Source of the DNA: an uncultured Hyphomonas sp.
GTDB lineage: Bacteria > Pseudomonadota > Alphaproteobacteria > Caulobacterales > Hyphomonadaceae
Reading direction: 5' to 3' (one strand)
Length of the DNA: 64,000 nucleotides
Assembly (NCBI RefSeq): GCF_963976075.1
Contig: NZ_CAXBJH010000001.1
Positions 1 to 64,000 of this stretch are shown here, piece by piece. A program made the position numbers and the translations under genes. Position 1 is the first letter of the stretch. Every line of letters starts with the position of its first letter. Below the pieces are notes generated by a model. The model did not search any database and was not told where the DNA came from. It worked only from the letters and a program-made list of their open reading frames with translations.

Positions 1-1
1 C

Positions 2-84
2 GCGCTCATGCTGAGCGAAGTCGAAGCACAGGCGCGGGCTGGGTCCCGGATATTTGCTGACGCAAATTCCGGGATGACAGGAAC
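2..84. repeat. REP-type palindromic composite (B-type hairpin plus A-type GTCATCCCGG hairpin), right half of a nested element cut by the window edge
   Basis: 37-84 is identical (48 bp) to 1839-1886. 2-79 is an inverted copy of 1690-1766 with conserved arms and different loops. Confidence 0.9.
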
Positions 85-93
85 GTAAGTTCC

Positions 94-119
94 GGAACCC
101 ATCCCCCGCTCCCCGCGTT
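94..119 (+). promoter_or_regulatory. EcfG/sigmaT-type general stress promoter GGAAC-N17-CGTT
   Basis: GGAAC 94-98 and CGTT 116-119 with a 17-nt spacer, 34 nt upstream of the DUF3008-type gene. Confidence 0.75.
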
Positions 120-153
120 CCTTCCGCAAACCTCAAGCGAGAAGGAGCCCCCA

Positions 154-339
154 ATGCCTGCCCAATCCGAAGCCCAGCAAAAGGCCGCCGGCGCGGCCCT
201 GTCCGCCAAACGCGGCGACACCAAGGTCAGCGACCTGCAAGGCGCCTCGAAAGAGATGTACGATTCGATGAGCGAGAAAGAACTCGAAGACCTCGCCTCG
301 ACGAACCATGACGACCTCCCCGAAAAGAAGGGGGACTGA
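154..339 (+). CDS. DUF3008-family small stress protein (61 aa)
   Basis: MPAQSEAQQKAAGAALSAKRG...SMSEKELEDLAST signature; GGAG RBS upstream. Confidence 0.85.
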   Translation: MPAQSEAQQKAAGAALSAKRGDTKVSDLQGASKEMYDSMSEKELEDLASTNHDDLPEKKGD

Positions 340-350
340 GTCTCCTCCGC

Positions 351-442
351 CCGCCTCCCCGGGCTCGACCCGGGGTCTCATGCGGCGGCTCCGCGCCCTC
401 AGCTGCAAGAGACTCCGGCGTTCGCCGGAGATACGGAATGGG
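351..442. repeat. 92-bp REP doublet (REPIN-like), copy 1
   Basis: Hairpins CCCCGGG-CTCGA-CCCGGGG and CTCCGGCG-TT-CGCCGGAG arranged as an inverted pair; 82/92 identical to 790-881. Confidence 0.9.
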
Positions 443-448
443 GGAAGT

Positions 449-733
449 TCAGAGCAGCGTTTCGGCGAGATCCCGCCACTGAGGATTGATCTCCTCCACC
501 AACTCGATCTTCCAGACACGTTTCCAGTTCTTGATCTGATGTTCCCGTGCGACGGCCTCCTCACGGGTATCGAGCACCTCATACCAGGCGAGAATCTCGC
601 AATTGTACTTGTCTGTGAAACCGGGGACCACATGGCAGCGATGCTCCCACGCCCGGCGGTTCAGATCATCCGTCTGCCCGCAATAGAGCGTGCCACGCGG
701 CTTGTTGGTCATGATGTAGGTGTAGAAAGCCAT
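449..733 (-). CDS. small GIY-YIG endonuclease (COG2827/UPF0213-like, 94 aa)
   Basis: FYTY...LYCGQT..L.RR..EH...GFT.KY...E...RE.Q.K.W motifs. Confidence 0.9.
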   Translation of the reverse strand: MAFYTYIMTNKPRGTLYCGQTDDLNRRAWEHRCHVVPGFTDKYNCEILAWYEVLDTREEAVAREHQIKNWKRVWKIELVEEINPQWRDLAETLL

Positions 734-749
734 GCCAATCCCCCGGATG

Positions 750-777
750 AGTTTGGCAATCCGGCTTCAAGTGTCAA
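750..777 (-). promoter_or_regulatory. sigma70-like promoter of the GIY-YIG gene
   Basis: TTGACA (777-772), 16-nt spacer, CAAACT (755-750) on the minus strand, lying between the two repeats. Confidence 0.55.
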
Positions 778-789
778 TATCCCCTCACT

Positions 790-881
790 CCGCCTCCCCG
801 GGCTTGATCCGGGGTCTCGTGCGGCGGCTCCGCGCTTCAAGCCGCAAGAGACTCCGGCGTGCGCCGGAGAAACGGAATGGG
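790..881. repeat. 92-bp REP doublet (REPIN-like), copy 2
   Basis: Direct repeat of 351-442 with 10 mismatches; both hairpins retained (one stem mismatch in the first). Confidence 0.9.
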
Positions 882-933
882 CATAGAGTCACCCCCAATC
901 CGTCTGAGACCCCGCGCCCCCATCCTGTTCCGC

Positions 934-1608
934 ATGAGCCATTCGCCTGCGGACCTTCTCTTTCATGCGGCCCGGTTCAGCCTTGAGCGGCTGGACTGGC
1001 TGGCCGGGGACATGCGCCGCGCGCTGGGGCTGGGCCGCCTGCCCTGCCTGCCTTTCCTCGCGCGCTGGCAACTCCGCCAGCTGACACGCTTCCTCGCCCA
1101 GGCCGAGCCGCTGCTGCGCCGCCTGATCGTGCTCATGGCCGCAGACCTTGGCGCGCTGCCCGCTCGTCCCCGCGGCGAGCCGGCCGCCCGCGTCGCTCCC
1201 AGCCAGAAACCACCCAACCGCCCCCTCTTCCCGCAGCCGCATTTCCGCCTCTGCGAAGCCGCCCCCAGCCAGACGCCTCGCACGCCGCCGCCGAAGCGCT
1301 TCCGCACCGGGCCGCGCATCCGCCGCCTCGATGTCGAGACGCCGGTCGATCTCTCCGACTATCCCCCAGATCCGCACGATATCCTGCCCGCCACGCGGCA
1401 GGTTCGCCGCCTGCTGGCGCTGGAGGATGCGCTGGAAAACCTGCCCCGCTATGTCGAGGCGATGCGCCGCCTTCTCGCCGGCCCGCGCCCTGTCATCGCC
1501 CGCGCCCTGCCGCCCGCCTTTTGCCGCTTGCCGGTGACGCAAGCCGAACAGGTGACGCTGACGGAGCTGCATGAGGCGGCCGTGCGCGAAACTCCGGATA
1601 CGTCCTGA
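934..1608 (+). CDS. hypothetical Pro/Arg-rich protein (224 aa from the ATG at 934)
   Basis: GC3-rich codon usage from 934; motifs AE..LRRLIV.MAA and RRLLALEDALE.LP. The upstream in-frame extension to 859 runs through the repeat. Confidence 0.65.
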   Translation: MSHSPADLLFHAARFSLERLDWLAGDMRRALGLGRLPCLPFLARWQLRQLTRFLAQAEPLLRRLIVLMAADLGALPARPRGEPAARVAPSQKPPNRPLFPQPHFRLCEAAPSQTPRTPPPKRFRTGPRIRRLDVETPVDLSDYPPDPHDILPATRQVRRLLALEDALENLPRYVEAMRRLLAGPRPVIARALPPAFCRLPVTQAEQVTLTELHEAAVRETPDTS

Positions 1609-1689
1609 GGCGGATCATGATTCCTGAAACCATGTTACCGGCCGGGCGGGCCCCGCGCCGGGGTCTGGTGCTGCACGCCTCTTATTTCT

Positions 1690-1886
1690 TGTCATCCCGG
1701 AAAGCGCCCCGCGCTTATCCGGGACCCAGCCCGCTTACATGCTTCGACTTCGCTCAGCATGAGCGCTCTTTTTTTGCGCCACATGCCGCACTCATCCTGA
1801 GCGAAGTCGAAGGATAATGAGTCTCCCGCAAAACCTGCGGCTGGGTCCCGGATATTTGCTGACGCAAATTCCGGGATGACAGGAAC
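1690..1886. repeat. nested REP composite A[B B']A'
   Basis: Outer inverted pair TGTCATCCCGG...CCGGGACCCAGC (1690-1730) and GCTGGGTCCCGG...CCGGGATGACA (1840-1881). Inner inverted pair CTTCGACTTCGCTCAG (1742-1757) and CTGAGCGAAGTCGAAG (1797-1812). Confidence 0.9.
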
Positions 1887-1898
1887 AGGGAAGCAGCC

Positions 1899-2618
1899 CT
1901 ATTCCAGCAAACTCAATCCCACGCCCGCAAAGCTGATCTCCCGCTCGTCCACATCGAGGCCCATCGCCTCGGCGCGCTCAAGAATCTCCTCCGCATCCGG
2001 CAAATAGAGCCCGAACGCGGCCAGCCGCTCTGTCTTGCCTTCCCGGAACACGATCGCGCCATCATCGAGATAGAGCACGCGCTCATCCACGGTCAGCCCC
2101 AGCGCCAGGGCCCAGCGCTGGGCGAGGCCGTCCGGGTCCGGTGATTCCATTGCGGCGCTGGCCAGCCGTCCCGGCACGGCCTGCTCGCGCCAGTGCGGCC
2201 CGCCCCAGCGCCAGCTGCCCGCCGGGCGCGCCTCATCGACGGAGACAATCGCCCCGCCAATATCGGCCGGATGAAGATGGCTCGCGGAAATGTCCGGCAG
2301 GTCTATGTTCCAGACGCGGCGAATGCCCATCCCGTCCACGCGGGCCCGCAGGGCATCAAGATCATCGGTCTGGAAGATCGCCATATAGCCGCCCTCCCCG
2401 CCCCGGTCGATGAAACGCTGGGCGGGCGCGGCCTCCGCGATCGGCACGACCACTTCCAGGAACTGGTCCCCAATCGCATAGACGCGGTTCTCAAGGCCAA
2501 ACTCCCGGACCCCCGGATCAATGAACGGCTCACCAAGGCCGAGCAGTTCGCCGAGTTGGTCCGCCGTCTCCAGTGTCGCCGCCGCAATCACCAGCTGGCG
2601 CAAGCGTGGTATCGTCAT
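1899..2618 (-). CDS. VOC/glyoxalase-like protein
   Basis: RLRQLVIAA...GLENRV..IGDQFLEVV.P...GEGGYM.I.Q...LHP.D.GG pattern. Confidence 0.75.
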   Translation of the reverse strand: MTIPRLRQLVIAAATLETADQLGELLGLGEPFIDPGVREFGLENRVYAIGDQFLEVVVPIAEAAPAQRFIDRGGEGGYMAIFQTDDLDALRARVDGMGIRRVWNIDLPDISASHLHPADIGGAIVSVDEARPAGSWRWGGPHWREQAVPGRLASAAMESPDPDGLAQRWALALGLTVDERVLYLDDGAIVFREGKTERLAAFGLYLPDAEEILERAEAMGLDVDEREISFAGVGLSLLE

Positions 2619-2726
2619 GCCGGTCTTCCCCCTGTTCTGGTTTCTCTGCCCAATACAATATCATAACAATCGCTACGCTATCACAGCGGAATTGACCTGA
2701 CCGCCCACACCCGCCATCAGGACGTC

Positions 2727-3701
2727 ATGAGCGATCACACACATTCCCCCGGCCACACGCACGAGCATGACCACGATCATGGCCACGGGCACAGCCATGA
2801 CCATGATGCCGACATGACGAGCGCCGATTCCCGCCGCCGCGTCGCGATTGCCGGCCTGCTGACAGCCGCCTTCATGTTCGCCGAAGTGGCCGGCGGCCTG
2901 ATCTCTGGCTCGCTGGCCCTCCTGGCGGACGCCGCGCACATGCTGACCGATGCGGGCTCGCTGGCCCTCGCCTGGGTCGGGTACAAGCTGGCCGAGCGCC
3001 CGGCCGACCCCCAGCGCACCTATGGCTTCGCGCGGATGAAGATCCTCGCCGCCTTCACCAATGGCATCCTTCTGGTCCTGCTCTCGCTCTGGATCGTCTG
3101 GGAAGCCATCCACCGCCTGCTCGACCCGGTCGAGGTGATGGGCAATGTGCTGATGGTCGTCGCCGTCGGCGGCCTGCTGGTCAACATTCTCGCCTTTGCC
3201 ATCCTGCATGGCGGCAGCAAGGATGACCTGAACCTGCAAGGCGCGCTCTGGCATGTGGCGGGCGACCTGCTTGGCTCCATCGCCGCCATAGGCGCGGCGA
3301 TCATCATCATGACCACGGGCTGGATGGCCGCCGACCCGATCCTGTCGGTGCTGGTCGCCCTGCTGGTCCTGTTTGCCGGCGTGCGCATCGCCCGCAAATC
3401 CGGTCACATCCTGCTCGAAGGCACGCCGGTCGGGCTCGACCCCGAGGATATCCAGGCAGACCTCGTCGCCGAAATCGAGGGCGTCGCCAGCGTCGCGCAT
3501 TTCCATGCCTGGGCCCTGACCGAGCAAAAGCCCCTGATCACGCTGGAAGTCACCGCCGCCCCCGGCGCCGATCCGGACCAGCTGCGCCGCGCGGTCAAGG
3601 AGCGCCTCGCCAGCCGCTTCAACGTCTCCCATGCCACCGTTGAGGTCGTCCGCGCAGGCAATGGCACCGGTTTGGACCCCGCCGGGCAGTGTTCACATTG
3701 A
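2727..3701 (+). CDS. cation diffusion facilitator (CzcD/ZitB-like Zn/Co/Cd exporter)
   Basis: His-rich N-terminus, SLALLADAAHMLTD, HVAGDLLGS, FHAWAL; six hydrophobic segments. Confidence 0.92.
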   Translation: MSDHTHSPGHTHEHDHDHGHGHSHDHDADMTSADSRRRVAIAGLLTAAFMFAEVAGGLISGSLALLADAAHMLTDAGSLALAWVGYKLAERPADPQRTYGFARMKILAAFTNGILLVLLSLWIVWEAIHRLLDPVEVMGNVLMVVAVGGLLVNILAFAILHGGSKDDLNLQGALWHVAGDLLGSIAAIGAAIIIMTTGWMAADPILSVLVALLVLFAGVRIARKSGHILLEGTPVGLDPEDIQADLVAEIEGVASVAHFHAWALTEQKPLITLEVTAAPGADPDQLRRAVKERLASRFNVSHATVEVVRAGNGTGLDPAGQCSH

Positions 3702-3706
3702 TCTGA

Positions 3707-4756
<1,050 letters not shown>

Positions 4757-4760
4757 CGCC

Positions 4761-5525
4761 TCAGAGCATCCCCGCCGCGATCTCTTCGGCGCGGCGGTCA
4801 TCTCTCAGCATCTCGGCCTTCAGCATGGCGGCCCGCGCCTGCATGACACGCTCCAGCTCTGTGTCCACGGGCGCGGCCAGCGCCGCATCGAGCGCGGACA
4901 GCACTTCATCATGATATTTGCGGGCATTCAGCGCCGCCAGCGCCCGCGCCCATTGCCAATGCACGGAGGCGTCATCCGACGCGGCGGCCGTAGCCGCCTC
5001 GTAATGCGCCCGGCCATCGGAGACCCCTGCCCCCAGGATCATGGCGCCGATCCGCCCGCCCCGGTGGACGACTTCCAGATTCCAGACCGACAGGAAGCCA
5101 TGCGCATAGACATTGCCGGGCTCATCCTCCAGCACGCCTTCGGCCAGATCCCGCGCCTCCTCGGCCCAGCCGGTCTTGCGCGCCTCGCGCACGCTCATCG
5201 GCCGAAGGATCAGGGACAAGGCAATCGCCCGCTGCAGGCGTGCTTCCGAATGGGACGGGTCCATGATGAGTGCGACATTGGCATCCTCCAATGCCCGGTG
5301 CAGCATATCCTCCGGTGGGTCAGCCGGCCCCGACATCGCCTCTGCCAGCAGCGCCCGCGCGCGAAAGGCCAGCGCATCCGCAGTTTTGCTATCCGACAGT
5401 TCCGTGAGGGCGGCATCATACTCCCCCCGGACAAAGGCCGCCTCCGCTGCCGCTTCGTCAGCCACCGCCAAGGGCGCAATGGCCAGGCCCGCCAGAACGA
5501 ATGCAAGGAAAACTGTTCGCCTCAT
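4761..5525 (-). CDS. exported all-helical (TPR-like) hypothetical protein
   Basis: Signal peptide MRRTVFLAFVLAGLAIAPLAVA; Ala-rich helical repeats. Confidence 0.7.
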   Translation of the reverse strand: MRRTVFLAFVLAGLAIAPLAVADEAAAEAAFVRGEYDAALTELSDSKTADALAFRARALLAEAMSGPADPPEDMLHRALEDANVALIMDPSHSEARLQRAIALSLILRPMSVREARKTGWAEEARDLAEGVLEDEPGNVYAHGFLSVWNLEVVHRGGRIGAMILGAGVSDGRAHYEAATAAASDDASVHWQWARALAALNARKYHDEVLSALDAALAAPVDTELERVMQARAAMLKAEMLRDDRRAEEIAAGML

Positions 5526-5590
5526 AGGTGAACATCATAGGGCGCCCAGCCCCGCAGGACCAGCCAAACCCCAAATTTTCAACTTGAAAA

Positions 5591-5667
5591 TGGTGGTTCG
5601 GGGGAGACTTGAACTCCCGACCTCGCGATTATGAGTCGCGCGCTCTAACCAGCTGAGCTACCGAACC
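5591..5667 (-). tRNA. tRNA with CAT anticodon (elongator Met or lysidine-modified Ile2; not the initiator)
   Basis: Cloverleaf GGTTCGG/CCGAACC, TAGCTCAG D arm, CGCGA-CTCATAA-TCGCG, GTTCAAGTC T arm, encoded CCA. Confidence 0.95.
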
Positions 5668-5758
5668 GTTTCGCATGTTGCGAAGCGCGCCTATTACACG
5701 CGGTTTCGCCCCTCTGCAACCATCTGACCTGCATGGGATGCAGGAGATTTCCGGGCCC

Positions 5759-6139
5759 TCAATCGGCCTCCCCTGCCCCACCGCCCAGACCCGACACCCA
5801 GAGCGCCGCGATGAAGGCGCCCTTGATGCGCGGGAGCAGCAGGAGGACCGCGCCGGTGACCGCGATCGCGGCCATTGGCAAGGCTGCCCAGAGGGGAAAA
5901 TGGCCAAACGAGACGAAGAAGGTGATCGCCACCAGGAACGGGCCGAGTGACAGGACGGTCAGCCAGGCCGGGCCATCATCCGCGCGGATCGCGCCCAATG
6001 GCTCGCCGCACTGGTCACACATATCCGCCTGTTTCAGATAGGCCCGGAAAATCCGCCCCTGCCCGCACTTCGGACAGCGAAAGCGCAGGCCGCGCCAGAT
6101 GGCGGTCATCAGGCTCGGCGCTGCATTGGGCACGGTCAT
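5759..6139 (-). CDS. DUF983-family membrane protein
   Basis: RCPKCGQG...CDQCG...ADDGPAW zinc-ribbon pattern followed by two TM segments. Confidence 0.85.
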   Translation of the reverse strand: MTVPNAAPSLMTAIWRGLRFRCPKCGQGRIFRAYLKQADMCDQCGEPLGAIRADDGPAWLTVLSLGPFLVAITFFVSFGHFPLWAALPMAAIAVTGAVLLLLPRIKGAFIAALWVSGLGGGAGEAD

Positions 6140-6146
6140 GCCCGCA

Positions 6147-7778
6147 TCAGGCCGTCTGGCGGTGGCCCGCCTCAGCCGCCGCCGCGCGGTCGGCCAGGAG
6201 GATATCGACCAGACTTGCGACCAGCGCACGCGGCCGGATCGGCTTTTCGATGATCGTGGTGAAGCCCGCCTGCTCGCAGGCCAGCCGCCGCTCGGGGCTG
6301 ACATCGGCGGTGACGGCAATGATCGGCGCCAGCGCATTTGGCCCGCGCGCGGCGCGAATGGCGGCCAGCACCTCGTCGCCACTTGCCCCCGGCAGGTGAA
6401 TGTCGGTCAGGATGGCCTGATAGGGATGGGTCGCGGCGCGGTCGATGGCGTCCTCGGCGGTCTGCACCGTGTCGACCTGCCAGCCGGCGGCCGACAGGGC
6501 ACGGGTCACGACCAGCGCGCTGACGGCATGGTCTTCGGCAAGCAGGATGCGGCCCAGCTCGAAGGCGCGCATGCGCGGCTTGGGCGGCGCGCCGGTAACG
6601 GCAAGGCGCGGACCCGCCCGTTCGACGGGCATGGTGACGGTAAAGATGGAGCCGCCTTCGGGATTGTCGGCAAGGGTGATCTCTCCCCCCAGCCGGCGGG
6701 CGAGCCCCTTGGCGATGGAGAGGCCAAGGCCAAAGCCGCCATGCGTGCCGGCGGTTGAGGGCCGGGCCTGTTCGAAGGCCTGGAACAGGCGCGCCTTGTC
6801 GGTATCGGTAATGCCACAGCCCGTGTCTTCCACCGTCATGCGCAGTTTCAGATTGCCGGCGGCCTCAAGGGTCGATAGCTCCACGCCGATATAGCCGCGC
6901 TCGGTGAATTTCAGCGCATTGCTCATCAGATTGAACAGGATCTGGCGGATGCGCATGGCATCGGCCTCAAGCCGCGCGACCGCGCCGCCCGCTACCTTGA
7001 TGCGCAGATCCAGACGCTTGCCGGCAATGCGGGACTGCCAGAGGTCCCGGGCGTCATTGGCGAATTCATGCAGGTCGAAGGGGGCATTGTTGACGGCCAG
7101 CTTGCCAGCCTCAAGGCGCGACAGGTCCAGCAGATCGGTCAGCAGCCGGTCGAGATGGTGCCCGCTTTCGGAAATCGTGCGCGCGAGGCGTTTCGGCTCG
7201 CCGCCATTCACGCTGTCCTGAAGCAGATCGGCCACGCCGAGAATGCCGGTCAGGGGCGTGCGGATTTCGTGGCCGACAAAGGCCAGGAAGCGCGCCTTTT
7301 CCTGATCGAAGGCCCCGGCGTCGTTCTTTGTCTTCTGCAAGCGTTTCTGGGCGACCTGCATCGCGCGGGCGCGGGCCGCATTTTCCAGCGCCACCGCAGA
7401 GAGCAGCGCAGACGGGCTGATCAGGCCGAGATATTTGCCCTCAGACAGGACGATCACCCCATCGGTCAGGGCCGAGGTCGAGCCGTCCGCCGCGAGTTTC
7501 GCGACCAGGCCCACCGGGGTGCCGGCCTCGCACATGACGGGCTGGTCGCGCATCAGGTCGGTGATGCGGGCCGCGCCGTTTGACTGGCGGCCACTGGGCG
7601 TGGCCAACGCTTCGATGACGGCGCGCCGCGTGACCATGCCAAGCGCGGCGCCATCGCTGACGATGGGCACGGCGAACTGGTCAGGATCGGCCAGCAATCG
7701 TGTAAACACCGCCGAGACGGTCACAGCTGTTGGAACAGGCCGCACGGCGACCGCAATGTCTTCTACGCGTACCGGCAT
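6147..7778 (-). CDS. hybrid histidine kinase with N-terminal CBS pair (CBS-HisKA-HATPase-REC)
   Basis: HEIRTPL H-box, NLMSNALKF, DTGCG, GFGLGL; REC domain LLAED..TDIHLP..KP. Start taken at the ATG at 7778 (ORF extends to 7850). Confidence 0.9.
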   Translation of the reverse strand: MPVRVEDIAVAVRPVPTAVTVSAVFTRLLADPDQFAVPIVSDGAALGMVTRRAVIEALATPSGRQSNGAARITDLMRDQPVMCEAGTPVGLVAKLAADGSTSALTDGVIVLSEGKYLGLISPSALLSAVALENAARARAMQVAQKRLQKTKNDAGAFDQEKARFLAFVGHEIRTPLTGILGVADLLQDSVNGGEPKRLARTISESGHHLDRLLTDLLDLSRLEAGKLAVNNAPFDLHEFANDARDLWQSRIAGKRLDLRIKVAGGAVARLEADAMRIRQILFNLMSNALKFTERGYIGVELSTLEAAGNLKLRMTVEDTGCGITDTDKARLFQAFEQARPSTAGTHGGFGLGLSIAKGLARRLGGEITLADNPEGGSIFTVTMPVERAGPRLAVTGAPPKPRMRAFELGRILLAEDHAVSALVVTRALSAAGWQVDTVQTAEDAIDRAATHPYQAILTDIHLPGASGDEVLAAIRAARGPNALAPIIAVTADVSPERRLACEQAGFTTIIEKPIRPRALVASLVDILLADRAAAAEAGHRQTA

Positions 7779-7927
7779 GGAGGCGGCGGTGTCCTTACAC
7801 AGGTTAAGAAGCCACCTTGCTTCATAAACCTTTACGCGCCGCAAACACATTCCTAACCAAAAATGAATGCCCGATCCCCTGAGAGGACCGGGCGTTCAAT
7901 TTGGTAACACTTCCGCGCGAAGTGCGC

Positions 7928-8527
7928 TTATTTGACGTCGCTGCGATGGTGCACGATCTGGCCGACCAGACCGTACTCGACAGCTTCGGCCGCGCTCATC
8001 CAGAAGTCACGATCGGTGTCTTCCTTGATCTTCGCGAGTGACTTGCCCGTGGCCTCCGCAAAGATGTTGTTGAGGCGTTCGCGCATCTTGATGATCTCGC
8101 GGGCCTGGATTTCAACATCCGTGGCCTGGCCGCCAACACCGCCCCGCGGTTCATGAAGCAGGAAGCGGGTGTTCGGCAGGCAGAAGCGATTTTCCTTCTT
8201 CGCCGCCGCATAGATCAGCGCGCCGGCCGAGGCGACCCAGCCGGTGCCGAGGATTTTCACGGGCGCTTCGACGAATTTGATCATGTCATGGATCATGTCG
8301 CCGCTTTCGACGTGGCCGCCGGGCGAAGACAGAACCAGCAGGATCGGCTCCTTGCTCTCGGCCGACAGGGCCAGCAGGCGCTGGCTGACGCGGCGGGCGG
8401 CATGGAAATCGATGCCGCCGGTCAGCAGGATGGTGCGGGCCTTGAACAGCGCTTCCTCAAGGAAGGCATTCGGCTCGGACTGGGGCTTTTCTTCTGTCTC
8501 GTCATCGAGGCGGTGCAAAAGGTTCAT
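7928..8527 (-). CDS. clpP: ATP-dependent Clp protease proteolytic subunit (stand-alone ClpP paralog)
   Basis: SSPGG, ASAG (Ser), LLHEP (His), DRD (Asp); no clpX adjacent. Confidence 0.9.
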   Translation of the reverse strand: MNLLHRLDDETEEKPQSEPNAFLEEALFKARTILLTGGIDFHAARRVSQRLLALSAESKEPILLVLSSPGGHVESGDMIHDMIKFVEAPVKILGTGWVASAGALIYAAAKKENRFCLPNTRFLLHEPRGGVGGQATDVEIQAREIIKMRERLNNIFAEATGKSLAKIKEDTDRDFWMSAAEAVEYGLVGQIVHHRSDVK

Positions 8528-8641
8528 GAGGACTCCGAAAGGCGGGAAATCTGGTTGAGCCTATAGGTGAGGTGCCACGCGCGCCGGGTCAAGGCTGGAC
8601 CTGCCTGTCTGCGGGAAAATCTGTGACAGCGGCCAGCGCGA

Positions 8642-8727
8642 TCAGGCCGCCTTACGATGATGCGGGAGACATCCTCGGCGTAGTGCTGGGCCTTTTTTTC
8701 GCCGACGCCGCTGATCAGGTGCAGATC
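8642..8727 (-). pseudogene. displaced degenerate copy of the recQ 3' end
   Basis: 8659-8724 matches 10193-10258 at 64/66 nt. It reads [23 protein letters not shown], then a 1-nt deletion, then KAA-TGA. Confidence 0.85.
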
Positions 8728-10075
8728 AGCGTGCGCAACAATACGTCATTACACGACCATCCCGGTTTAAAACCGGCCCAAAACCTGCGACAATAAACCA
8801 GGGTCCCGCCGCATTGTGCCTACGTGAGACCACGATCACGTCACCGCTCACCAGTCGTTCCGGCACCCACTCGCTCGCATGGGTTATTCCATTCGTTCTC
8901 TCAACGGTGTAGTCTGGTCGAAGCGTGTTAGTCCGCCCGTCGGCATAAGCAAGTAACTCGGCGCTCGAAGGGCTGGTGCGGCCGCAGATTCCAAATCCGC
9001 TCCAATTCTCGTCCAAGAGAATTTCATGCTGCCAGAAGGTGACTTTTCCAGACTGGGGATCTACCTGCGCGGGCTGGAATGGCACAACCGGAAAATAGTC
9101 GTGATAAGGATTGTGATAACCTGAGTGATCGAGCATGAAAGCCCCCCCACCGGACGCTTTCCTTATTCCAGTCTCGCGCTCAATTTTCCCATGAAAGCCC
9201 CACCTGACGCCGTTGAATTTCAACCCTCTGAGTATGTCCCGAATGCCATCCTGCATCTCGTCACTTAGATATTCATACGGCACCCAGGGCGCGCCATTCT
9301 GCGGCAAGAGCGGTAGAATCTCGGATTTCGTATCCTCCGGCAGATAAATGACCGTCGCAGCATTGCACTTGCCCGTGTCCACGCGTCTTCCATGATTTAT
9401 GGCATGTAGCCGTTTGTGCAATTTCACGGACGAGGAAATGGTTCCGGGGATCTGGTGGCCCCACGGCCCCGGCAGGGCGCCGACCTGTTCGAACTCGGCA
9501 GCGGCTTTCTCCCGCCAGGCCCGCCATTCCTCGAGGCTGGATCTGGCGATGCCGCTGTCCAGAACCTCGATCTTTGCATACGGGCTGTCATAGGCCTTGT
9601 CGGACAGGTAGCCGATGGCAAAGCCGATATCGTCCGCATTCGGATACCACATTAGCAGGGGCAGGAAGTCATCCGGCACCCGTTCCGTCACGATTTCCGG
9701 CTTGCCTTTCGGCGTGATGCGTTTCGGCTCCCACATGGAGGCATCGCACACTTCCGGCGTGCGGGCCCCGATCAGTTCCCCCGATTGCGTCGGCACAAGC
9801 ATGATCTGGGGCGCCATGCCGAATGTCACCGAAGGCGTCGTATAGGTCCAGTTTGTCACCTTGCCGCCGCAGGACACGACATAATCGAGCTTCACCAGCT
9901 CGCCCGTCTCTTTCACGCGAATGTCGGCATGCACCCGGAAAAACCCCTTCGGCAAATCCTTTACGCTCACGACAAATGGAGACCCGGCCCTGTCACAGGC
10001 CACGATGAGCAGGCTGGCAACCAGTCCCAAGGCACACTTGCGCACCGCCCCGCGCCACATCCGGCTGATCGTCAT
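8726..10075 (-). CDS. hypothetical lipoprotein (449 aa), apparently horizontally acquired
   Basis: Lipobox LLIVA-C; visibly more AT-rich codons than the neighbours; flanked by the recQ-end duplication. Confidence 0.8.
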   Translation of the reverse strand: MTISRMWRGAVRKCALGLVASLLIVACDRAGSPFVVSVKDLPKGFFRVHADIRVKETGELVKLDYVVSCGGKVTNWTYTTPSVTFGMAPQIMLVPTQSGELIGARTPEVCDASMWEPKRITPKGKPEIVTERVPDDFLPLLMWYPNADDIGFAIGYLSDKAYDSPYAKIEVLDSGIARSSLEEWRAWREKAAAEFEQVGALPGPWGHQIPGTISSSVKLHKRLHAINHGRRVDTGKCNAATVIYLPEDTKSEILPLLPQNGAPWVPYEYLSDEMQDGIRDILRGLKFNGVRWGFHGKIERETGIRKASGGGAFMLDHSGYHNPYHDYFPVVPFQPAQVDPQSGKVTFWQHEILLDENWSGFGICGRTSPSSAELLAYADGRTNTLRPDYTVERTNGITHASEWVPERLVSGDVIVVSRRHNAAGPWFIVAGFGPVLNRDGRVMTYCCAR

Positions 10076-10174
10076 AATGCCCTCCTGTCACACCTCCGGC
10101 GACCTCCTTTTAGGGAATGCGACGTTAACTTCAGGTTGCAGAAAGGATTGAAATTGCGGGAGCGTTGAGCGCCG

Positions 10175-12010
10175 CTACACCGCCTCGCCGACGATGCGGG
10201 AGACATCCTCGGCGTAGCGCTGGGCCTTTTTTTCGCCGACGCCGCTGATCAGGCGCAGCTCGTCGGCGTCGACGGGGCGCTCGCGGGCGATCTCGGCGAG
10301 GGTGCGGTCATGGAAGATGACATAGGGCGGCACGCCGCGCGTCTTGGCGGTTTCGGTGCGCCAGCTGCGCAGCATGTCGAACAGGATCTGGTCGCGCTCC
10401 GACATGTCGGCCAGGGCCTGCGCCGCCACGCGGCTCTTGCCTTTGGCGCGCTTGCGGGTGGCGGCGGGGTCAGCGCGCAGCATCAGGGTGCGGTCACCCC
10501 GGAACAGGGCGCGGGCGGCCTCGGCATCCGGCACCACGACCGCAGGCCGGTTCATCTCGCCGCCTTCGGCCAGCATGCCATCATAGAGCAAGGCATCGAA
10601 CACGCGGCCCCAGCCCTGTTTCGGCATGTCCTTGCCGATGCCATAGGTCGACTGGGTGGAGAGTTCCTCGTCGAAACTGTCCTTGGCCTGTCCGAGCAAG
10701 TGATTGATCAGGCGGCCGCGCCCGATCTTCTGGCCGCAGCGCAGCACGGCGGAGACCGCCATCTGCGCCCAGCGGGTGGCATCATAGGGCTCGCCGGTCT
10801 CGCCCCGGCAGGAATCACACGCACCGCAGGCCTCGACCCCCTCTTCCCCGAAATAGCGGCGCACGGCGGCGCGGCGGCATTCATCGCCATCGAAGAAGGC
10901 AAACAGCTGGCGGGTCTTGGTGATCTGCACGCGCTTGACCGCTTCGGGCGCGTCGCCCTCATAGGTCCAGCTGAGCGAGCGGCGCATGTCGGCGGGCCCA
11001 TAGAGCGCGACGCCTTCGGCAGGCTCGCTATCGCGGCCTGCGCGGCCGACTTCCTGCCAATAGGCTTCCATCGTCTTCGGCGGATCAGCATGGATGACGA
11101 AACGAACGTCCGGCTTGTCGACGCCCATGCCGAAGGCGACCGTCGCGCACATGACGAGGCCATCTTCCAGCAGGAAACGCCGCTGGCGCTCGGCCCGCAC
11201 ATCGGCATCGAGCCCCGCATGATAGGCCAGCGCGGTGATGCCCGCGCGCTCGATGGCCTCGGCGAGATCTTCAGTGGCGTTGCGGGTGGCGGCATAGACA
11301 ATGCCGGACAGGCCCGGACGCGCCTTGACGAGGGAGACGACCCGCTGGGCGCGGTTGCCCTCCTTGGGCTCTGCGGCGAGGGCAAGATTGGGCCGGTCGA
11401 AGCTCGCCACATGGACGGCCGGTTGGGTGAGGTCGAGCTGGGCGAGAATGTCATCGCGCGTGCGGGTGTCGGCGGTGGCGGTCACCGCGAGGCGCGGCAC
11501 GCCGGGGAACAGATCCTTCAGCCGCCCGAGGGCGCGATAGTCCGGGCGGAAATCATGGCCCCATTGGCTGACGCAGTGGGCCTCGTCCACGGCGATCAGC
11601 GAGACCTTCATCTGGGCGAGGCGCTGGGCCAGCCCCGTGCCCATGCCTTCGGGCGAGACATAGAGCAGATCCATCTCGCCGCGGGCGGCCGCCTCCAGCG
11701 CTTCGGCGCGGGCATTGAAGTCCATAGAGGAATCGAGCCGCTCGGCGCGCACGCCGACCTGTTTCAGCGCATCAACCTGATCGGCCATCAGCGCGATCAG
11801 CGGCGAGACGACAATGCCGATACCGTCGCGCAACAGCGCCGGGATCTGGTAGCAGAGCGACTTGCCGCCGCCGGTCGGCAGCACGGCGAGGCCATCCTTG
11901 CCCGCCAGCGTGTCGGCGATGACATCCTCCTGCAGCCCCCGGAAGGCGTCATAGCCATAGACGCGCTTCAGCAGCGCGCGGGCATCATCGAGAGTTGGCT
12001 GGGCAGACAT
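10175..12010 (-). CDS. recQ: ATP-dependent DNA helicase RecQ
   Basis: [47 protein letters not shown]; RQC and HRDC domains. Confidence 0.97.
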
Positions 12011-12059
12011 GTGTTTCTTGTGGCGACGCGAGTGAGTCGGGGCAAGAGCGCAGATGTCT

Positions 12060-12950
12060 TCACGCAGCTATATTCAGCGCCTCGACCAGAAATGTATGGC
12101 GGCGGGCGACAGCGCGGGCGTCGCGGGCATAGCCGCCGCCGAGGACGCCGCAGAGCGGGATGCCGGCTGAGCGGCAGGACCGTGCCACGAATGCGTCCCG
12201 GGCGCGCAGGCCTTCATCGCTGAGGGATAGCAGGCCCAGCCGGTCTTCTGCATGCGGATCGACCCCGGCATTGTAGAAAACGATATCCGGCGATGTGCCG
12301 AGCGCCGCCTCGACCAGGTCTCCCAGCGCCGCGAGATACTCCGCATCGCCCGTGCCCTTGGCGAGCCCCATGTCGAGATCAGACGGCGGCTTCTCGCGCG
12401 GCCAGTTCTGCTCGCAATGTAGCGAAGCGGTGAAGACGCGCGGGTCATAGCGGAAGATCAGCGCGGTGCCGTCGCCGTGATGCACATCGCAATCGATGAC
12501 CGCCACCCGGCGCACTTCCTTCGTTTCCAGCAAGAGCTTTCCGGCAACGCCGACATCATTGAACACGCAGAACCCTGCGCCGCCCTCTGGCCCGGCATGA
12601 TGACTGCCGCCGGCCAGGTTCACCGCCGCCCCCTGCTCCAGCGCAAGCCGCGCGGCAAGGCAGGTACCGCCGACCGAGGCAGCCGAGCGCCGGGCAATGG
12701 CGGGCGTGATCTCGAACCCGACCTTACGCGCCGCTTTCGCCTCCAGCGTCTGCGTCATGATGGCGGTGACATAGGCTTCGTCATGCGCGAGCTGCAGCCA
12801 GTCCTCGCTCGCCGCTTCAGGCTGGATGAAGGCGTGCCCCGCCTCCCGCAACAGATCAGCCACAAGCGCATATTTGCGCATCGGGAAGCGATGGTCATCG
12901 GCGACGGATTTCGCGTCATAATCGGCGTGGTGGACAATCGGCAAGGTCAT
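12060..12950 (-). CDS. histone deacetylase-family protein
   Basis: [32 protein letters not shown]...D.LG, GGGY. Confidence 0.93.
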
Positions 12951-13089
12951 CAGGGCCGGAACCTAGCGGGATTTCCGCCCGTTTCCACTTATGCGCAGCA
13001 TGCATAGGTGTGATGGCTCGCCGTCGCCTACAGGCCCGGCGGGAAAGCGTCATATTCGCTGCAACACACGAGCGCGAAAGGATATCGCC

Positions 13090-13785
13090 ATGATTGAACA
13101 CAGACCCTTCAAAGAGCTTGGCCGGTTCCACAATGACTGGCTGAACGCCAATTACCATTTTTCCTTTTCCGGATATCACGACCCGAAACGCATGGGTGAA
13201 GGCGCCCTGCGCGTCTGGAATGACGACACAATCCAGCCGCATACCGGCTTCCCCCCGCACGGACATCAGTCGATGGAAATCATCACCTATGTCCGCACCG
13301 GCGCGATCACGCACAAGGATTCCCTGGGCAATACCGGCCGCACCGAGGCGGGCGACGTCCAGGTGATGAGCGCCGGGGATGGCGTGCAGCATTCGGAATG
13401 GAATGCCGAGGATGAAGAGACCACGCTGTTCCAGATCTGGATCCTGCCACGTGCTGCTGGCGGCAAGCCCGGCTGGGGCGCCCGGAAGTTCCCGAAAGGC
13501 GAACGGTCCGGCAAATGGACGGTTCTGGCCTCTGGCAGCGGCGAGGAAGACAGCCTCGTCATCAATCAGGACGCCAATGTGCTGGGCGCGACTCTGAAGG
13601 AAGGCGAGACCCTGACCTATGAGGTCAAGCAGGGCCGCCACGGCTATCTCGTGCTTGCCGCCGGCTCCGTAGAGCTGAACGGCACGGTGTTGAACGGCCG
13701 CGACGGCGCCGCGATCACCGGCGCTGAGAGCCTGACGCTGAAAGGCATCGCCGACGCAGAGATCGTCTTCGTCGACACGGTTTGA
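13090..13785 (+). CDS. pirin-family protein
   Basis: HFSFSGY, LRVWNDD, GF..HGH..MEIITY, HKDS.GN, MSAG.GV.HSE; start at ATG 13090. Confidence 0.93.
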   Translation: MIEHRPFKELGRFHNDWLNANYHFSFSGYHDPKRMGEGALRVWNDDTIQPHTGFPPHGHQSMEIITYVRTGAITHKDSLGNTGRTEAGDVQVMSAGDGVQHSEWNAEDEETTLFQIWILPRAAGGKPGWGARKFPKGERSGKWTVLASGSGEEDSLVINQDANVLGATLKEGETLTYEVKQGRHGYLVLAAGSVELNGTVLNGRDGAAITGAESLTLKGIADAEIVFVDTV

Positions 13786-13815
13786 TCTTTGCCTCTTGCC
13801 ACGATACGTCGGAGA

Positions 13816-13847
13816 CCGGGCCGCAACACTCTGCGGCCCGGCTTTTT
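13816..13847 (+). terminator. intrinsic terminator after the pirin gene
   Basis: CCGGGCCGCA/TGCGGCCCGG 10-bp stem followed by C and TTTTT. Confidence 0.75.
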
Positions 13848-13866
13848 GCATTGGGGAACGACGACC

Positions 13867-14178
13867 ATGAAAGTCATCCGCGGCAAGGCATTTACCGCGC
13901 CCAAAGCCTGGGGTGCGGTCGATGTGGCGAATATGGGCGGGATCACGACGCGCCTGCACTGGACCGACCAGCCCTATATCTGGCACGTCAATGAGGGTGA
14001 GGAAGTGTTCGCCGTGCTCGATGGCGTGGTTGACATGCATTACCGCAAAAACGGCACCGAGAAGATCGTGACGCTGGAAACAGGAGACATCTTCTTCGCC
14101 GGGATCGGATGTGAACATGTCGCCCATCCCCGGGGTGAAGCCCGCATCCTGGTGGTCGAGCACGAAGGCAGTGTCTGA
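13867..14178 (+). CDS. small cupin-domain protein
   Basis: WH.N.GEEVF.VLDG.V.M...L..GD......EH.AHP cupin motifs. Confidence 0.85.
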   Translation: MKVIRGKAFTAPKAWGAVDVANMGGITTRLHWTDQPYIWHVNEGEEVFAVLDGVVDMHYRKNGTEKIVTLETGDIFFAGIGCEHVAHPRGEARILVVEHEGSV

Positions 14179-14268
14179 ACCTCGGGTAGGCGCGCTCACA
14201 GGCCTGTGACTTCTGCGGGCACGGGCGGCGTGTTATACCGGGGTCATAGCAGTTGTGGAGATATTCCA

Positions 14269-14760
14269 ATGAAACGACTTGTTCCCCTCGCCGCCCTTGC
14301 CCTTCTGGCCGCACCGGCCGCATTGGCAGGCCAGATCAATGTCACCTTCAGCCCGGAATTCACCGAAGAGCTGAATGATGAATATGGCATGCGCGAAGCC
14401 GATTACCTGATCGAGGAAGTGCAGGAAGACCTGACACGCGAACTCGAAAAGGCCGGGCTCGACATTGCCCGCATCGACGTGACCATCCTGGATGCCAAGC
14501 CCAACAAGCCGACCTTCAAGCAGCTGGGCGATACGCCCGGCCTTGATTATGGCGGCTCGAAAAGCATTGGCGGCATGAAATTGTCGGCGACGGCTTTCGA
14601 TGCCAGCGGCAACGCCACGGGCGAGCTGACCTATGACTGGTATGAAAATGATATCCGTTATGCCGGCATCTCGACCTGGCAGGATGCCAAGCGCGCGTCT
14701 GACCGGTTTGCCCGCAAATTCGTGAAAGAGCTGACAGCCGGGACGCCGTCCGGCAGCTAG
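14269..14760 (+). CDS. exported hypothetical protein
   Basis: Signal peptide MKRLVPLAALALLAAPAALA; GGAG RBS upstream of 14269. Confidence 0.75.
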   Translation: MKRLVPLAALALLAAPAALAGQINVTFSPEFTEELNDEYGMREADYLIEEVQEDLTRELEKAGLDIARIDVTILDAKPNKPTFKQLGDTPGLDYGGSKSIGGMKLSATAFDASGNATGELTYDWYENDIRYAGISTWQDAKRASDRFARKFVKELTAGTPSGS

Positions 14761-15176
14761 AGAACCAGCTCGCACCGTTCGTTGAGGCTTGGCCGGGAAA
14801 TGGCGACTTTCGTCAGGCCCGGCAGGCCTTCTTTCAGGTCGGCTGCTGCCCAGAGGCAGATCCGCTCCAGCGTCGGCACTTCAAGCCCATCAATATCGTT
14901 CAACAGCTTGTGGTCGAGCTTGGCGGCCGTGGCCTGCAGGCAAGCCGTCAGGTGCGAGAAATCCTCGACCCATTGCTCGCCTGGCTTCACCGTGCCGGCG
15001 ACGGTCGCTTCCAGCACGAAGGAATGGCCATGCACATTCCGGTATGGGTGGCCTTCGGGCTTGCCGCCCATATAGTGCGCAGCCTCGAAATTCACCGATT
15101 TCGAGATCGCAAACACGCGGCCTTCCGGGCTGGTCGCCGCGGGGGATGTGCTGGTGTGGTCGGTCTGTGTCGTCAT
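14757..15176 (-). CDS. queD: 6-carboxytetrahydropterin synthase family (COG0720)
   Basis: FEAAH...HGHSF...DH.LLND...PTLE; adjacent to queC. Confidence 0.8.
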   Translation of the reverse strand: MTTQTDHTSTSPAATSPEGRVFAISKSVNFEAAHYMGGKPEGHPYRNVHGHSFVLEATVAGTVKPGEQWVEDFSHLTACLQATAAKLDHKLLNDIDGLEVPTLERICLWAAADLKEGLPGLTKVAISRPSLNERCELVL

Positions 15177-15307
15177 CGGATTTCGTTCAAGTCTCTTGCT
15201 GGCCGGCCCCAGTCATTGCCCGAGGCGCGGATTGGGGCCCCAATTGCTGGAAAAAGCCTGACAAGTCCAGTTGATATGGCTGTTTCTTCTGCAAGAGAAA
15301 TAGGGTC

Positions 15308-16015
15308 TCAGGCCCCGGTTTTCCAGCGTTCCCAGCCCTTTGCCCGCAGCTCGCAGGCCGGGCATTCCCCACAGCCATAGCCCCATTCATGCCGCTGGCC
15401 CCGCTCGCCGAGGTAACACGTATGGGTATCTTCCGCGATCAGATCGACCAGCGCCTGGCCGCCCAACTCGTCTGCCAGCGCCCACGTCCCTGCCTTGTCG
15501 ATATACATCAGCGGCGCGTCGATCTGCATGGGAACATCCAGGCCCAGCCGCAAGGTCTCGGCCTGCGCCGCCATCGTCGCGGCCCGGCAATCCGGATAAC
15601 CGGAATAGTCGGTCTCGCACATGCCGCCGACCAGAACCGGAATGCCCCGGCGGCTGGCCAGGGCGCCCGCCAGGGTCAGGAACAGGAGGTTGCGGCCCGG
15701 CACGAAGGTGGACGGCAGGCCCGCTTCGGTCATCTCGATGCTGACATCATGCGTCATGGCGGTTTCGCCGAGCGATTTCAGCACTGTCGCATCCAGCATA
15801 TGGTCCGGCCCAAGACGGGTCTTCCAGTCGGCATCCAGAGCCCCCAATCCCTGCCGAATCGTGTCGCGGCATTCCAGTTCGATCCGATGGCGCTGGCCAT
15901 AATCGAAGCCGACAGTTTCAACACGGTCGAATCGGGAAAGCGCCCAGGCCAGACAGGTCGTGGAATCCTGTCCCCCGGAGAATAGAACAAGTGCGGATGT
16001 GGAAGAATGTGACAT
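15308..16015 (-). CDS. queC: 7-cyano-7-deazaguanine synthase
   Basis: [10 protein letters not shown]-loop, YGQRH, VPGRN, YPDC, TCY...CG.C..C..R. Confidence 0.96.
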
Positions 16016-16228
16016 GCCTGCGCCTGTAACAGGCATGGGAGAGGCGGCCAAGCAGGGGCGTTACATTTTTGACACCCGGATTTTAAAAGCCCTCATTACC
16101 CCAGCGTCATGTTGACAGACCCGTCACGAATGCATTCAGATGACACTTGAAGCAGGCCCGCAAGAGGCCGGCTCGGCTAAAATTGCTCGAGGCACGCACT
16201 AAAGCGGCCCGAGGGGAGGAAACAAAAC

Positions 16229-19168
16229 ATGCGAAATATCAGACACTCGAAATCCGTCTGGCTGGCTGGGGCATCCGCCCTCGTGGTTGGACTTGCGGCC
16301 CCTGTCGCCATTGCCCAGGAAGAGGCCGATGAGTCACCCCGCACCCTTTCAACAGTCACGGTGACGACCCAGAAGACGGAAGAATCCATTCAGGATGTTC
16401 CGATCGCGGTTTCAGCGTTCGACGAAGACGCGCTAAACCGGCTCCAACTCGCCGGTGGCCCTGACCTCGTGAAGTCCATTCCGAACGTCAGCTTCACCAA
16501 GGGCAACTTCACGTCGTTCAACTTCAAGATCCGCGGCATTGGCGCCGACGTGGTTGCACAGTCCGGGGATGCCGGCGTGGGTATCCACCAGAACGACATT
16601 CCGCTCACTGCCAACCGCCTCTTCGAAGCCGAGTTCTATGATGTCGAGCGCGTCGAGGTCCTGCGCGGCCCGCAAGGTACGCTTTATGGACGCAACGCCA
16701 CCGGCGGCGTGTTCAACCTGATCACCGCCAAGCCCGTGCTGGGCGAATTCCAGGCAGATGCCGAGCTGACCTATGGCAATTACAACACGTTCAAAGGCAA
16801 GGGCATGGTCAACCTGCCCTTGGGTGAAAACGCCGCCCTGCGCGTAGCTGGCTCCTATCTTGGCCGTGACGGCTATGTGGACAACCTTACAACCGGCAAT
16901 GATGTCGACGACCGTGACCTCTATAGTGTGCGGGCAACCCTGGCATTCGAGCCTACAGACTGGGCTCGTGGTTGGATTTCGGTTGAGCATTTCGAAGAAG
17001 ACGATTCCCGTCTCCGCTCCGGCAAGCAGCTGTGTGACAAGGATGAAGGCTTCGACACCTTCATGGGCATTCCGGTCTCAGCTGTTGACCAGTTGGCGAC
17101 ATCGGTCGGCTGTGTGGACGCTCCGCTCGATCAGTCCCGTGACCGCGTGAATTCGCAGGCCACCCTCGCTGGCGGCCTCGGCATCTTTGCCGGTCTCCTC
17201 AATGGTGACGTGAACCTGGCCCCGGCCATATCGGACCTGCGCAAGATCGAGTCGGCCTTCGATCCAATGTACCAGGCCGACCAGACGCTCTATTCGTGGA
17301 AGGCTGAAGCCGATATCGGCGACAATCTGCTGCTGACCTATCTCGGCAGCTATAGTGAGAGCTCGGTCGTATCCCGTGAGGATTACAACAAGGCCTCTGC
17401 ATCGCTGACCTTCAACACAACGGCCGGCCCCTTCATCAACCCGGCTCTGGCACCACTCTACCCCCTCCTGTTCCCAGGCGGCGTAGTGAACGATCCGGAA
17501 CTTGGCGCAGCCAATTCCTTCCGGACCTTTGACCTGTCTGGTGGCAACAGTGAGCAGACCAGCCACGAACTTCGTCTCCAGTCTGACTATGATGGTCCAT
17601 TCAACTTCAATCTTGGAGCCATCAAGGTCGATTTCGAATCCATCGATCCCTACAATGCTGAAGACGGTTATTACGTCCTGTCGAACGCGCTGACGGCCCT
17701 GACGCAAATCAACAATGCGGCCGGTGGCGCCCTGTTCGGCGGTAACGTTCCGCTTGATAGCGGCTCAACAACCTCCGAAGGCGCGTCCCTGTTCGACCTT
17801 TCGCTGAATGGCGACGGTGGCAACTATTTCCGCTCGCTGTCTCCCTACCAGCTGGAATCCTTTGCTGTCTTCGGTGAAGGCTACTATGACGTCTCTGATG
17901 ATCTCCAACTCACGCTGGGCCTTCGCTATACGGATGACCAGAAGGAACAGGATATCGTCTCGACCTTCCTGTTCACACCGCAACCAGCAGGCGCAGACCC
18001 ACTTGCGTCTCAGGGCAAGCTGAAAGCGGACTTCCAGGAAATCACTGGCCGTGTCGGTTTCGACTACACAGCTGATCTCGGCTTCACGGACGATACGCTG
18101 ATCTACGGCTTCTACTCCAAAGGCTACAAGGGCGGCGGCATCAACCCGCCACAGCCAGCAGGCGCAGACCTGTTCCCGCAAACCTTCGATCCGGAATTCA
18201 TCAACTCGTATGAAATCGGTACGAAGAACACGTTTGCAGGCGGCACAGCCCAGCTGAACCTGACCGGCTTCATGTATGATTATGAAGGCTATCAGATCAC
18301 GCAGATCATCAACCGCTCGTCGGTGAACATCAACGTGGACGCTGAGCTTCAGGGCATCGAAATGGAAGCCCTCTGGACGCCAGCCGACAATTGGCTGCTG
18401 ACGGCCAATCTCGGCCTGCTGAATGCTGAGGTCGTGGATACCTACGGCATCGACGTACTCGACCGGTCCAATGGCCGGGCTGACCTCGTCACGCTGAAGA
18501 ATTCCAGCTCCTACTCCAACTGTGTCGTGTCCGCTCAGGGCTATGCCACGGTGCTGGGAGCCATTGCTGGCAACCCGGCCTTCACCGGCGCCACGCTGCA
18601 GCTGTGTAACAACCAGTTCGGCACGACGCTTTATGATGCGCTGAACAGCACGGATGGGGGATCCGGTGATCCAGCCGCCGACCGGGCCTTTGCGGAGGCC
18701 GCTCTTGGACTTACCGGGGTGACAATCACCTACACGGACTCCAATGGCGACACGCAAACGGCCACGGCCCTGCAGCCTATCGAAGGCGACGCCAAGAATC
18801 TGGATGGAAACTCCATGCCCGGTGCGCCGGACATGACGTTGAACCTGGCGGCGGAATACACTTTCCAAGCCATCAACAACTCCGATTGGGATCTCACGAT
18901 CCGCGGTGACTACTACATGCAGTCGGAAAGCGAGAGCCGGATCTGGAACACGCCGCGCGATGGACTGGACTCCTGGTCCAACGTGAACCTGTCCATCCTG
19001 CTCAACAATGACCAGAGCGGTTGGGGCGTAGAGGTCTTCGCCAAGAATTTGACCGATGAAGAAGTCATCACCGGCACGTACCTGACCGATGACTCTTCCG
19101 GCCTGTTCACCAATGCGTTCCTGACGGAGCCGGCCCTGTACGGCATCACCGTCAAGAAGTCCTGGTAA
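16229..19168 (+). CDS. TonB-dependent receptor (979 aa)
   Basis: Signal peptide, TVTVT TonB box, VEVLRGPQGTLYGRNATGG plug motif, aromatic C-terminus (KKSW). Confidence 0.95.
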   Translation: MRNIRHSKSVWLAGASALVVGLAAPVAIAQEEADESPRTLSTVTVTTQKTEESIQDVPIAVSAFDEDALNRLQLAGGPDLVKSIPNVSFTKGNFTSFNFKIRGIGADVVAQSGDAGVGIHQNDIPLTANRLFEAEFYDVERVEVLRGPQGTLYGRNATGGVFNLITAKPVLGEFQADAELTYGNYNTFKGKGMVNLPLGENAALRVAGSYLGRDGYVDNLTTGNDVDDRDLYSVRATLAFEPTDWARGWISVEHFEEDDSRLRSGKQLCDKDEGFDTFMGIPVSAVDQLATSVGCVDAPLDQSRDRVNSQATLAGGLGIFAGLLNGDVNLAPAISDLRKIESAFDPMYQADQTLYSWKAEADIGDNLLLTYLGSYSESSVVSREDYNKASASLTFNTTAGPFINPALAPLYPLLFPGGVVNDPELGAANSFRTFDLSGGNSEQTSHELRLQSDYDGPFNFNLGAIKVDFESIDPYNAEDGYYVLSNALTALTQINNAAGGALFGGNVPLDSGSTTSEGASLFDLSLNGDGGNYFRSLSPYQLESFAVFGEGYYDVSDDLQLTLGLRYTDDQKEQDIVSTFLFTPQPAGADPLASQGKLKADFQEITGRVGFDYTADLGFTDDTLIYGFYSKGYKGGGINPPQPAGADLFPQTFDPEFINSYEIGTKNTFAGGTAQLNLTGFMYDYEGYQITQIINRSSVNINVDAELQGIEMEALWTPADNWLLTANLGLLNAEVVDTYGIDVLDRSNGRADLVTLKNSSSYSNCVVSAQGYATVLGAIAGNPAFTGATLQLCNNQFGTTLYDALNSTDGGSGDPAADRAFAEAALGLTGVTITYTDSNGDTQTATALQPIEGDAKNLDGNSMPGAPDMTLNLAAEYTFQAINNSDWDLTIRGDYYMQSESESRIWNTPRDGLDSWSNVNLSILLNNDQSGWGVEVFAKNLTDEEVITGTYLTDDSSGLFTNAFLTEPALYGITVKKSW

Positions 19169-19190
19169 GCCCGGATTTCACCCATTCAGG

Positions 19191-19220
19191 AGGGCGGCCT
19201 TTCGAGGCCGCCCTTTTTGT
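19191..19220 (+). terminator. intrinsic terminator after the TonB receptor
   Basis: AGGGCGGCCT-TTCG-AGGCCGCCCT followed by a T run. Confidence 0.9.
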
Positions 19221-19287
19221 TTGGCCAATCCGGGGCCGCGCCTTATGATCCCGCCAGACTGCCCTGCCCCAAACCGGAGGACGCCTG

Positions 19288-20430
19288 ATGCGCCATCTCA
19301 CCCCCCTTGTTCCGCTCGCCCTGTTGATCGCCGCTTGCGGAGGGCCGGCCGAAACCACCCCTGTCGCCACGAGTGATTTCGAGGTGAAACTCACCCCCGT
19401 TGTGACCGAGACCGAATGGCCCTGGGGCCTCGCCTTCCTGCCGAATGGCGACCTGCTCTTCACCGAGAAGGAAGGCGGCCTGAAATTCGTGGCTGGTGGC
19501 GAGGGCACCCCCTCCTCCGTGACCGGCCTGCCGGAAGCCTTCATCGAGGGTCAGGCGGGATATCTTGGCCTTGTGCTGGATCCGGACTTCGAGACCAACC
19601 GCATGGTCTATATCTCCTATTCCAAGGGCGACGGCGACGCGAATGCCGCGGCCGTCATCAAGGGCCGCCTCAGCGACGATTCCAGCGCGCTGGAAAATGT
19701 CGAGGAAATCTTCTGGGCCGATGCGCGCGATACCGCCTATCATTATGGCTCGCGCCTGCAATTTGCGAATGACGGCACCCTGTTCGTTTCCCTCGGCGAA
19801 GGCTTCAGCTTCATGAAGGATGCGCAGGACCCCATGAATACGCACGGCACCATCGTCCGCATCAACACAGACGGCTCAATCCCCGCAGACAATCCGTTTG
19901 CCGATGGTGAAGCCGGCGCGCCAGCGGTCTGGTCGTATGGCCACCGCAACGTCCAGGGTCTCTATTATGATGCCGCGACCGGTACGCTGTACGAGACCGA
20001 GCACGGCCCCAAAGGGGGCGACGAACTCAACCTCGTCACGCCGGGCACGAATTATGGCTGGCCGGAAATCACCTATGGCGTGAACTATGACGGCACCATC
20101 ATCACCAACAAGACCGAAGCCGAAGGCATGGCCCAGCCCCTGACCTATTGGGTCCCATCGATTGCCCCGTCCGGCCTCGTCATGCTGACCAGCGATGTCT
20201 ATCCCGGCTGGAAGGGCGACCTGTTCACCGGCGGCATGAACGGCCCGGCCGGTCTCGAACTGACCCGGATCGACATGGAGAATGGCGAAGTCGTCGGCAA
20301 GCAATCCCTGTTCGACGGTGAGTATCCGATCCGTGACGTTGTGCAGGGCCCGGACGGCCACCTCTATGTGGCAACGAAGGATTTTGACGGCATCTTTCGC
20401 GTGGACATTGCCGAAGCCGAAGCGGAATAG
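19288..20430 (+). CDS. PQQ-dependent aldose sugar dehydrogenase (YliI/GSDH family), lipoprotein
   Basis: LIAAC lipobox, PWGLAFLP, HYGSRL.F, SYGHRN.QG, EHGP.GGDELN, NYGWP. Confidence 0.92.
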   Translation: MRHLTPLVPLALLIAACGGPAETTPVATSDFEVKLTPVVTETEWPWGLAFLPNGDLLFTEKEGGLKFVAGGEGTPSSVTGLPEAFIEGQAGYLGLVLDPDFETNRMVYISYSKGDGDANAAAVIKGRLSDDSSALENVEEIFWADARDTAYHYGSRLQFANDGTLFVSLGEGFSFMKDAQDPMNTHGTIVRINTDGSIPADNPFADGEAGAPAVWSYGHRNVQGLYYDAATGTLYETEHGPKGGDELNLVTPGTNYGWPEITYGVNYDGTIITNKTEAEGMAQPLTYWVPSIAPSGLVMLTSDVYPGWKGDLFTGGMNGPAGLELTRIDMENGEVVGKQSLFDGEYPIRDVVQGPDGHLYVATKDFDGIFRVDIAEAEAE

Positions 20431-20436
20431 CTGCGG

Positions 20437-21051
20437 CTAGATATCCCGGCGGGACCGGAGAGCGGCGGCGAGCGTGCCATCATCAAGATGGTCCAGTTCG
20501 CCGCCCACCGGGACGCCATGCGCCAGCCGCGTGACGCTGACGCCCTTTCCTTCGAGAAGCTCGGCCACGTAATGCGCCGTGGTCTGGCCATCGACCGTGG
20601 CGTTCAGCGCCAGGATGACCTCGCGGATGCCGCCAGCCTCGACCCGCGCGACCAGGGACGGAATGTTCAGATCGTCCGGCGTGATCCCGTCAATGGCGGA
20701 GAGAACCCCGCCAAGCACATGATAGCGGCCGCGAAATGCGCCCCCACGCTCCAGCGCCCAGAGATCCGGCACATCCTCCACCACGCAGACGAGCGCATCA
20801 TCGCGCCCGTCGGCCTGACACACCGCGCAGGGTTGGACCGTGTCGAAATTCCCGCAGACCTTGCACCGCTCGATCTTCTCGCCCGCCTCTGCCAGCGCGT
20901 CGGCCAGCGGTTTCAGCAATGTGTCACGACGCTTCAACAGGAACAGGGCAACGCGCCGCGCAGAGCGGGGCCCGAGGCCCGGCAGGCGCGAGATCAGCTC
21001 AATCAGGCGAAGGATTTCAGGACCGGCAGAATTCTGGGACATGGTGTCCAA
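20437..21051 (-). CDS. recR: recombination mediator RecR
   Basis: [11 protein letters not shown] HhH, C4 zinc finger, Toprim CVVE...ATVDG. Confidence 0.97.
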
Positions 21052-21104
21052 TGTCAGCTATTTGCCTGCGGTTGCAAGCACCAACGTGCGAAAGCAACAT
21101 CACG

Positions 21105-21137
21105 AAAAACAAAAACCCCGACCTTTCGGCCGGGGTT
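21105..21137 (-). terminator. intrinsic terminator after ctrA
   Basis: Minus strand AACCCCGGCC-GAAA-GGTCGGGGTT followed by a T-rich tail. Confidence 0.85.
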
Positions 21138-21171
21138 CGGGAAGCACTCTTAAAGCTTCAGATCGAGGGCG

Positions 21172-21885
21172 TCAGGCCGCCTCTTCGACTTCCGCCGTCT
21201 TGGAGCTAGGGCGTGGATCCCGCAGCACATAGCCGCGGCCCCAGACCGTCTCGATATAGTGATTGCCGTTGGTGGCATTCTGCAGCTTCTTGCGCAGTTT
21301 GCAGATGAAGACGTCGATGATCTTCAGTTCCGGCTCGTCCATACCGCCATAAAGGTGGTTGAGGAACATTTCCTTGGTCAGCGTCGTGCCCTTCCGGAGG
21401 GAGAGCAGTTCGAACATCTGGTATTCCTTGCCGGTCAGGTGAACGCGCTCTTCGTCCACTTCCACCGTCTTGGCGTCCAGATTGACAATGATCTCACCCG
21501 TGCGGATCACGCTCTCGGCATGGCCTTTGGAGCGGCGCACAATGGCGGTGATGCGGGCGATCAGCTCGTCCTTGTTGAACGGCTTGGTGAGATAGTCATC
21601 GGCGCCGTAGCCGAGCGTCTTCACCTTCGCTTCAATGTCCGGATTGCCGGAAAGGATCATCACAGGCGTGTTCACACGGCCCATGCGCAGCTGTTTGAGC
21701 ACTTCGTACCCGGAAATATCAGGCAGGGAGAGGTCGAGCACGATCATGTCGTACTCATACACTTTGCCAAGATCCACGCCCTCTTCGCCGAGGTCGGTGG
21801 TGTAGATGTTGAAGCCTGCAGCCTTCAGCATCAACTCGATGGAACGAGCCACCGCACTATCGTCTTCAATCAGCAGGACGCGCAT
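21172..21885 (-). CDS. ctrA: cell-cycle master response regulator CtrA
   Basis: MRVLLIEDD...TTDLGEEG...[51 protein letters not shown]. Confidence 0.98.
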
Positions 21886-21897
21886 CTCTCGTCTCCC

Positions 21898-21975
21898 GAA
21901 TCATCATTACGACCAAGCTAGCCGCATTTCCTGTCAATGTGAATCCTACGAGCTGTTCCTTTAACGAAGGTTAAC
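21898..21975. promoter_or_regulatory. ctrA promoter region with two GANTC sites and a TTAA-N6-TTAAC box
   Basis: GAATC at 21898 and 21941; TTAA-CGAAGG-TTAAC at 21961-21975. Confidence 0.65.
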
Positions 21976-22020
21976 AAGCCGTACGATCCGCCCCCAAAAC
22001 TTCTACTTTCTTCACACAGA

Positions 22021-22860
22021 TTAATAGCCAAGATCAGCACCCTGGCGGCTACCAATCAGCATCTGTGAGATGGCGATTGCGTCCTGGATCGGCTGTGCCT
22101 GCTGGTCTGTGGAGATCAGCGTCTTCTGGCAGCGGATCGCATCACGCACCTTTGGATCCCGCATCACGGTCCCTGCCAGGTGAGGACGGAAGCCGAGGAA
22201 TGTCTGACAAGCACGGGCAATCGCTTCATAGGTGCGCTGACCTGCGGCCCGGGACTCGGCCTGGTTGATACAAATGACGGGTTCGACGTTCGGCGCATAG
22301 CCGCGCAGGACCTTGATGAAGGCATACGCATCCGTCATCGAGGTCGGCTCGTCGGTAATCACCATGAGCGCCTTGTCGGCAGCCCGTGCGAGACGCATGC
22401 AGTTCGCTTCGATCCCGGCGCCGAGATCGACCACCACTTGATCGTATTGCAGCGCCAAAGCAGACAGGCCCGCGGCGAGGCGGGCAACTTCTTCGGGGGG
22501 CAGTTCAGCCAGCGCACCGGAGCCGGATCGGCCCGGCAGCACGTCAAAGCCGCCATCCGCCGCGCCGCCATCAACTGGCGTCACCGCATCATCCAGTTCG
22601 ACCCAGCCGGCGATCACCGCAGCGAGGTCTGTTTCCGGTGCAATACCCAGCTGGACGTCGACATTGGCCAGGCCAAGGTCGCCATCCACCAGCAGCGTGC
22701 GCTTGCCGGCCTGTGCGAATGCGGAGGCCAGTGTGATGGCCATGAAGGTCTTGCCAACACCGCCCTTGCCACTGGCAACGGCAATGATCGAGGCTGGCGC
22801 GACGCGCGGAGTCGGGCGTTGGGACGGCCGTTCCTGCGATTTTCGAAGCATGAAGCTCAT
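22021..22860 (-). CDS. flhG: MinD/FlhG (FleN/MotR)-type ATPase
   Basis: Deviant Walker A GKGGVGKT, DGDLGLANVD, VVDLGAG, EPTS.TDAY; directly downstream of flhF. Confidence 0.8.
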   Translation of the reverse strand: MSFMLRKSQERPSQRPTPRVAPASIIAVASGKGGVGKTFMAITLASAFAQAGKRTLLVDGDLGLANVDVQLGIAPETDLAAVIAGWVELDDAVTPVDGGAADGGFDVLPGRSGSGALAELPPEEVARLAAGLSALALQYDQVVVDLGAGIEANCMRLARAADKALMVITDEPTSMTDAYAFIKVLRGYAPNVEPVICINQAESRAAGQRTYEAIARACQTFLGFRPHLAGTVMRDPKVRDAIRCQKTLISTDQQAQPIQDAIAISQMLIGSRQGADLGY

Positions 22861-22864
22861 AAGT

Positions 22865-23875
22865 CTACGCAGCTCCTTTCAGGGCGATGACATCGCCTGG
22901 GGCGTCTTCCATCAACAAGGCAGCCAACCGGGAAGGCGCTGCCGGCACCAATCCGCCGCCGATGAAAGGCGTAACGGCAAGGTGTGAGAAGGCGATGCCC
23001 GCCGAGGACAGGGCGGAGATGGCCCCTCCCCGTCTGCGGGCGATATCGAGTTTTGTGAGAATGGCGCGGCGAATGCCGGCGCGGGCAAAGATGCGGGCTG
23101 CATCTGCCTGATCTTCCGGATGGCCTTCGGCCGACATGACGAGCACGGGCTCGGCGCGCACGACCTGGATCAGGTCCTGCAGGCTGTCCATGTCGTCCTG
23201 GTCGAATGGATTGATCGAGGGCAGGTCGATGACGCAGCGATGTCCGGCGTCGCGCGCGGCGCGCAGCATGTCGAACAGGGCATCCGGCGTGGTGGCGGTG
23301 CGGATCTGGCCCCGCTCTTGCTCCAGATAGGCGGCCAGCTGTGCACCGCCGGCCGTGCCGTCGAGGTCAGCTGCCACCGGCAGGATGGCCGTGCGGGCCA
23401 CAGCCGCGCGACGGGTCAGCTTGGCCGCGGTTGCGGTACGGCCATGCCCCGGAGGGCCAATCAGGATGATATCTTTTTCCATACGCGCCGCGATGGGGTC
23501 GCAGGTCACGATGCGCTCAAGTCCGGCGGCAATCGATTCCTCTGGCGAATCGCCTGGAATGGCGTTCTGGCCAGCGCCTTCATGCGCCACTCGCTCGGCA
23601 AAGCGTTTGGGCGCACCATGCCATAGCAGGGCGTCGCGCACACGACTGTAGAGGGGGTTTTCGGATCCGCGGCCATGTCCGGCGCCACGCGCCTCTCGCA
23701 GGAACAGCGGCTCGCTTGGAACCACGCCGCCTCCGAGTTTGTCGGTTGCCGCGCGAACTTCCACCCCACCCTCGATCTCCCGTTCGGACAGGATGACGGC
23801 GTCAGCTCCCATTTCGGCAAAAATCATCGCTTTGGCGGCCTCAAGGGACTCCGCGGCGAACATCTTCATGCGCAT
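22865..23875 (-). CDS. flhF: FlhF-like SRP-family GTPase with degenerate G motifs
   Basis: FlhF-type N-terminus (F.A.S...A...I..EMG.DAVILS.R), GPPGHGRT, TKLD. Confidence 0.8.
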   Translation of the reverse strand: MRMKMFAAESLEAAKAMIFAEMGADAVILSEREIEGGVEVRAATDKLGGGVVPSEPLFLREARGAGHGRGSENPLYSRVRDALLWHGAPKRFAERVAHEGAGQNAIPGDSPEESIAAGLERIVTCDPIAARMEKDIILIGPPGHGRTATAAKLTRRAAVARTAILPVAADLDGTAGGAQLAAYLEQERGQIRTATTPDALFDMLRAARDAGHRCVIDLPSINPFDQDDMDSLQDLIQVVRAEPVLVMSAEGHPEDQADAARIFARAGIRRAILTKLDIARRRGGAISALSSAGIAFSHLAVTPFIGGGLVPAAPSRLAALLMEDAPGDVIALKGAA

Positions 23876-23955
23876 GTCTGCATGTTCCCTTTGTGTTGAT
23901 CACCCCGCCGATTGCCACCCCAATAGGCCGGCAGGACATGCTTCCGTTGGAGGCA

Positions 23956-23977
23956 GTTAACACCGTGAAAGGTTAAC
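23956..23977. promoter_or_regulatory. paired GTTAAC (CtrA half-site-like) elements upstream of flhF
   Basis: GTTAAC at 23956-23961 and 23972-23977 in the AT-rich fliN-flhF gap; spacing is non-canonical. Confidence 0.45.
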
Positions 23978-24041
23978 AACTTCCTTTCTTCCGTTAGGAA
24001 TTGGGCGGTGTTGCAGGGATTTAATGATATTTGCCTGAAGG

Positions 24042-24308
24042 TCAGGCAGCAGCGCGATCGTCGACGATTTCCGACAGAGTCACGCCCAATTGGCCATCGG
24101 CTATGACCAGCTTGCCCCGCGCCATCAGGCGATCCGACAGATAGATATCGACCGGCTCATCGGTATGGCGCTCCAGCGCGACGATGTCGCCTTCGGCCAT
24201 CGCCATCAATTCCTCGATCGGCATGCGCATTTCGCCGAGAACCACATCCACCCGGACAGGCACATCCATCAGGCTTTTCTTCAGCGCGGGATTGGCAGAA
24301 TCAGTCAT
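24042..24308 (-). CDS. fliN: flagellar C-ring protein FliN (SPOA domain)
   Basis: DVPVRV.VVLG..RM.I.EL.....GD.V.L.R...EPVDI......ARG..V...GQLGV.L.EI. Confidence 0.88.
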   Translation of the reverse strand: MTDSANPALKKSLMDVPVRVDVVLGEMRMPIEELMAMAEGDIVALERHTDEPVDIYLSDRLMARGKLVIADGQLGVTLSEIVDDRAAA

Positions 24309-24709
24309 GGCTTTCCTTCAGGTGCAACACGCTTCAGGGATTGCTGGGCATCGAACAGATCGCCCTGCCCGTCGAGAATGGTGCGGGCTGTAGCCCTTAT
24401 TAACGCATGGGCCCGGTCACTGAAACCCTCGTCATACGCGCAGGCCTCCAGATGGCCGGTCAGCGCCACCAGATTGGCGAGCGCCTCGTTGAGCGCATTC
24501 GTGACGCCTTGCAAGCGTTCGGTTTCGGCGCGGGCCTCTTCTGTCCGCACAGAGGCGGCGCCCTCAGCCCGGGCTTCGGCCAGCATGTCCAGCAATTCCG
24601 GCGTGGTCAGCTTCACCGGCGGGTCGATCTCGACCGGGGCCGGCGCGCTTGCGCTGAAATCGCTGCGGAAGTCGAAAGGGGTCACGGATTTGACGGCGCG
24701 ATGGATCAT
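24305..24709 (-). CDS. short FlbE/FliH-like protein (N-terminal part only)
   Basis: Position between fliG and fliN; N-terminal FDF motif and AEARAEG coiled coil; only 134 aa. Confidence 0.6.
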   Translation of the reverse strand: MIHRAVKSVTPFDFRSDFSASAPAPVEIDPPVKLTTPELLDMLAEARAEGAASVRTEEARAETERLQGVTNALNEALANLVALTGHLEACAYDEGFSDRAHALIRATARTILDGQGDLFDAQQSLKRVAPEGKP

Positions 24710-25635
24710 TCGACGAGTTCGTCCTCGTCTTGCGGGCGTCCGGCGCGAATGTCTCCGCGCTCGATCAGGGTGCGGGCCAGATCGACCAGTTCCATCCGGG
24801 CGGTCTCGATCTCGCTGCGACGCACCGCGCCGAGCATGTCGATTTCCTCGCGCAGCAATTCGCCCGCGCGCTGCGTCATGTTGCGGAAGAAGGCCGCACG
24901 GGTTTCCTCGCGCGCGCCCTTCAGCGCATAGGTAAGGCGCGTCCGGTCCGCAGCCGACAGCAGGGTCTGCAGGCCGCCGGCGTCCAGATGAGCGAGATCA
25001 TCAAAGGTGAACATCAGCGCACGGACCCGCTCGCCGGATCCCGGCACGGCGGATTCAAGCGCAGACAAGAGGCTCTGTTCGGCGCGGCTGTCCATCCGGT
25101 CGAAAATGCGGGCGACGCCTTCATGGCCCCCGGTGCGCGCAGCTGGCGCAGCGCTTGTCATCCAGGCCGACACGGAGGCTTCGAGCGCAGCGATGGCACT
25201 GGCATGGGCAGGCCCGAGATGCAGCAGGCGTTGCATCACATCGACGGCCACAGGTTTCTCAATGGCCTTAAGGAGGCGTGCAGAGGCCTTGCCGTCCAGA
25301 CGCGACAGCATCAGGGCAAGCGCCTGAGGGTGTTGTCCCTGTGCCAATTGCAACAGGTCGCGCGTTTCCAGGGCGGACACTTTCGCCCAGACCGGCGCCT
25401 CGGGCGTGGCCTGCGCGCCGGTGCGCTCATGCGCCTGTTTGTAGCTCGCCAGCGTGTCTGCTTCATCGCGAAGATCGTCGTCGAGCGCGTCCATTGCCGC
25501 CGACAAAGCGCGGGCTTCCTGCGGGCTCAATTCGTTCCAGACGGGCGCGGCTTCCGGACCAAGCGCACGCATCAGGCGAGCGGACTTGGCGAGGCCAGTC
25601 GCGCCGCTCGGACGGGCAATCGCCAGCACGCTCAT
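24706..25635 (-). CDS. fliG: flagellar motor switch protein FliG
   Basis: HPQ..AL.LS.L, MFTFDDL..LD, ALKGA, F.RNM.QRAGELLREEI...G.VR. Confidence 0.9.
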   Translation of the reverse strand: MSVLAIARPSGATGLAKSARLMRALGPEAAPVWNELSPQEARALSAAMDALDDDLRDEADTLASYKQAHERTGAQATPEAPVWAKVSALETRDLLQLAQGQHPQALALMLSRLDGKASARLLKAIEKPVAVDVMQRLLHLGPAHASAIAALEASVSAWMTSAAPAARTGGHEGVARIFDRMDSRAEQSLLSALESAVPGSGERVRALMFTFDDLAHLDAGGLQTLLSAADRTRLTYALKGAREETRAAFFRNMTQRAGELLREEIDMLGAVRRSEIETARMELVDLARTLIERGDIRAGRPQDEDELVE

Positions 25636-26315
25636 GCGGCGTCTCCTTCACCGCGCATCCAGCTGCGCAGGATCGAGGCTGTGCGGGCCGGATCCTTTCG
25701 GACCAGCGACGCGGCATCCGGGTCTGGCTGGCGAACAGGACGGGGCTTGGGCGCAGAGATGATATCTGCCGTATCGACGCGCGCGGGCTTTCGCTCGGCA
25801 GGCGCACCAGCGCCCTTCCCTTCCGGCGCGATCTCAAGCGGGGCGCGAAACCCGACCCAGGCCAGCAGGCCGCAGAGCAGCGCATAGAGACCAAGCTCTG
25901 TCCAGCCGGTCGCATCGGGGCGCCCGGCGACGCCGCGGGCAAAATCGGCCTGTTCAATGATCAATTGGTCACCGGCTTCCGGCGATAGCAGGATGGCCGA
26001 CGTTGCGAGGCGTTGCAGGGTGGGGGCGGTCTCGCTCGCATCAGAGGCCAGCAGGATCAGGACTGACCGGCCAGAGCCGCCAGTGCCCATCACAGACAGG
26101 CGGATGTTTCCCTTGCCGGCAACCGGTTCGAGGATGCCCATCAGGGAGGTCTCGACGGCTGAGCCCGGCACCCAGGCCTCAACCGGCTGGGTAAACAGGT
26201 CGCTGGCGCGCCAGCTGCCCAGCACGCCTGCGATCACAAGCGCAAACAGCGCGACTGCTCGTGTGGAGAGCATCGCGCTGCCTTGGAATTTCGCAAGCCT
26301 GTGGTCCATCAGCAA
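25632..26315 (-). CDS. miniature FliF-like MS-ring protein (227 aa)
   Basis: Two TM helices; ILEPVAGKGNIRLSV and LATSAILLSPEAGDQLII (RBM3-like halves); C-terminal DPARTASILRSW; overlaps the fliG start. Confidence 0.75.
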   Translation of the reverse strand: MLMDHRLAKFQGSAMLSTRAVALFALVIAGVLGSWRASDLFTQPVEAWVPGSAVETSLMGILEPVAGKGNIRLSVMGTGGSGRSVLILLASDASETAPTLQRLATSAILLSPEAGDQLIIEQADFARGVAGRPDATGWTELGLYALLCGLLAWVGFRAPLEIAPEGKGAGAPAERKPARVDTADIISAPKPRPVRQPDPDAASLVRKDPARTASILRSWMRGEGDAA

Positions 26316-26381
26316 CTCCCGGCGCCGGGTACATTTCCGGCATTCAGGACCATTGATAGGCGCTGGCGTGTAAATTTGTGT

Positions 26382-26403
26382 TTAACGGAAAGGATTCCGT
26401 TAA
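26382..26403. promoter_or_regulatory. palindromic operator upstream of mini-fliF
   Basis: TTAACGGAA-AGGA-TTCCGTTAA perfect 9-bp inverted repeat containing GATTC (26393-26397). Confidence 0.55.
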
Positions 26404-26415
26404 CCGTAAAGCGTC

Positions 26416-26688
26416 CTAGCGGCGATATTGCTGCAGACGGGTGGTCCGCAGACCCTTGGTTCCGTGACGGGAGTAAAGCTTCTCCCAGGTCTCGAATTCT
26501 TCATCGCTCAGGCTATAGCGATCGCAGGCTGCCTTGCGGGTCAGAAGACCGCCGGAAACTGCTGCAACGACTTCAGCCTTGCGACGGGTAACCCAACGGG
26601 AAATGTTGGGTGACGGAAGATCCGCCAGGGTCAGCATCTGGCCATCCGGGCCCGGGACGCTGAGGTTACGTGCATTGTGCTGTTCCAT
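26416..26688 (-). CDS. sciP: CtrA inhibitor SciP (DUF1153)
   Basis: GPDG..LTLADLP.P...RWV.RRKAEVVAAV.GGLL...AC.RY.LS.EEF..W......G..GLR.TR.Q.YR. Confidence 0.95.
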   Translation of the reverse strand: MEQHNARNLSVPGPDGQMLTLADLPSPNISRWVTRRKAEVVAAVSGGLLTRKAACDRYSLSDEEFETWEKLYSRHGTKGLRTTRLQQYRR

Positions 26689-26898
26689 GTCCACACCATT
26701 CTTGTTGTCGTGACAGGACTGCCCGGCTTCTCCGGGCGCCATGTCGTCCAACATACAGTGTGGGTTTTAAGCCGAGGCATAAGCGACCTCGTCAGTTTCA
26801 CTCCCCGGGTTAGAAGAATGTTTGTAAAGCTGTACCGGGCCGGGACAATCACCGGGAATCAGCTGGATTCATTACAGAAAATATAATTTACGCCCGGA

Positions 26899-27981
26899 TT
26901 ACGCCAACAATACCAGCGCATCATTCTCCCGCGCCTGAGCCGCATGACGGCGCAGCATGGTGAGGAACATCTCGTCGCCCCGCTCGGTCTGTTTCACCAG
27001 CATCGCCGCCCCGAAGGCCACCGACATCCCGTAGAAACTGAACCAGCGATAATGCCGGTAGAGTTCATCGAACGAATAATCGGTGATGCCCTCTTCCGTC
27101 AGCCGGGCATGATAGTAGCGAAGCAATGCCTGTTCATGCCTGGGCCGGTCCTCGCGGGTCAGGCCCGCCCCGATGAAATAGGCAACATCCCCCGCAGGAG
27201 CGCCCTTGCCAGCCGTTTGCCAGTCCACGACGGCCAGCGGCTTGGGGGCGGACTCGGCGCCGAACAGCATATTGTCCAGCCGGAAATCATTGTGCGTCAG
27301 CGCGTGCGGGCCATCATAGCCTTCGCTCCAGGCTGGCAACGCGGCCGCATAGGCATCACCGACAAGGATGTCGGCAGCCTCCAGCCTTTTACCATACCGC
27401 TCCTTGAATCCCTGCCACAGGCCGGACACCGCTTCCGGACCAAGGGCGGGCGGCGGGGCCAATTCACTGCCCTGCAACCAGGCATAATTGTCGAGCGACG
27501 GGTCATTCCAATGCGCCGCATGCAGCACAGCGGCCGCCGACAGCGCCCGCTCGGCCTCGGCCACGCTGCAGCCCTGCAACTGGTCGCCCTGCTCGGACGG
27601 CGCCATGTCTTCCATGATCAGGGCGAACCGGTTCGTGTCCGCATCATAGTCGGTGTAGAACGCCGCTGGTGTGATCACACCCGCCACTTTCGGAAAGGTG
27701 CGATAGAATTTCACTTCGCGCTCATAATGACCAAGCAGCTTGGCTGTCATCAGGCTTTCAGGGCTGTCGGACGGAAACTTGCCAACCAGCGTCGACGGCG
27801 CATCCGCACCCTTGCGGGCATAGTCGAACACGAAACGGACATTCTCGCCGATCTGGCCGGTCCCGATGGATTTCGCGGTGAGGCTGGCGACTTCGGCATC
27901 AATCCCGATTTCTTCAAATAGCGCATTGAACCATTCCGCTCCAAGTGAGAGCGGGTCCGCGTCGAGGCCTGGTCGGCTCAT
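26899..27981 (-). CDS. phosphotransferase (EcKL/DUF1679, APH-like kinase fold)
   Basis: IGTGQ, RE..FY, MED, LTHNDFRLDNMLF, VVDWQ. Confidence 0.85.
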   Translation of the reverse strand: MSRPGLDADPLSLGAEWFNALFEEIGIDAEVASLTAKSIGTGQIGENVRFVFDYARKGADAPSTLVGKFPSDSPESLMTAKLLGHYEREVKFYRTFPKVAGVITPAAFYTDYDADTNRFALIMEDMAPSEQGDQLQGCSVAEAERALSAAAVLHAAHWNDPSLDNYAWLQGSELAPPPALGPEAVSGLWQGFKERYGKRLEAADILVGDAYAAALPAWSEGYDGPHALTHNDFRLDNMLFGAESAPKPLAVVDWQTAGKGAPAGDVAYFIGAGLTREDRPRHEQALLRYYHARLTEEGITDYSFDELYRHYRWFSFYGMSVAFGAAMLVKQTERGDEMFLTMLRRHAAQARENDALVLLA

Positions 27982-28620
27982 TCATGTTTCCTCCGGTTTC
28001 GTTTCCTCGTCGGCAGTGTTGTCCTGCCGTGTTTTATTCTTTCCCCAGCCGGTGAAGCGCTGCAGCTGCTCCATCCGGTCTTCGGCGTCGCGCAGGCCCT
28101 TGTCGAGCGCAGCCATGGTGCGCGCGAAATCTCCGCTGGTTTCCTTGCGCCAGGCGCGTTCAGCCTTGGCAATCACATAGCCGATGGCGACGGATTTGAG
28201 GCCCACCGGTGCGCCGGAGCGATTGTCGAGGCCGGCCGAAACGAGCGCCCAGTCCGCACTGCGCTTGCGGGCCAGCGGCAGAGTGAGCAAGAGCGAGGGT
28301 GTACGGTCGCGATAAGCCATCAGGGACATGAGGCCGGCGCGAGATTCTTCCATCGCCTCGAAGCGCAGCATGATGACATCGAACAGGCGTTCACGCGGGA
28401 TTTCGTCGCGCGATGCCCCCTCTTCCGACATGGCCTTGTCGAAATAGGGGTCGGCATGTGCGGCAAGGTCATCCTTGCCGGCAAGGCCATGAAACTCTGA
28501 CAGGGGAATGTCGGCAGCGCCTGCAATGTCTGCGAGCGTCAGATCGGCCCAGGCCGTCTCGGCGGCGAGACCCAGGGCGGCGAGCAGGCCTTTATCCAGT
28601 ATGCCTGCCTGCATCGTCAT
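27982..28620 (-). CDS. TetR/COQ9-like helical protein
   Basis: N-terminal HTH (LTLADIA.AA.I.LSE); RERLFDVIM.RFEAM; TMA.LD..L. Confidence 0.7.
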   Translation of the reverse strand: MTMQAGILDKGLLAALGLAAETAWADLTLADIAGAADIPLSEFHGLAGKDDLAAHADPYFDKAMSEEGASRDEIPRERLFDVIMLRFEAMEESRAGLMSLMAYRDRTPSLLLTLPLARKRSADWALVSAGLDNRSGAPVGLKSVAIGYVIAKAERAWRKETSGDFARTMAALDKGLRDAEDRMEQLQRFTGWGKNKTRQDNTADEETKPEET

Positions 28621-28634
28621 CTGATCGTTGTCCT

Positions 28635-29444
28635 CTAATCCGGCTCTCTGGAAAGCTCCCGGTCGCGGGTAACAGCGGCGCGCAGGGCCTTCCTCATCAA
28701 GATAGGCATCCCACCGTCATCCATGAGGATGTCAAGGGCGGCCTGGGTGATGCCGCCGGGGGAAGTGACCATTTTTCTGAGTTCGTTCGGGGTCTGTCCG
28801 GATTGCTCCATCAGGGCCGCCGCGCCGATGATCGTCTCGATGGCAAGGCGTGCGGCCATGTCCTTGGGCACGCCTTCGGCCTCGCCGGCCTCGGCCATCA
28901 CTTCTGCCAGCAGGAAGACATAGGCCGGGCCGCAGCCGGAAATGCCGGTCGCGGCAACCATGGTCTTTTCGTCCATCGGGCCTTCCACGAGGCCGAGCGG
29001 GGTGAGCAGCTTGCGGGCCGCCTCGATGTCAGCCGCGTCCAGAGACGAGGCCACCGACAGCAGCGTGACGCCCTTGCCGATGGAACCGGGTGTGTTCGGC
29101 ATCGCGCGGATGACATGCGGCGTGCCGAGCCGGTCTTCGAGCTGGCTCAGCTTGACGCCGCCCATTACGGACACGACCAAAGTCTTCTCGCCGATGAACT
29201 CCTTCACGCCTTCTGCGGCGCGGGCGAATTGCTGGGGCTTGATGCCCAGAACGACAATATCGGCGGGAGCGGGCTCGGGGTTCAGCGTGATCTGGCCCGC
29301 CTCGGCCCATTCCCGAACTTGCGGGGTCGGGCGCGGCGCGATGATGGAAAGGTTCGGCTTTGCCCGACCGGACAGCCAGCCTGATGCGAGGGCGCCGCCC
29401 ATGCGGCCAGCCCCGATCAGGACAATCGATTGTGCCCCCGCCAC
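28635..29444 (-). CDS. proC: pyrroline-5-carboxylate reductase
   Basis: IGAGRMG, KPQ, RAMPNTP, SGCGPAY, VTSPGG.T. Confidence 0.96.
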   Translation of the reverse strand: MAGAQSIVLIGAGRMGGALASGWLSGRAKPNLSIIAPRPTPQVREWAEAGQITLNPEPAPADIVVLGIKPQQFARAAEGVKEFIGEKTLVVSVMGGVKLSQLEDRLGTPHVIRAMPNTPGSIGKGVTLLSVASSLDAADIEAARKLLTPLGLVEGPMDEKTMVAATGISGCGPAYVFLLAEVMAEAGEAEGVPKDMAARLAIETIIGAAALMEQSGQTPNELRKMVTSPGGITQAALDILMDDGGMPILMRKALRAAVTRDRELSREPD

Positions 29445-29454
29445 GCGCCGGGAC

Positions 29455-29958
29455 TCAGGCTTCGCCCTGGGTTTCGAACATGACCGCGTCGATGGCCTCG
29501 CGCGGGCTCTTGCCGGCCCAGATCAGGAAGTTGAAGGCCGGCACGAACCGGTCCACGGCGCTCACAGCTGCCGCGATGGTGGAGCGGATTTCGCCCAGAG
29601 AGGCTTCGTCCCGGTCCATCATGGAGAAGGTATAGCGGAAGATCACGACGCCTTCGTCGGCCCAGTAATCGAAATGGCCGAGCCAGAGACGCTCATTCGC
29701 CATGATAATCAGCTCGGACAGCTGGCGGCGCTTGTCGGCAACCGGCTTGATGTCGAGTGTGACAGAAAAGTGGATCGCCGCAGGCTCGGGACGAAACGCA
29801 AACAATGCGCCCATATCGCCCCAGCGGGTCTCGGCCACGGCCTGGATTGTCCCCTCTTCATCGCGTTCGTGTTGCCACCCTGCGATTTCGAGCGCCTCTT
29901 CGACGCGGTCGAGCGGATCAATCCCTTCGAATTCTTCGCGTGAAAGATCAAGGCTCAT
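29455..29958 (-). CDS. YbjN-domain protein
   Basis: NERLWLGHFD.W..EG.V.FR and P.EA.....FET.GEA, in the usual proC-adjacent position. Confidence 0.85.
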   Translation of the reverse strand: MSLDLSREEFEGIDPLDRVEEALEIAGWQHERDEEGTIQAVAETRWGDMGALFAFRPEPAAIHFSVTLDIKPVADKRRQLSELIIMANERLWLGHFDYWADEGVVIFRYTFSMMDRDEASLGEIRSTIAAAVSAVDRFVPAFNFLIWAGKSPREAIDAVMFETQGEA

Positions 29959-30087
29959 GAAAGTCTCCCCTTCTTTCTGAAGTCATGGACACAGGATTCG
30001 TGCCCAATGGCCATCCCCGTTGAAACGCGGCAACACGCCCGCGTCCACCCTGATCAACAGGTAGGCAGATAAAGTCTGTGGGTTGCG

Positions 30088-30339
30088 CTATTTGGATTTT
30101 GCGGCCGTTTCGAGCTCTGCCACACGCGCTTCCAGCGCTTCGACACGCTCCAGCGCCGCCGTGGCAAGCGTCTTCAGCGCCTCGACTTCGTCGCGGCCCG
30201 CCAAGTCCATATCGGCGATCAGGCCCTTCACCCGGGCTTGCGCTGCGGTCTTCGCTTCTTCGCTTGCGGCCCGCGCAGCGCCCATTGCACCGGTCATCAG
30301 GCCGGCAATGTCATCTAGCAGTGGATTTGTTGTGGCCAT
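30088..30339 (-). CDS. UbiK/BMFP-family accessory factor
   Basis: LDD.A.LMTGA.G...DL..R.E.E.L...A......E.LEAR...LE coiled coil; GGAG RBS. Confidence 0.85.
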   Translation of the reverse strand: MATTNPLLDDIAGLMTGAMGAARAASEEAKTAAQARVKGLIADMDLAGRDEVEALKTLATAALERVEALEARVAELETAAKSK

Positions 30340-30423
30340 GCGGCTACTCCTTCGCGGCATCGGGCGGACAGGTTTGGTTCCCCTAACAGATAGGTCCTTA
30401 TCCATACAGGGAAAAGACGCTGC

Positions 30424-31380
30424 ATGCTGGATATGATGAGCTTCGCCGCACCCCTTCTGCCCGCCGCGGCGCTGACCTTTCCGGATGTCAGCCCGGCGCT
30501 GGTGTCGATTGACCTCGGCTTCCTCGGGCTCGGCACCTTCCATTTGCGCTGGTACGCGCTCGGCTACATGGCCGGCATCGCGCTCGCCTGGTGGTATGCC
30601 AGCACCATGATCCGGCGCCCGCGCCTGTTCGGCGGCAAAAGCCCGCTGACCAAGGACCAGCTCGACGACATCATGTTCTGGATCATTGTCGGCATCATCC
30701 TCGGCGGACGCTTCGGCTATGTCCTGTTCTACATGGTGCCCTACCAGTTCGACGTGATCGCAGCGAACCCGCTGACCATCTTCAAGATCTGGGATGGCGG
30801 CATGGCGTTTCATGGCGGCATTCTGGGCGTTACAATCGCGCTTATCCTGTTCGCGCGCCGTCGCAAAGTGTCACTGCTTTCCATCGGCGACATTGCCGGC
30901 GTGGTCGCGCCGATCGGCATCGGCCTCGTCCGCCTCGCCAATTTCGTGAACGCCGAACTCTATGGCCGCCACACCGACGCGCCCATCGGCATGGTCTTCC
31001 CGGAAGGCTACGTGCGCGGCTCCACGCCTCCTGCCTATAATTGGGAAACCGGCGAATGGGTCAGCACCGGATTTGAGACAGCACGCCATCCGAGCCAGCT
31101 GTATGAAAGTGTGCTGGAAGGCTGGCTGCCGCTGCTTGTGCTATCGGTCCTGATCTGGCGCTTCGGCGCGCTGAAGCGCCCCGGCCTCGTCGCCGGCCTG
31201 TTCCTGCTGATGTATGCTGCGGGCCGCACCATCGTCGAAAATTTCCGTATGCCGGACAGTTTCGCGACCAGCCTGCCGGACTGGATCACGATGGGCCAGC
31301 TGCTTTCCATCCCGATGTGGATCGGCGGCATCTGGCTGGTCTGGAATGCGCTGAAGAAAAAGCCTGCGACTGCGGACTGA
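30424..31380 (+). CDS. lgt: prolipoprotein diacylglyceryl transferase
   Basis: RWYAL.Y, GGRFGYV.FY, W.GGM.FHGG, R.ANF.N.EL.GR, RHPSQLYE. Confidence 0.97.
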   Translation: MLDMMSFAAPLLPAAALTFPDVSPALVSIDLGFLGLGTFHLRWYALGYMAGIALAWWYASTMIRRPRLFGGKSPLTKDQLDDIMFWIIVGIILGGRFGYVLFYMVPYQFDVIAANPLTIFKIWDGGMAFHGGILGVTIALILFARRRKVSLLSIGDIAGVVAPIGIGLVRLANFVNAELYGRHTDAPIGMVFPEGYVRGSTPPAYNWETGEWVSTGFETARHPSQLYESVLEGWLPLLVLSVLIWRFGALKRPGLVAGLFLLMYAAGRTIVENFRMPDSFATSLPDWITMGQLLSIPMWIGGIWLVWNALKKKPATAD

Positions 31381-31387
31381 TCTGCCC

Positions 31388-32434
31388 ATGACCCTCAAGG
31401 AACGCATCATCCGCCTGATCGAAACCGGCGGCCCCATCCCGGTTTCAACTTACATGCAACTCGCCCTGCATGACGCCAGCCAAGGCTATTACGCCACGCG
31501 CCCCGGCCTCGGCACGGATTTCATTACGGCGCCGGAAGTCAGCCAGGTATTCGGCGAACTGATCGGCCTGTGGGTCGTGCATGAATGGCGGACCATGGGC
31601 GCACCGTCCGACTTCCATCTCGTTGAAATCGGTCCCGGTCGTGGCACGCTGATGGCGGATGCGCTGCGCCTCGCCTATGTCGCGGGCGACCGCGAGTTTG
31701 CCGATGCCGCCAAACTCACCCTCGTCGAGCCGAGCCCGGAATTGCGCAAGGTGCAGGCCGAGCGTCTCAGCGATTATACGCCGTCCTTTGCCGATACGCT
31801 CGGCAATGTGCCCGCCGGGCCGATGATCCTGGTCGCGAATGAATATCTCGACTGCCTGCCCGCCCGCCAGTTCCGCAAGGCGGAGGACCAATGGCGTGAA
31901 TGCGTGGTCGGGCTGGATGCGGACGGGGCGCTGGCCTTCGGCCTCGCCGCCGACGAGCAGCGCGCCCCCGATGGCGCCGCCGAAACATCAGAGGCGGTCG
32001 AGGTCCAGATCGGCTTCGACCTGTTGATTGCAGACCTCCTCACCCGCCCCGCGCCGATGCGCGCGCTGTTCATCGATTACGGCCCCGCCGATGCCACGCC
32101 GGGCGACAGCCTCCGCGCCTTCAGCCAGGGCAAGCAGGTCTCCCCCCTCGCCCAGCCGGGCGAGACCGATTTGACCGTGGACGTTGATTTCGGTCGCCTG
32201 AAACGGCTCGCTGCCCGCATGGGACTGGATGTGGCCGGGCCGACACCGCAGGGCATGTTCCTGATGGGGCTCGGCGCGCAGGCCCGTCTCAACCAGCTGG
32301 TCGAGGCCAACCCGGACCATGCCGACGCGATCTTCAACAATGCCCAGCGGCTGATCGACCCGAAAGACATGGGCAGCCGCTTCAAGGCGATCTGCCTGTC
32401 GAGTAGCGGCCTGCCCGCGCCGGTTGGGTTCTAG
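31388..32434 (+). CDS. SAM-dependent methyltransferase, MidA/NDUFAF7 family
   Basis: GYY..R...G.DF.TAPE.SQ.FGE, VEIGPGRG.L, ANE..D.LP, DLT.DVDF. Confidence 0.92.
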   Translation: MTLKERIIRLIETGGPIPVSTYMQLALHDASQGYYATRPGLGTDFITAPEVSQVFGELIGLWVVHEWRTMGAPSDFHLVEIGPGRGTLMADALRLAYVAGDREFADAAKLTLVEPSPELRKVQAERLSDYTPSFADTLGNVPAGPMILVANEYLDCLPARQFRKAEDQWRECVVGLDADGALAFGLAADEQRAPDGAAETSEAVEVQIGFDLLIADLLTRPAPMRALFIDYGPADATPGDSLRAFSQGKQVSPLAQPGETDLTVDVDFGRLKRLAARMGLDVAGPTPQGMFLMGLGAQARLNQLVEANPDHADAIFNNAQRLIDPKDMGSRFKAICLSSSGLPAPVGF

Positions 32435-32440
32435 GCGCCC

Positions 32441-34402
32441 CTACTCGGCTTCGGCGCCGATGTGCTGGTCCACGAAGCTGGCCATCGCGCCCAACGCTTC
32501 AATTCGCGTATCGCCATCCGACATCCAGTGATCCTCACCTTCCAGTTCGAGGAAGGTGACGCTCTTGCCGGCTCTCTTCAGCGCATCTTCCATAATGCGG
32601 CTTTGCTTGATCGGCACCACAAGGTCGTCCTTGCCGTGGATCAGCAGGACAGGCGCCGTGAAATTTTCCGCTGCATTGGCCGGAGAGATCGCATCGAGCT
32701 TTTCACGCTCAGCCTGGGGATCCCCGATCACCTCATGCCAATAGTCGAGCACCCAGTGATTCTTGCCAAGATCCCATCTCTCATCGCTCAGCATACGTCT
32801 CAAATCCGTCACCGGCGCAATCGCCACGACACATTTGTAGAGATCCGGCGTATAGGCGCCGCCCGCCAAGGCGGAGTATCCACCATAGCTGGCGCCGACA
32901 ATGCAGACGCGATCCGGATCGGCCAGTCCCTCCTTCACGAGCATGTTGACGCCGTCCGTGACATCATCCTGCATCTTGAGGCCCCACTCGCCATGCCCAA
33001 GCTCTTCAAACTCGTTGCCATAGCCGGTCGATCCACGAAAATTCGGTTGCAGCACGAGATAGCCGCGATTGGCGAAGTATTGTGCCCGCCAGTGAAAGCC
33101 AACGCCGCTGTACGAGGCGGGCCCGCCATGCGGCATCACGATAAGGGGCAAATTGTTTGCTGACGCCAGGTCCACACCGGCTGGCCACGTCACGATGGCG
33201 GGGATTTTCAATCCGTCCCGCGCGACATAGCTGACGGCAACGGCTTGGCCGAGCGCGTCAGGCGGGATGTTGTCCCGCGTGTCTGCAATCAATGTCAGGG
33301 CACCGGTGGTCCGGTCCTGCAGCACAAAGCTGCCCGGCGTGTCGCTCGCATAAAACCTGTACAGGATTTTGGTCCAGTCATCGCTCCAGGAATCGACATG
33401 GATCGCAGCATTCGGGAACCGGGCCACGACCTCCGCCACCGCAGCATCGACCTCCGGATCAAAAAACTTGTAGGCGGGAACCGCACCCGAATATCTCACG
33501 CCCACCATGAAGCGGTTGCCATCGGTATAAACGCCCTGAATATCGGCGTCGTCTCGCTCGAGATTCGCGGATGTTATGTTTCCCGAGAAATCCATTTCAT
33601 AGAGTTCGTTGAAGCCGGTTTCGCTGTCAGTATCATCCATGATGATCAGTCCAGACCGGTCCGGTTTCACCCCTATGAGAGAGAAAGGTATCCGCGGAGA
33701 CTCCGCCTCGTATACGAGTTCACGGTTGCCATTGATATAGGTGTAGATCTTGTACGCATCATACTGGTTGTTGTAATCCTCTCGGGCGAGCACGGTGCCG
33801 TCAGTGTCCACGAACCAGTCGATCGTGTCACCATTCCCACTCTTGAAGCGGCGCCCCTTCCCCGTCTTCATATTGACCCGCAATAGACTGTAGTTCGGGT
33901 CGGAATACCGGTCCCCCATCCAGGCTGGCATGAATATGTAGCCCGACTCATCATCATGGCCGACAATTTTACCGAGCCCGCCCTGCGCTGGATAAATGTT
34001 ATCCGTTCCACGCAACAGGAATTTGAGCTTCTTGGTTTTCAGATTGTATCCATACGCACCTGAATACAGGAATTCGCCGCGATATCCCGGCACGAATTTC
34101 GTGTCAGACGCTCGGATAATAATATTCTCACTGTCCGCAAAAAAGACGCCTCGCGTTTCGACCTCGTCGATATTGAGCAGGTAAGTCCTCTCCTTCGTGA
34201 CGGTGTCGAACAGCGCCACGTAGTCGGCCCCTTCATGGCGTTGAACATACGCAACCTTCGAACCATCCGGAGAGATGTCCATGTACCGGATTGAGGGCAG
34301 GTCTCCATAAGCCTCCAAGGGCGGGTGGGTTACCTCGGCGCTGGCCGTACTGAAGCCAAAGCCGAGCCATGCCGCCAGAACGGCCAGGACAAATACTCTC
34401 AT
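32441..34402 (-). CDS. S9 (prolyl oligopeptidase-family) exported peptidase
   Basis: Signal peptide, PHGGP, NFRGS.G.G, GASYGGY (Ser), HG.DD, EDH; start at ATG 34402. Confidence 0.93.
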   Translation of the reverse strand: MRVFVLAVLAAWLGFGFSTASAEVTHPPLEAYGDLPSIRYMDISPDGSKVAYVQRHEGADYVALFDTVTKERTYLLNIDEVETRGVFFADSENIIIRASDTKFVPGYRGEFLYSGAYGYNLKTKKLKFLLRGTDNIYPAQGGLGKIVGHDDESGYIFMPAWMGDRYSDPNYSLLRVNMKTGKGRRFKSGNGDTIDWFVDTDGTVLAREDYNNQYDAYKIYTYINGNRELVYEAESPRIPFSLIGVKPDRSGLIIMDDTDSETGFNELYEMDFSGNITSANLERDDADIQGVYTDGNRFMVGVRYSGAVPAYKFFDPEVDAAVAEVVARFPNAAIHVDSWSDDWTKILYRFYASDTPGSFVLQDRTTGALTLIADTRDNIPPDALGQAVAVSYVARDGLKIPAIVTWPAGVDLASANNLPLIVMPHGGPASYSGVGFHWRAQYFANRGYLVLQPNFRGSTGYGNEFEELGHGEWGLKMQDDVTDGVNMLVKEGLADPDRVCIVGASYGGYSALAGGAYTPDLYKCVVAIAPVTDLRRMLSDERWDLGKNHWVLDYWHEVIGDPQAEREKLDAISPANAAENFTAPVLLIHGKDDLVVPIKQSRIMEDALKRAGKSVTFLELEGEDHWMSDGDTRIEALGAMASFVDQHIGAEAE

Positions 34403-34566
34403 GAAGAACCTCCCCGAAGTTTCCGGGCAGGCTATTTTGGATGGAATGGAGAGGCAATGCCTCAACTGCCCCGGTGCGGCTTATTCTCCCTTCCGCTGCG
34501 AAAGACAGGCTTGGCTTTGACGGCGCGGTCCCCATGTCTTGGGAACGCAATGCAGAGGGCTTTGAT

Positions 34567-35550
34567 GTGGCTGAACTTTCGATCCTGGAACTCGGACGCG
34601 TGCGCGAGGGCTTTACCCGCGCCGATGCCCTGAATGAGGCCCGCCGGCTTGCCCAGCATGCCGAGACATGGGGCTACAAGCGGCTCTGGGTCGCCGAGCA
34701 TCACAATATGCGGGCCGTCACCACGGCGGCGACCTCGCTGGTCGTCTCGCATATCGCGGCTGGCACGAAGACGATCCGCGTCGGCGCTGGCGGCATCATG
34801 CTGCCCAATCACGCGCCCTATATCATCGCCGAACAGTTCGGCACGCTGGAGGCGCTCTATCCGGGCCGCATCGACCTCGGCCTTGGCCGCGCCCCCGGCA
34901 CGGACCAGATGACCCTCCGCGCCCTGCGGCGTGACCCGACCAGCGCCGACCGTTTCCCACAGGATGTTCTGGAACTGCAGGCCTTTCTCGGTCCGGTCGA
35001 GCCCGGCCAGAAGATCGAGGCTGTGCCCGGCTCCAATTCGAATGTCCCGCTCTGGATCCTCGGCTCCAGCCTTTTCGGCGCGCAGGTCGCGGCCGCCTAT
35101 GGCCTGCCCTATGGCTTTGCCTCCCATTTCGCCCCGCAGGCGCTGGATGATGCGCTGGCTACCTATCGCGCCAACTTCCAGCCATCAGATCAGCAGAAGA
35201 CCCCCTATGCCCTGATCGGGGTGAACATCATTGCGGCGGAAACGAATGAGGAAGCGAAATTTCTCGCGACCTCACAGCAGATGTCGTTCGCGAACCTCGT
35301 GCGCGGCGACCGCAAGCTGACCCAGCCGCCCATCGACGACATCGACACATACTGGACGCCGGAAGAGAAACTGCGCGCTTCCCACATGCTGAATTTCAGC
35401 ATCATCGGCGACCGCGAGACGGTGAAACGCGGCGTCGACGCCCTGCTTGCGCGCACAAACGCTGACGAGTTGATGATCGTGTCCGACATGTATGATCCGG
35501 ACAAGCGCCTGCGCTCCTTCGAGATCATCTCGGAGGTTCTGAAGGGCTGA
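34567..35550 (+). CDS. luciferase-like (LLM class) flavin monooxygenase
   Basis: W.AEHHN, GAGGIMLPNH.P...AEQFGTL, GRIDLGLGRAPG; GTG start at 34567 (ATG at 34534 is the alternative). Confidence 0.92.
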   Translation: MAELSILELGRVREGFTRADALNEARRLAQHAETWGYKRLWVAEHHNMRAVTTAATSLVVSHIAAGTKTIRVGAGGIMLPNHAPYIIAEQFGTLEALYPGRIDLGLGRAPGTDQMTLRALRRDPTSADRFPQDVLELQAFLGPVEPGQKIEAVPGSNSNVPLWILGSSLFGAQVAAAYGLPYGFASHFAPQALDDALATYRANFQPSDQQKTPYALIGVNIIAAETNEEAKFLATSQQMSFANLVRGDRKLTQPPIDDIDTYWTPEEKLRASHMLNFSIIGDRETVKRGVDALLARTNADELMIVSDMYDPDKRLRSFEIISEVLKG

Positions 35551-35577
35551 ATTCAATGGGTGCGGGTCAGGCCCGGA

Positions 35578-35934
35578 TCAGACGGGACGCTTGATCTCGT
35601 TATTGTCGCCCAGCAGCACAACAGTCGGGGCATGCTGGCGCGCCTTGTCGGCGTCGACGCCGGCAAAGGCCGCGATGATGACCTTGTCGCCAGCCGCAAA
35701 GTGGCGGGCAGCCGCGCCGTTAACACCGATGGTCCTGGAGCCACGCGGCGCTTCAAGGGCATAGGTTTGGATGCGGGCGCCATTGGTGACGTTCCAGATA
35801 TCCACGCGCTCATTCGGCAGGATGCCCGAAGCGTCGAGCAGGTCCTGGTCAATCGAGACCGAGCCTTCATAGTGAAGGTCGCACTGCGTGACGGTTGCAG
35901 AATGCAGTTTGGCTTTCAGCATGTTGAGCAACAA
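35578..35934 (-). CDS. panD: aspartate 1-decarboxylase
   Basis: LKAKLH.A.VT..DL.YEG|S.SID, NG.R..TY, NGAAAR. Confidence 0.97.
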
Positions 35935-35971
35935 GGATGTATCCTCCCGGATTTATTTTATGAGCGCTTAA

Positions 35972-35992
35972 TTATGCTCACAATGAGCATAT
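35972..35992. promoter_or_regulatory. NadQ-like palindromic operator over the panD promoter
   Basis: TATGCTCA-CAA-TGAGCATA; overlaps the -10 of a minus-strand TTGCGC-N17-TATATG promoter. Confidence 0.6.
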
Positions 35993-36165
35993 AGGAAGAC
36001 CCACGGCCTTGCGCAAGGCGCTTATTGCATTGCAGCAAATGTGAGTAAAGACGGTATTGGACGTTGCCGGCTCCCCTTCCCGCGAGGTCAGGTCATGGTG
36101 CCGCTCACATACGCCTCACCCGCGAAATCTGTCTCAAAATGGCTCGCTTTGCGCGAATCCGTCTG

Positions 36166-36180
36166 TTAACAATCTTTAAC
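36166..36180. promoter_or_regulatory. TTAA-N6-TTAAC box with an adjacent GANTC
   Basis: TTAA-CAATCT-TTAAC 20 nt upstream of the lipoprotein start; GAATC at 36155. Confidence 0.5.
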
Positions 36181-36200
36181 GCTGGGGAGAGACAAAGGGG

Positions 36201-37547
36201 ATGAATGGCATGAAACAGGTGTCTGCAGGCGGTATTGTAATCGCCATGATCTTGGCGGGGTGCGCCTCAAGTCCGGAGCCGGCCCCGGCCTCTCCGCCCC
36301 CCGCAACTGGGCAGGCTCCGAATGGCCCCGTGCGCGGCATTCCCAATCCGAGCGATGATGATTTCCTCGGCGCGCCAACCCCGACCGTACGTCGTCATAC
36401 CGGCCGTGCCAGCACCGGCGCCGTACCCGCCAAGGACTATCTCCCCTACATTGATGTCGCGATTGACGAGTCGGCCGTTTATTCCGAGTTCGGAGACATG
36501 TTGCAGGACCGCTATACCCGCATCCAGATCGTCACGCTGAAGCCTGACGCCTATGACATGGAGGGGGTCACATCCGGTGTCCGCAGCCAGGAAGTCGAGG
36601 CACGCAATTATGACAAGGAAAGCCGGGGCTGGCTCTCCCGCATGATGTCATCGCGCAGCATCACCCGCACACTGATCGCCGAATTCGACGTCGCCAAGCC
36701 CGACATCACGGCAACCAATGCGCTATTCTCGTCTACCTTTTCCTCAAACAACCGCGAAGGTGAGAGCTGGACGACGAATGAGAGCATTTCGGTCTATGCC
36801 ACGCCCTATTTCAAGGTAGGCCCGAACACGACCATCGAGGCGCGCTTTCGCCTTCAGTTGTCGGATGAAAAGGAATCCTCTGCCAGCGCGAATGTGATGG
36901 GCGCGCTGACCACGGCGGCGAATTTGATTGCACCGACCTCCACACTGGTGACCTACTTCAACGCACCGCTGATGATGGAAGCCTCCAACTTCCTGAACAA
37001 TTCGACCAGCACCCTGTTCGGTCAGTCGATCACGGAGCAATCGGTCAGCGCCTTTTCCGTGAAGGCCTGGAGCGACAAGCCGATCCTCGTTGTGTCGGCC
37101 CAATTGCCTGACACGGACGACATCAAGGATACGCGCGGCAAGGGCGCCATCGGCCAATGGGCCGTCTATCTTGACCAGCCCATCCCGTCGATCTTCACCG
37201 CCGGTGTCTCCGATGCAGGCTTTCCGGATTATACGGGCGTCACGTCCGGGGATATTCTGGCGTTCGATGTGGGCGAGGATCTCACCGTCTACGATTATGT
37301 CTTTTCCCGCCTCGATCTGGCAGACCGCATTTCATATTTGAACAATACGGCCGACCCGGACGTGGCCGGTCTGATCTGCAACCGGATCGAACGCGGCCTG
37401 TCCGAAATCGGCTTCACCTCCTATGACGCCGCCGCCGCGGTCTGGGCGGCGTCGGTCTCTGACCAGTTCAATGGCAACGCCAAGGCCGCTTTCCAGGGCG
37501 AGAACACTTGCGAAGCCATGATCCGCTGGAAAGCGCTCGGCGGCTGA
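36201..37547 (+). CDS. hypothetical lipoprotein (448 aa)
   Basis: Lipobox LAG-C, Pro-rich tether, coding-type codon usage; no recognised domain. Confidence 0.8.
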   Translation: MNGMKQVSAGGIVIAMILAGCASSPEPAPASPPPATGQAPNGPVRGIPNPSDDDFLGAPTPTVRRHTGRASTGAVPAKDYLPYIDVAIDESAVYSEFGDMLQDRYTRIQIVTLKPDAYDMEGVTSGVRSQEVEARNYDKESRGWLSRMMSSRSITRTLIAEFDVAKPDITATNALFSSTFSSNNREGESWTTNESISVYATPYFKVGPNTTIEARFRLQLSDEKESSASANVMGALTTAANLIAPTSTLVTYFNAPLMMEASNFLNNSTSTLFGQSITEQSVSAFSVKAWSDKPILVVSAQLPDTDDIKDTRGKGAIGQWAVYLDQPIPSIFTAGVSDAGFPDYTGVTSGDILAFDVGEDLTVYDYVFSRLDLADRISYLNNTADPDVAGLICNRIERGLSEIGFTSYDAAAAVWAASVSDQFNGNAKAAFQGENTCEAMIRWKALGG

Positions 37548-37553
37548 TCCGCC

Positions 37554-37967
37554 TCAGCCGAGAAGATGCGCCACCACGCGGCGCGTGTGCGGGGCATCCC
37601 GATGCTCGAACAGGTAAATGCCCTGCCACGTGCCGAGTGCCATACGCCCGCCGGAAACGGGGATCGAGAGCGAAGTCTGCGTCAGGGCCGCCTTGATATG
37701 GGCCGGCATGTCGTCCGGCCCCTCCGTGCGATGAACCAGATAGCTCATGGACGGGTCGTTGGCGGGCGGCGCGAGGCGGCGGAAGAAAGCCTGCAGATCG
37801 CGCTGTACGTCCGGATCGGCATTCTCCTGCACCAGCAGCGAACAGGATGTGTGCTGGCAGAACAGGGTCAGCAGGCCGTCGCCCTGCCCTGCCACGAAGC
37901 GCTCCACCTCGCGGGTGAACTCATAGAGGCCGGAACCCCGGGTCGGGATGGTGAGTTGGGTCTGCAT
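37554..37967 (-). CDS. YjbQ (UPF0047) family protein
   Basis: HTSCSL..QENADP.V..DL, H..EG.DDM.AHIK, LGTWQGIYLFEHR. Confidence 0.93.
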   Translation of the reverse strand: MQTQLTIPTRGSGLYEFTREVERFVAGQGDGLLTLFCQHTSCSLLVQENADPDVQRDLQAFFRRLAPPANDPSMSYLVHRTEGPDDMPAHIKAALTQTSLSIPVSGGRMALGTWQGIYLFEHRDAPHTRRVVAHLLG

Positions 37968-38055
37968 GCCCTCCGATTACCTTCCTCCGCCCGGGCGGGC
38001 AATCACTAGATGAGTTTCATGGGTGACGGGTCGGGCCCTGACCTGTATTTCAGAA

Positions 38056-38070
38056 TTAACCTGCATTAAC
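38056..38070. promoter_or_regulatory. TTAA-N6-TTAAC box
   Basis: TTAA-CCTGCA-TTAAC 20 nt upstream of the metallopeptidase ATG. Confidence 0.5.
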
Positions 38071-38090
38071 TGGCAAGAACGGAGTGGGAC

Positions 38091-38930
38091 ATGCGCTGGA
38101 AAGGTGGACGCAGAGGCGGAAACGTCGAGGACAGGCGCGGCATGAGCGGCGGCAAGCTCGCCGGCGGCGGTATCGGCTTTGTCCTGATCGCGCTGGTTGT
38201 GTCCTATTTCCTCGGCATTGATCCCCAGCCCCTGCTTGAAGCTGGCAGCGGCATGTCTTCCGGCCAACAGCAATCCGGCGAAGTCGGCACGCCCGAAGAT
38301 GAAGCCGGCCAGTTCGTTGATGTGGTCGGCACCAATGTGAATGATGTCTGGGCCGAACTGCTCGACGGCTACAAAAAGCCGAATACCGTCATCTACACGC
38401 AAGGCACGGGCACCGGCTGCGGCTATGGCCAGGCCGCGATGGGGCCTTTCTACTGCCCGGCCGACCAGACCATCTATCTTGATCTCTCCTTCTGGCAGCA
38501 GATGGAAACCCAGCTTGGCGCGTCCGGCGCGGATTTCGCACGCGCCTATGTCATCGCGCATGAATTCGGCCACCATGTGCAGACACTGACCGGCGCTTCG
38601 CAACAGGTTCGCAAGGCCCAGCAACAGGCGCGCAGCAAGGCCGAAGCCAACAAATATTCCGTCGCTCTGGAGCTGCAGGCCGACTGCTATGCCGGCGTCT
38701 GGGCCGCTCGTGCCGCAACGGCATCGAACGGAAAGGTTGCACTGGAGCGCGGCGACATGGAAGAAGGTCTGAAAACGGCCAATGCCATTGGCGACGACAT
38801 GCTGCAGAAGCGCTCCCAGGGTCGCGTGACGCCTGAAGCCTTCACCCACGGCTCTGCCGAGCAGCGCATGGAATGGCTGAGCCGCGGCTATCGCACGGGC
38901 GATCCACGCCAGTGTGACACGTTCAACTGA
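38091..38930 (+). CDS. neutral zinc metallopeptidase (YpfJ family)
   Basis: NVEDRRG, GPFYCPAD..IYLD, AHEFGHHVQ (HExxH), ELQADCYAG, FTHGS..QR..W. Confidence 0.93.
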   Translation: MRWKGGRRGGNVEDRRGMSGGKLAGGGIGFVLIALVVSYFLGIDPQPLLEAGSGMSSGQQQSGEVGTPEDEAGQFVDVVGTNVNDVWAELLDGYKKPNTVIYTQGTGTGCGYGQAAMGPFYCPADQTIYLDLSFWQQMETQLGASGADFARAYVIAHEFGHHVQTLTGASQQVRKAQQQARSKAEANKYSVALELQADCYAGVWAARAATASNGKVALERGDMEEGLKTANAIGDDMLQKRSQGRVTPEAFTHGSAEQRMEWLSRGYRTGDPRQCDTFN

Positions 38931-38977
38931 GCCCATCCGTCTCGGCGGAGGGCCGAGACAGGAAGGGAAAGGCCGAC

Positions 38978-40261
38978 ATGACCGACGGCAAGCCAATGGG
39001 GTTCGACACCCTGCAAATTCACGCGGGCGCAACCCCGGACCCGGCCACCGGCGCGCGCCAGGTGCCGATCTACCAGACGACAGCCTATGTCTTCCGCGAC
39101 GCTGACCACGCCGCCGCGCTCTTCGGCTTGCAGGAAGTCGGCTACATCTATTCTCGCCTGACCAATCCGACGGTCGCGGCGCTCGGCGACCGGATTGCCG
39201 CGCTCGAAGGCGGCGCAGGCGCAGTTTGCTGTTCCTCCGGCCATGCGGCGCAGATCATGGCCCTCTTCCCGCTGATGGCGCCGGGGCGCAACATCGTTGC
39301 CTCGACCCGCCTCTATGGCGGCACGATCACCCAGTTCAGCCAGACCTTCAAACGCTTCGGCTGGTCGGCCACCTTCGTGGACTTTGATGATCTCGACGCC
39401 GTGAAGGCCGCGATTGACGACGATACGCGCGCCATCTTCTGCGAGACCATCGCCAATCCGGGCGGTTATATCACAGATCTCGACGCGATTGCCGAAATCG
39501 CCGAGGGCGCGGGTATCCCGTTGATCGTCGATAATACGACGGCCACACCGTATCTCTGCCGCCCGATCGAGCATGGCGCGACCCTGGTCGTCCATTCGCT
39601 GACGAAATACATGACCGGCAATGGCACGGTGACCGGCGGCGCGATTGTCGATTCCGGCAAATTCGACTGGTCGGCCTCTGACAAATTCCCGTCCCTCTCC
39701 CAGCCGGAACCGGCCTATCACGGCCTGAAATTCCACGAGACGTTCGGCCCGGCCGCCTTCATGTTCCACGGCATCGCCGTGGGCCTGCGCGACCTCGGCA
39801 TGACGCTGAACCCGCAAGCGGCGCACTATACGCTGATGGGCATCGAGACGCTCTCCATGCGGATGGACAAGCATGTCGCCAATGCCAAGAAGATCGCGGC
39901 CTGGCTGGAGGGTCATGACGCGGTTTCCGGTGTCACCTATGCCGGGCTCGACTCCTCCCCCTACAAGGATCGCATCCCGAAAATCTGCCCGAAGGGCGCC
40001 GGAGCGCTGTTCACGGTCCAGCTGAAAGGCGGCTATGAAGCCTGCACAAAATTTGTCGGTGGCCTGAACCTGTTCAGCCATGTCGCAAACCTCGGCGACG
40101 CGCGCAGCCTGGTCATCCACCCCGCCTCGACTACGCACCGCCAATTGACCGAAGAACAGCAGATCGCCGCTGGCGCCGCGCCCAACACGGTCCGCCTCTC
40201 CATCGGCATCGAAGACGCCGATGATTTGATCGCAGATCTTGATCAGGCGCTGAAGGCTTAA
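38978..40261 (+). CDS. metY: O-acetylhomoserine aminocarboxypropyltransferase/sulfhydrylase
   Basis: PIYQTTAY, YSRLTNPT, DNT.ATP, HSLTKY (PLP Lys), NLGDA.SL..HPASTTH. Confidence 0.93.
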   Translation: MTDGKPMGFDTLQIHAGATPDPATGARQVPIYQTTAYVFRDADHAAALFGLQEVGYIYSRLTNPTVAALGDRIAALEGGAGAVCCSSGHAAQIMALFPLMAPGRNIVASTRLYGGTITQFSQTFKRFGWSATFVDFDDLDAVKAAIDDDTRAIFCETIANPGGYITDLDAIAEIAEGAGIPLIVDNTTATPYLCRPIEHGATLVVHSLTKYMTGNGTVTGGAIVDSGKFDWSASDKFPSLSQPEPAYHGLKFHETFGPAAFMFHGIAVGLRDLGMTLNPQAAHYTLMGIETLSMRMDKHVANAKKIAAWLEGHDAVSGVTYAGLDSSPYKDRIPKICPKGAGALFTVQLKGGYEACTKFVGGLNLFSHVANLGDARSLVIHPASTTHRQLTEEQQIAAGAAPNTVRLSIGIEDADDLIADLDQALKA

Positions 40262-40282
40262 GGCACGCCTTTGACCCAAAAG

Positions 40283-40312
40283 AAAAGGCGTCCCATCTGG
40301 GGCGCCTTTTTT
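40283..40312. terminator. bidirectional intrinsic terminator
   Basis: AAAAGGCGTCCC-ATCT-GGGGCGCCTTTT between convergent genes. Confidence 0.88.
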
Positions 40313-40324
40313 GGAGCTGACGAT

Positions 40325-40972
40325 TTACATCAAGGCATTCACGTCCGGAAACACATGATGAATATAGGGGCGCAATGGGTGTCGTTTTGGAAGGCCCAAT
40401 GCATAGTCAGCAGCCCGAAACACTCCTGACCATTCGACCGATGAATTTGGTCCATTCATGTCTTCGTCATTGATAAAGCTGACGAAGAGAAGATGAGCAT
40501 CAACGTTGTGAGCCCTCAAAAAGTCTAGATGCGCTATACGATTGGCATACTGAAAGAAAACTTTCGTCCAGTCGGATACCTCACGCGCTCCAAGTCTGGC
40601 GGAAACGCTCTCGAGAGCGGTATGGATCTTCGCCAAAGAACGTTCTGAAGCTTGCGATGCGGGCGAGAAAAATTCGTCGATATGCGCTTTGGCTTCCACC
40701 AAGATCGGCTTGTCACCCATGAGTCCTAGTGCGTCCCATTGAGGACCGCCTCTTGGCCAGAAATCCGCCAACGCCGTCTTGAGATGCCCTTGCCCTATGA
40801 CATCCAGAAAAGCAGCATCCCTGTACTCAGCGAAATTATCTACGCGTAGAGGCGACACCCAACGAATGTCCCCTGAAAGTGAAACAGGACGAAGCATCGC
40901 TCCGTCCTGTTCAATTGCTCTTTGCAGCCACTTCAGGCTTCCGCGAGTTCCCTCTGGTTGGGCCACCCGCAC
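40325..40972 (-). CDS. putative PD-(D/E)XK-fold nuclease (215 aa)
   Basis: PQWDALG...ILVEAKAHIDE motif; AT-richer codons; 6 nt downstream of the rpoD stop. Confidence 0.65.
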   Translation of the reverse strand: MRVAQPEGTRGSLKWLQRAIEQDGAMLRPVSLSGDIRWVSPLRVDNFAEYRDAAFLDVIGQGHLKTALADFWPRGGPQWDALGLMGDKPILVEAKAHIDEFFSPASQASERSLAKIHTALESVSARLGAREVSDWTKVFFQYANRIAHLDFLRAHNVDAHLLFVSFINDEDMNGPNSSVEWSGVFRAADYALGLPKRHPLRPYIHHVFPDVNALM

Positions 40973-40978
40973 GGGAGG

Positions 40979-42934
40979 CTACGTATCCAGGAAGCTGCGC
41001 AGTTTGCGGCTGCGGCTCGGATGCTTCAGCTTGCGGAGCGCTTTCGCCTCGATCTGGCGGATACGTTCGCGGGTTACCGAGAATTGCTGGCCGACTTCTT
41101 CCAGCGTGTGATCCGTGTTCATACCGATACCGAAGCGCATGCGCAGGACGCGTTCTTCGCGCGGCGTGAGCGAGGCGAGCACGCGAGTCGTCGTTTCGCG
41201 CAGATTCGACTGGATCGCGGCATCAACGGGCAGAAGCGCCATCTTGTCCTCGATGAAGTCGCCGAGGTTTGAATCCTCGTCGTCGCCAATCGGCGTTTCC
41301 AGGCTGATCGGTTCCTTGGCGATCTTCAGCACCTTGCGGATCTTCTCCAGCGGCAAGCCCAGCTTTTCGGCCAGTTCTTCCGGCGTCGGCTCGCGGCCGA
41401 TCTCGTGCAGCATCTGGCGCTGAGTACGGATGATCTTGTTGATCGTCTCTATCATGTGCACCGGAATACGGATCGTGCGGGCCTGGTCCGCGATAGACCG
41501 CGTGATCGCCTGACGAATCCACCATGTGGCATAGGTCGAGAATTTGTAACCGCGGCGGTATTCGAATTTGTCGACCGCCTTCATCAGGCCGATATTGCCT
41601 TCCTGGATGAGATCCAGGAATTGCAGGCCACGGTTTGTGTATTTCTTCGCGATGGAGATCACGAGGCGGAGGTTTGCCTCGACCATTTCCTTCTTGGCAA
41701 TACGCGCTTCGCGCTCGCCCTTCTGCACCGTCTGCACGATACGGCGGAAATCATCGATCGGAATACCGATTTCCTGCGCGATCTCGGAAATGTTGTCGCG
41801 GGACTCGGTGATCTCGGCTTCCTTGCCTTCGGCAAAGCGCTTCCACTTGGCCGACAGGCCCTTGACCGCGTCCAGCCAGTCCGGCTCCAGTTCGCGGCCG
41901 AAATAGTTCTCGAGGAATTCCTTGCGCGGCACGCCATAGGCATCGCCCATGCGCATCAGCTTGCCTTCCATGCCCATCAGCTTCTTGTTGATGGCATAGA
42001 GCTGTTCGACCAGCGCTTCGATCCGGGCATTGTTGATGTGGATCGTCTTCAGGTTTTCGACGATCGAGTTTGACAGCGAGTCATACTCTTCCTGAGCCTT
42101 CGGCGTCAGGTCCTTGCCTTCGAGGCGGCGGTTGACGAGCTTGTCCTGCAGCTTGCGGTATTTCGCAAAATCGTCGGCGATCTCGTCCAGCTTGGCCAGA
42201 ACGCCATCGCGCAGTTCGGCTTCCATGGCGGACATGGACATTGCCGCAGCATCATCCTCGTCCTCGTCGTCATCATCGTCAGACGATTCTTCGCCTTCGG
42301 CCTTGGCTTCGTCGGCTTCGTCTTCCTCTTCCTTGGGCTTTGGCTCAGGCGGCGGGTTTTCCGCGCCATATGTCGCCTCAAGGTCGATCAGGTCACGCAG
42401 CAGGATGCGCTCGTTCACAAGCTCGTCGCGCCACACCATCATGGCTTCGAAGGTCAGCGGGCTTTCGCACAGGCCGCGGATCATCGCGTCCCGGCCGGCC
42501 TCGATGCGTTTGGCAATCGCGATCTCGCCCTCGCGGGACAGCAGCTCGACGGCGCCCATTTCGCGAAGATACATACGGACCGGGTCATCGGTCCGGTCAG
42601 AGCCGCGCGCATTGCCCTTCTTGGCAACGACTTTCTTGTCTTCGATCTTGGTGAGGGCCTTGCCTTCGGCTTCGGCCTCTTCTTCGCTCTCGACGACGGC
42701 AATGCCCATTTCCGAGATCTGGGACATCACGTCCTCGATCTGGTCAGAGGTCATCTCGTCATTGGGAAGGAGAGCGTTGATCTCTTCATGGGTAATGAAG
42801 CCGCGCTTCTGAGCGCGCTTCAGGACCTTCTTGACGTCCGTCGCGTTGAAATCGACCAGGCCGTTTTCATTGTCCTTGTCGTCATCGCGGTCGCCGTCGC
42901 CTGAGACGTTCTTCTTCTTGGTGGCTGTTGCCAT
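40979..42934 (-). CDS. rpoD: RNA polymerase sigma factor RpoD
   Basis: [48 protein letters not shown], region 4 HTH. Confidence 0.98.
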
Positions 42935-42999
42935 TCAAATCTCTCCTGTGAGGAACCGGCTGCGCCTGCCGGGACCCTCCCAAAATAATGCCTGCCCTG

Positions 43000-43269
43000 T
43001 TAGCTTTCGCTGACTGTTCCTGCTGCCTCGTTCATGCGGTCCCGTAGGACCGTTCGGTTCTCAACGGGCTGGAGACGCCTGTGCCACATGCGTGACCGCA
43101 GGGTCGATCCCTCACTCGCAGCTTCCATGCCACGGTCAGGACCAGCCTCGTGTGAACGTCCGTCTACCAGATGATGCTCGGTGGCCTTGGGCCAGTCCAT
43201 TGCCTCGGGTTCAAAGACCGCGTTCAGAGGCGTTTCAGGATCGTTATTGAGCAGTTTGGCAGCGCGCAT
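43000..43269 (-). CDS. possible small protein in the dnaG-rpoD spacer (89 aa)
   Basis: ATG preceded by GGCAGGGAAC and an upstream TTGACC; no recognisable motif. Confidence 0.3.
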   Translation of the reverse strand: MRAAKLLNNDPETPLNAVFEPEAMDWPKATEHHLVDGRSHEAGPDRGMEAASEGSTLRSRMWHRRLQPVENRTVLRDRMNEAAGTVSES

Positions 43270-43343
43270 GTTCCCTGCCTACAGTAAATGGGCACGGAAT
43301 GCGTTGCGGTCAATAGGTTTTCCTGCGTTTGCGGCCGCATTGC

Positions 43344-45251
43344 CTACTTGTTGGAGCCATCCGGCTTGAACCAGGGGTTCTTCTCCTCGAACCGTTTCCA
43401 GAAATCGCCGATATTGGCCTTTCCCATCGCCTTTTCCTGCTGGTCGACCAGGACCCGCTCCTCATAGGCCTTGCGCTTCTCGGCCACGAGGCGGCGTTTC
43501 AGTTTGAGACGCCGCACCTCGTCATCCGCAGATGGGGCCGTATCGACCGGAATGAACACTTCGATCGCAGCTTTCCAGGACCGATAGGCCGGATCCTCGA
43601 CATTGATCCGCGACACCTGGCTCATATCGATATGGGACACCTCGCGCTCATGCCCTTCCCGCGCCAACAGTGCCAGCACGGCCTCGAAAGTAAGCTCCCT
43701 GTTTTCAATCAGGAAATCCACGATCAGGTCGCGCAGCCGGTTGGACATCGCATTGCGAAAATCGGCCGCAATCAGCGTTTCTTCCATGCCGGAGAGGATA
43801 CCCGGGCTGGCAATGGCCTGCATCAGCAACATCACGCCGGGGCTCTGCCGACCGCCGGTTTGCGGGCCCGTTGCCGTGATGCCGCCATAGGGGGATGCGC
43901 CGCCGTGCCCCCGTCCGCCGGGTTTGCCCTTGGTAAATGAAGTCTGACGCTTGGCCTGACGAATTTGCCAGAAATGATCCTTCATGCGGGCACGCAAGTC
44001 GCGCTCATAGGCGGCCTTCACGCCGGGATGCTTGATCTGCGCAGCGGCCTGCATCAGGCGCGCTTCCAGCCCGGCCTGACGTTCCGGTGTGTCCAGCGGC
44101 TCGGCATCGCGCTCGCGCAGCCAGAGCAGTTCCGACAGGGCGATTCGTCCGTCCAGCGCCTCGCCCATCGCCATCGGGCCGCGCTCACGGATGAGGTCAT
44201 CCGGGTCCATGCCGTCTGGCAACAGGACAAAGAACAGGGACCGGCCCGGCTCGACATGCGGCAGGGCGCGATCGACGGCGCGATAGGCCGCGCCCAGGCC
44301 TGCCCGGTCGCCATCGAAGCACAGAACGGGTTCGGGGCCGGCGCGCCAGAGCAAGCTGATCTGGTCCTCCGTCAGCGCCGTGCCCAACGGGGCCACGGCC
44401 TGCCCGAAGCCGGCCTCGGTCAGTGCAATGGCATCCATATAGCCTTCGCAGACAATCAGGCCGCCGCCCTCACCATGCCCCAGCGCCTCGCGCGCCGCCT
44501 TGTAGCGATAGAGCACCCGCGATTTGTGGAAGAGTGGTGTGTCGCCGGAATTGAGATATTTCGGCTTGGCATCCGGCGTCAGCCCCCGCCCGCCAAAGGC
44601 AATGATCCCGCCCCGGCTGTCCGGGATCGGAAACATCAGGCGCCCCCGGAAGGCATCATAGGGCTCGCCGCCCTTGTCGCTTTCCTTGGTCAGGCCCGCT
44701 TCAAGGATTTCGGCGGGCGTGAATCCTTCCGCTTTCAGGTGCGCGCTCGTCTTGCGCCAATCATCCGGCGCATAGCCGAGCCTGTGGCGCTTCCAGGCAG
44801 CAGGTTTTAATCCCCTGCCCTCAAGATACTCGCGCGCGGCGGCCCCTTCAGACGATTGCAGCCGTTCTTCGAAATACGACGCTGCTGCCTCGCAGACTTC
44901 CTGCAACCGTTTGCGATGATCATAGGCTTCGGCGGCGCGCGGATCGGACTTCGGCAATTCCATGCCGGCCTCTTCGGCGAGCTTCTCGACCGCCTCCATG
45001 AAGGAAAGCCGCTCGGTCTCCATCACGAAGCTGATGACGTCTCCGCCCATGCCGGAGGAGAAGCATTTGAAGATGCGTTTCTGGTCGTTGACGTAGAAGC
45101 TTGGCGTCTTCTCCGCGGTAAATGGCGACAGGCCGACCCATTCCTTGCCCTTCTTGGTCAGCTTCACCTTGCGGCCGATCACGTCCGAAGGCCGGATGCG
45201 GGCCTTCAGTTCATCAACGAAACCATCGGGAATGCGAATGGGCGAACTCAT
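43344..45251 (-). CDS. dnaG: DNA primase
   Basis: Alphaproteobacterial SPF..EKTPSF zinc-binding variant, KYLNS, CEGYMD, FDGD.AG, PDG.DPDD. Confidence 0.96.
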   Translation of the reverse strand: MSSPIRIPDGFVDELKARIRPSDVIGRKVKLTKKGKEWVGLSPFTAEKTPSFYVNDQKRIFKCFSSGMGGDVISFVMETERLSFMEAVEKLAEEAGMELPKSDPRAAEAYDHRKRLQEVCEAAASYFEERLQSSEGAAAREYLEGRGLKPAAWKRHRLGYAPDDWRKTSAHLKAEGFTPAEILEAGLTKESDKGGEPYDAFRGRLMFPIPDSRGGIIAFGGRGLTPDAKPKYLNSGDTPLFHKSRVLYRYKAAREALGHGEGGGLIVCEGYMDAIALTEAGFGQAVAPLGTALTEDQISLLWRAGPEPVLCFDGDRAGLGAAYRAVDRALPHVEPGRSLFFVLLPDGMDPDDLIRERGPMAMGEALDGRIALSELLWLRERDAEPLDTPERQAGLEARLMQAAAQIKHPGVKAAYERDLRARMKDHFWQIRQAKRQTSFTKGKPGGRGHGGASPYGGITATGPQTGGRQSPGVMLLMQAIASPGILSGMEETLIAADFRNAMSNRLRDLIVDFLIENRELTFEAVLALLAREGHEREVSHIDMSQVSRINVEDPAYRSWKAAIEVFIPVDTAPSADDEVRRLKLKRRLVAEKRKAYEERVLVDQQEKAMGKANIGDFWKRFEEKNPWFKPDGSNK

Positions 45252-45322
45252 ATGAGCCGAGTGTAGCCCCATTGGGGAATTGGGGAAACGCTCCCCTGCC
45301 TGTCTGGGCGGTGGAAAAGCAC

Positions 45323-45348
45323 AAAAAAGGCCCCGCGCGAGCGGGGCC
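45323..45348 (-). terminator. intrinsic terminator after the PRC-barrel gene
   Basis: GGCCCCGC/GCGGGGCC stem followed by six T on the minus strand. Confidence 0.85.
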
Positions 45349-45371
45349 AGATCTGCTGCTATGGAATTGGC

Positions 45372-46154
45372 TTAGTCGATGTCAGCCGTGAACCCCATTG
45401 CGGAGTTGAATTCCTGTTCGGTGAGGTCAATCACGACTTCACCATCGCTGTCGCCTTGGGCAACCATGATCTTGGCCGGATCGATCAGAAAGCGCTGGTC
45501 AGTCACAGCTTCCACGATGCCATCAGAGACGACCGCATATTTGGCTTGGCCATCGGTCCTCACGATCAGGTCGGTGACGCGCACGTCCTTGTCGTTGAAG
45601 GCCAGATTGACGTTCGTGCCGGTCAGCTCCGAAGCCAGACGGTAGTCGTTCATGCCGTTCTGCTCGAACTCCTGGAGGTCATCCAGCATCTCTTCGGTCA
45701 GATCCATACGGGCAGCGGGCTCGCCTTCCTCGTCGAACCAGATCGTAGCCTGTTCAAAGGAGACAGCGTGCAGTTCGCCAGCAAAGCCATCGCGGATGAT
45801 GAGCATGGGCTGTTCGCCGCCAGAGGCCAGCATCACGTCTTCAATCTCGCCGACTTCCTCGCCATTCGAATCCACGACTTCTTCGCCAATCAGGTCGGAA
45901 GTCAGGAATTCACCGGAGGTCAGGACGTAATCATCGCGATCCATGTCCGCCATCCGGGCGTTGTCGGTACGGTCCTCCACGGCTGCATCACCATAAGCCG
46001 CATCGTCATTCTCGTAATCACGATCATAGGTGGCGGTTTCGGTCATCGCCGTCGTATCGGTTTCTGCCGTCTGGGTATGGGTATCAGCGCCGGAACAAGC
46101 GACCACACCCATCATCAGGGCAACCGCACTCGTAGTCAGAAAAAGCCGTTTCAT
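45372..46154 (-). CDS. PRC-barrel domain lipoprotein
   Basis: VVA-C lipobox; S.LIGEEVV...GEEVGEI.DV and ASEL.G.NV tandem PRC-like repeats. Confidence 0.8.
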   Translation of the reverse strand: MKRLFLTTSAVALMMGVVACSGADTHTQTAETDTTAMTETATYDRDYENDDAAYGDAAVEDRTDNARMADMDRDDYVLTSGEFLTSDLIGEEVVDSNGEEVGEIEDVMLASGGEQPMLIIRDGFAGELHAVSFEQATIWFDEEGEPAARMDLTEEMLDDLQEFEQNGMNDYRLASELTGTNVNLAFNDKDVRVTDLIVRTDGQAKYAVVSDGIVEAVTDQRFLIDPAKIMVAQGDSDGEVVIDLTEQEFNSAMGFTADID

Positions 46155-46188
46155 TTCAAAGTCCTTTCGTTGTAATCAACGTACAACC

Positions 46189-46214
46189 AACGGACCCATC
46201 AAGGGCTTTGTTCC
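46189..46214 (-). promoter_or_regulatory. EcfG/sigmaT-type promoter GGAAC-N17-CGTT
   Basis: Minus strand GGAAC (46214-46210), 17 nt, CGTT (46192-46189), upstream of the PRC-barrel gene. Confidence 0.78.
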
Positions 46215-46247
46215 AACCTTTCGCAGAATTAACCAGCGTGTCGCTGC

Positions 46248-46760
46248 TTACTTGGCGGCGGCCTTCTGGCCGGTCAGCGCCTTGCGCATCACCTTGCCGG
46301 CCGTGCCGGATTCGATCTTGCCGGGATAACGCTGTTTCAGCGCCGACATGCACCGGCCGATATCCTTCAGCTTGGTGGCGCCAAGGTCATCGACCACTTC
46401 TTCCACAGCGGCTTCCAGCGCCTTTGTCCCGAGGGGCTCCGGCAGGAATTTTCGTATAATCTCGATTTCTTCGCGCTCACGGATCGCATCCTCGATCCGG
46501 CCGGCATCGTCATGTTCACGCGCGGCGGTCTCGCGCTGCGCAATCATGGTATCGAGCACATTGCGCACATCGGCATCCGGACAGCCTTCACTGTCGCCAC
46601 GCCCACGGGCACACACATCCCGGTCACGAATAGCCGCATCAATCAGGCGCAAGGTCGACAGGCGGGTGGTACAGCCCTCGTCCTTTTCGCGCTCGGCATT
46701 CAATGCCTGAGCCACACGCGCTTTCAGCGACATCATGTCAGATTTATCTTCCTGGCCCAT
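46248..46760 (-). CDS. GatB/YqeY domain protein
   Basis: RLSTLRLI.AAI.DR, MI.QR, E.EII..FLP, KD.G..M..LK..Y.G; next to carA. Confidence 0.88.
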   Translation of the reverse strand: MGQEDKSDMMSLKARVAQALNAEREKDEGCTTRLSTLRLIDAAIRDRDVCARGRGDSEGCPDADVRNVLDTMIAQRETAAREHDDAGRIEDAIREREEIEIIRKFLPEPLGTKALEAAVEEVVDDLGATKLKDIGRCMSALKQRYPGKIESGTAGKVMRKALTGQKAAAK

Positions 46761-46890
46761 TCAAAATACGCCTTTCACACCAGCAACGTTCGACTATGCT
46801 TGACGTTGCAGGGACTCAGTCCCATTACCCGGAAAAATGTCGGCGGAGAGAGTTAACCGTCTGACAATGATCCCGGAAGGCAAGCCAAAT

Positions 46891-48072
46891 ATGTCCGAAC
46901 ACAGCAAAAAGCAAGCCAGCTCAACTGCGACGGGAGCTATTGCCTTGGCAGACGGCACTATTTTCCTGGGGAAAGGGGCCGGCGCCGAGGGGGTTCATGT
47001 CGGGGAATTGTGTTTCAATACAGCGATTACCGGCTATCAGGAGATCCTGACCGACCCCTCCTATTCATCCCAGATCGTGCTGTTTACCTTTCCGCATGTC
47101 GGAAATGTGGGCGCAAACCCGGATGACCATGAGGAATCTTCGGTGCCGGGCGCAAATGGCGCCTGTGGCACGATTTTCCGCGAGCCGATCACGGCGGCCT
47201 CGAACTGGCGCTCCGGCGAGGAATTCGGCGACTGGCTGACCCGCCGCAACATTGTTGCCCTGTCGGGCGTCGACACCCGCGCCATCACGCGGATCGTGCG
47301 CGAAAAGGGCATGCAGAAAGCCGCCATCTGCCACAAGCCGGATGGCAATATCGACCTCGATGCCCTGATCGAGACCGCCCGCGCCTGGAATGGTCTGGAA
47401 ACGGCCGATCTCGCGGCAGATGTCGATACGGAGGCCCCCTTCGAGAATGCCCAGCGCCTCTGGCAAATTTCCGGCGGCTATAGCGACATGGCCGATGCCA
47501 AGCATCACGTCGTGGTGGTCGATTTCGGCGTGAAAAAGAACATCCTGCGCAATCTGGCCCAGGCGGGCATCCGCGCCAGCATCGTCAATGGCGATTCCAC
47601 GGCAGACGAGATTTTCGCCCTCAATCCCGATGGCGTGGTCTTTTCCAATGGTCCGGGCGACCCGGCAGCGACGATTGCCCGCTCCGGCGACATGATCCGC
47701 GCGGTCATTGACAAGGGCCTGCCAATCCTCGGCATCTGCCTCGGTCACCAGCTGCTCGCCCTCGCACTCGGCGCCAAGACGATGAAGATGAGCCAGGGCC
47801 ATCATGGCGCCAACCATCCGGTGAAAGACCTCGTCACCGGCAAGGTCGAGATCGTGTCGATGAATCATGGCTTCACCGTCGACCCGGCAACCCTGCCGGA
47901 GGGCGTGCAAGAGAGCCATCGCTCCCTGTTTGACGGCACCAATTCCGGTCTCGCCGTGAAGGACCGCCCAATCATCTCTGTGCAGCACCATCCCGAGGCC
48001 AGCCCCGGCCCGCAGGACAGCTTCTACCTGTTCCAGCGCTTCGCGGACCTGATGGCGGACCACAAGGCCTGA
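46891..48072 (+). CDS. carA: carbamoyl-phosphate synthase small subunit
   Basis: [42 protein letters not shown]. Confidence 0.97.
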
Positions 48073-48106
48073 TCCGGGCCTGCGCGCCCTGACAATCGAA
48101 CCAGAC

Positions 48107-48769
48107 ATGATCGCCCCCCTCCCCCCGACGGGTGACAACCGTCTCGGCTGCGTGGCCGAAGATCTCGCCAGCAAGGGCTGGTCGTGGCAGCCCGGCCTGT
48201 TGCCGGAGGCCCTGCTGACCGCGCTGCGCAACGAGATTCAGGCGCTGGACGCTGACGCCGTCCTCGCCCCGGCCGGCATTGGCCGGGATGACGCCTTCCA
48301 GGTCGACCGTTCCATCCGCAAGACCCGCATTACCTGGCTGAGCGGTGCCAGCCCTGCCCAAATCGCCTTCGCAGACTGGGCCGAAGGCTGGCGGGAATCC
48401 CTCAATCGCGCGCTCCTGCTGGGCTTGTTCGAATTCGAGGCCTGTTATGCCGTCTATCCCGAAGGCGGCTTCTATGACCGCCATCTCGACAGTTTTGAAG
48501 GCGCCCGGAACCGCATCGTCTCCATTGTGGTCTATCTGAATGAAGACTGGGGCCCGGAAGATGGCGGAGCGCTGGTGGTCTGGCCGGAAGGCGCCGCCGC
48601 AAGCGATGCCCCCGCCGCCTGCATCGTGCCTGAAGGGGGCGGCGTGGTCTTCATGCTGTCGGAAACCATTCCCCACGAAGTCCAGCCGACCACACGCCTC
48701 CGCTTTGGCATTGCGGGCTGGTGGCGGGTCAATCCGGCAATTGACGGACGGGCCATCCCGATTGACTGA
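48107..48769 (+). CDS. 2OG-Fe(II) oxygenase (EglN/prolyl-hydroxylase-like)
   Basis: FYDRHLD (HxD), YLN..W, HEV, R...AGW. Confidence 0.9.
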   Translation: MIAPLPPTGDNRLGCVAEDLASKGWSWQPGLLPEALLTALRNEIQALDADAVLAPAGIGRDDAFQVDRSIRKTRITWLSGASPAQIAFADWAEGWRESLNRALLLGLFEFEACYAVYPEGGFYDRHLDSFEGARNRIVSIVVYLNEDWGPEDGGALVVWPEGAAASDAPAACIVPEGGGVVFMLSETIPHEVQPTTRLRFGIAGWWRVNPAIDGRAIPID

Positions 48770-48787
48770 TTGGCGCGCGGGGGCGGA

Positions 48788-49372
48788 TCAGGACAATTTC
48801 CGCAACAGGCGCTCAATGGTCTTGTAGATGGTATCGACCGACACGCCGGGAACTTTCCGGCTCAGCGCCACACCGGCCCCATTGAGCGCGCCCTGCATGA
48901 TGACAGCGGCTGAGGCGGCATTTTCCGGCGCGATAAACCTCTTCTGGACAAGGTATTCGACCCCGATCCGCACGCTGCGCTGGCTGAGGTCGAAATCGGC
49001 TTCATACCAGTCGAGGCCCAGAGCGGCCCGGCCATCGATCAGGACAATTCTCTGATAATCCGGCCGCGCGGCCCATTCCAGGTAACGCCTCGCCCCTGCC
49101 AGCATGGCTGCATACGGGTCATCCAGTGACCGGCCTTCAAGGGCAGCCTGCTGGGTATCCTGGATCATTTCCCTCTGAAGTTCCTGCCAGACCTCATGAT
49201 AGAGGGCCTGCTTGTTTTCAAAATGGTGGAACAAGGCGCCCTTGGTGATGCCAGCATCTTCCACAATGCTGGAAAGGCTTGCCTCAAAGCCTTCATGGGT
49301 AAAGCGCTGCCGTGCCGCATGAAGGATTGCGGCGCGGGTTTCGCTTGCCTTTTTTGCTCGACGATTGGCCAT
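48788..49372 (-). CDS. TetR/AcrR-family regulator
   Basis: TR.AIL.AA...F...GF...S...IVE.AGITKGALFHHF.NK. Confidence 0.92.
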   Translation of the reverse strand: MANRRAKKASETRAAILHAARQRFTHEGFEASLSSIVEDAGITKGALFHHFENKQALYHEVWQELQREMIQDTQQAALEGRSLDDPYAAMLAGARRYLEWAARPDYQRIVLIDGRAALGLDWYEADFDLSQRSVRIGVEYLVQKRFIAPENAASAAVIMQGALNGAGVALSRKVPGVSVDTIYKTIERLLRKLS

Positions 49373-49396
49373 GCTAGCTTTTCGGTTGTCGATCTA

Positions 49397-49413
49397 ACAT
49401 ACCAGTGGTATGT
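49397..49413. promoter_or_regulatory. TetR-type operator palindrome
   Basis: ACATACC-AGT-GGTATGT, 24 nt upstream of the tetR start. Confidence 0.7.
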
Positions 49414-49721
49414 AAAAACACCAATGTGGATATTCGGGAACGCTTCGTTCCTGAAAAGGTACCACCAACTAGATACCAGGCTGGGTGGCATTCCATTACC
49501 GCATTGCCAAAGTGGGACGCGAGACGGTTACGGAGACGGGCAGATTGCCAGCCACCGTAACCGTCTTTCCATTTGCGGGCGAAGTTGATGACGCTCAGCA
49601 CTCAGAACCCCCAAATATCCCAAATGTTTTCCACGCCATATCTGTAGTAATCATTACAGAATAACGCATTTCTTGCAAGTCATTCTCAAGAAAGTCCTGT
49701 TCAAATTCCATGTAAACGAAA

Positions 49722-49745
49722 TGGGCCTGCTCGAGAGCAGGCCCA
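49722..49745 (-). terminator. terminator hairpin after the GH3 gene
   Basis: TGGGCCTGCT-CGAG-AGCAGGCCCA with AT-rich flanks. Confidence 0.7.
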
Positions 49746-49776
49746 AATTAACTATGCAGTGCGTTGCGAACTATAA

Positions 49777-52509
49777 CTATTCGCTGGAAACGAAGCGGAC
49801 ATTACTTTCCTCAATCGAGTCTTCGTCAACATAACCCGGCTGGCCACTGCCCAGGGTCAACACGGCTTCCGTACCCTCCGGCGTGACGAAGTTTCCGTCC
49901 GTATCGTAATAGCCGATCCGCTCCGGGGAGAGATCGAAACGAATCGTTTGACGCTCTCCGGGTGCCAGTTCGACCACTTCAAACGCCACCAATTCGATCC
50001 GCGGCACGGCGGCATGCGCCCGGTCCTTGTGCTGGATATAGGCCTGCACCACTTCCCGGCCCGGCATGTCGCCCGTATTCGTCACCGTCACGCTGACCGG
50101 CAGAGACTCGGCGGCGTCATGCGCCTCCGGCACTGACAGGCCGCTATAAGCGAAGCTCGTATAGGAGAGGCCGTGACCGAACGGATAGAGCGGTTCGCCC
50201 TCGTAATATTTGTAGGTCCGGTTCGCCATGGAATAGTCACCAAAGTCCGGCAGGTCATCGACCGATTTGTAGAAGGTCACCGGCAGGCGGCCCGACGGGC
50301 TGTATTCGCCCCAGAGCAGGTCTGCGATGGCCTTGCCGGCCTGTTCGCCCGGATAGAAGGCCTGCACGATGGCCGGCAAATTCTCATTCTCCCAGTTCAG
50401 CCCCATGGCCGAGCCGGAGAAGTTCACCATCACGACGGGCTTGCCCGTGGCGTGCAGTGCTTTCAGCAGCGTCTCCTGGCTTTCCGGCAGATTGATGTGT
50501 GTGCGATCGCCGCCCAGGAAGCCGTCGAGTTCAACGCCCATTTCCTCGCCTTCGAGATTGGCATCAATGCCGCCGAAGAACAGGATCACGTCTGCATCTT
50601 CTGCCGCCGTCATGGCTTCGGCCTTAAGGTCGCGGGAAACGTCGGTCCAGTTGAGATAGGCGTACTTGTCCAGCTGGTCGCGCGGCCAGCCGCTGTCGAA
50701 TTTCAGCACCATATGGACCGAATAGGCCTCACCCGCCTGCATCTCGATGCCGTCCATCTCGCCGACGGGCTCGCCATTGATCTCGACCTCGCTCCAGCGC
50801 GACGGCTGGAAGCGGTAGACGCCATCGGTCTCCGGGACGATCACACCATCCCAGGTCGCACTGAATTCGTCATTCAGGCCGTCCGTGCTCGGCGTGCGGT
50901 CCCAGTAGAAGTCGATCTTCTCTTCGACCTGTTCCAGCGTCGGCTCGCCTTCGAGCGTCTTGTTGGGATAGTAAGCGGCCTTCACACCCGGCACGAGATT
51001 GCCGTCGGCATCCTCATGGAACAGAGCGGCCGCCGGAATTGGCTTGTAATTGGAGTAATTGTCGCCTGCGATGGTCGAGCCGACCGCATAGGTGACATTC
51101 TCCGCGCCGATCTTGGCCTTCACGCCTTCCAGCGCCGTGACGGGCTGGGTCGGGCGGCCATAATAGTTTGCCACCAGCGTCCACCAATTGTCGGCATTCG
51201 GACCGATCACGGCGACCTTTGTCTCAGGTGCCAGCGGCAGGATGCCGTCATTCTTCAACAGGACCAGCGACTGGCGCGCGGCCTGTTCGGACAGGGCGAT
51301 ATGATCATCATTCGCCACGATGTCGATTGGCGTATCGGCCCACGGCACCAAGGAGGGATCATCATACATGCCGAGGCGGAACAAGGCCGTGTATAGCCGC
51401 TCCACTGCCTGGTCGATGGTGGCTTCGTCGATCAGGCCCTGCGCCACGGCGTCCGGCAGGGCATCCATCTTGTTGCCCTCGCCATCTCCGCAATTGAGGT
51501 CCGTACCCATCTTCACAGACAGGGCCGCGGCTTCGGCGCGGGTGTCGACATAATCATGCGCCGCATAAGGCGCTTCGCCTGCGGCCTTTTTCTCTTCATC
51601 GTAGTAGAAATCGCCAATCGCGCCGCAATCGGAGACGACATATCCGTCGAATTTCAATTCATCCCGCAGCAGATCCACCATCAGGCGCTCGCTGCCACAG
51701 GCCGGCGCGCCCCAGACGGCGTTATAGGCACACATGACGGAGCCGACGTCGGTTTCGTCGAACGCCATCTTGAAGGCCGGCAGATAGGTTTCCCAGAGAT
51801 CGGCATCAGTGGCGTGATAGTCGTCGCGGTGGCGCGACGGCTCAGGGCCGGAATGAACGGCATAGTGTTTCACCGTTGCGATGGCCTTGAGGTATTTCTC
51901 GTCATCGCCCTGGATGCCGTTGACGAAATTCACCGCCATACGGCCCGTCAGGAACGGATCCTCGCCATAGGTTTCCTGTCCCCTGCCCCAGCGCGGGTCA
52001 CGGAAGATGTTGATGTTCGGCGACCAGAAGGTCAGCCCGCCATACATGGCATAGACGTCTTCGGAGGCGTAATAATGATGCTTGGCGCGGCCCTCGTCGG
52101 AAATCGTCGTGGCGATCTCCAGCATCAGGTCCTCATCCCAGGTCGAGGCAAGGCCAATGGCCTGCGGGAAGACCGTCGCATGGCCCGCGCGGGCCACCCC
52201 GTGCAGGGCCTCGTTCCACCAATTGTATTCGTGCAGGCCAAGGCGCGGAATGCTGGCGGCCTTGTCGTACATTTGCGCGGCTTTCTCTTCCAGCGTCATG
52301 CGGCTGACGAGATCTTTCGCGCGCGCTTCCGGGCTCAGGGACGCGTCCATATAGGGCGGAGTCTGCGGCGCGGCATCGGCCGTGGCCTCCGCCAGCTCAG
52401 CCGGCGCCTCTTCCGCCTGCAAACTCGCGCAGCCAGCCAACAGCGCAATCGACGCCGCAGCACCCAAAAGGTTGAATTTGTTCAGAATTCCATGCTTACG
52501 CATAGCCAT
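49777..52509 (-). CDS. glycoside hydrolase family 3 (beta-glucosidase/xylosidase) with PA14 and Fn3-like domains, lipoprotein
   Basis: LAG-C lipobox, WNEALHG, WSPNINIFRDPRWGRGQETYGEDP, KHY, VVSDCGA, LLKN. Confidence 0.95.
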   Translation of the reverse strand: MAMRKHGILNKFNLLGAAASIALLAGCASLQAEEAPAELAEATADAAPQTPPYMDASLSPEARAKDLVSRMTLEEKAAQMYDKAASIPRLGLHEYNWWNEALHGVARAGHATVFPQAIGLASTWDEDLMLEIATTISDEGRAKHHYYASEDVYAMYGGLTFWSPNINIFRDPRWGRGQETYGEDPFLTGRMAVNFVNGIQGDDEKYLKAIATVKHYAVHSGPEPSRHRDDYHATDADLWETYLPAFKMAFDETDVGSVMCAYNAVWGAPACGSERLMVDLLRDELKFDGYVVSDCGAIGDFYYDEEKKAAGEAPYAAHDYVDTRAEAAALSVKMGTDLNCGDGEGNKMDALPDAVAQGLIDEATIDQAVERLYTALFRLGMYDDPSLVPWADTPIDIVANDDHIALSEQAARQSLVLLKNDGILPLAPETKVAVIGPNADNWWTLVANYYGRPTQPVTALEGVKAKIGAENVTYAVGSTIAGDNYSNYKPIPAAALFHEDADGNLVPGVKAAYYPNKTLEGEPTLEQVEEKIDFYWDRTPSTDGLNDEFSATWDGVIVPETDGVYRFQPSRWSEVEINGEPVGEMDGIEMQAGEAYSVHMVLKFDSGWPRDQLDKYAYLNWTDVSRDLKAEAMTAAEDADVILFFGGIDANLEGEEMGVELDGFLGGDRTHINLPESQETLLKALHATGKPVVMVNFSGSAMGLNWENENLPAIVQAFYPGEQAGKAIADLLWGEYSPSGRLPVTFYKSVDDLPDFGDYSMANRTYKYYEGEPLYPFGHGLSYTSFAYSGLSVPEAHDAAESLPVSVTVTNTGDMPGREVVQAYIQHKDRAHAAVPRIELVAFEVVELAPGERQTIRFDLSPERIGYYDTDGNFVTPEGTEAVLTLGSGQPGYVDEDSIEESNVRFVSSE

Positions 52510-52646
52510 GTCGCTCTCCCTGTGACGTTTCTCAGGGGCCGCGATCTTGCGCAGTCGCCCCCTTATTGAGGCGCATTGTTGCACGCTAACATTTTTTGCG
52601 CCAGACGCTTTTTAGGCTTTTTTGGGCCCGGCAATCTGACCCGTAA

Positions 52647-53084
52647 TCAGACCGGCTTCAGCGTCTTCGGATCGAGCCCGCCCATGCGGCAGACTTCCTT
52701 CCATTCATTCGGCTTGACCGGTTGGACGGACAGGCGGAATGAGGTGACAAGGCTCATCTCTTCCAATTTCGGATTGGCCTTCACATCCTTCAGCTTCACC
52801 GGCTTGGGCATGTCCGCCAGCGCGCGCAGGTAGACGCAATCCCAACGTTCATCATCGGTCGTGGAATCCGGCGCGCTCTCGGCACAAACCTCCACAACAC
52901 CAACGACCTCCAGCCCCTTGTTGGAGTGATAAAAGAAGGCGCGGTCACCGATCTTCATGTCGCGCATGAAATTGCGGGCCTGGTAGTTGCGGATGCCGGA
53001 CCATTCCTCGCCCTCATCGCCCTTGGCCTTCTGCTCGTCCCAGCTCCAGGCGTCGGGTTCGGATTTGAACAGCCAGTATTTCAT
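52647..53084 (-). CDS. EVE domain protein
   Basis: YWLFKSEP..WSW, W.G.RNYQARN, GD..FFYHS, RLSV.PV...EW. Confidence 0.95.
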   Translation of the reverse strand: MKYWLFKSEPDAWSWDEQKAKGDEGEEWSGIRNYQARNFMRDMKIGDRAFFYHSNKGLEVVGVVEVCAESAPDSTTDDERWDCVYLRALADMPKPVKLKDVKANPKLEEMSLVTSFRLSVQPVKPNEWKEVCRMGGLDPKTLKPV

Positions 53085-53944
53085 TTATCCTGCCTCGTCT
53101 TTTTGCTGCCTTCGGAAGTAACGGGATTCCGGCGCGCGTCCAGTGCAGTGCCCACCAGCCGGTCATAAGCGGCCCAGCCCTTGTAGCGGTGCATCGCCGG
53201 ATCAACGCCCTGCCACGCCGCCGCAAAGGCTTCCACATGGCGCGGCGTGGAGAGCGCCGCGCGCAGCGGATCAATCACGATACGGATGGTAAAGAGCAGC
53301 GCGCCGGTCTGCGGCAATTTCCGGATCGTCTGGCGCTCGACGCGCAGATGCAGCACGTCCAGCGCCGCCGCATCGGGCGTTGCCGTGGCAAGGTCTTTCA
53401 AAGGCCCGGAATCGGGCGTGAATCGCGCCTCCCCCGCCTGAACAGTCCAGTTGAACCGTTCCAGCACGCGCCCCGGTTGCAGCCCGTCAAAGATGCGGGA
53501 AATGCGCGCCGCAAGGCCGGGGTCGCCGCCGGGAACAGGCCCATGCACGCCGCCGAGCGGCTGGCCGATCTTCTCCGCAAGCCGCCAGTAGGTCGGCGCG
53601 CAAAGACTTGCCGCCCTGAGCCGCCAGAGGCCCTCACCGTCGCGAAGCATGAGGCAAAGATCGTCGGAGACCATTGAAGCGGCGGCTTCCAGCGGGGTGG
53701 GCCAGTCCTCGTCCGCCGGTCCGGTGACCGCCAGAATAGCTGCAGCCGCTTCCGCCATTTCGGCTTCGGCATCCTGCGCCGCGAACACCTCGCTCCGGCG
53801 CGCGCGCATCAGCTGGCGCTTGGGGGCCAGCCCTGCCGCGGCCTCGCTGTCCGGCAGCAACCACGCCTCCGGCGCAATCGGCTTCAGCCCCGGCGCGATG
53901 CCGGGCGGACCGTCAAGGAATGGCAGATAGGGCGGCGTTCGCAT
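53081..53944 (-). CDS. DUF3445 (heme-dependent oxidative N-demethylase alpha-like) protein
   Basis: DDLCLM, LCAP.YW...K.G.PL..VH.PVP, R.NW, LRVERQT.RKLP.TGA.LF.IR. Confidence 0.88.
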   Translation of the reverse strand: MRTPPYLPFLDGPPGIAPGLKPIAPEAWLLPDSEAAAGLAPKRQLMRARRSEVFAAQDAEAEMAEAAAAILAVTGPADEDWPTPLEAAASMVSDDLCLMLRDGEGLWRLRAASLCAPTYWRLAEKIGQPLGGVHGPVPGGDPGLAARISRIFDGLQPGRVLERFNWTVQAGEARFTPDSGPLKDLATATPDAAALDVLHLRVERQTIRKLPQTGALLFTIRIVIDPLRAALSTPRHVEAFAAAWQGVDPAMHRYKGWAAYDRLVGTALDARRNPVTSEGSKKTRQDK

Positions 53945-53953
53945 CGCCGCGTG

Positions 53954-54580
53954 TCAGACCGGAACCGCGCTGCCCCAGCTGACAAAGCCAGCCACTTTGG
54001 GCGTCGACGGCAGATACATCGTCTCCGCCTCATCCAGCCGGAACCCGGCCGAGGCAAACATCGCTTCGGTATCGCGCGTCAAATGGCAGCCGCCTGCCAG
54101 AGGCTTCCAGATCGGCTCGATCCGGCGCTGCCATTTGGCGACGCCTTCATCGGGCGCAAGGCCATGCTCGGAGAACAGGATCTTCCCGCCGGGTTTCAGC
54201 ACACGGCGCACTTCCTTCAGCGAAGCTTCCCAATCAGGAATGGTGCAGAGCACGAAGGTAATCACGGCGGTGTCGATGGAATCGTCTTCCAGCGGAATGG
54301 ATTCCGCACCCGTCTGCAGGAAATCGATATGATGGCCAATGCCAAGACGCCCGGCCTCGCGGCGGGCCTTGCCCACCATCACCTCTGAGGGCTCCAGCGC
54401 ATAGAGATGGTCCACCTTGTTGCCATCATAGAGCGCGAAATTCGTGCCCGAGCCAGCGCCGATCTCCAGCACCTGCCCCTCAGCTTGCGGAACGACTTTC
54501 TCGCGCTGTTTCATGATCGGCTTCGTGCTGCAGGCGCACGACACCAGATGCGGTACGACGTAGCGGTCCCACGGATTCAC
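53954..54580 (-). CDS. class I SAM-dependent methyltransferase
   Basis: VLEIGAGSG.N, LCTIPD, LKPGG...F.EHG, GGCHL.R. Confidence 0.92.
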   Translation of the reverse strand: MNPWDRYVVPHLVSCACSTKPIMKQREKVVPQAEGQVLEIGAGSGTNFALYDGNKVDHLYALEPSEVMVGKARREAGRLGIGHHIDFLQTGAESIPLEDDSIDTAVITFVLCTIPDWEASLKEVRRVLKPGGKILFSEHGLAPDEGVAKWQRRIEPIWKPLAGGCHLTRDTEAMFASAGFRLDEAETMYLPSTPKVAGFVSWGSAVPV

Positions 54581-55296
54581 TGTTCCGGCTCCTCGGTCAT
54601 GCTGTATCCCGGATAGCGCTGTTTCTGGATCAGAGTCTTGGTCGCCTCGGTCGGCCGGGCGATCAGCGCATCCTGCGTGATGTTCACGACATATTCGAAC
54701 CGGTCGCCCATGGGCTGGTAGGAGGCTGAGCCATATTGCGCGTCAATCCCGAACCGGCCGCCCTGCTCCTGGGCCAGCCGGTGCACGTCGAGGCCCGGAT
54801 TGGTCGCCAGCGCGATGCCGTTCGTCGTCGCCTCGGTCACCGCATCCGGCGTGAACCGGCGTGACAGGCGGCCTTCGATGAAATCGAGCCGGTAGATCGA
54901 GTCATAACCCAGCATGTTGGCCACCGGCTTGAACTTGATGACCTGTGCGCCGATCTCGAATTCATTGCCGCGCAGCACGGGCTGGGCGCCGTTGGCTTCA
55001 ACCAGCTTGCGACCATCGGAAAAGGTCAGATCCAGCGTATAGGCATTCTCTTCGCCCTCAACCGCTTCGAATTTCACATTCGCGGCGTAGCGTTCCTTGG
55101 TCAGGCGCTTGTAGGTCTGCAAATTGAGGCCGGCAAAGGCCACGACACCTGCAAGGGCGAGGAACCCGGCGCCAAAGGTCAGCCGCACTGCGCCGGACCC
55201 GGCTTTCAGCCGCGCAAGTTTCCCGAAGCCTGCAAACAGCAGCATCAGGCCGATCACGGCCGCAATTGCTGGCAAAATCCACCAGATCAGTCCCAT
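54577..55296 (-). CDS. hypothetical membrane protein
   Basis: Two N-terminal TM helices, then NLQTY.RL..E and YRL motifs; coupled to the methyltransferase start. Confidence 0.75.
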   Translation of the reverse strand: MGLIWWILPAIAAVIGLMLLFAGFGKLARLKAGSGAVRLTFGAGFLALAGVVAFAGLNLQTYKRLTKERYAANVKFEAVEGEENAYTLDLTFSDGRKLVEANGAQPVLRGNEFEIGAQVIKFKPVANMLGYDSIYRLDFIEGRLSRRFTPDAVTEATTNGIALATNPGLDVHRLAQEQGGRFGIDAQYGSASYQPMGDRFEYVVNITQDALIARPTEATKTLIQKQRYPGYSMTEEPEQ

Positions 55297-55366
55297 ACAA
55301 CCACACCTCCTGATAACAGGTCCGGATCGGCCCCGCCTTCCACCTGCTAATGACTATAACAGCTTC

Positions 55367-55381
55367 TTAACGATTGTTTAG
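55367..55381. promoter_or_regulatory. near-consensus CtrA box TTAA-N7-TTAG
   Basis: TTAA-CGATTGT-TTAG, 70 nt upstream of the 55296 start. Confidence 0.5.
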
Positions 55382-55524
55382 CGCGTCCCGCAGCACTCGG
55401 TTCCCTGGCAGGCCGCACCTGACCCCAAGCTGAATAAGGCGATTTTCCCTGCGAATGGCTGCCTGGCAAGAGAAAGTCCAAAGCCCCCTGCCCAGCCCGG
55501 ATAAATCCTGCTAACGGCGAAGAC

Positions 55525-56427
55525 ATGTCCTTTCGCGATTTCGTCCTTCTGTTCGCCGTGTGCCTTGTCTGGGGCCTCAACATTGTCATCACACGCTGGG
55601 TGGTTGCGGATTTGGGCGTGCCGCCGATCTTCTTCGCCGCGACCCGTTTTGCCGGCGTCGCCCTCCTGCTCCTCGCCTTCCTCCGGCCGAAGCCCGAAGA
55701 CCTGAAGATGCTGTTCCTGATCGCCATGTTCATTGGCGCGGTGCATTTCTCGCTCCTCTTCCTCGGCCTGAAGAATGCCGAAGCGTCCGCCGCCTCGATC
55801 ACCGGCCAGCTCGGCGCGCCCTTCTCGACATTGATGAGCATGGCCTTCCTGGGCGAGACCATTGGCTGGCGCCGCGGCCTCGGCATCATGCTGTCCTTTG
55901 CCGGTGTCGTGCTGATCGCATTCGACCCGGCGAGTTTCACCATTTCCATCGGCCTCATCTATATCACCATCGCCGCCTTTGTCGGCTCGGTCGGCGGCAT
56001 CCTGATGAAGCGCTTGCCGCCTATCAAGGCGCTGCGCCTGCAGGCCTGGGTCGGCCTGTTCAGTTTCGCGCCCCTCTTCATCACGTCCGGCCTGATCGAG
56101 ACCGGCCAGATGGAAGCGCTCGCGCGCGGTGGCTGGCAGCTTGGCCTTGCCTGGCTGTTCGCCGTGGTCGGCGTCTCCATCTTCGGGCATGGCGGCTTCT
56201 ACACCCTGATCAAGAAATACGACATTTCGCTGCTCTCGCCGCTTACCCTGATGACCCCGGTCTGGGGTGTGGTCTTCGGCATAGCCCTGCTGAATGAGCC
56301 GATCACGGCGCGGCTCGTGCTGGGCTCGGTGATCTCCCTGTCCGGTGTGTTCGTGATCGCCGTGCGTCAGAACCGGACGCTGCCGGACGCGGCCATCGTC
56401 AAGAAGATGGGCGCAGGAGGCAGCTGA
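55525..56427 (+). CDS. EamA/DMT-family transporter
   Basis: About 10 TM helices; VWGLN, RF, P.......FLGE repeats. Confidence 0.92.
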   Translation: MSFRDFVLLFAVCLVWGLNIVITRWVVADLGVPPIFFAATRFAGVALLLLAFLRPKPEDLKMLFLIAMFIGAVHFSLLFLGLKNAEASAASITGQLGAPFSTLMSMAFLGETIGWRRGLGIMLSFAGVVLIAFDPASFTISIGLIYITIAAFVGSVGGILMKRLPPIKALRLQAWVGLFSFAPLFITSGLIETGQMEALARGGWQLGLAWLFAVVGVSIFGHGGFYTLIKKYDISLLSPLTLMTPVWGVVFGIALLNEPITARLVLGSVISLSGVFVIAVRQNRTLPDAAIVKKMGAGGS

Positions 56428-57176
56428 TGGACATCACCCGCGCCGAAAGCCCGAACTTCAATGAGCGCAAGCACAAACTCGACATGCTGGTGCTGCACTA
56501 TACCGGCATGGCCACCGGCGAAGAGGCCCTGGAGCGCATGTGCGATCCCGTCGCCGAGGTCTCCGCGCACTATATGGTCTGGGAAGATGGCCGCATCGCC
56601 CAACTGGTCGATGAGGACAAACGCGCCTGGCATGCGGGCGTCTCAAGCTGGCAGGGCCAGCAGGATCTCAACTCCCGCTCCATCGGCATCGAAATCGTCA
56701 ATGGCGGGCATGACTTCCCCCTGCCCGATGGCAGCCTGCCGCCTTATCCGCGTCCGCAGATCCATGCCCTGCTGGACCTGATCCACGACATTCTCGCCCG
56801 CCATGAGATTCCGGCCACCCGTATTCTCGGCCATTCCGACATCGCGCCCCTGCGCAAGCAGGACCCTGGAGAGCACTTCCCGTGGGAACGGCTGGCCCGC
56901 GCCGGCATCGGCCACTGGCCGCAGATCGAAGGCACGACACAGGAGATCATCGGCAAGGGGCTGGAACGCGGCGCGTCCGGCTCCAGCGTCTGGCGCATGC
57001 AGACCATGCTGTCTGAGATCGGCTATGGCTTCGATGTTACCGACATTTATGGCGAGACCTGCGAGAAAGTGGTCACCGCCTTCCAGCGCCGTTGGCTGCC
57101 GGACCATGTCACCGGCCAGGCCGACCTCGACACGCTGCGCCACATCGGCGTCATTCACGCGCTCTACACGGCCTGA
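56427..57176 (+). CDS. N-acetylmuramoyl-L-alanine amidase (AmpD/AmiD type) with a peptidoglycan-binding domain
   Basis: VLHYT, VSAHY, AWHAG.S.W, N.RSIGIE, GHSDIAP.RK.DPG, AFQRR. Confidence 0.95.
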   Translation: MDITRAESPNFNERKHKLDMLVLHYTGMATGEEALERMCDPVAEVSAHYMVWEDGRIAQLVDEDKRAWHAGVSSWQGQQDLNSRSIGIEIVNGGHDFPLPDGSLPPYPRPQIHALLDLIHDILARHEIPATRILGHSDIAPLRKQDPGEHFPWERLARAGIGHWPQIEGTTQEIIGKGLERGASGSSVWRMQTMLSEIGYGFDVTDIYGETCEKVVTAFQRRWLPDHVTGQADLDTLRHIGVIHALYTA

Positions 57177-58099
57177 GTGACTTCGGCGTCCAATTCTTCT
57201 TCGTCAGCTTCTTCAATCACTTCCTCGCGCTGCATCCGCGCGGCCCACTCCACCGCCAGCGCCGCGCCGAAGAGAAGTGCCGAGACCGACACCGATAGCC
57301 AGATGAAGCCGAGGATCACCGAAGCCAGCGCGCCGTAGAATGTGTCGAGCGCGCTGAATTTCAGGTAGAGGTGATAGCCCCAGGTCGCGACAAGCCAGGC
57401 CAGCGCCCCGGCCGCCGCGCCCATTGCCTTCGCCCGGTGCCCCTTGACGCGGCCATGCAGGGACAGGGCGATGATCAGGTAGAACACCGCGAAACACGCA
57501 ATCCCTTTCCCGAGCCAGAGGGTCGAGGCAATGTCGGAAATGGTCTGCGCTACATCATAGGCAACATAGCCTTCGCGCTCGGTAATCAGCGACAGGATCA
57601 TCTGCAACGCGCCCAGAATCCAGACTGACAGGATCAGCAACGCCGTCATCAGGATCGACACGCCCTGAAACCGGATGATCCGCGTGCGCCGCTCGCTGCC
57701 GGCCACCATGCGGATGCCGGTGATCGCCGCCTTGGCGCCGGAACTCGCCGTGTAGAAGACCACCAGCACCGCCAGCAATGCCCGGAACGTCACGCCCTGC
57801 GGCGTCGATTCATGGATCACATCCAGATCCGCCTTGCTGAGCGGCGCCACAGCCGAGACCAGAACCTGGTCCACCGTATCGCCCAGCTGACGGCTGAGAT
57901 CAGCCGGCAACAGCGCGAACAACAGGGTCAGCGTCAGATAGATGATCGGGAAGATCGAGAAAAGCGCGTAGAAACTGATGCCCCCGGTCACGATCCGCAC
58001 TTCCGGCTTGGACAGGCGCACGATGGCACACCAGAGCGGCGAGATCACCCAATGACGCACCGGCTGGGGGACGGGCAGCTTCTTGATCCAACTCAGCAT
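57164..58099 (-). CDS. YihY/BrkB-family membrane protein
   Basis: ISFYAL.SIFP, YGAL..V...FIW...S....L.GA. Confidence 0.85.
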   Translation of the reverse strand: MLSWIKKLPVPQPVRHWVISPLWCAIVRLSKPEVRIVTGGISFYALFSIFPIIYLTLTLLFALLPADLSRQLGDTVDQVLVSAVAPLSKADLDVIHESTPQGVTFRALLAVLVVFYTASSGAKAAITGIRMVAGSERRTRIIRFQGVSILMTALLILSVWILGALQMILSLITEREGYVAYDVAQTISDIASTLWLGKGIACFAVFYLIIALSLHGRVKGHRAKAMGAAAGALAWLVATWGYHLYLKFSALDTFYGALASVILGFIWLSVSVSALLFGAALAVEWAARMQREEVIEEADEEELDAEVTQAV

Positions 58100-58268
58100 G
58101 CGGCCTCCATTGCACCTTATCTATATGGGGCAATTCGCGCGCCCAACCCAATATTTCCTTTTGGCGTTCGCTGGCTCTGCTTGCCGCTAACCCCCAATCC
58201 GGGGTATATGCGCCTCACTCCTCGTATTGCCGCGGCTGCTGACCCGCACACTATGAGGACCAAGCATC

Positions 58269-58808
58269 ATGACACACCCACAGGATCGTGGGGCGCGTCG
58301 GCGCATCGATCGCCTGCGCCCGGACTCCCACCTTTCCCGCAGCCAGCGGATCGACCGCTATGGCGTTGAGAAGCAATGGAAATACCTTTATGGGCGGAGC
58401 GTGAAACTTCGCCGCGCACAACAGCTCGGCAAGCTGTGGCCCCGCCGCGAATGGGAGAAGCTGATGGCCGAGGCCGACCCGGTAAAGGTGCTGTTCGTCT
58501 GCTCGAAGAACCAGTGGCGCAGCCCCACCGGCGAGGCGATCTTTGCCGAAACCGACGGCGTCGCCACGCGCTCTGCCGGCACCGCCCGCAGCGCACGTCG
58601 GCAGGTCTCGCTGGAAGACATTCGCTGGGCCGACCTGATCCTCGTCATGGAGGACAAACATGCCGCGCGCCTGAAAGCCGATTTCCGTCAGGACCTCCGC
58701 TTCAAGCGCCTGCACGTGCTGGGCATCCCGGACGACTATCAATTCATGGCTGACGATCTGGTCACCCGGCTCCGCACGGCGGCAGAGCCCCTGATCTTCG
58801 GGGCGTAA
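58269..58808 (+). CDS. LMW protein-tyrosine-phosphatase-like protein (COG4551 type) with a 65-aa basic N-terminal extension
   Basis: VLFVCSKNQWRSPT (Cx5R), RSAGT, WAD.I.VME..H, L.IPDDY..M; internal ATG at 58464. Confidence 0.85.
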   Translation: MTHPQDRGARRRIDRLRPDSHLSRSQRIDRYGVEKQWKYLYGRSVKLRRAQQLGKLWPRREWEKLMAEADPVKVLFVCSKNQWRSPTGEAIFAETDGVATRSAGTARSARRQVSLEDIRWADLILVMEDKHAARLKADFRQDLRFKRLHVLGIPDDYQFMADDLVTRLRTAAEPLIFGA

Positions 58809-58822
58809 GGACACGGGGGACG

Positions 58823-59305
58823 TTACGGACCGCAGGTCCAGACGCCCTCATAGGCCTGCTGGCTGCCTTCAGGCCGTTGCACTTTCAGCGTGGCGGCCTG
58901 AACAACGCTCTCACTCATCTCTCCCGCGACCTCTTCGCCGGGCGTGACCGTGACGGTGACGTCATCGCCAGAAAAGATGCCGCCGGTTTTCTCAAGCGCG
59001 CCGAACCCACCCTGGCCGCGCCCGGCCAGTTTGCGTCCCATGCCCTCCAGCGTAATGGCAGCGCTGGCGCGTGCCGCGTCACCGACATTTGCGGCCGCCA
59101 TCAACAATACCGTGTTGTCGTCGCCGCGTTTGAAACTGCAACGCAGTTCCCCCTCCAGCTGGTTCACACTGTCCGCCGTCACCGCCTCCAGCTGGATATC
59201 CGGTTCATCGGCGGCAGGGTCCGGCGCTGCTTGCGGCGGGTCCGCGGGCGAACAGGCCGTGGCGAGGGCGAGCGACAGGGCGAAGGCGGCAGCAGGTTTC
59301 ATCAT
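58823..59305 (-). CDS. hypothetical lipoprotein
   Basis: LATA-C lipobox; ends G.WTCGP. Confidence 0.75.
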   Translation of the reverse strand: MMKPAAAFALSLALATACSPADPPQAAPDPAADEPDIQLEAVTADSVNQLEGELRCSFKRGDDNTVLLMAAANVGDAARASAAITLEGMGRKLAGRGQGGFGALEKTGGIFSGDDVTVTVTPGEEVAGEMSESVVQAATLKVQRPEGSQQAYEGVWTCGP

Positions 59306-59360
59306 CCCGATGAAACGCCCCGCGTCCGACCCGGTTCCCCGGCCCGATTGCCTGATCGGC

Positions 59361-60539
59361 TCAGACCATGCCCGCATCCGTCGGCAGGTCGAGCAGGAGC
59401 CGTCCGGTCAGCTCCCATGTCGCCGGCGCCGTCACGATATGCTGCGTCATCGCATGCGCATCGCGAAAGCGACGCTGCAGGTCAGAGGACTCAAACAGGG
59501 CCGCCCCGCCGCCAAGATCATACAGGGTACGGCAGATATCCGCCCCGGTCCGCGTCATGTGCGTACAGGCCATGCGCAGAGCCGCGCGCCGCTCCACCGG
59601 GATGCCCTCGCCCGGCTTCACGCGGTTCGCAATGGCCCAGGTCTCGTCCAGTTCGGCCAGGAGATAGGCTCGCGCCGCGCGCCAGCTCGCTTCGGCTTCG
59701 GCAAAATTCGCCTGAATGGTCTGGCGTTCCGCGAGCGTCTTCTTGCTGCCCTGGCTTTTCTTGGCTGAGGCCAGCTCCTTGAACGCATCAAGGCTTGCCC
59801 GCGCATTGCCCATCGCCACGGCCGAGACGCCCAGCGACAACAGGCCAAAGGCCGGGAAGGTGTAGAGCGGCCCGGTCTCGCGGGGAACATCCGTGATCAG
59901 AGAAACCGAGCGCGCGCGCGGCACAAGGATGTTCTCGACCGAAATGTCGCCGCTGCCCGTGCCCTTCAGGCCCATCACATGCCATGTGTCGTGGAGGGTC
60001 GCCTCGCTCGCCGGGAAGACCATCATGCGCTGGTCCGGCGCGCCGGAGGGCAGGCGCTTCAGCTCGCCATCCTCGAACACCATGCAGCCGCCCGCCAGCC
60101 AGCTGCAATTGGCGGAGCCGGAGCCCCATTGCCAGCGCCCAGAGACGCGATAGCCATCGCCCTCAATGTCGGCCCGCCCCATCGGCGCGAAGACGCCGCC
60201 GGTAATCGTCAGGGGCGCGCTGTATATCTCCGCCGCCACCTCCGGCGCCATATAGGCTGCATTCATCGACGTGGTGCAGGCAATCATCGAACACCAGCCG
60301 GCACTGGCATTGGCTTCTGCCACCTGCGCGACGCCCTCGACGAATTCCCGCGCCGTCAGCTCCAGCCCGCCATAGGCCTTGGGCGTCATCATGCGGAACG
60401 CGCCCGCCGCCGCCATCTTCCCGGCAAGGTCCGCCGGCAGCCGCCGCGCGTCTTCCATCTCCGCCGCCCGGTCGGCCAATTCCGGTGCCAGCGCGCCCAG
60501 CGCCGCCTGCAAGGTCTCGTAAGTCGTGATCTCAGTCAT
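59361..60539 (-). CDS. acyl-CoA-dehydrogenase-fold flavin hydroxylase (HsaA/IacA-like)
   Basis: E..RRLP, SAGWC, G.W.WGSG...C.W, W.V.GL.GTGS.D, LQRRFRD.H...QH. Confidence 0.88.
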   Translation of the reverse strand: MTEITTYETLQAALGALAPELADRAAEMEDARRLPADLAGKMAAAGAFRMMTPKAYGGLELTAREFVEGVAQVAEANASAGWCSMIACTTSMNAAYMAPEVAAEIYSAPLTITGGVFAPMGRADIEGDGYRVSGRWQWGSGSANCSWLAGGCMVFEDGELKRLPSGAPDQRMMVFPASEATLHDTWHVMGLKGTGSGDISVENILVPRARSVSLITDVPRETGPLYTFPAFGLLSLGVSAVAMGNARASLDAFKELASAKKSQGSKKTLAERQTIQANFAEAEASWRAARAYLLAELDETWAIANRVKPGEGIPVERRAALRMACTHMTRTGADICRTLYDLGGGAALFESSDLQRRFRDAHAMTQHIVTAPATWELTGRLLLDLPTDAGMV

Positions 60540-60688
60540 GGCTCACGCTACCCCAGCCCGCCTTCCCTTGCCCAGTCCTGACGTGGCGCGATGGAGGCCG
60601 GAAGGACGTGAGGCCCGTCCGGCGCCAGCAAACAGGCCACGCACGCGCCCCACTGGCTATTTCCGGATTCCACGCTTATATCCCCCTT

Positions 60689-61063
60689 AGACCAGACGGC
60701 CGGGCAGCCGCTGGTGCGCGGGTAACTGCGTACTGGAGGAAAGTCCGGGCTCCAGGGAAACAGGGCGACGGCTAACGGCCGCCCGGCGTGAGCCGAGGGA
60801 AAGTGCCACAGAAAGCAAACCGCCTCCCCTTCGGGAGAGGTAAGGGTGAAAGGGTGGGGTAAGAGCCCACCGCAGGCCTGGCGACAGGACTGGCACGGTA
60901 AACCCCGCCCGGAGCAAGACCGAATAGGGGGCACATATGGGCTGTTTCACGCCCGTGCCCCGGGTGTGTCGCGTGAGGTGCCTGGCAACAGGCATCCCAG
61001 AGGAATGGCTGCCAGACCGTGGCAACACGGCGAACAGAACCCGGCTTACAGGCCGTCTGGTCT
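60689..61063 (+). ncRNA. rnpB: RNase P RNA (type A)
   Basis: P1 AGACCAGACGGCC/GGCCGTCTGGTCT, GAGGAAAGTCCGGGCTCC, AGTGCCACAGAAA, ACAGAACCCGGCTTAC. Confidence 0.97.
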
Positions 61064-61169
61064 TACTTCCCGGTGCCGCTGCGCGTCATTATTTGATCGA
61101 GGATCAAACGCAGGGAAGTAAGGCCCGCAGCGCAAGCAAGGGCTTCGGCCCCCTGGAGCAGAGACCCGC

Positions 61170-62216
61170 TCAGTCCCCCGCCAGACAGAAATTCCCGCCC
61201 TGCATCCGGTCCCGGACAAAGTCCGACACCGCCCCGGCCTCCATCGCGCCCTCATAGGGCAGCGCCGCCCAGTATTGCTCGGCCTGCATCGCCTCGCCCG
61301 GCGCGAGCGTCTTGTAGGCTGCATGCGTTTCCATCTCGATCATGCTGGTGGCGGGATCCTCTGCCTTCTGAGTGAAATAGAGCTCCACCTGTCCCTGCTC
61401 CGGATGGATGGCATCTGCGGGCAACAGATCGAACATGATGACAAACACCTGGCCATCCCGGATCGCGGCCAGCCAGCCTTCGGAGGGATCCATGAAGGCT
61501 TTGCCCTGGCGCCCTGCGACCCCTTTTTCCAGGGAGGGATCGGCCAGCGCCATCCCGTCCGCGACCTGGATATCCGGCGCCTCGAACACGGTCAGGTCTA
61601 CCATGTCCAGCCGGATCGAGTCTTCGCCGGCCACCGGCACGGCAACCCAGGAATCCGACTCGATGCGCGTGTTGAACCAGATGTCCCACGCCACCGCCTC
61701 GTCCCGCGTGTTCACCGCCTCGGCGCTGACGCGCAGGCAGCCGGACGGCAACATGTCGTAGCGCTGGGTCATGGCCAGGCCGGTATAGGGGCTCGCTTTG
61801 CCCGAGAGGGTCAGACTGCCTGCCCCTGAATCTGCCTTCATGGCCTGCAGGGTGAGGTAGGGGTCCGGCGGCCACATCTCGCCTCGCATCTCTGGCAAGA
61901 GATCCTGATGAATCCACCACTCGCTTTGCGGCCCAACCCAGAAGGAGTGGCCGTAATAGGCCGCCGCCGACAGATCGGTGTCGAGTGCGGGCGCGGGCTG
62001 GCTGGCCGCCAGAGCCGCGTCGAACTTGATAAGATCGTCCTTGCCGACCAGGCCGAACCCAGTGACCCGTCCACCGAAAGAGGAGGTGATGGTGGCGGCG
62101 ACGCCCTTGGCTTCCAGCGTATGGGAGCTGGGTTCAGCCGCCTCTGGGAGCGCCTGCGTCGCACAGCCGGTCAGGGCCAGTGCGAGCACGCCCAATACGG
62201 TTTGCTTCATGGTCAT
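61170..62216 (-). CDS. DUF4380-like lipoprotein (galactose-mutarotase-type beta sandwich)
   Basis: LTG-C lipobox, GGRV..F, GH..W.GPQS.WW, WPPDP, QGQVELY, E.E.H..Y..L.PGE. Confidence 0.7.
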   Translation of the reverse strand: MTMKQTVLGVLALALTGCATQALPEAAEPSSHTLEAKGVAATITSSFGGRVTGFGLVGKDDLIKFDAALAASQPAPALDTDLSAAAYYGHSFWVGPQSEWWIHQDLLPEMRGEMWPPDPYLTLQAMKADSGAGSLTLSGKASPYTGLAMTQRYDMLPSGCLRVSAEAVNTRDEAVAWDIWFNTRIESDSWVAVPVAGEDSIRLDMVDLTVFEAPDIQVADGMALADPSLEKGVAGRQGKAFMDPSEGWLAAIRDGQVFVIMFDLLPADAIHPEQGQVELYFTQKAEDPATSMIEMETHAAYKTLAPGEAMQAEQYWAALPYEGAMEAGAVSDFVRDRMQGGNFCLAGD

Positions 62217-62364
62217 GCCTGGTACGCCTCCCGGATTGCAGGGACGGATGCCCTGCTGCCCGCCCGGTATAGCCGCGGCGCTGGCCGGTCACAATCTCAG
62301 GCGGCGTATCCCACAAGAAACCCGGCGCATCCTGCGGCCACGACTGATCCGACAGGAAACTTAT

Positions 62365-62392
62365 CCGACACCCCCAAAGGGGCGCGTATAAT
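62365..62392 (+). promoter_or_regulatory. sigma70 promoter giving a leaderless transcript
   Basis: CCGACA-N16-TATAAT (62387-62392), ATG 6 nt downstream. Confidence 0.6.
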
Positions 62393-62398
62393 GAGGGC

Positions 62399-62791
62399 AT
62401 GAATGACGCCTTCGCCACCTTGCGAAACCTGCCGCCGCATCTCCAACCCTACCGGGTCTGGATCTGGCTGCAGATCATGATGCTGACCTTCTATGTCCGC
62501 CATGTCCGGCGGGATGCACGGCAGATGCTGGTGCGTATCACGCCCACGGGCGAGGTCCATCTTGCCGCGATTGGCGATGTGCCGGGCGCAGCGGGCCATG
62601 ACCCGCTCGCCTTCACGCCGTCGCGCGCATTTCAGATGGCCATGTCGGGAATCGCTCCGGCAGCGGCCGGCATCCGCTCGCCCCGGATGCACCCGAGGCC
62701 TGGAATTGAACTTGTTGTCCCCTCAATTCCAGATTCCGGCCGAGGCCGGAATGAGCAGACTTCGGTGAGCTTGCCCCTGCCAGAGACGTGA
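62399..62791 (+). CDS. hypothetical protein (130 aa)
   Basis: Leaderless promoter geometry; hydrophobic WIWLQIMMLTFYV segment and Pro-rich tail. Confidence 0.55.
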   Translation: MNDAFATLRNLPPHLQPYRVWIWLQIMMLTFYVRHVRRDARQMLVRITPTGEVHLAAIGDVPGAAGHDPLAFTPSRAFQMAMSGIAPAAAGIRSPRMHPRPGIELVVPSIPDSGRGRNEQTSVSLPLPET

Positions 62792-62883
62792 ATAGAACTC
62801 GCGCCCCACAATTCGGTTCCCAAAAAAAGCGCCTTTTCCGGCGTCATTTGTGCTGCCGCATCAACAGGATGCCCCTGACAGCC

Positions 62884-63276
62884 CTATTTCGCTTTTCGCT
62901 TGAGAAATTTCAGCCCGGACCAGTCTTCATCAACCGCGCAGACCTTCACATCGACCCAGCCTGTGGGAAGGATCGCGTCACGCAAATCCTGCTCCGTCAG
63001 GTCGATATGGAGTTTTGAGGATTTCTTTGGCCACGACACCCACAGCATGCCGCCCTCGGCCACGTGTCCCAAGGCGTCCTGCAGGCCGCTCGCAAATGCG
63101 GCCCGGTCCGGACAGAACAGATGCACGTGGTCCGCAGGGCCGCCTGTCACGAAGTCGATCCCCGCGGCCCCTGCCACCAGGCTGGAATAATCCCTTGGCG
63201 GATTGACCGGCAGGCAGCGCATCCCGGGCTTGAGGCCGAGTTTCTGGTAGAGCGGTTTGCCGGAATATCCTGCCAC
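62884..63276 (-). CDS. DUF3052-family protein
   Basis: AGYSGKPL.QKLG.K, LWVSWPKK.S, G.VDVKVCAVD..WSGLK; GTG start. Confidence 0.9.
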   Translation of the reverse strand: MAGYSGKPLYQKLGLKPGMRCLPVNPPRDYSSLVAGAAGIDFVTGGPADHVHLFCPDRAAFASGLQDALGHVAEGGMLWVSWPKKSSKLHIDLTEQDLRDAILPTGWVDVKVCAVDEDWSGLKFLKRKAK

Positions 63277-63289
63277 CGCGCCCGCCTCG

Positions 63290-63952
63290 CTAGACCGCAC
63301 CAGCCTGCATTTCCTGGATGAAGGCATCGGCTTCGGCGATGGAACGCTCCATTTCCTCGATCAGCGCAGCCACATCGGTTTCGATATTGCGCGTCTCGTC
63401 GCCCAGTGCCGCAATCGCGCGGGCATTCAGATTATGCTTCAGGAACAGGACACGATCCTTGAACACGGTCAGAACCGGGTCCATCGACGCCGCGGCCCGG
63501 TCCATCTTCTCGACCAGCACGGCATAGCGGTCGCGCGTTGCTTCCAGCTGCTCGGCCGAGGCCCGGCGCAGGCCCGGATCGGAATATTCTTCCAGTTCCT
63601 TGCGCCACTCCACGAACAGGTCGCGGGAAACATGTTTCATGTCCTTGATACGCTCGCGCACGCGTTCGGCCTTGTCCTCGGACCGTTCATAGGCGCGGTT
63701 CAGCGTGTCATAGGAGGCTTCGAGTTCACCGCCATCAATCGCCACAACAGACCGGAAAGCATCCAGCGCGCTGGCAAATTCCGTCTTCGCATCCGCCTGC
63801 GCATCGGCCGCATCATTGACCCGGGACACCAGCAGATCGCGCTTCTGGTATCCGAACTGCTCCATCGCGCCATAATAGGCCGTCGAGCAGGCTGACAATG
63901 TGGAGGTGGCGAGAGCTGCTGCAAGCATTGCAGCGCGGATGCGACTGGACAT
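63290..63952 (-). CDS. DUF2959-family lipoprotein
   Basis: LSAC lipobox, YY.AME..G..KRD.LV.RV, VL.LKHNLNA.AI..L. Confidence 0.9.
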   Translation of the reverse strand: MSSRIRAAMLAAALATSTLSACSTAYYGAMEQFGYQKRDLLVSRVNDAADAQADAKTEFASALDAFRSVVAIDGGELEASYDTLNRAYERSEDKAERVRERIKDMKHVSRDLFVEWRKELEEYSDPGLRRASAEQLEATRDRYAVLVEKMDRAAASMDPVLTVFKDRVLFLKHNLNARAIAALGDETRNIETDVAALIEEMERSIAEADAFIQEMQAGAV

Positions 63953-64000
63953 GATGGACACGAAACCCCTTCCCCGTGAATTCAATCGCCCCTTCTTTGC

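Follow-up and report, generated by a model that had tools for sequence, protein, structure and literature searches.

What controls panD, the gene for aspartate 1-decarboxylase, in Hyphomonas, and could it belong to a regulon described for NAD synthesis? The question is raised by a stretch of 64,000 nucleotides (the window) on contig NZ_CAXBJH010000001.1 of an uncultured Hyphomonas sp. (assembly GCF_963976075.1), in which a preliminary description had placed upstream of panD a NadQ-like palindrome, a promoter TTGCGC-N17-TATATG, and an extra TGAGC half-site. Each of these elements was located where it had been described, apart from the TTGCGC -35 box, which runs to 36016 and thereby extends 4 nt beyond the end first given for the region. 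The NadQ box given there is correct when compared with the consensus of Leyn et al. 2016, ttATRCTCannntGAGYATaa (PMC5343134). The palindrome (TTATGCTCACAATGAGCATAT as read on the plus strand, ATATGCTCATTGTGAGCATAA in the direction of panD) agrees with this consensus at all positions but the final base. It precedes the TTG start codon by 38 bp and shares five bases with the TATATG -10 of the predicted promoter. As judged from comparative sequence evidence, we consider it a functional NadQ operator by which NadQ would repress panD through promoter occlusion, a reading to which we assign a probability of about 0.8. The coordinates of all features are compiled in Table 1.

Table 1. Features of the panD locus and of associated loci in the same genome (positions without prefix refer to the window; prefixes denote other contigs or extracted loci).
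Feature	Position	Strand	Basis or remark
Luciferase-like monooxygenase gene	34441-35550	+	downstream neighbor of panD, convergent
panD, aspartate 1-decarboxylase, 118 aa, TTG start	35578..35934	-	PF02261, TIGR00223
Shine-Dalgarno sequence GGGAGGA	35942..35948	-	from sequence, 7 nt before TTG; GGAG kept in alignment
Leader stem-loop (predicted)	35958..35983	-	RNA fold; UUGUGAGC (35983..35976) pairs with GCUCAUAA (35965..35958)
Extra TGAGC	35961-35965		within the leader stem-loop
Predicted NadQ operator, 21-bp palindrome	35972..35992	.	20/21 to consensus; 26.7 bits; positionally kept in Hyphomonas
-10 box TATATG	35988..35993	-	last five bases form the outer part of the left arm of the NadQ box
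-35 box TTGCGC	36011..36016	-	17-nt spacer (35994-36010) to -10
Upstream elements CTGCAATGCAATAAG (36035..36021) and CTTTAC (36050..36045)	36021..36050	-	conserved blocks, 32-sequence footprint
Predicted lipoprotein gene, 448 aa	36201-37547	+	divergent to panD; no Pfam/NCBIfam match
NadQ homolog, COG4111, 316 aa	L014:1432-2382	-	PF21906 1.6e-18; PDB 7q91 E 1.8e-79
YfbR-like 5'-deoxynucleotidase gene (HD domain)	L014:2379-3005	-	upstream of nadQ
NadQ boxes upstream of nadA, two sites	C6:155977 and C6:156082 (L002:1499-1519 and L002:1604-1624)
ORF between nadA and nadB	L011:8277-8834	-	signal peptide; no Pfam/NCBIfam family
Weak NadQ-like sequence ATATGCTTAATATGAGTATAG	L012:5511-5531 (G000 contig 13, 41510)		14.3 bits, chance range

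The PanD protein matches the Pfam family Asp_decarbox over residues 1 to 114 (9.5e-47, 158.1 bits, cut-off 25) and the TIGR00223 model over residues 1 to 116 (2.3e-46, 156.8 bits, cut-off 106), and in these alignments its TTG start codon falls on the first residue of the models. Judged by PanD, the nearest named relative is H. pacifica (93%). Since the next gene downstream is convergent, panD is considered monocistronic. The divergent lipoprotein gene adjoins panD in many, not all, Hyphomonas and Henriciella loci, with identities of 50 to 95%. A consensus scan also returned an alternative panD promoter, TTGTGA-N17-TAAAAT, which is not conserved in relatives, and TTGCGC-N17-TATATG was preferred; the NadQ box overlaps both candidates, and the exact geometry of operator and promoter depends on which of them applies. 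The CTTGC of the -35 box is kept in all 32 distinct Hyphomonas panD upstream sequences, and CC(C/T)ATAT is kept in Hyphomonas and, among the other loci displayed, in those labelled Henriciella and Ponticaulis and in several labelled as further Hyphomonadaceae, some of these genera lacking the NadQ box; in sister genera, CTTTAC occupies the place of the -35 box. Further upstream, CTGCAATGCAATAAG and the CTTTAC of Table 1 could serve a second regulator or act as an UP-like element. Related TTGCAcTGCAc elements precede panD in sister genera that lack this box, and a crude genome scan allowing one mismatch revealed no recognisable regulon for the TTGCAATGCAA-like upstream palindrome.

The specificity of the match was assessed across the whole genome (G000; Hyphomonas, 34 contigs, 3.79 Mb, 60% GC). 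In a consensus scan, the panD site and one of two sites upstream of nadA tied for the top rank with one mismatch each, followed by the other nadA-upstream site with two, so that the top three consist of panD and the two nadA sites. A weight matrix was then trained exclusively on sites upstream of nadA, 18 distinct ones drawn from 30 Hyphomonas genomes, and on no panD sites. With this matrix the nadA sites scored 32.4 and 30.8 bits and the panD site ranked third with 26.7 bits, the best score after these three being 15.5 bits. Twenty genomes shuffled inside 200-nt blocks served as the null, and their maxima ranged from 13.6 to 22.1 bits, the score of the panD site never being reached. The signal in the window is one of quality of match rather than copy number, as a loose 17-mer with up to two mismatches was not enriched there (3 observed versus 5.65 expected). 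Further candidates in the genome score at most 15.5 bits, are mostly intracoding, and are not claimed as sites; intergenic candidates are few and precede aldehyde dehydrogenase, MarR-type regulator, and desaturase genes. The sequence ATATGCTTAATATGAGTATAG is found 25 bp upstream of the aldehyde dehydrogenase gene.

The proposal presupposes a nadQ gene and copies of the motif at nad promoters, and both were found. The genome encodes exactly one protein with an NrtR_WHD domain (NrtR-type winged helix), the single NadQ homolog, which aligns with Agrobacterium tumefaciens NadQ (PDB 7q91-7q94) over residues 11 to 311; the winged-helix DNA-binding regions of the two proteins are nearly identical. 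NadQ proteins of the class COG4111 combine a Nudix-like N-terminal domain with an NrtR-type winged helix, and the homolog was assigned to NadQ, not NrtR, because it scores far under the NrtR equivalog cut-off. Homologs of nadQ are present in 22 of 24 genomes of the genus, the two without a match being only 85% and 69% complete. Neither the consensus scan nor the matrix scan of the genome revealed a NadQ box near nadQ itself, and autoregulation is unsupported. The YfbR-like gene upstream overlaps the nadQ start by 4 nt and is translationally coupled to it, an arrangement kept in all 12 Hyphomonas loci checked; this neighbor may be relevant to the nucleotide effector.

On contig 6, nadA, nadB, and nadC share a strand, one small ORF separates nadA from nadB, and two NadQ boxes precede nadA. 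One of them, TTATACTCAGATCGAGCATAA, covers the -10 of the nadA promoter TTGAAG-N16-TATATT with the same geometry as at the predicted panD promoter, and the upstream-most box lies approximately 105 bp further upstream. Both boxes are kept in 30 of 30 Hyphomonas genomes, and of the genera of the family that were sampled, almost all have such pairs. The two boxes of a pair are approximately 90 to 105 bp apart, corresponding to roughly ten helical turns, and their conservation suggests cooperative binding or looping.

The expectation that the panD box would be kept in relatives was borne out across Hyphomonas. In a first sample, all 17 genomes of the genus with panD carried a box-like element at positions -50 to -58, with at most four consensus mismatches in 16 of them. 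Addition of three complete genomes and of Hyphomonas contigs from public sources brought the set to 38 loci (32 distinct sequences) with boxes of 10 to 27 bits at -48 to -58 of panD. An alignment of the 32 sequences displays conserved blocks at CTTTAC, TGCAATGC-AATAAGC, the -35 element CTTGC, the -10 together with the box (CCyATATnCTC..GTGAGCAwA), and the Shine-Dalgarno sequence; the CTC...GTGAGCA core is almost invariant, whereas the promoter spacer varies freely. The clade of the window has the box ATATGCTC...GAGCATAA with 26 to 27 bits, another clade ATATACTC...GAGCATAT with about 20 bits, and a third group of clades ATATTCTC...GAGCAAAA with 13 to 19 bits, the half-site GAGCAAAA occurring at nadA too. 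A weaker left arm (ATATTCTC or ATATCCTC) is found in several clades (13 to 20 bits), and in a few lineages the box is eroded to 10.3, 4.5, or about 1 bit, in one case with an inserted base; selection on the panD site is therefore not uniform.

Outside Hyphomonas, the panD box was absent from the Henriciella-, Ponticaulis-, and Hirschia-labelled loci, from other Hyphomonadaceae, and from Caulobacteraceae, all of which scored below 5 bits. Other genera of this family and of the order retain nadQ and the canonical dual nadA boxes, and the skeleton CTTTAC-N17-CCATATAT is present at panD in the displayed loci of Henriciella and Ponticaulis and in several from further Hyphomonadaceae; absence of the panD box therefore does not reflect drift of the motif. 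A strict pattern combining the inner box with the N-terminal codons of PanD at a distance of 45 to 75 nt matched this genome only among 401 genomes of 308 genera, i.e., none of the 400 other alphaproteobacterial genomes, although as an exact match within a single distance window the test is narrow. The left arm of the Hyphomonas box starts with the ATAT of the older panD -10, and it therefore looks as though an existing -10 had been turned into a complete operator by changes immediately downstream. Specifically, Hyphomonas would have acquired the box on a more ancient promoter, CTT(T/G)xC-N17-CCATAT, and the box would be a genus-specific gain and an addition to the known regulon. The locus may thus exemplify regulon growth in which an existing -10 (CCATATAT) supplied the outer half-site and a few downstream substitutions finished the operator.

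This origin also bears on whether the palindrome might be the site of another transcription factor, or a chance look-alike of the NadQ box that was kept for promoter function, its left arm being the -10. The outer ATAT of this arm does correspond to the ancestral -10 of genera without the box, so that the match is partly inherited from the promoter, and the weaker clade versions score inside the range of the genome-wide chance maxima. The inner bases (GCTCA...TGAGCATAA), however, are unnecessary for a -10, yet they form the most conserved columns and equal the exact NadQ core; furthermore, a single NrtR/NadQ winged-helix protein is encoded in the genome, and no shuffled genome matches the score of the panD site. 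We therefore regard a foreign or fortuitous site as very unlikely and retain the NadQ operator as the preferred interpretation.

A second layer may be present in the predicted panD leader. The segment UUGUGAGC, comprising the operator center and right arm, can pair with GCUCAUAA, which contains the extra TGAGC, to form an 8-bp stem with a 10-nt loop. The RNA fold of positions 35983 to 35935 has a predicted energy of -12.6 kcal/mol (z = -3.08 versus shuffles), and with the operator fixed and only the downstream bases shuffled the z score is -3.8. In one Hyphomonas clade, the stem comprises 8 to 9 bp and shows compensatory changes that couple the operator spacer with the downstream arm, e.g., CUGUGAGCA/UGCUCACAG versus CCGUGAGC/GCUCGCGG; in others it is weak or missing, with only weak stems in two of them. 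The loop spans 4 to 6 nt in some clades versus 10 nt in others, and Rfam lists no known RNA family in the region from 35850 to 36260. The TGAGC had been put forward as an additional half-site. It is present, but its reading as a third NadQ half-site was rejected, as its spacing to the operator depends on the clade (6 versus 10 nt), nothing comparable accompanies the nadA operator, and the TGAGC pairs with the complementary operator right arm. More likely, it belongs to the 3' arm of a putative leader hairpin with which the mRNA would begin.

The inverted repeat might then work mainly as RNA, with the hairpin setting stability or translation of the panD mRNA and NadQ binding being secondary or absent. 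The better folding relative to shuffled sequences and the compensatory changes speak for this possibility. On the other hand, the left arm ATATGCTCA is not required for the hairpin and yet is conserved too, and there are clades with strong boxes in which the hairpin is weak or absent (z scores of -0.7 to -1.6), which renders a predominantly RNA-based function highly unlikely. Both readings can hold at once; the hairpin may form a layer added to the NadQ operator.

A role of the NadQ-bound palindrome in control of the lipoprotein gene, or of both divergent genes rather than panD alone, can be considered extremely unlikely: the box does sit in a 266-bp intergenic region common to both genes, and the lipoprotein gene is the upstream neighbor of panD at many Hyphomonas loci, but the center of the box is approximately 219 bp from the lipoprotein ATG as opposed to 38 bp from the panD start, the box overlaps the predicted panD -10, and many loci (for example, L018, L022, L025, L027-L030, L054, L056-L058, L061, L064, and L069) carry the box at an unchanged distance from panD and lack any lipoprotein homolog in the surrounding 1.5 kb. 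By its distribution among the loci, the box is seen to follow panD, not the lipoprotein gene.

A probable mode of action of NadQ at panD can be outlined. NadQ has been described as a repressor (PMC12421817; PMC5343134). The predicted operator would span the -10 and likely the transcription start of panD, and a NadQ dimer on the 21-bp palindrome, covering the -10 box to about +12, would block RNA polymerase as at nadA. Bound NadQ would shut off panD together with the row of genes nadA-orf-nadB-nadC, and an effector releasing NadQ from the DNA would turn on both aspartate-consuming cofactor branches together, namely, NAD via NadB and NadA and CoA via PanD and beta-alanine. The effector of Agrobacterium NadQ is reportedly ATP, not NAD, the protein being named an 'ATP-responsive regulator' in the title of the 2022 work of Minazzato et al., the only experimental study known for NadQ. 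Synthesis of NAD and of CoA begins here from L-aspartate, and both use ATP as the adenylate donor; joint release of nadABC and panD when ATP is high would therefore be coherent. The term 'NAD-sensing', which the preliminary description had applied to this control, goes beyond what can be shown, and its rationale for the link between NadQ and panD, a partition of aspartate, is speculation. Tentatively, and with more doubt than confidence, Hyphomonas NadQ may be pictured as more than a repressor of the NAD pathway, namely, as a nucleotide-gated, ATP-responsive switch that jointly releases the first committed steps, both consuming aspartate, toward the adenylated cofactors NAD and CoA, with the panD hairpin, formed in part by the right arm of the operator, as a post-transcriptional second layer. 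If true, no earlier case of panD being controlled by a transcription factor would be on record for Alphaproteobacteria, and NAD and CoA biosynthesis would be linked by a regulatory bridge for the first time.

Transcriptional control of panD, the entry to beta-alanine, pantothenate, and CoA, is poorly known beyond the enteric PanZ system. In Enterobacteria, PanZ (PanM), a GNAT-fold protein, is an acetyl-CoA-dependent activator and inhibitor of PanD maturation. It resembles the regulation proposed here in that the same step, supply of beta-alanine for CoA, is controlled by a cofactor-related signal; however, PanZ acts post-translationally by protein-protein contact and senses CoA, whereas the control proposed for Hyphomonas would be transcriptional and exerted by a repressor of the NAD pathway. 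NrtR and NadR are, like NadQ, nucleotide-responsive repressors of NAD synthesis or salvage, and NrtR shares the C-terminal winged helix, but the operator motifs and effector domains of both differ from those of NadQ. To our knowledge, panD is not among the described targets of NrtR or NadR.

Five complete Hyphomonas genomes (G012, G013, G022, G047, and G052) possess panC but lack a PF02261 gene; panD is therefore dispensable in the genus, and beta-alanine must come from another route in these strains. This fits the situation across Alphaproteobacteria, in which the canonical decarboxylase (ADC) is predominantly absent and can be substituted by beta-alanine synthase of uracil degradation (PMC7142369). 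The scale of the finding is modest: lineage-specific regulon additions are common, and here a single genus is concerned, in which panD can be dispensed with.

Within the NadQ literature, the closest counterparts are the nadABC systems of Alpha- and Betaproteobacteria (PMC2330246; PMC5343134; PDB 7q91-7q94), which have the same 21-bp palindrome and consensus and, going by the predicted panD promoter, the same core-promoter position, and whose cognate regulator and canonical nadA boxes are also present in this Hyphomonas genome. The published regulon table, for which the genome set included Hyphomonas neptunium, contains nadA, nadC, nadB, nadE, nadQ, nadD, proA, HNE_0691, and duplicates, but does not list panD (Leyn 2016, PMC5343134), in line with the initial impression that the link had not been described. 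Among the papers searched, none brings pantothenate, beta-alanine, or aspartate decarboxylase together with NadQ or COG4111. NadQ regulons described so far comprise NAD genes only, apart from proA and one hypothetical gene, and the Hyphomonas target panD, in contrast to these, falls outside NAD metabolism. A precedent for a cofactor or vitamin repressor gaining panD as a lineage-specific regulon member is BioR, for which one panD entry in one alphaproteobacterial genome is given in the supplementary table of Leyn 2016 (PMC5343134); BioR, however, is a GntR-type regulator linked to biotin and the case is confined to that genome, whereas the NadQ box is genus-wide in Hyphomonas. Taken together, panD appears to be a new target in a known regulator-operator system, a proposal with good support from comparative evidence, and one known regulator probably couples the supply of a CoA precursor with NAD synthesis in this marine genus. 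The box offers a case in which possible cross-talk of two cofactor pathways sharing L-aspartate and the adenylate donor ATP can be tested directly. With respect to the hypothetical member of the published regulon, the ORF between nadA and nadB is probably the 'HNE_0691 hypothetical protein'; its C-terminal part of approximately 130 residues is 77 to 95% identical across 30 genomes of the genus.
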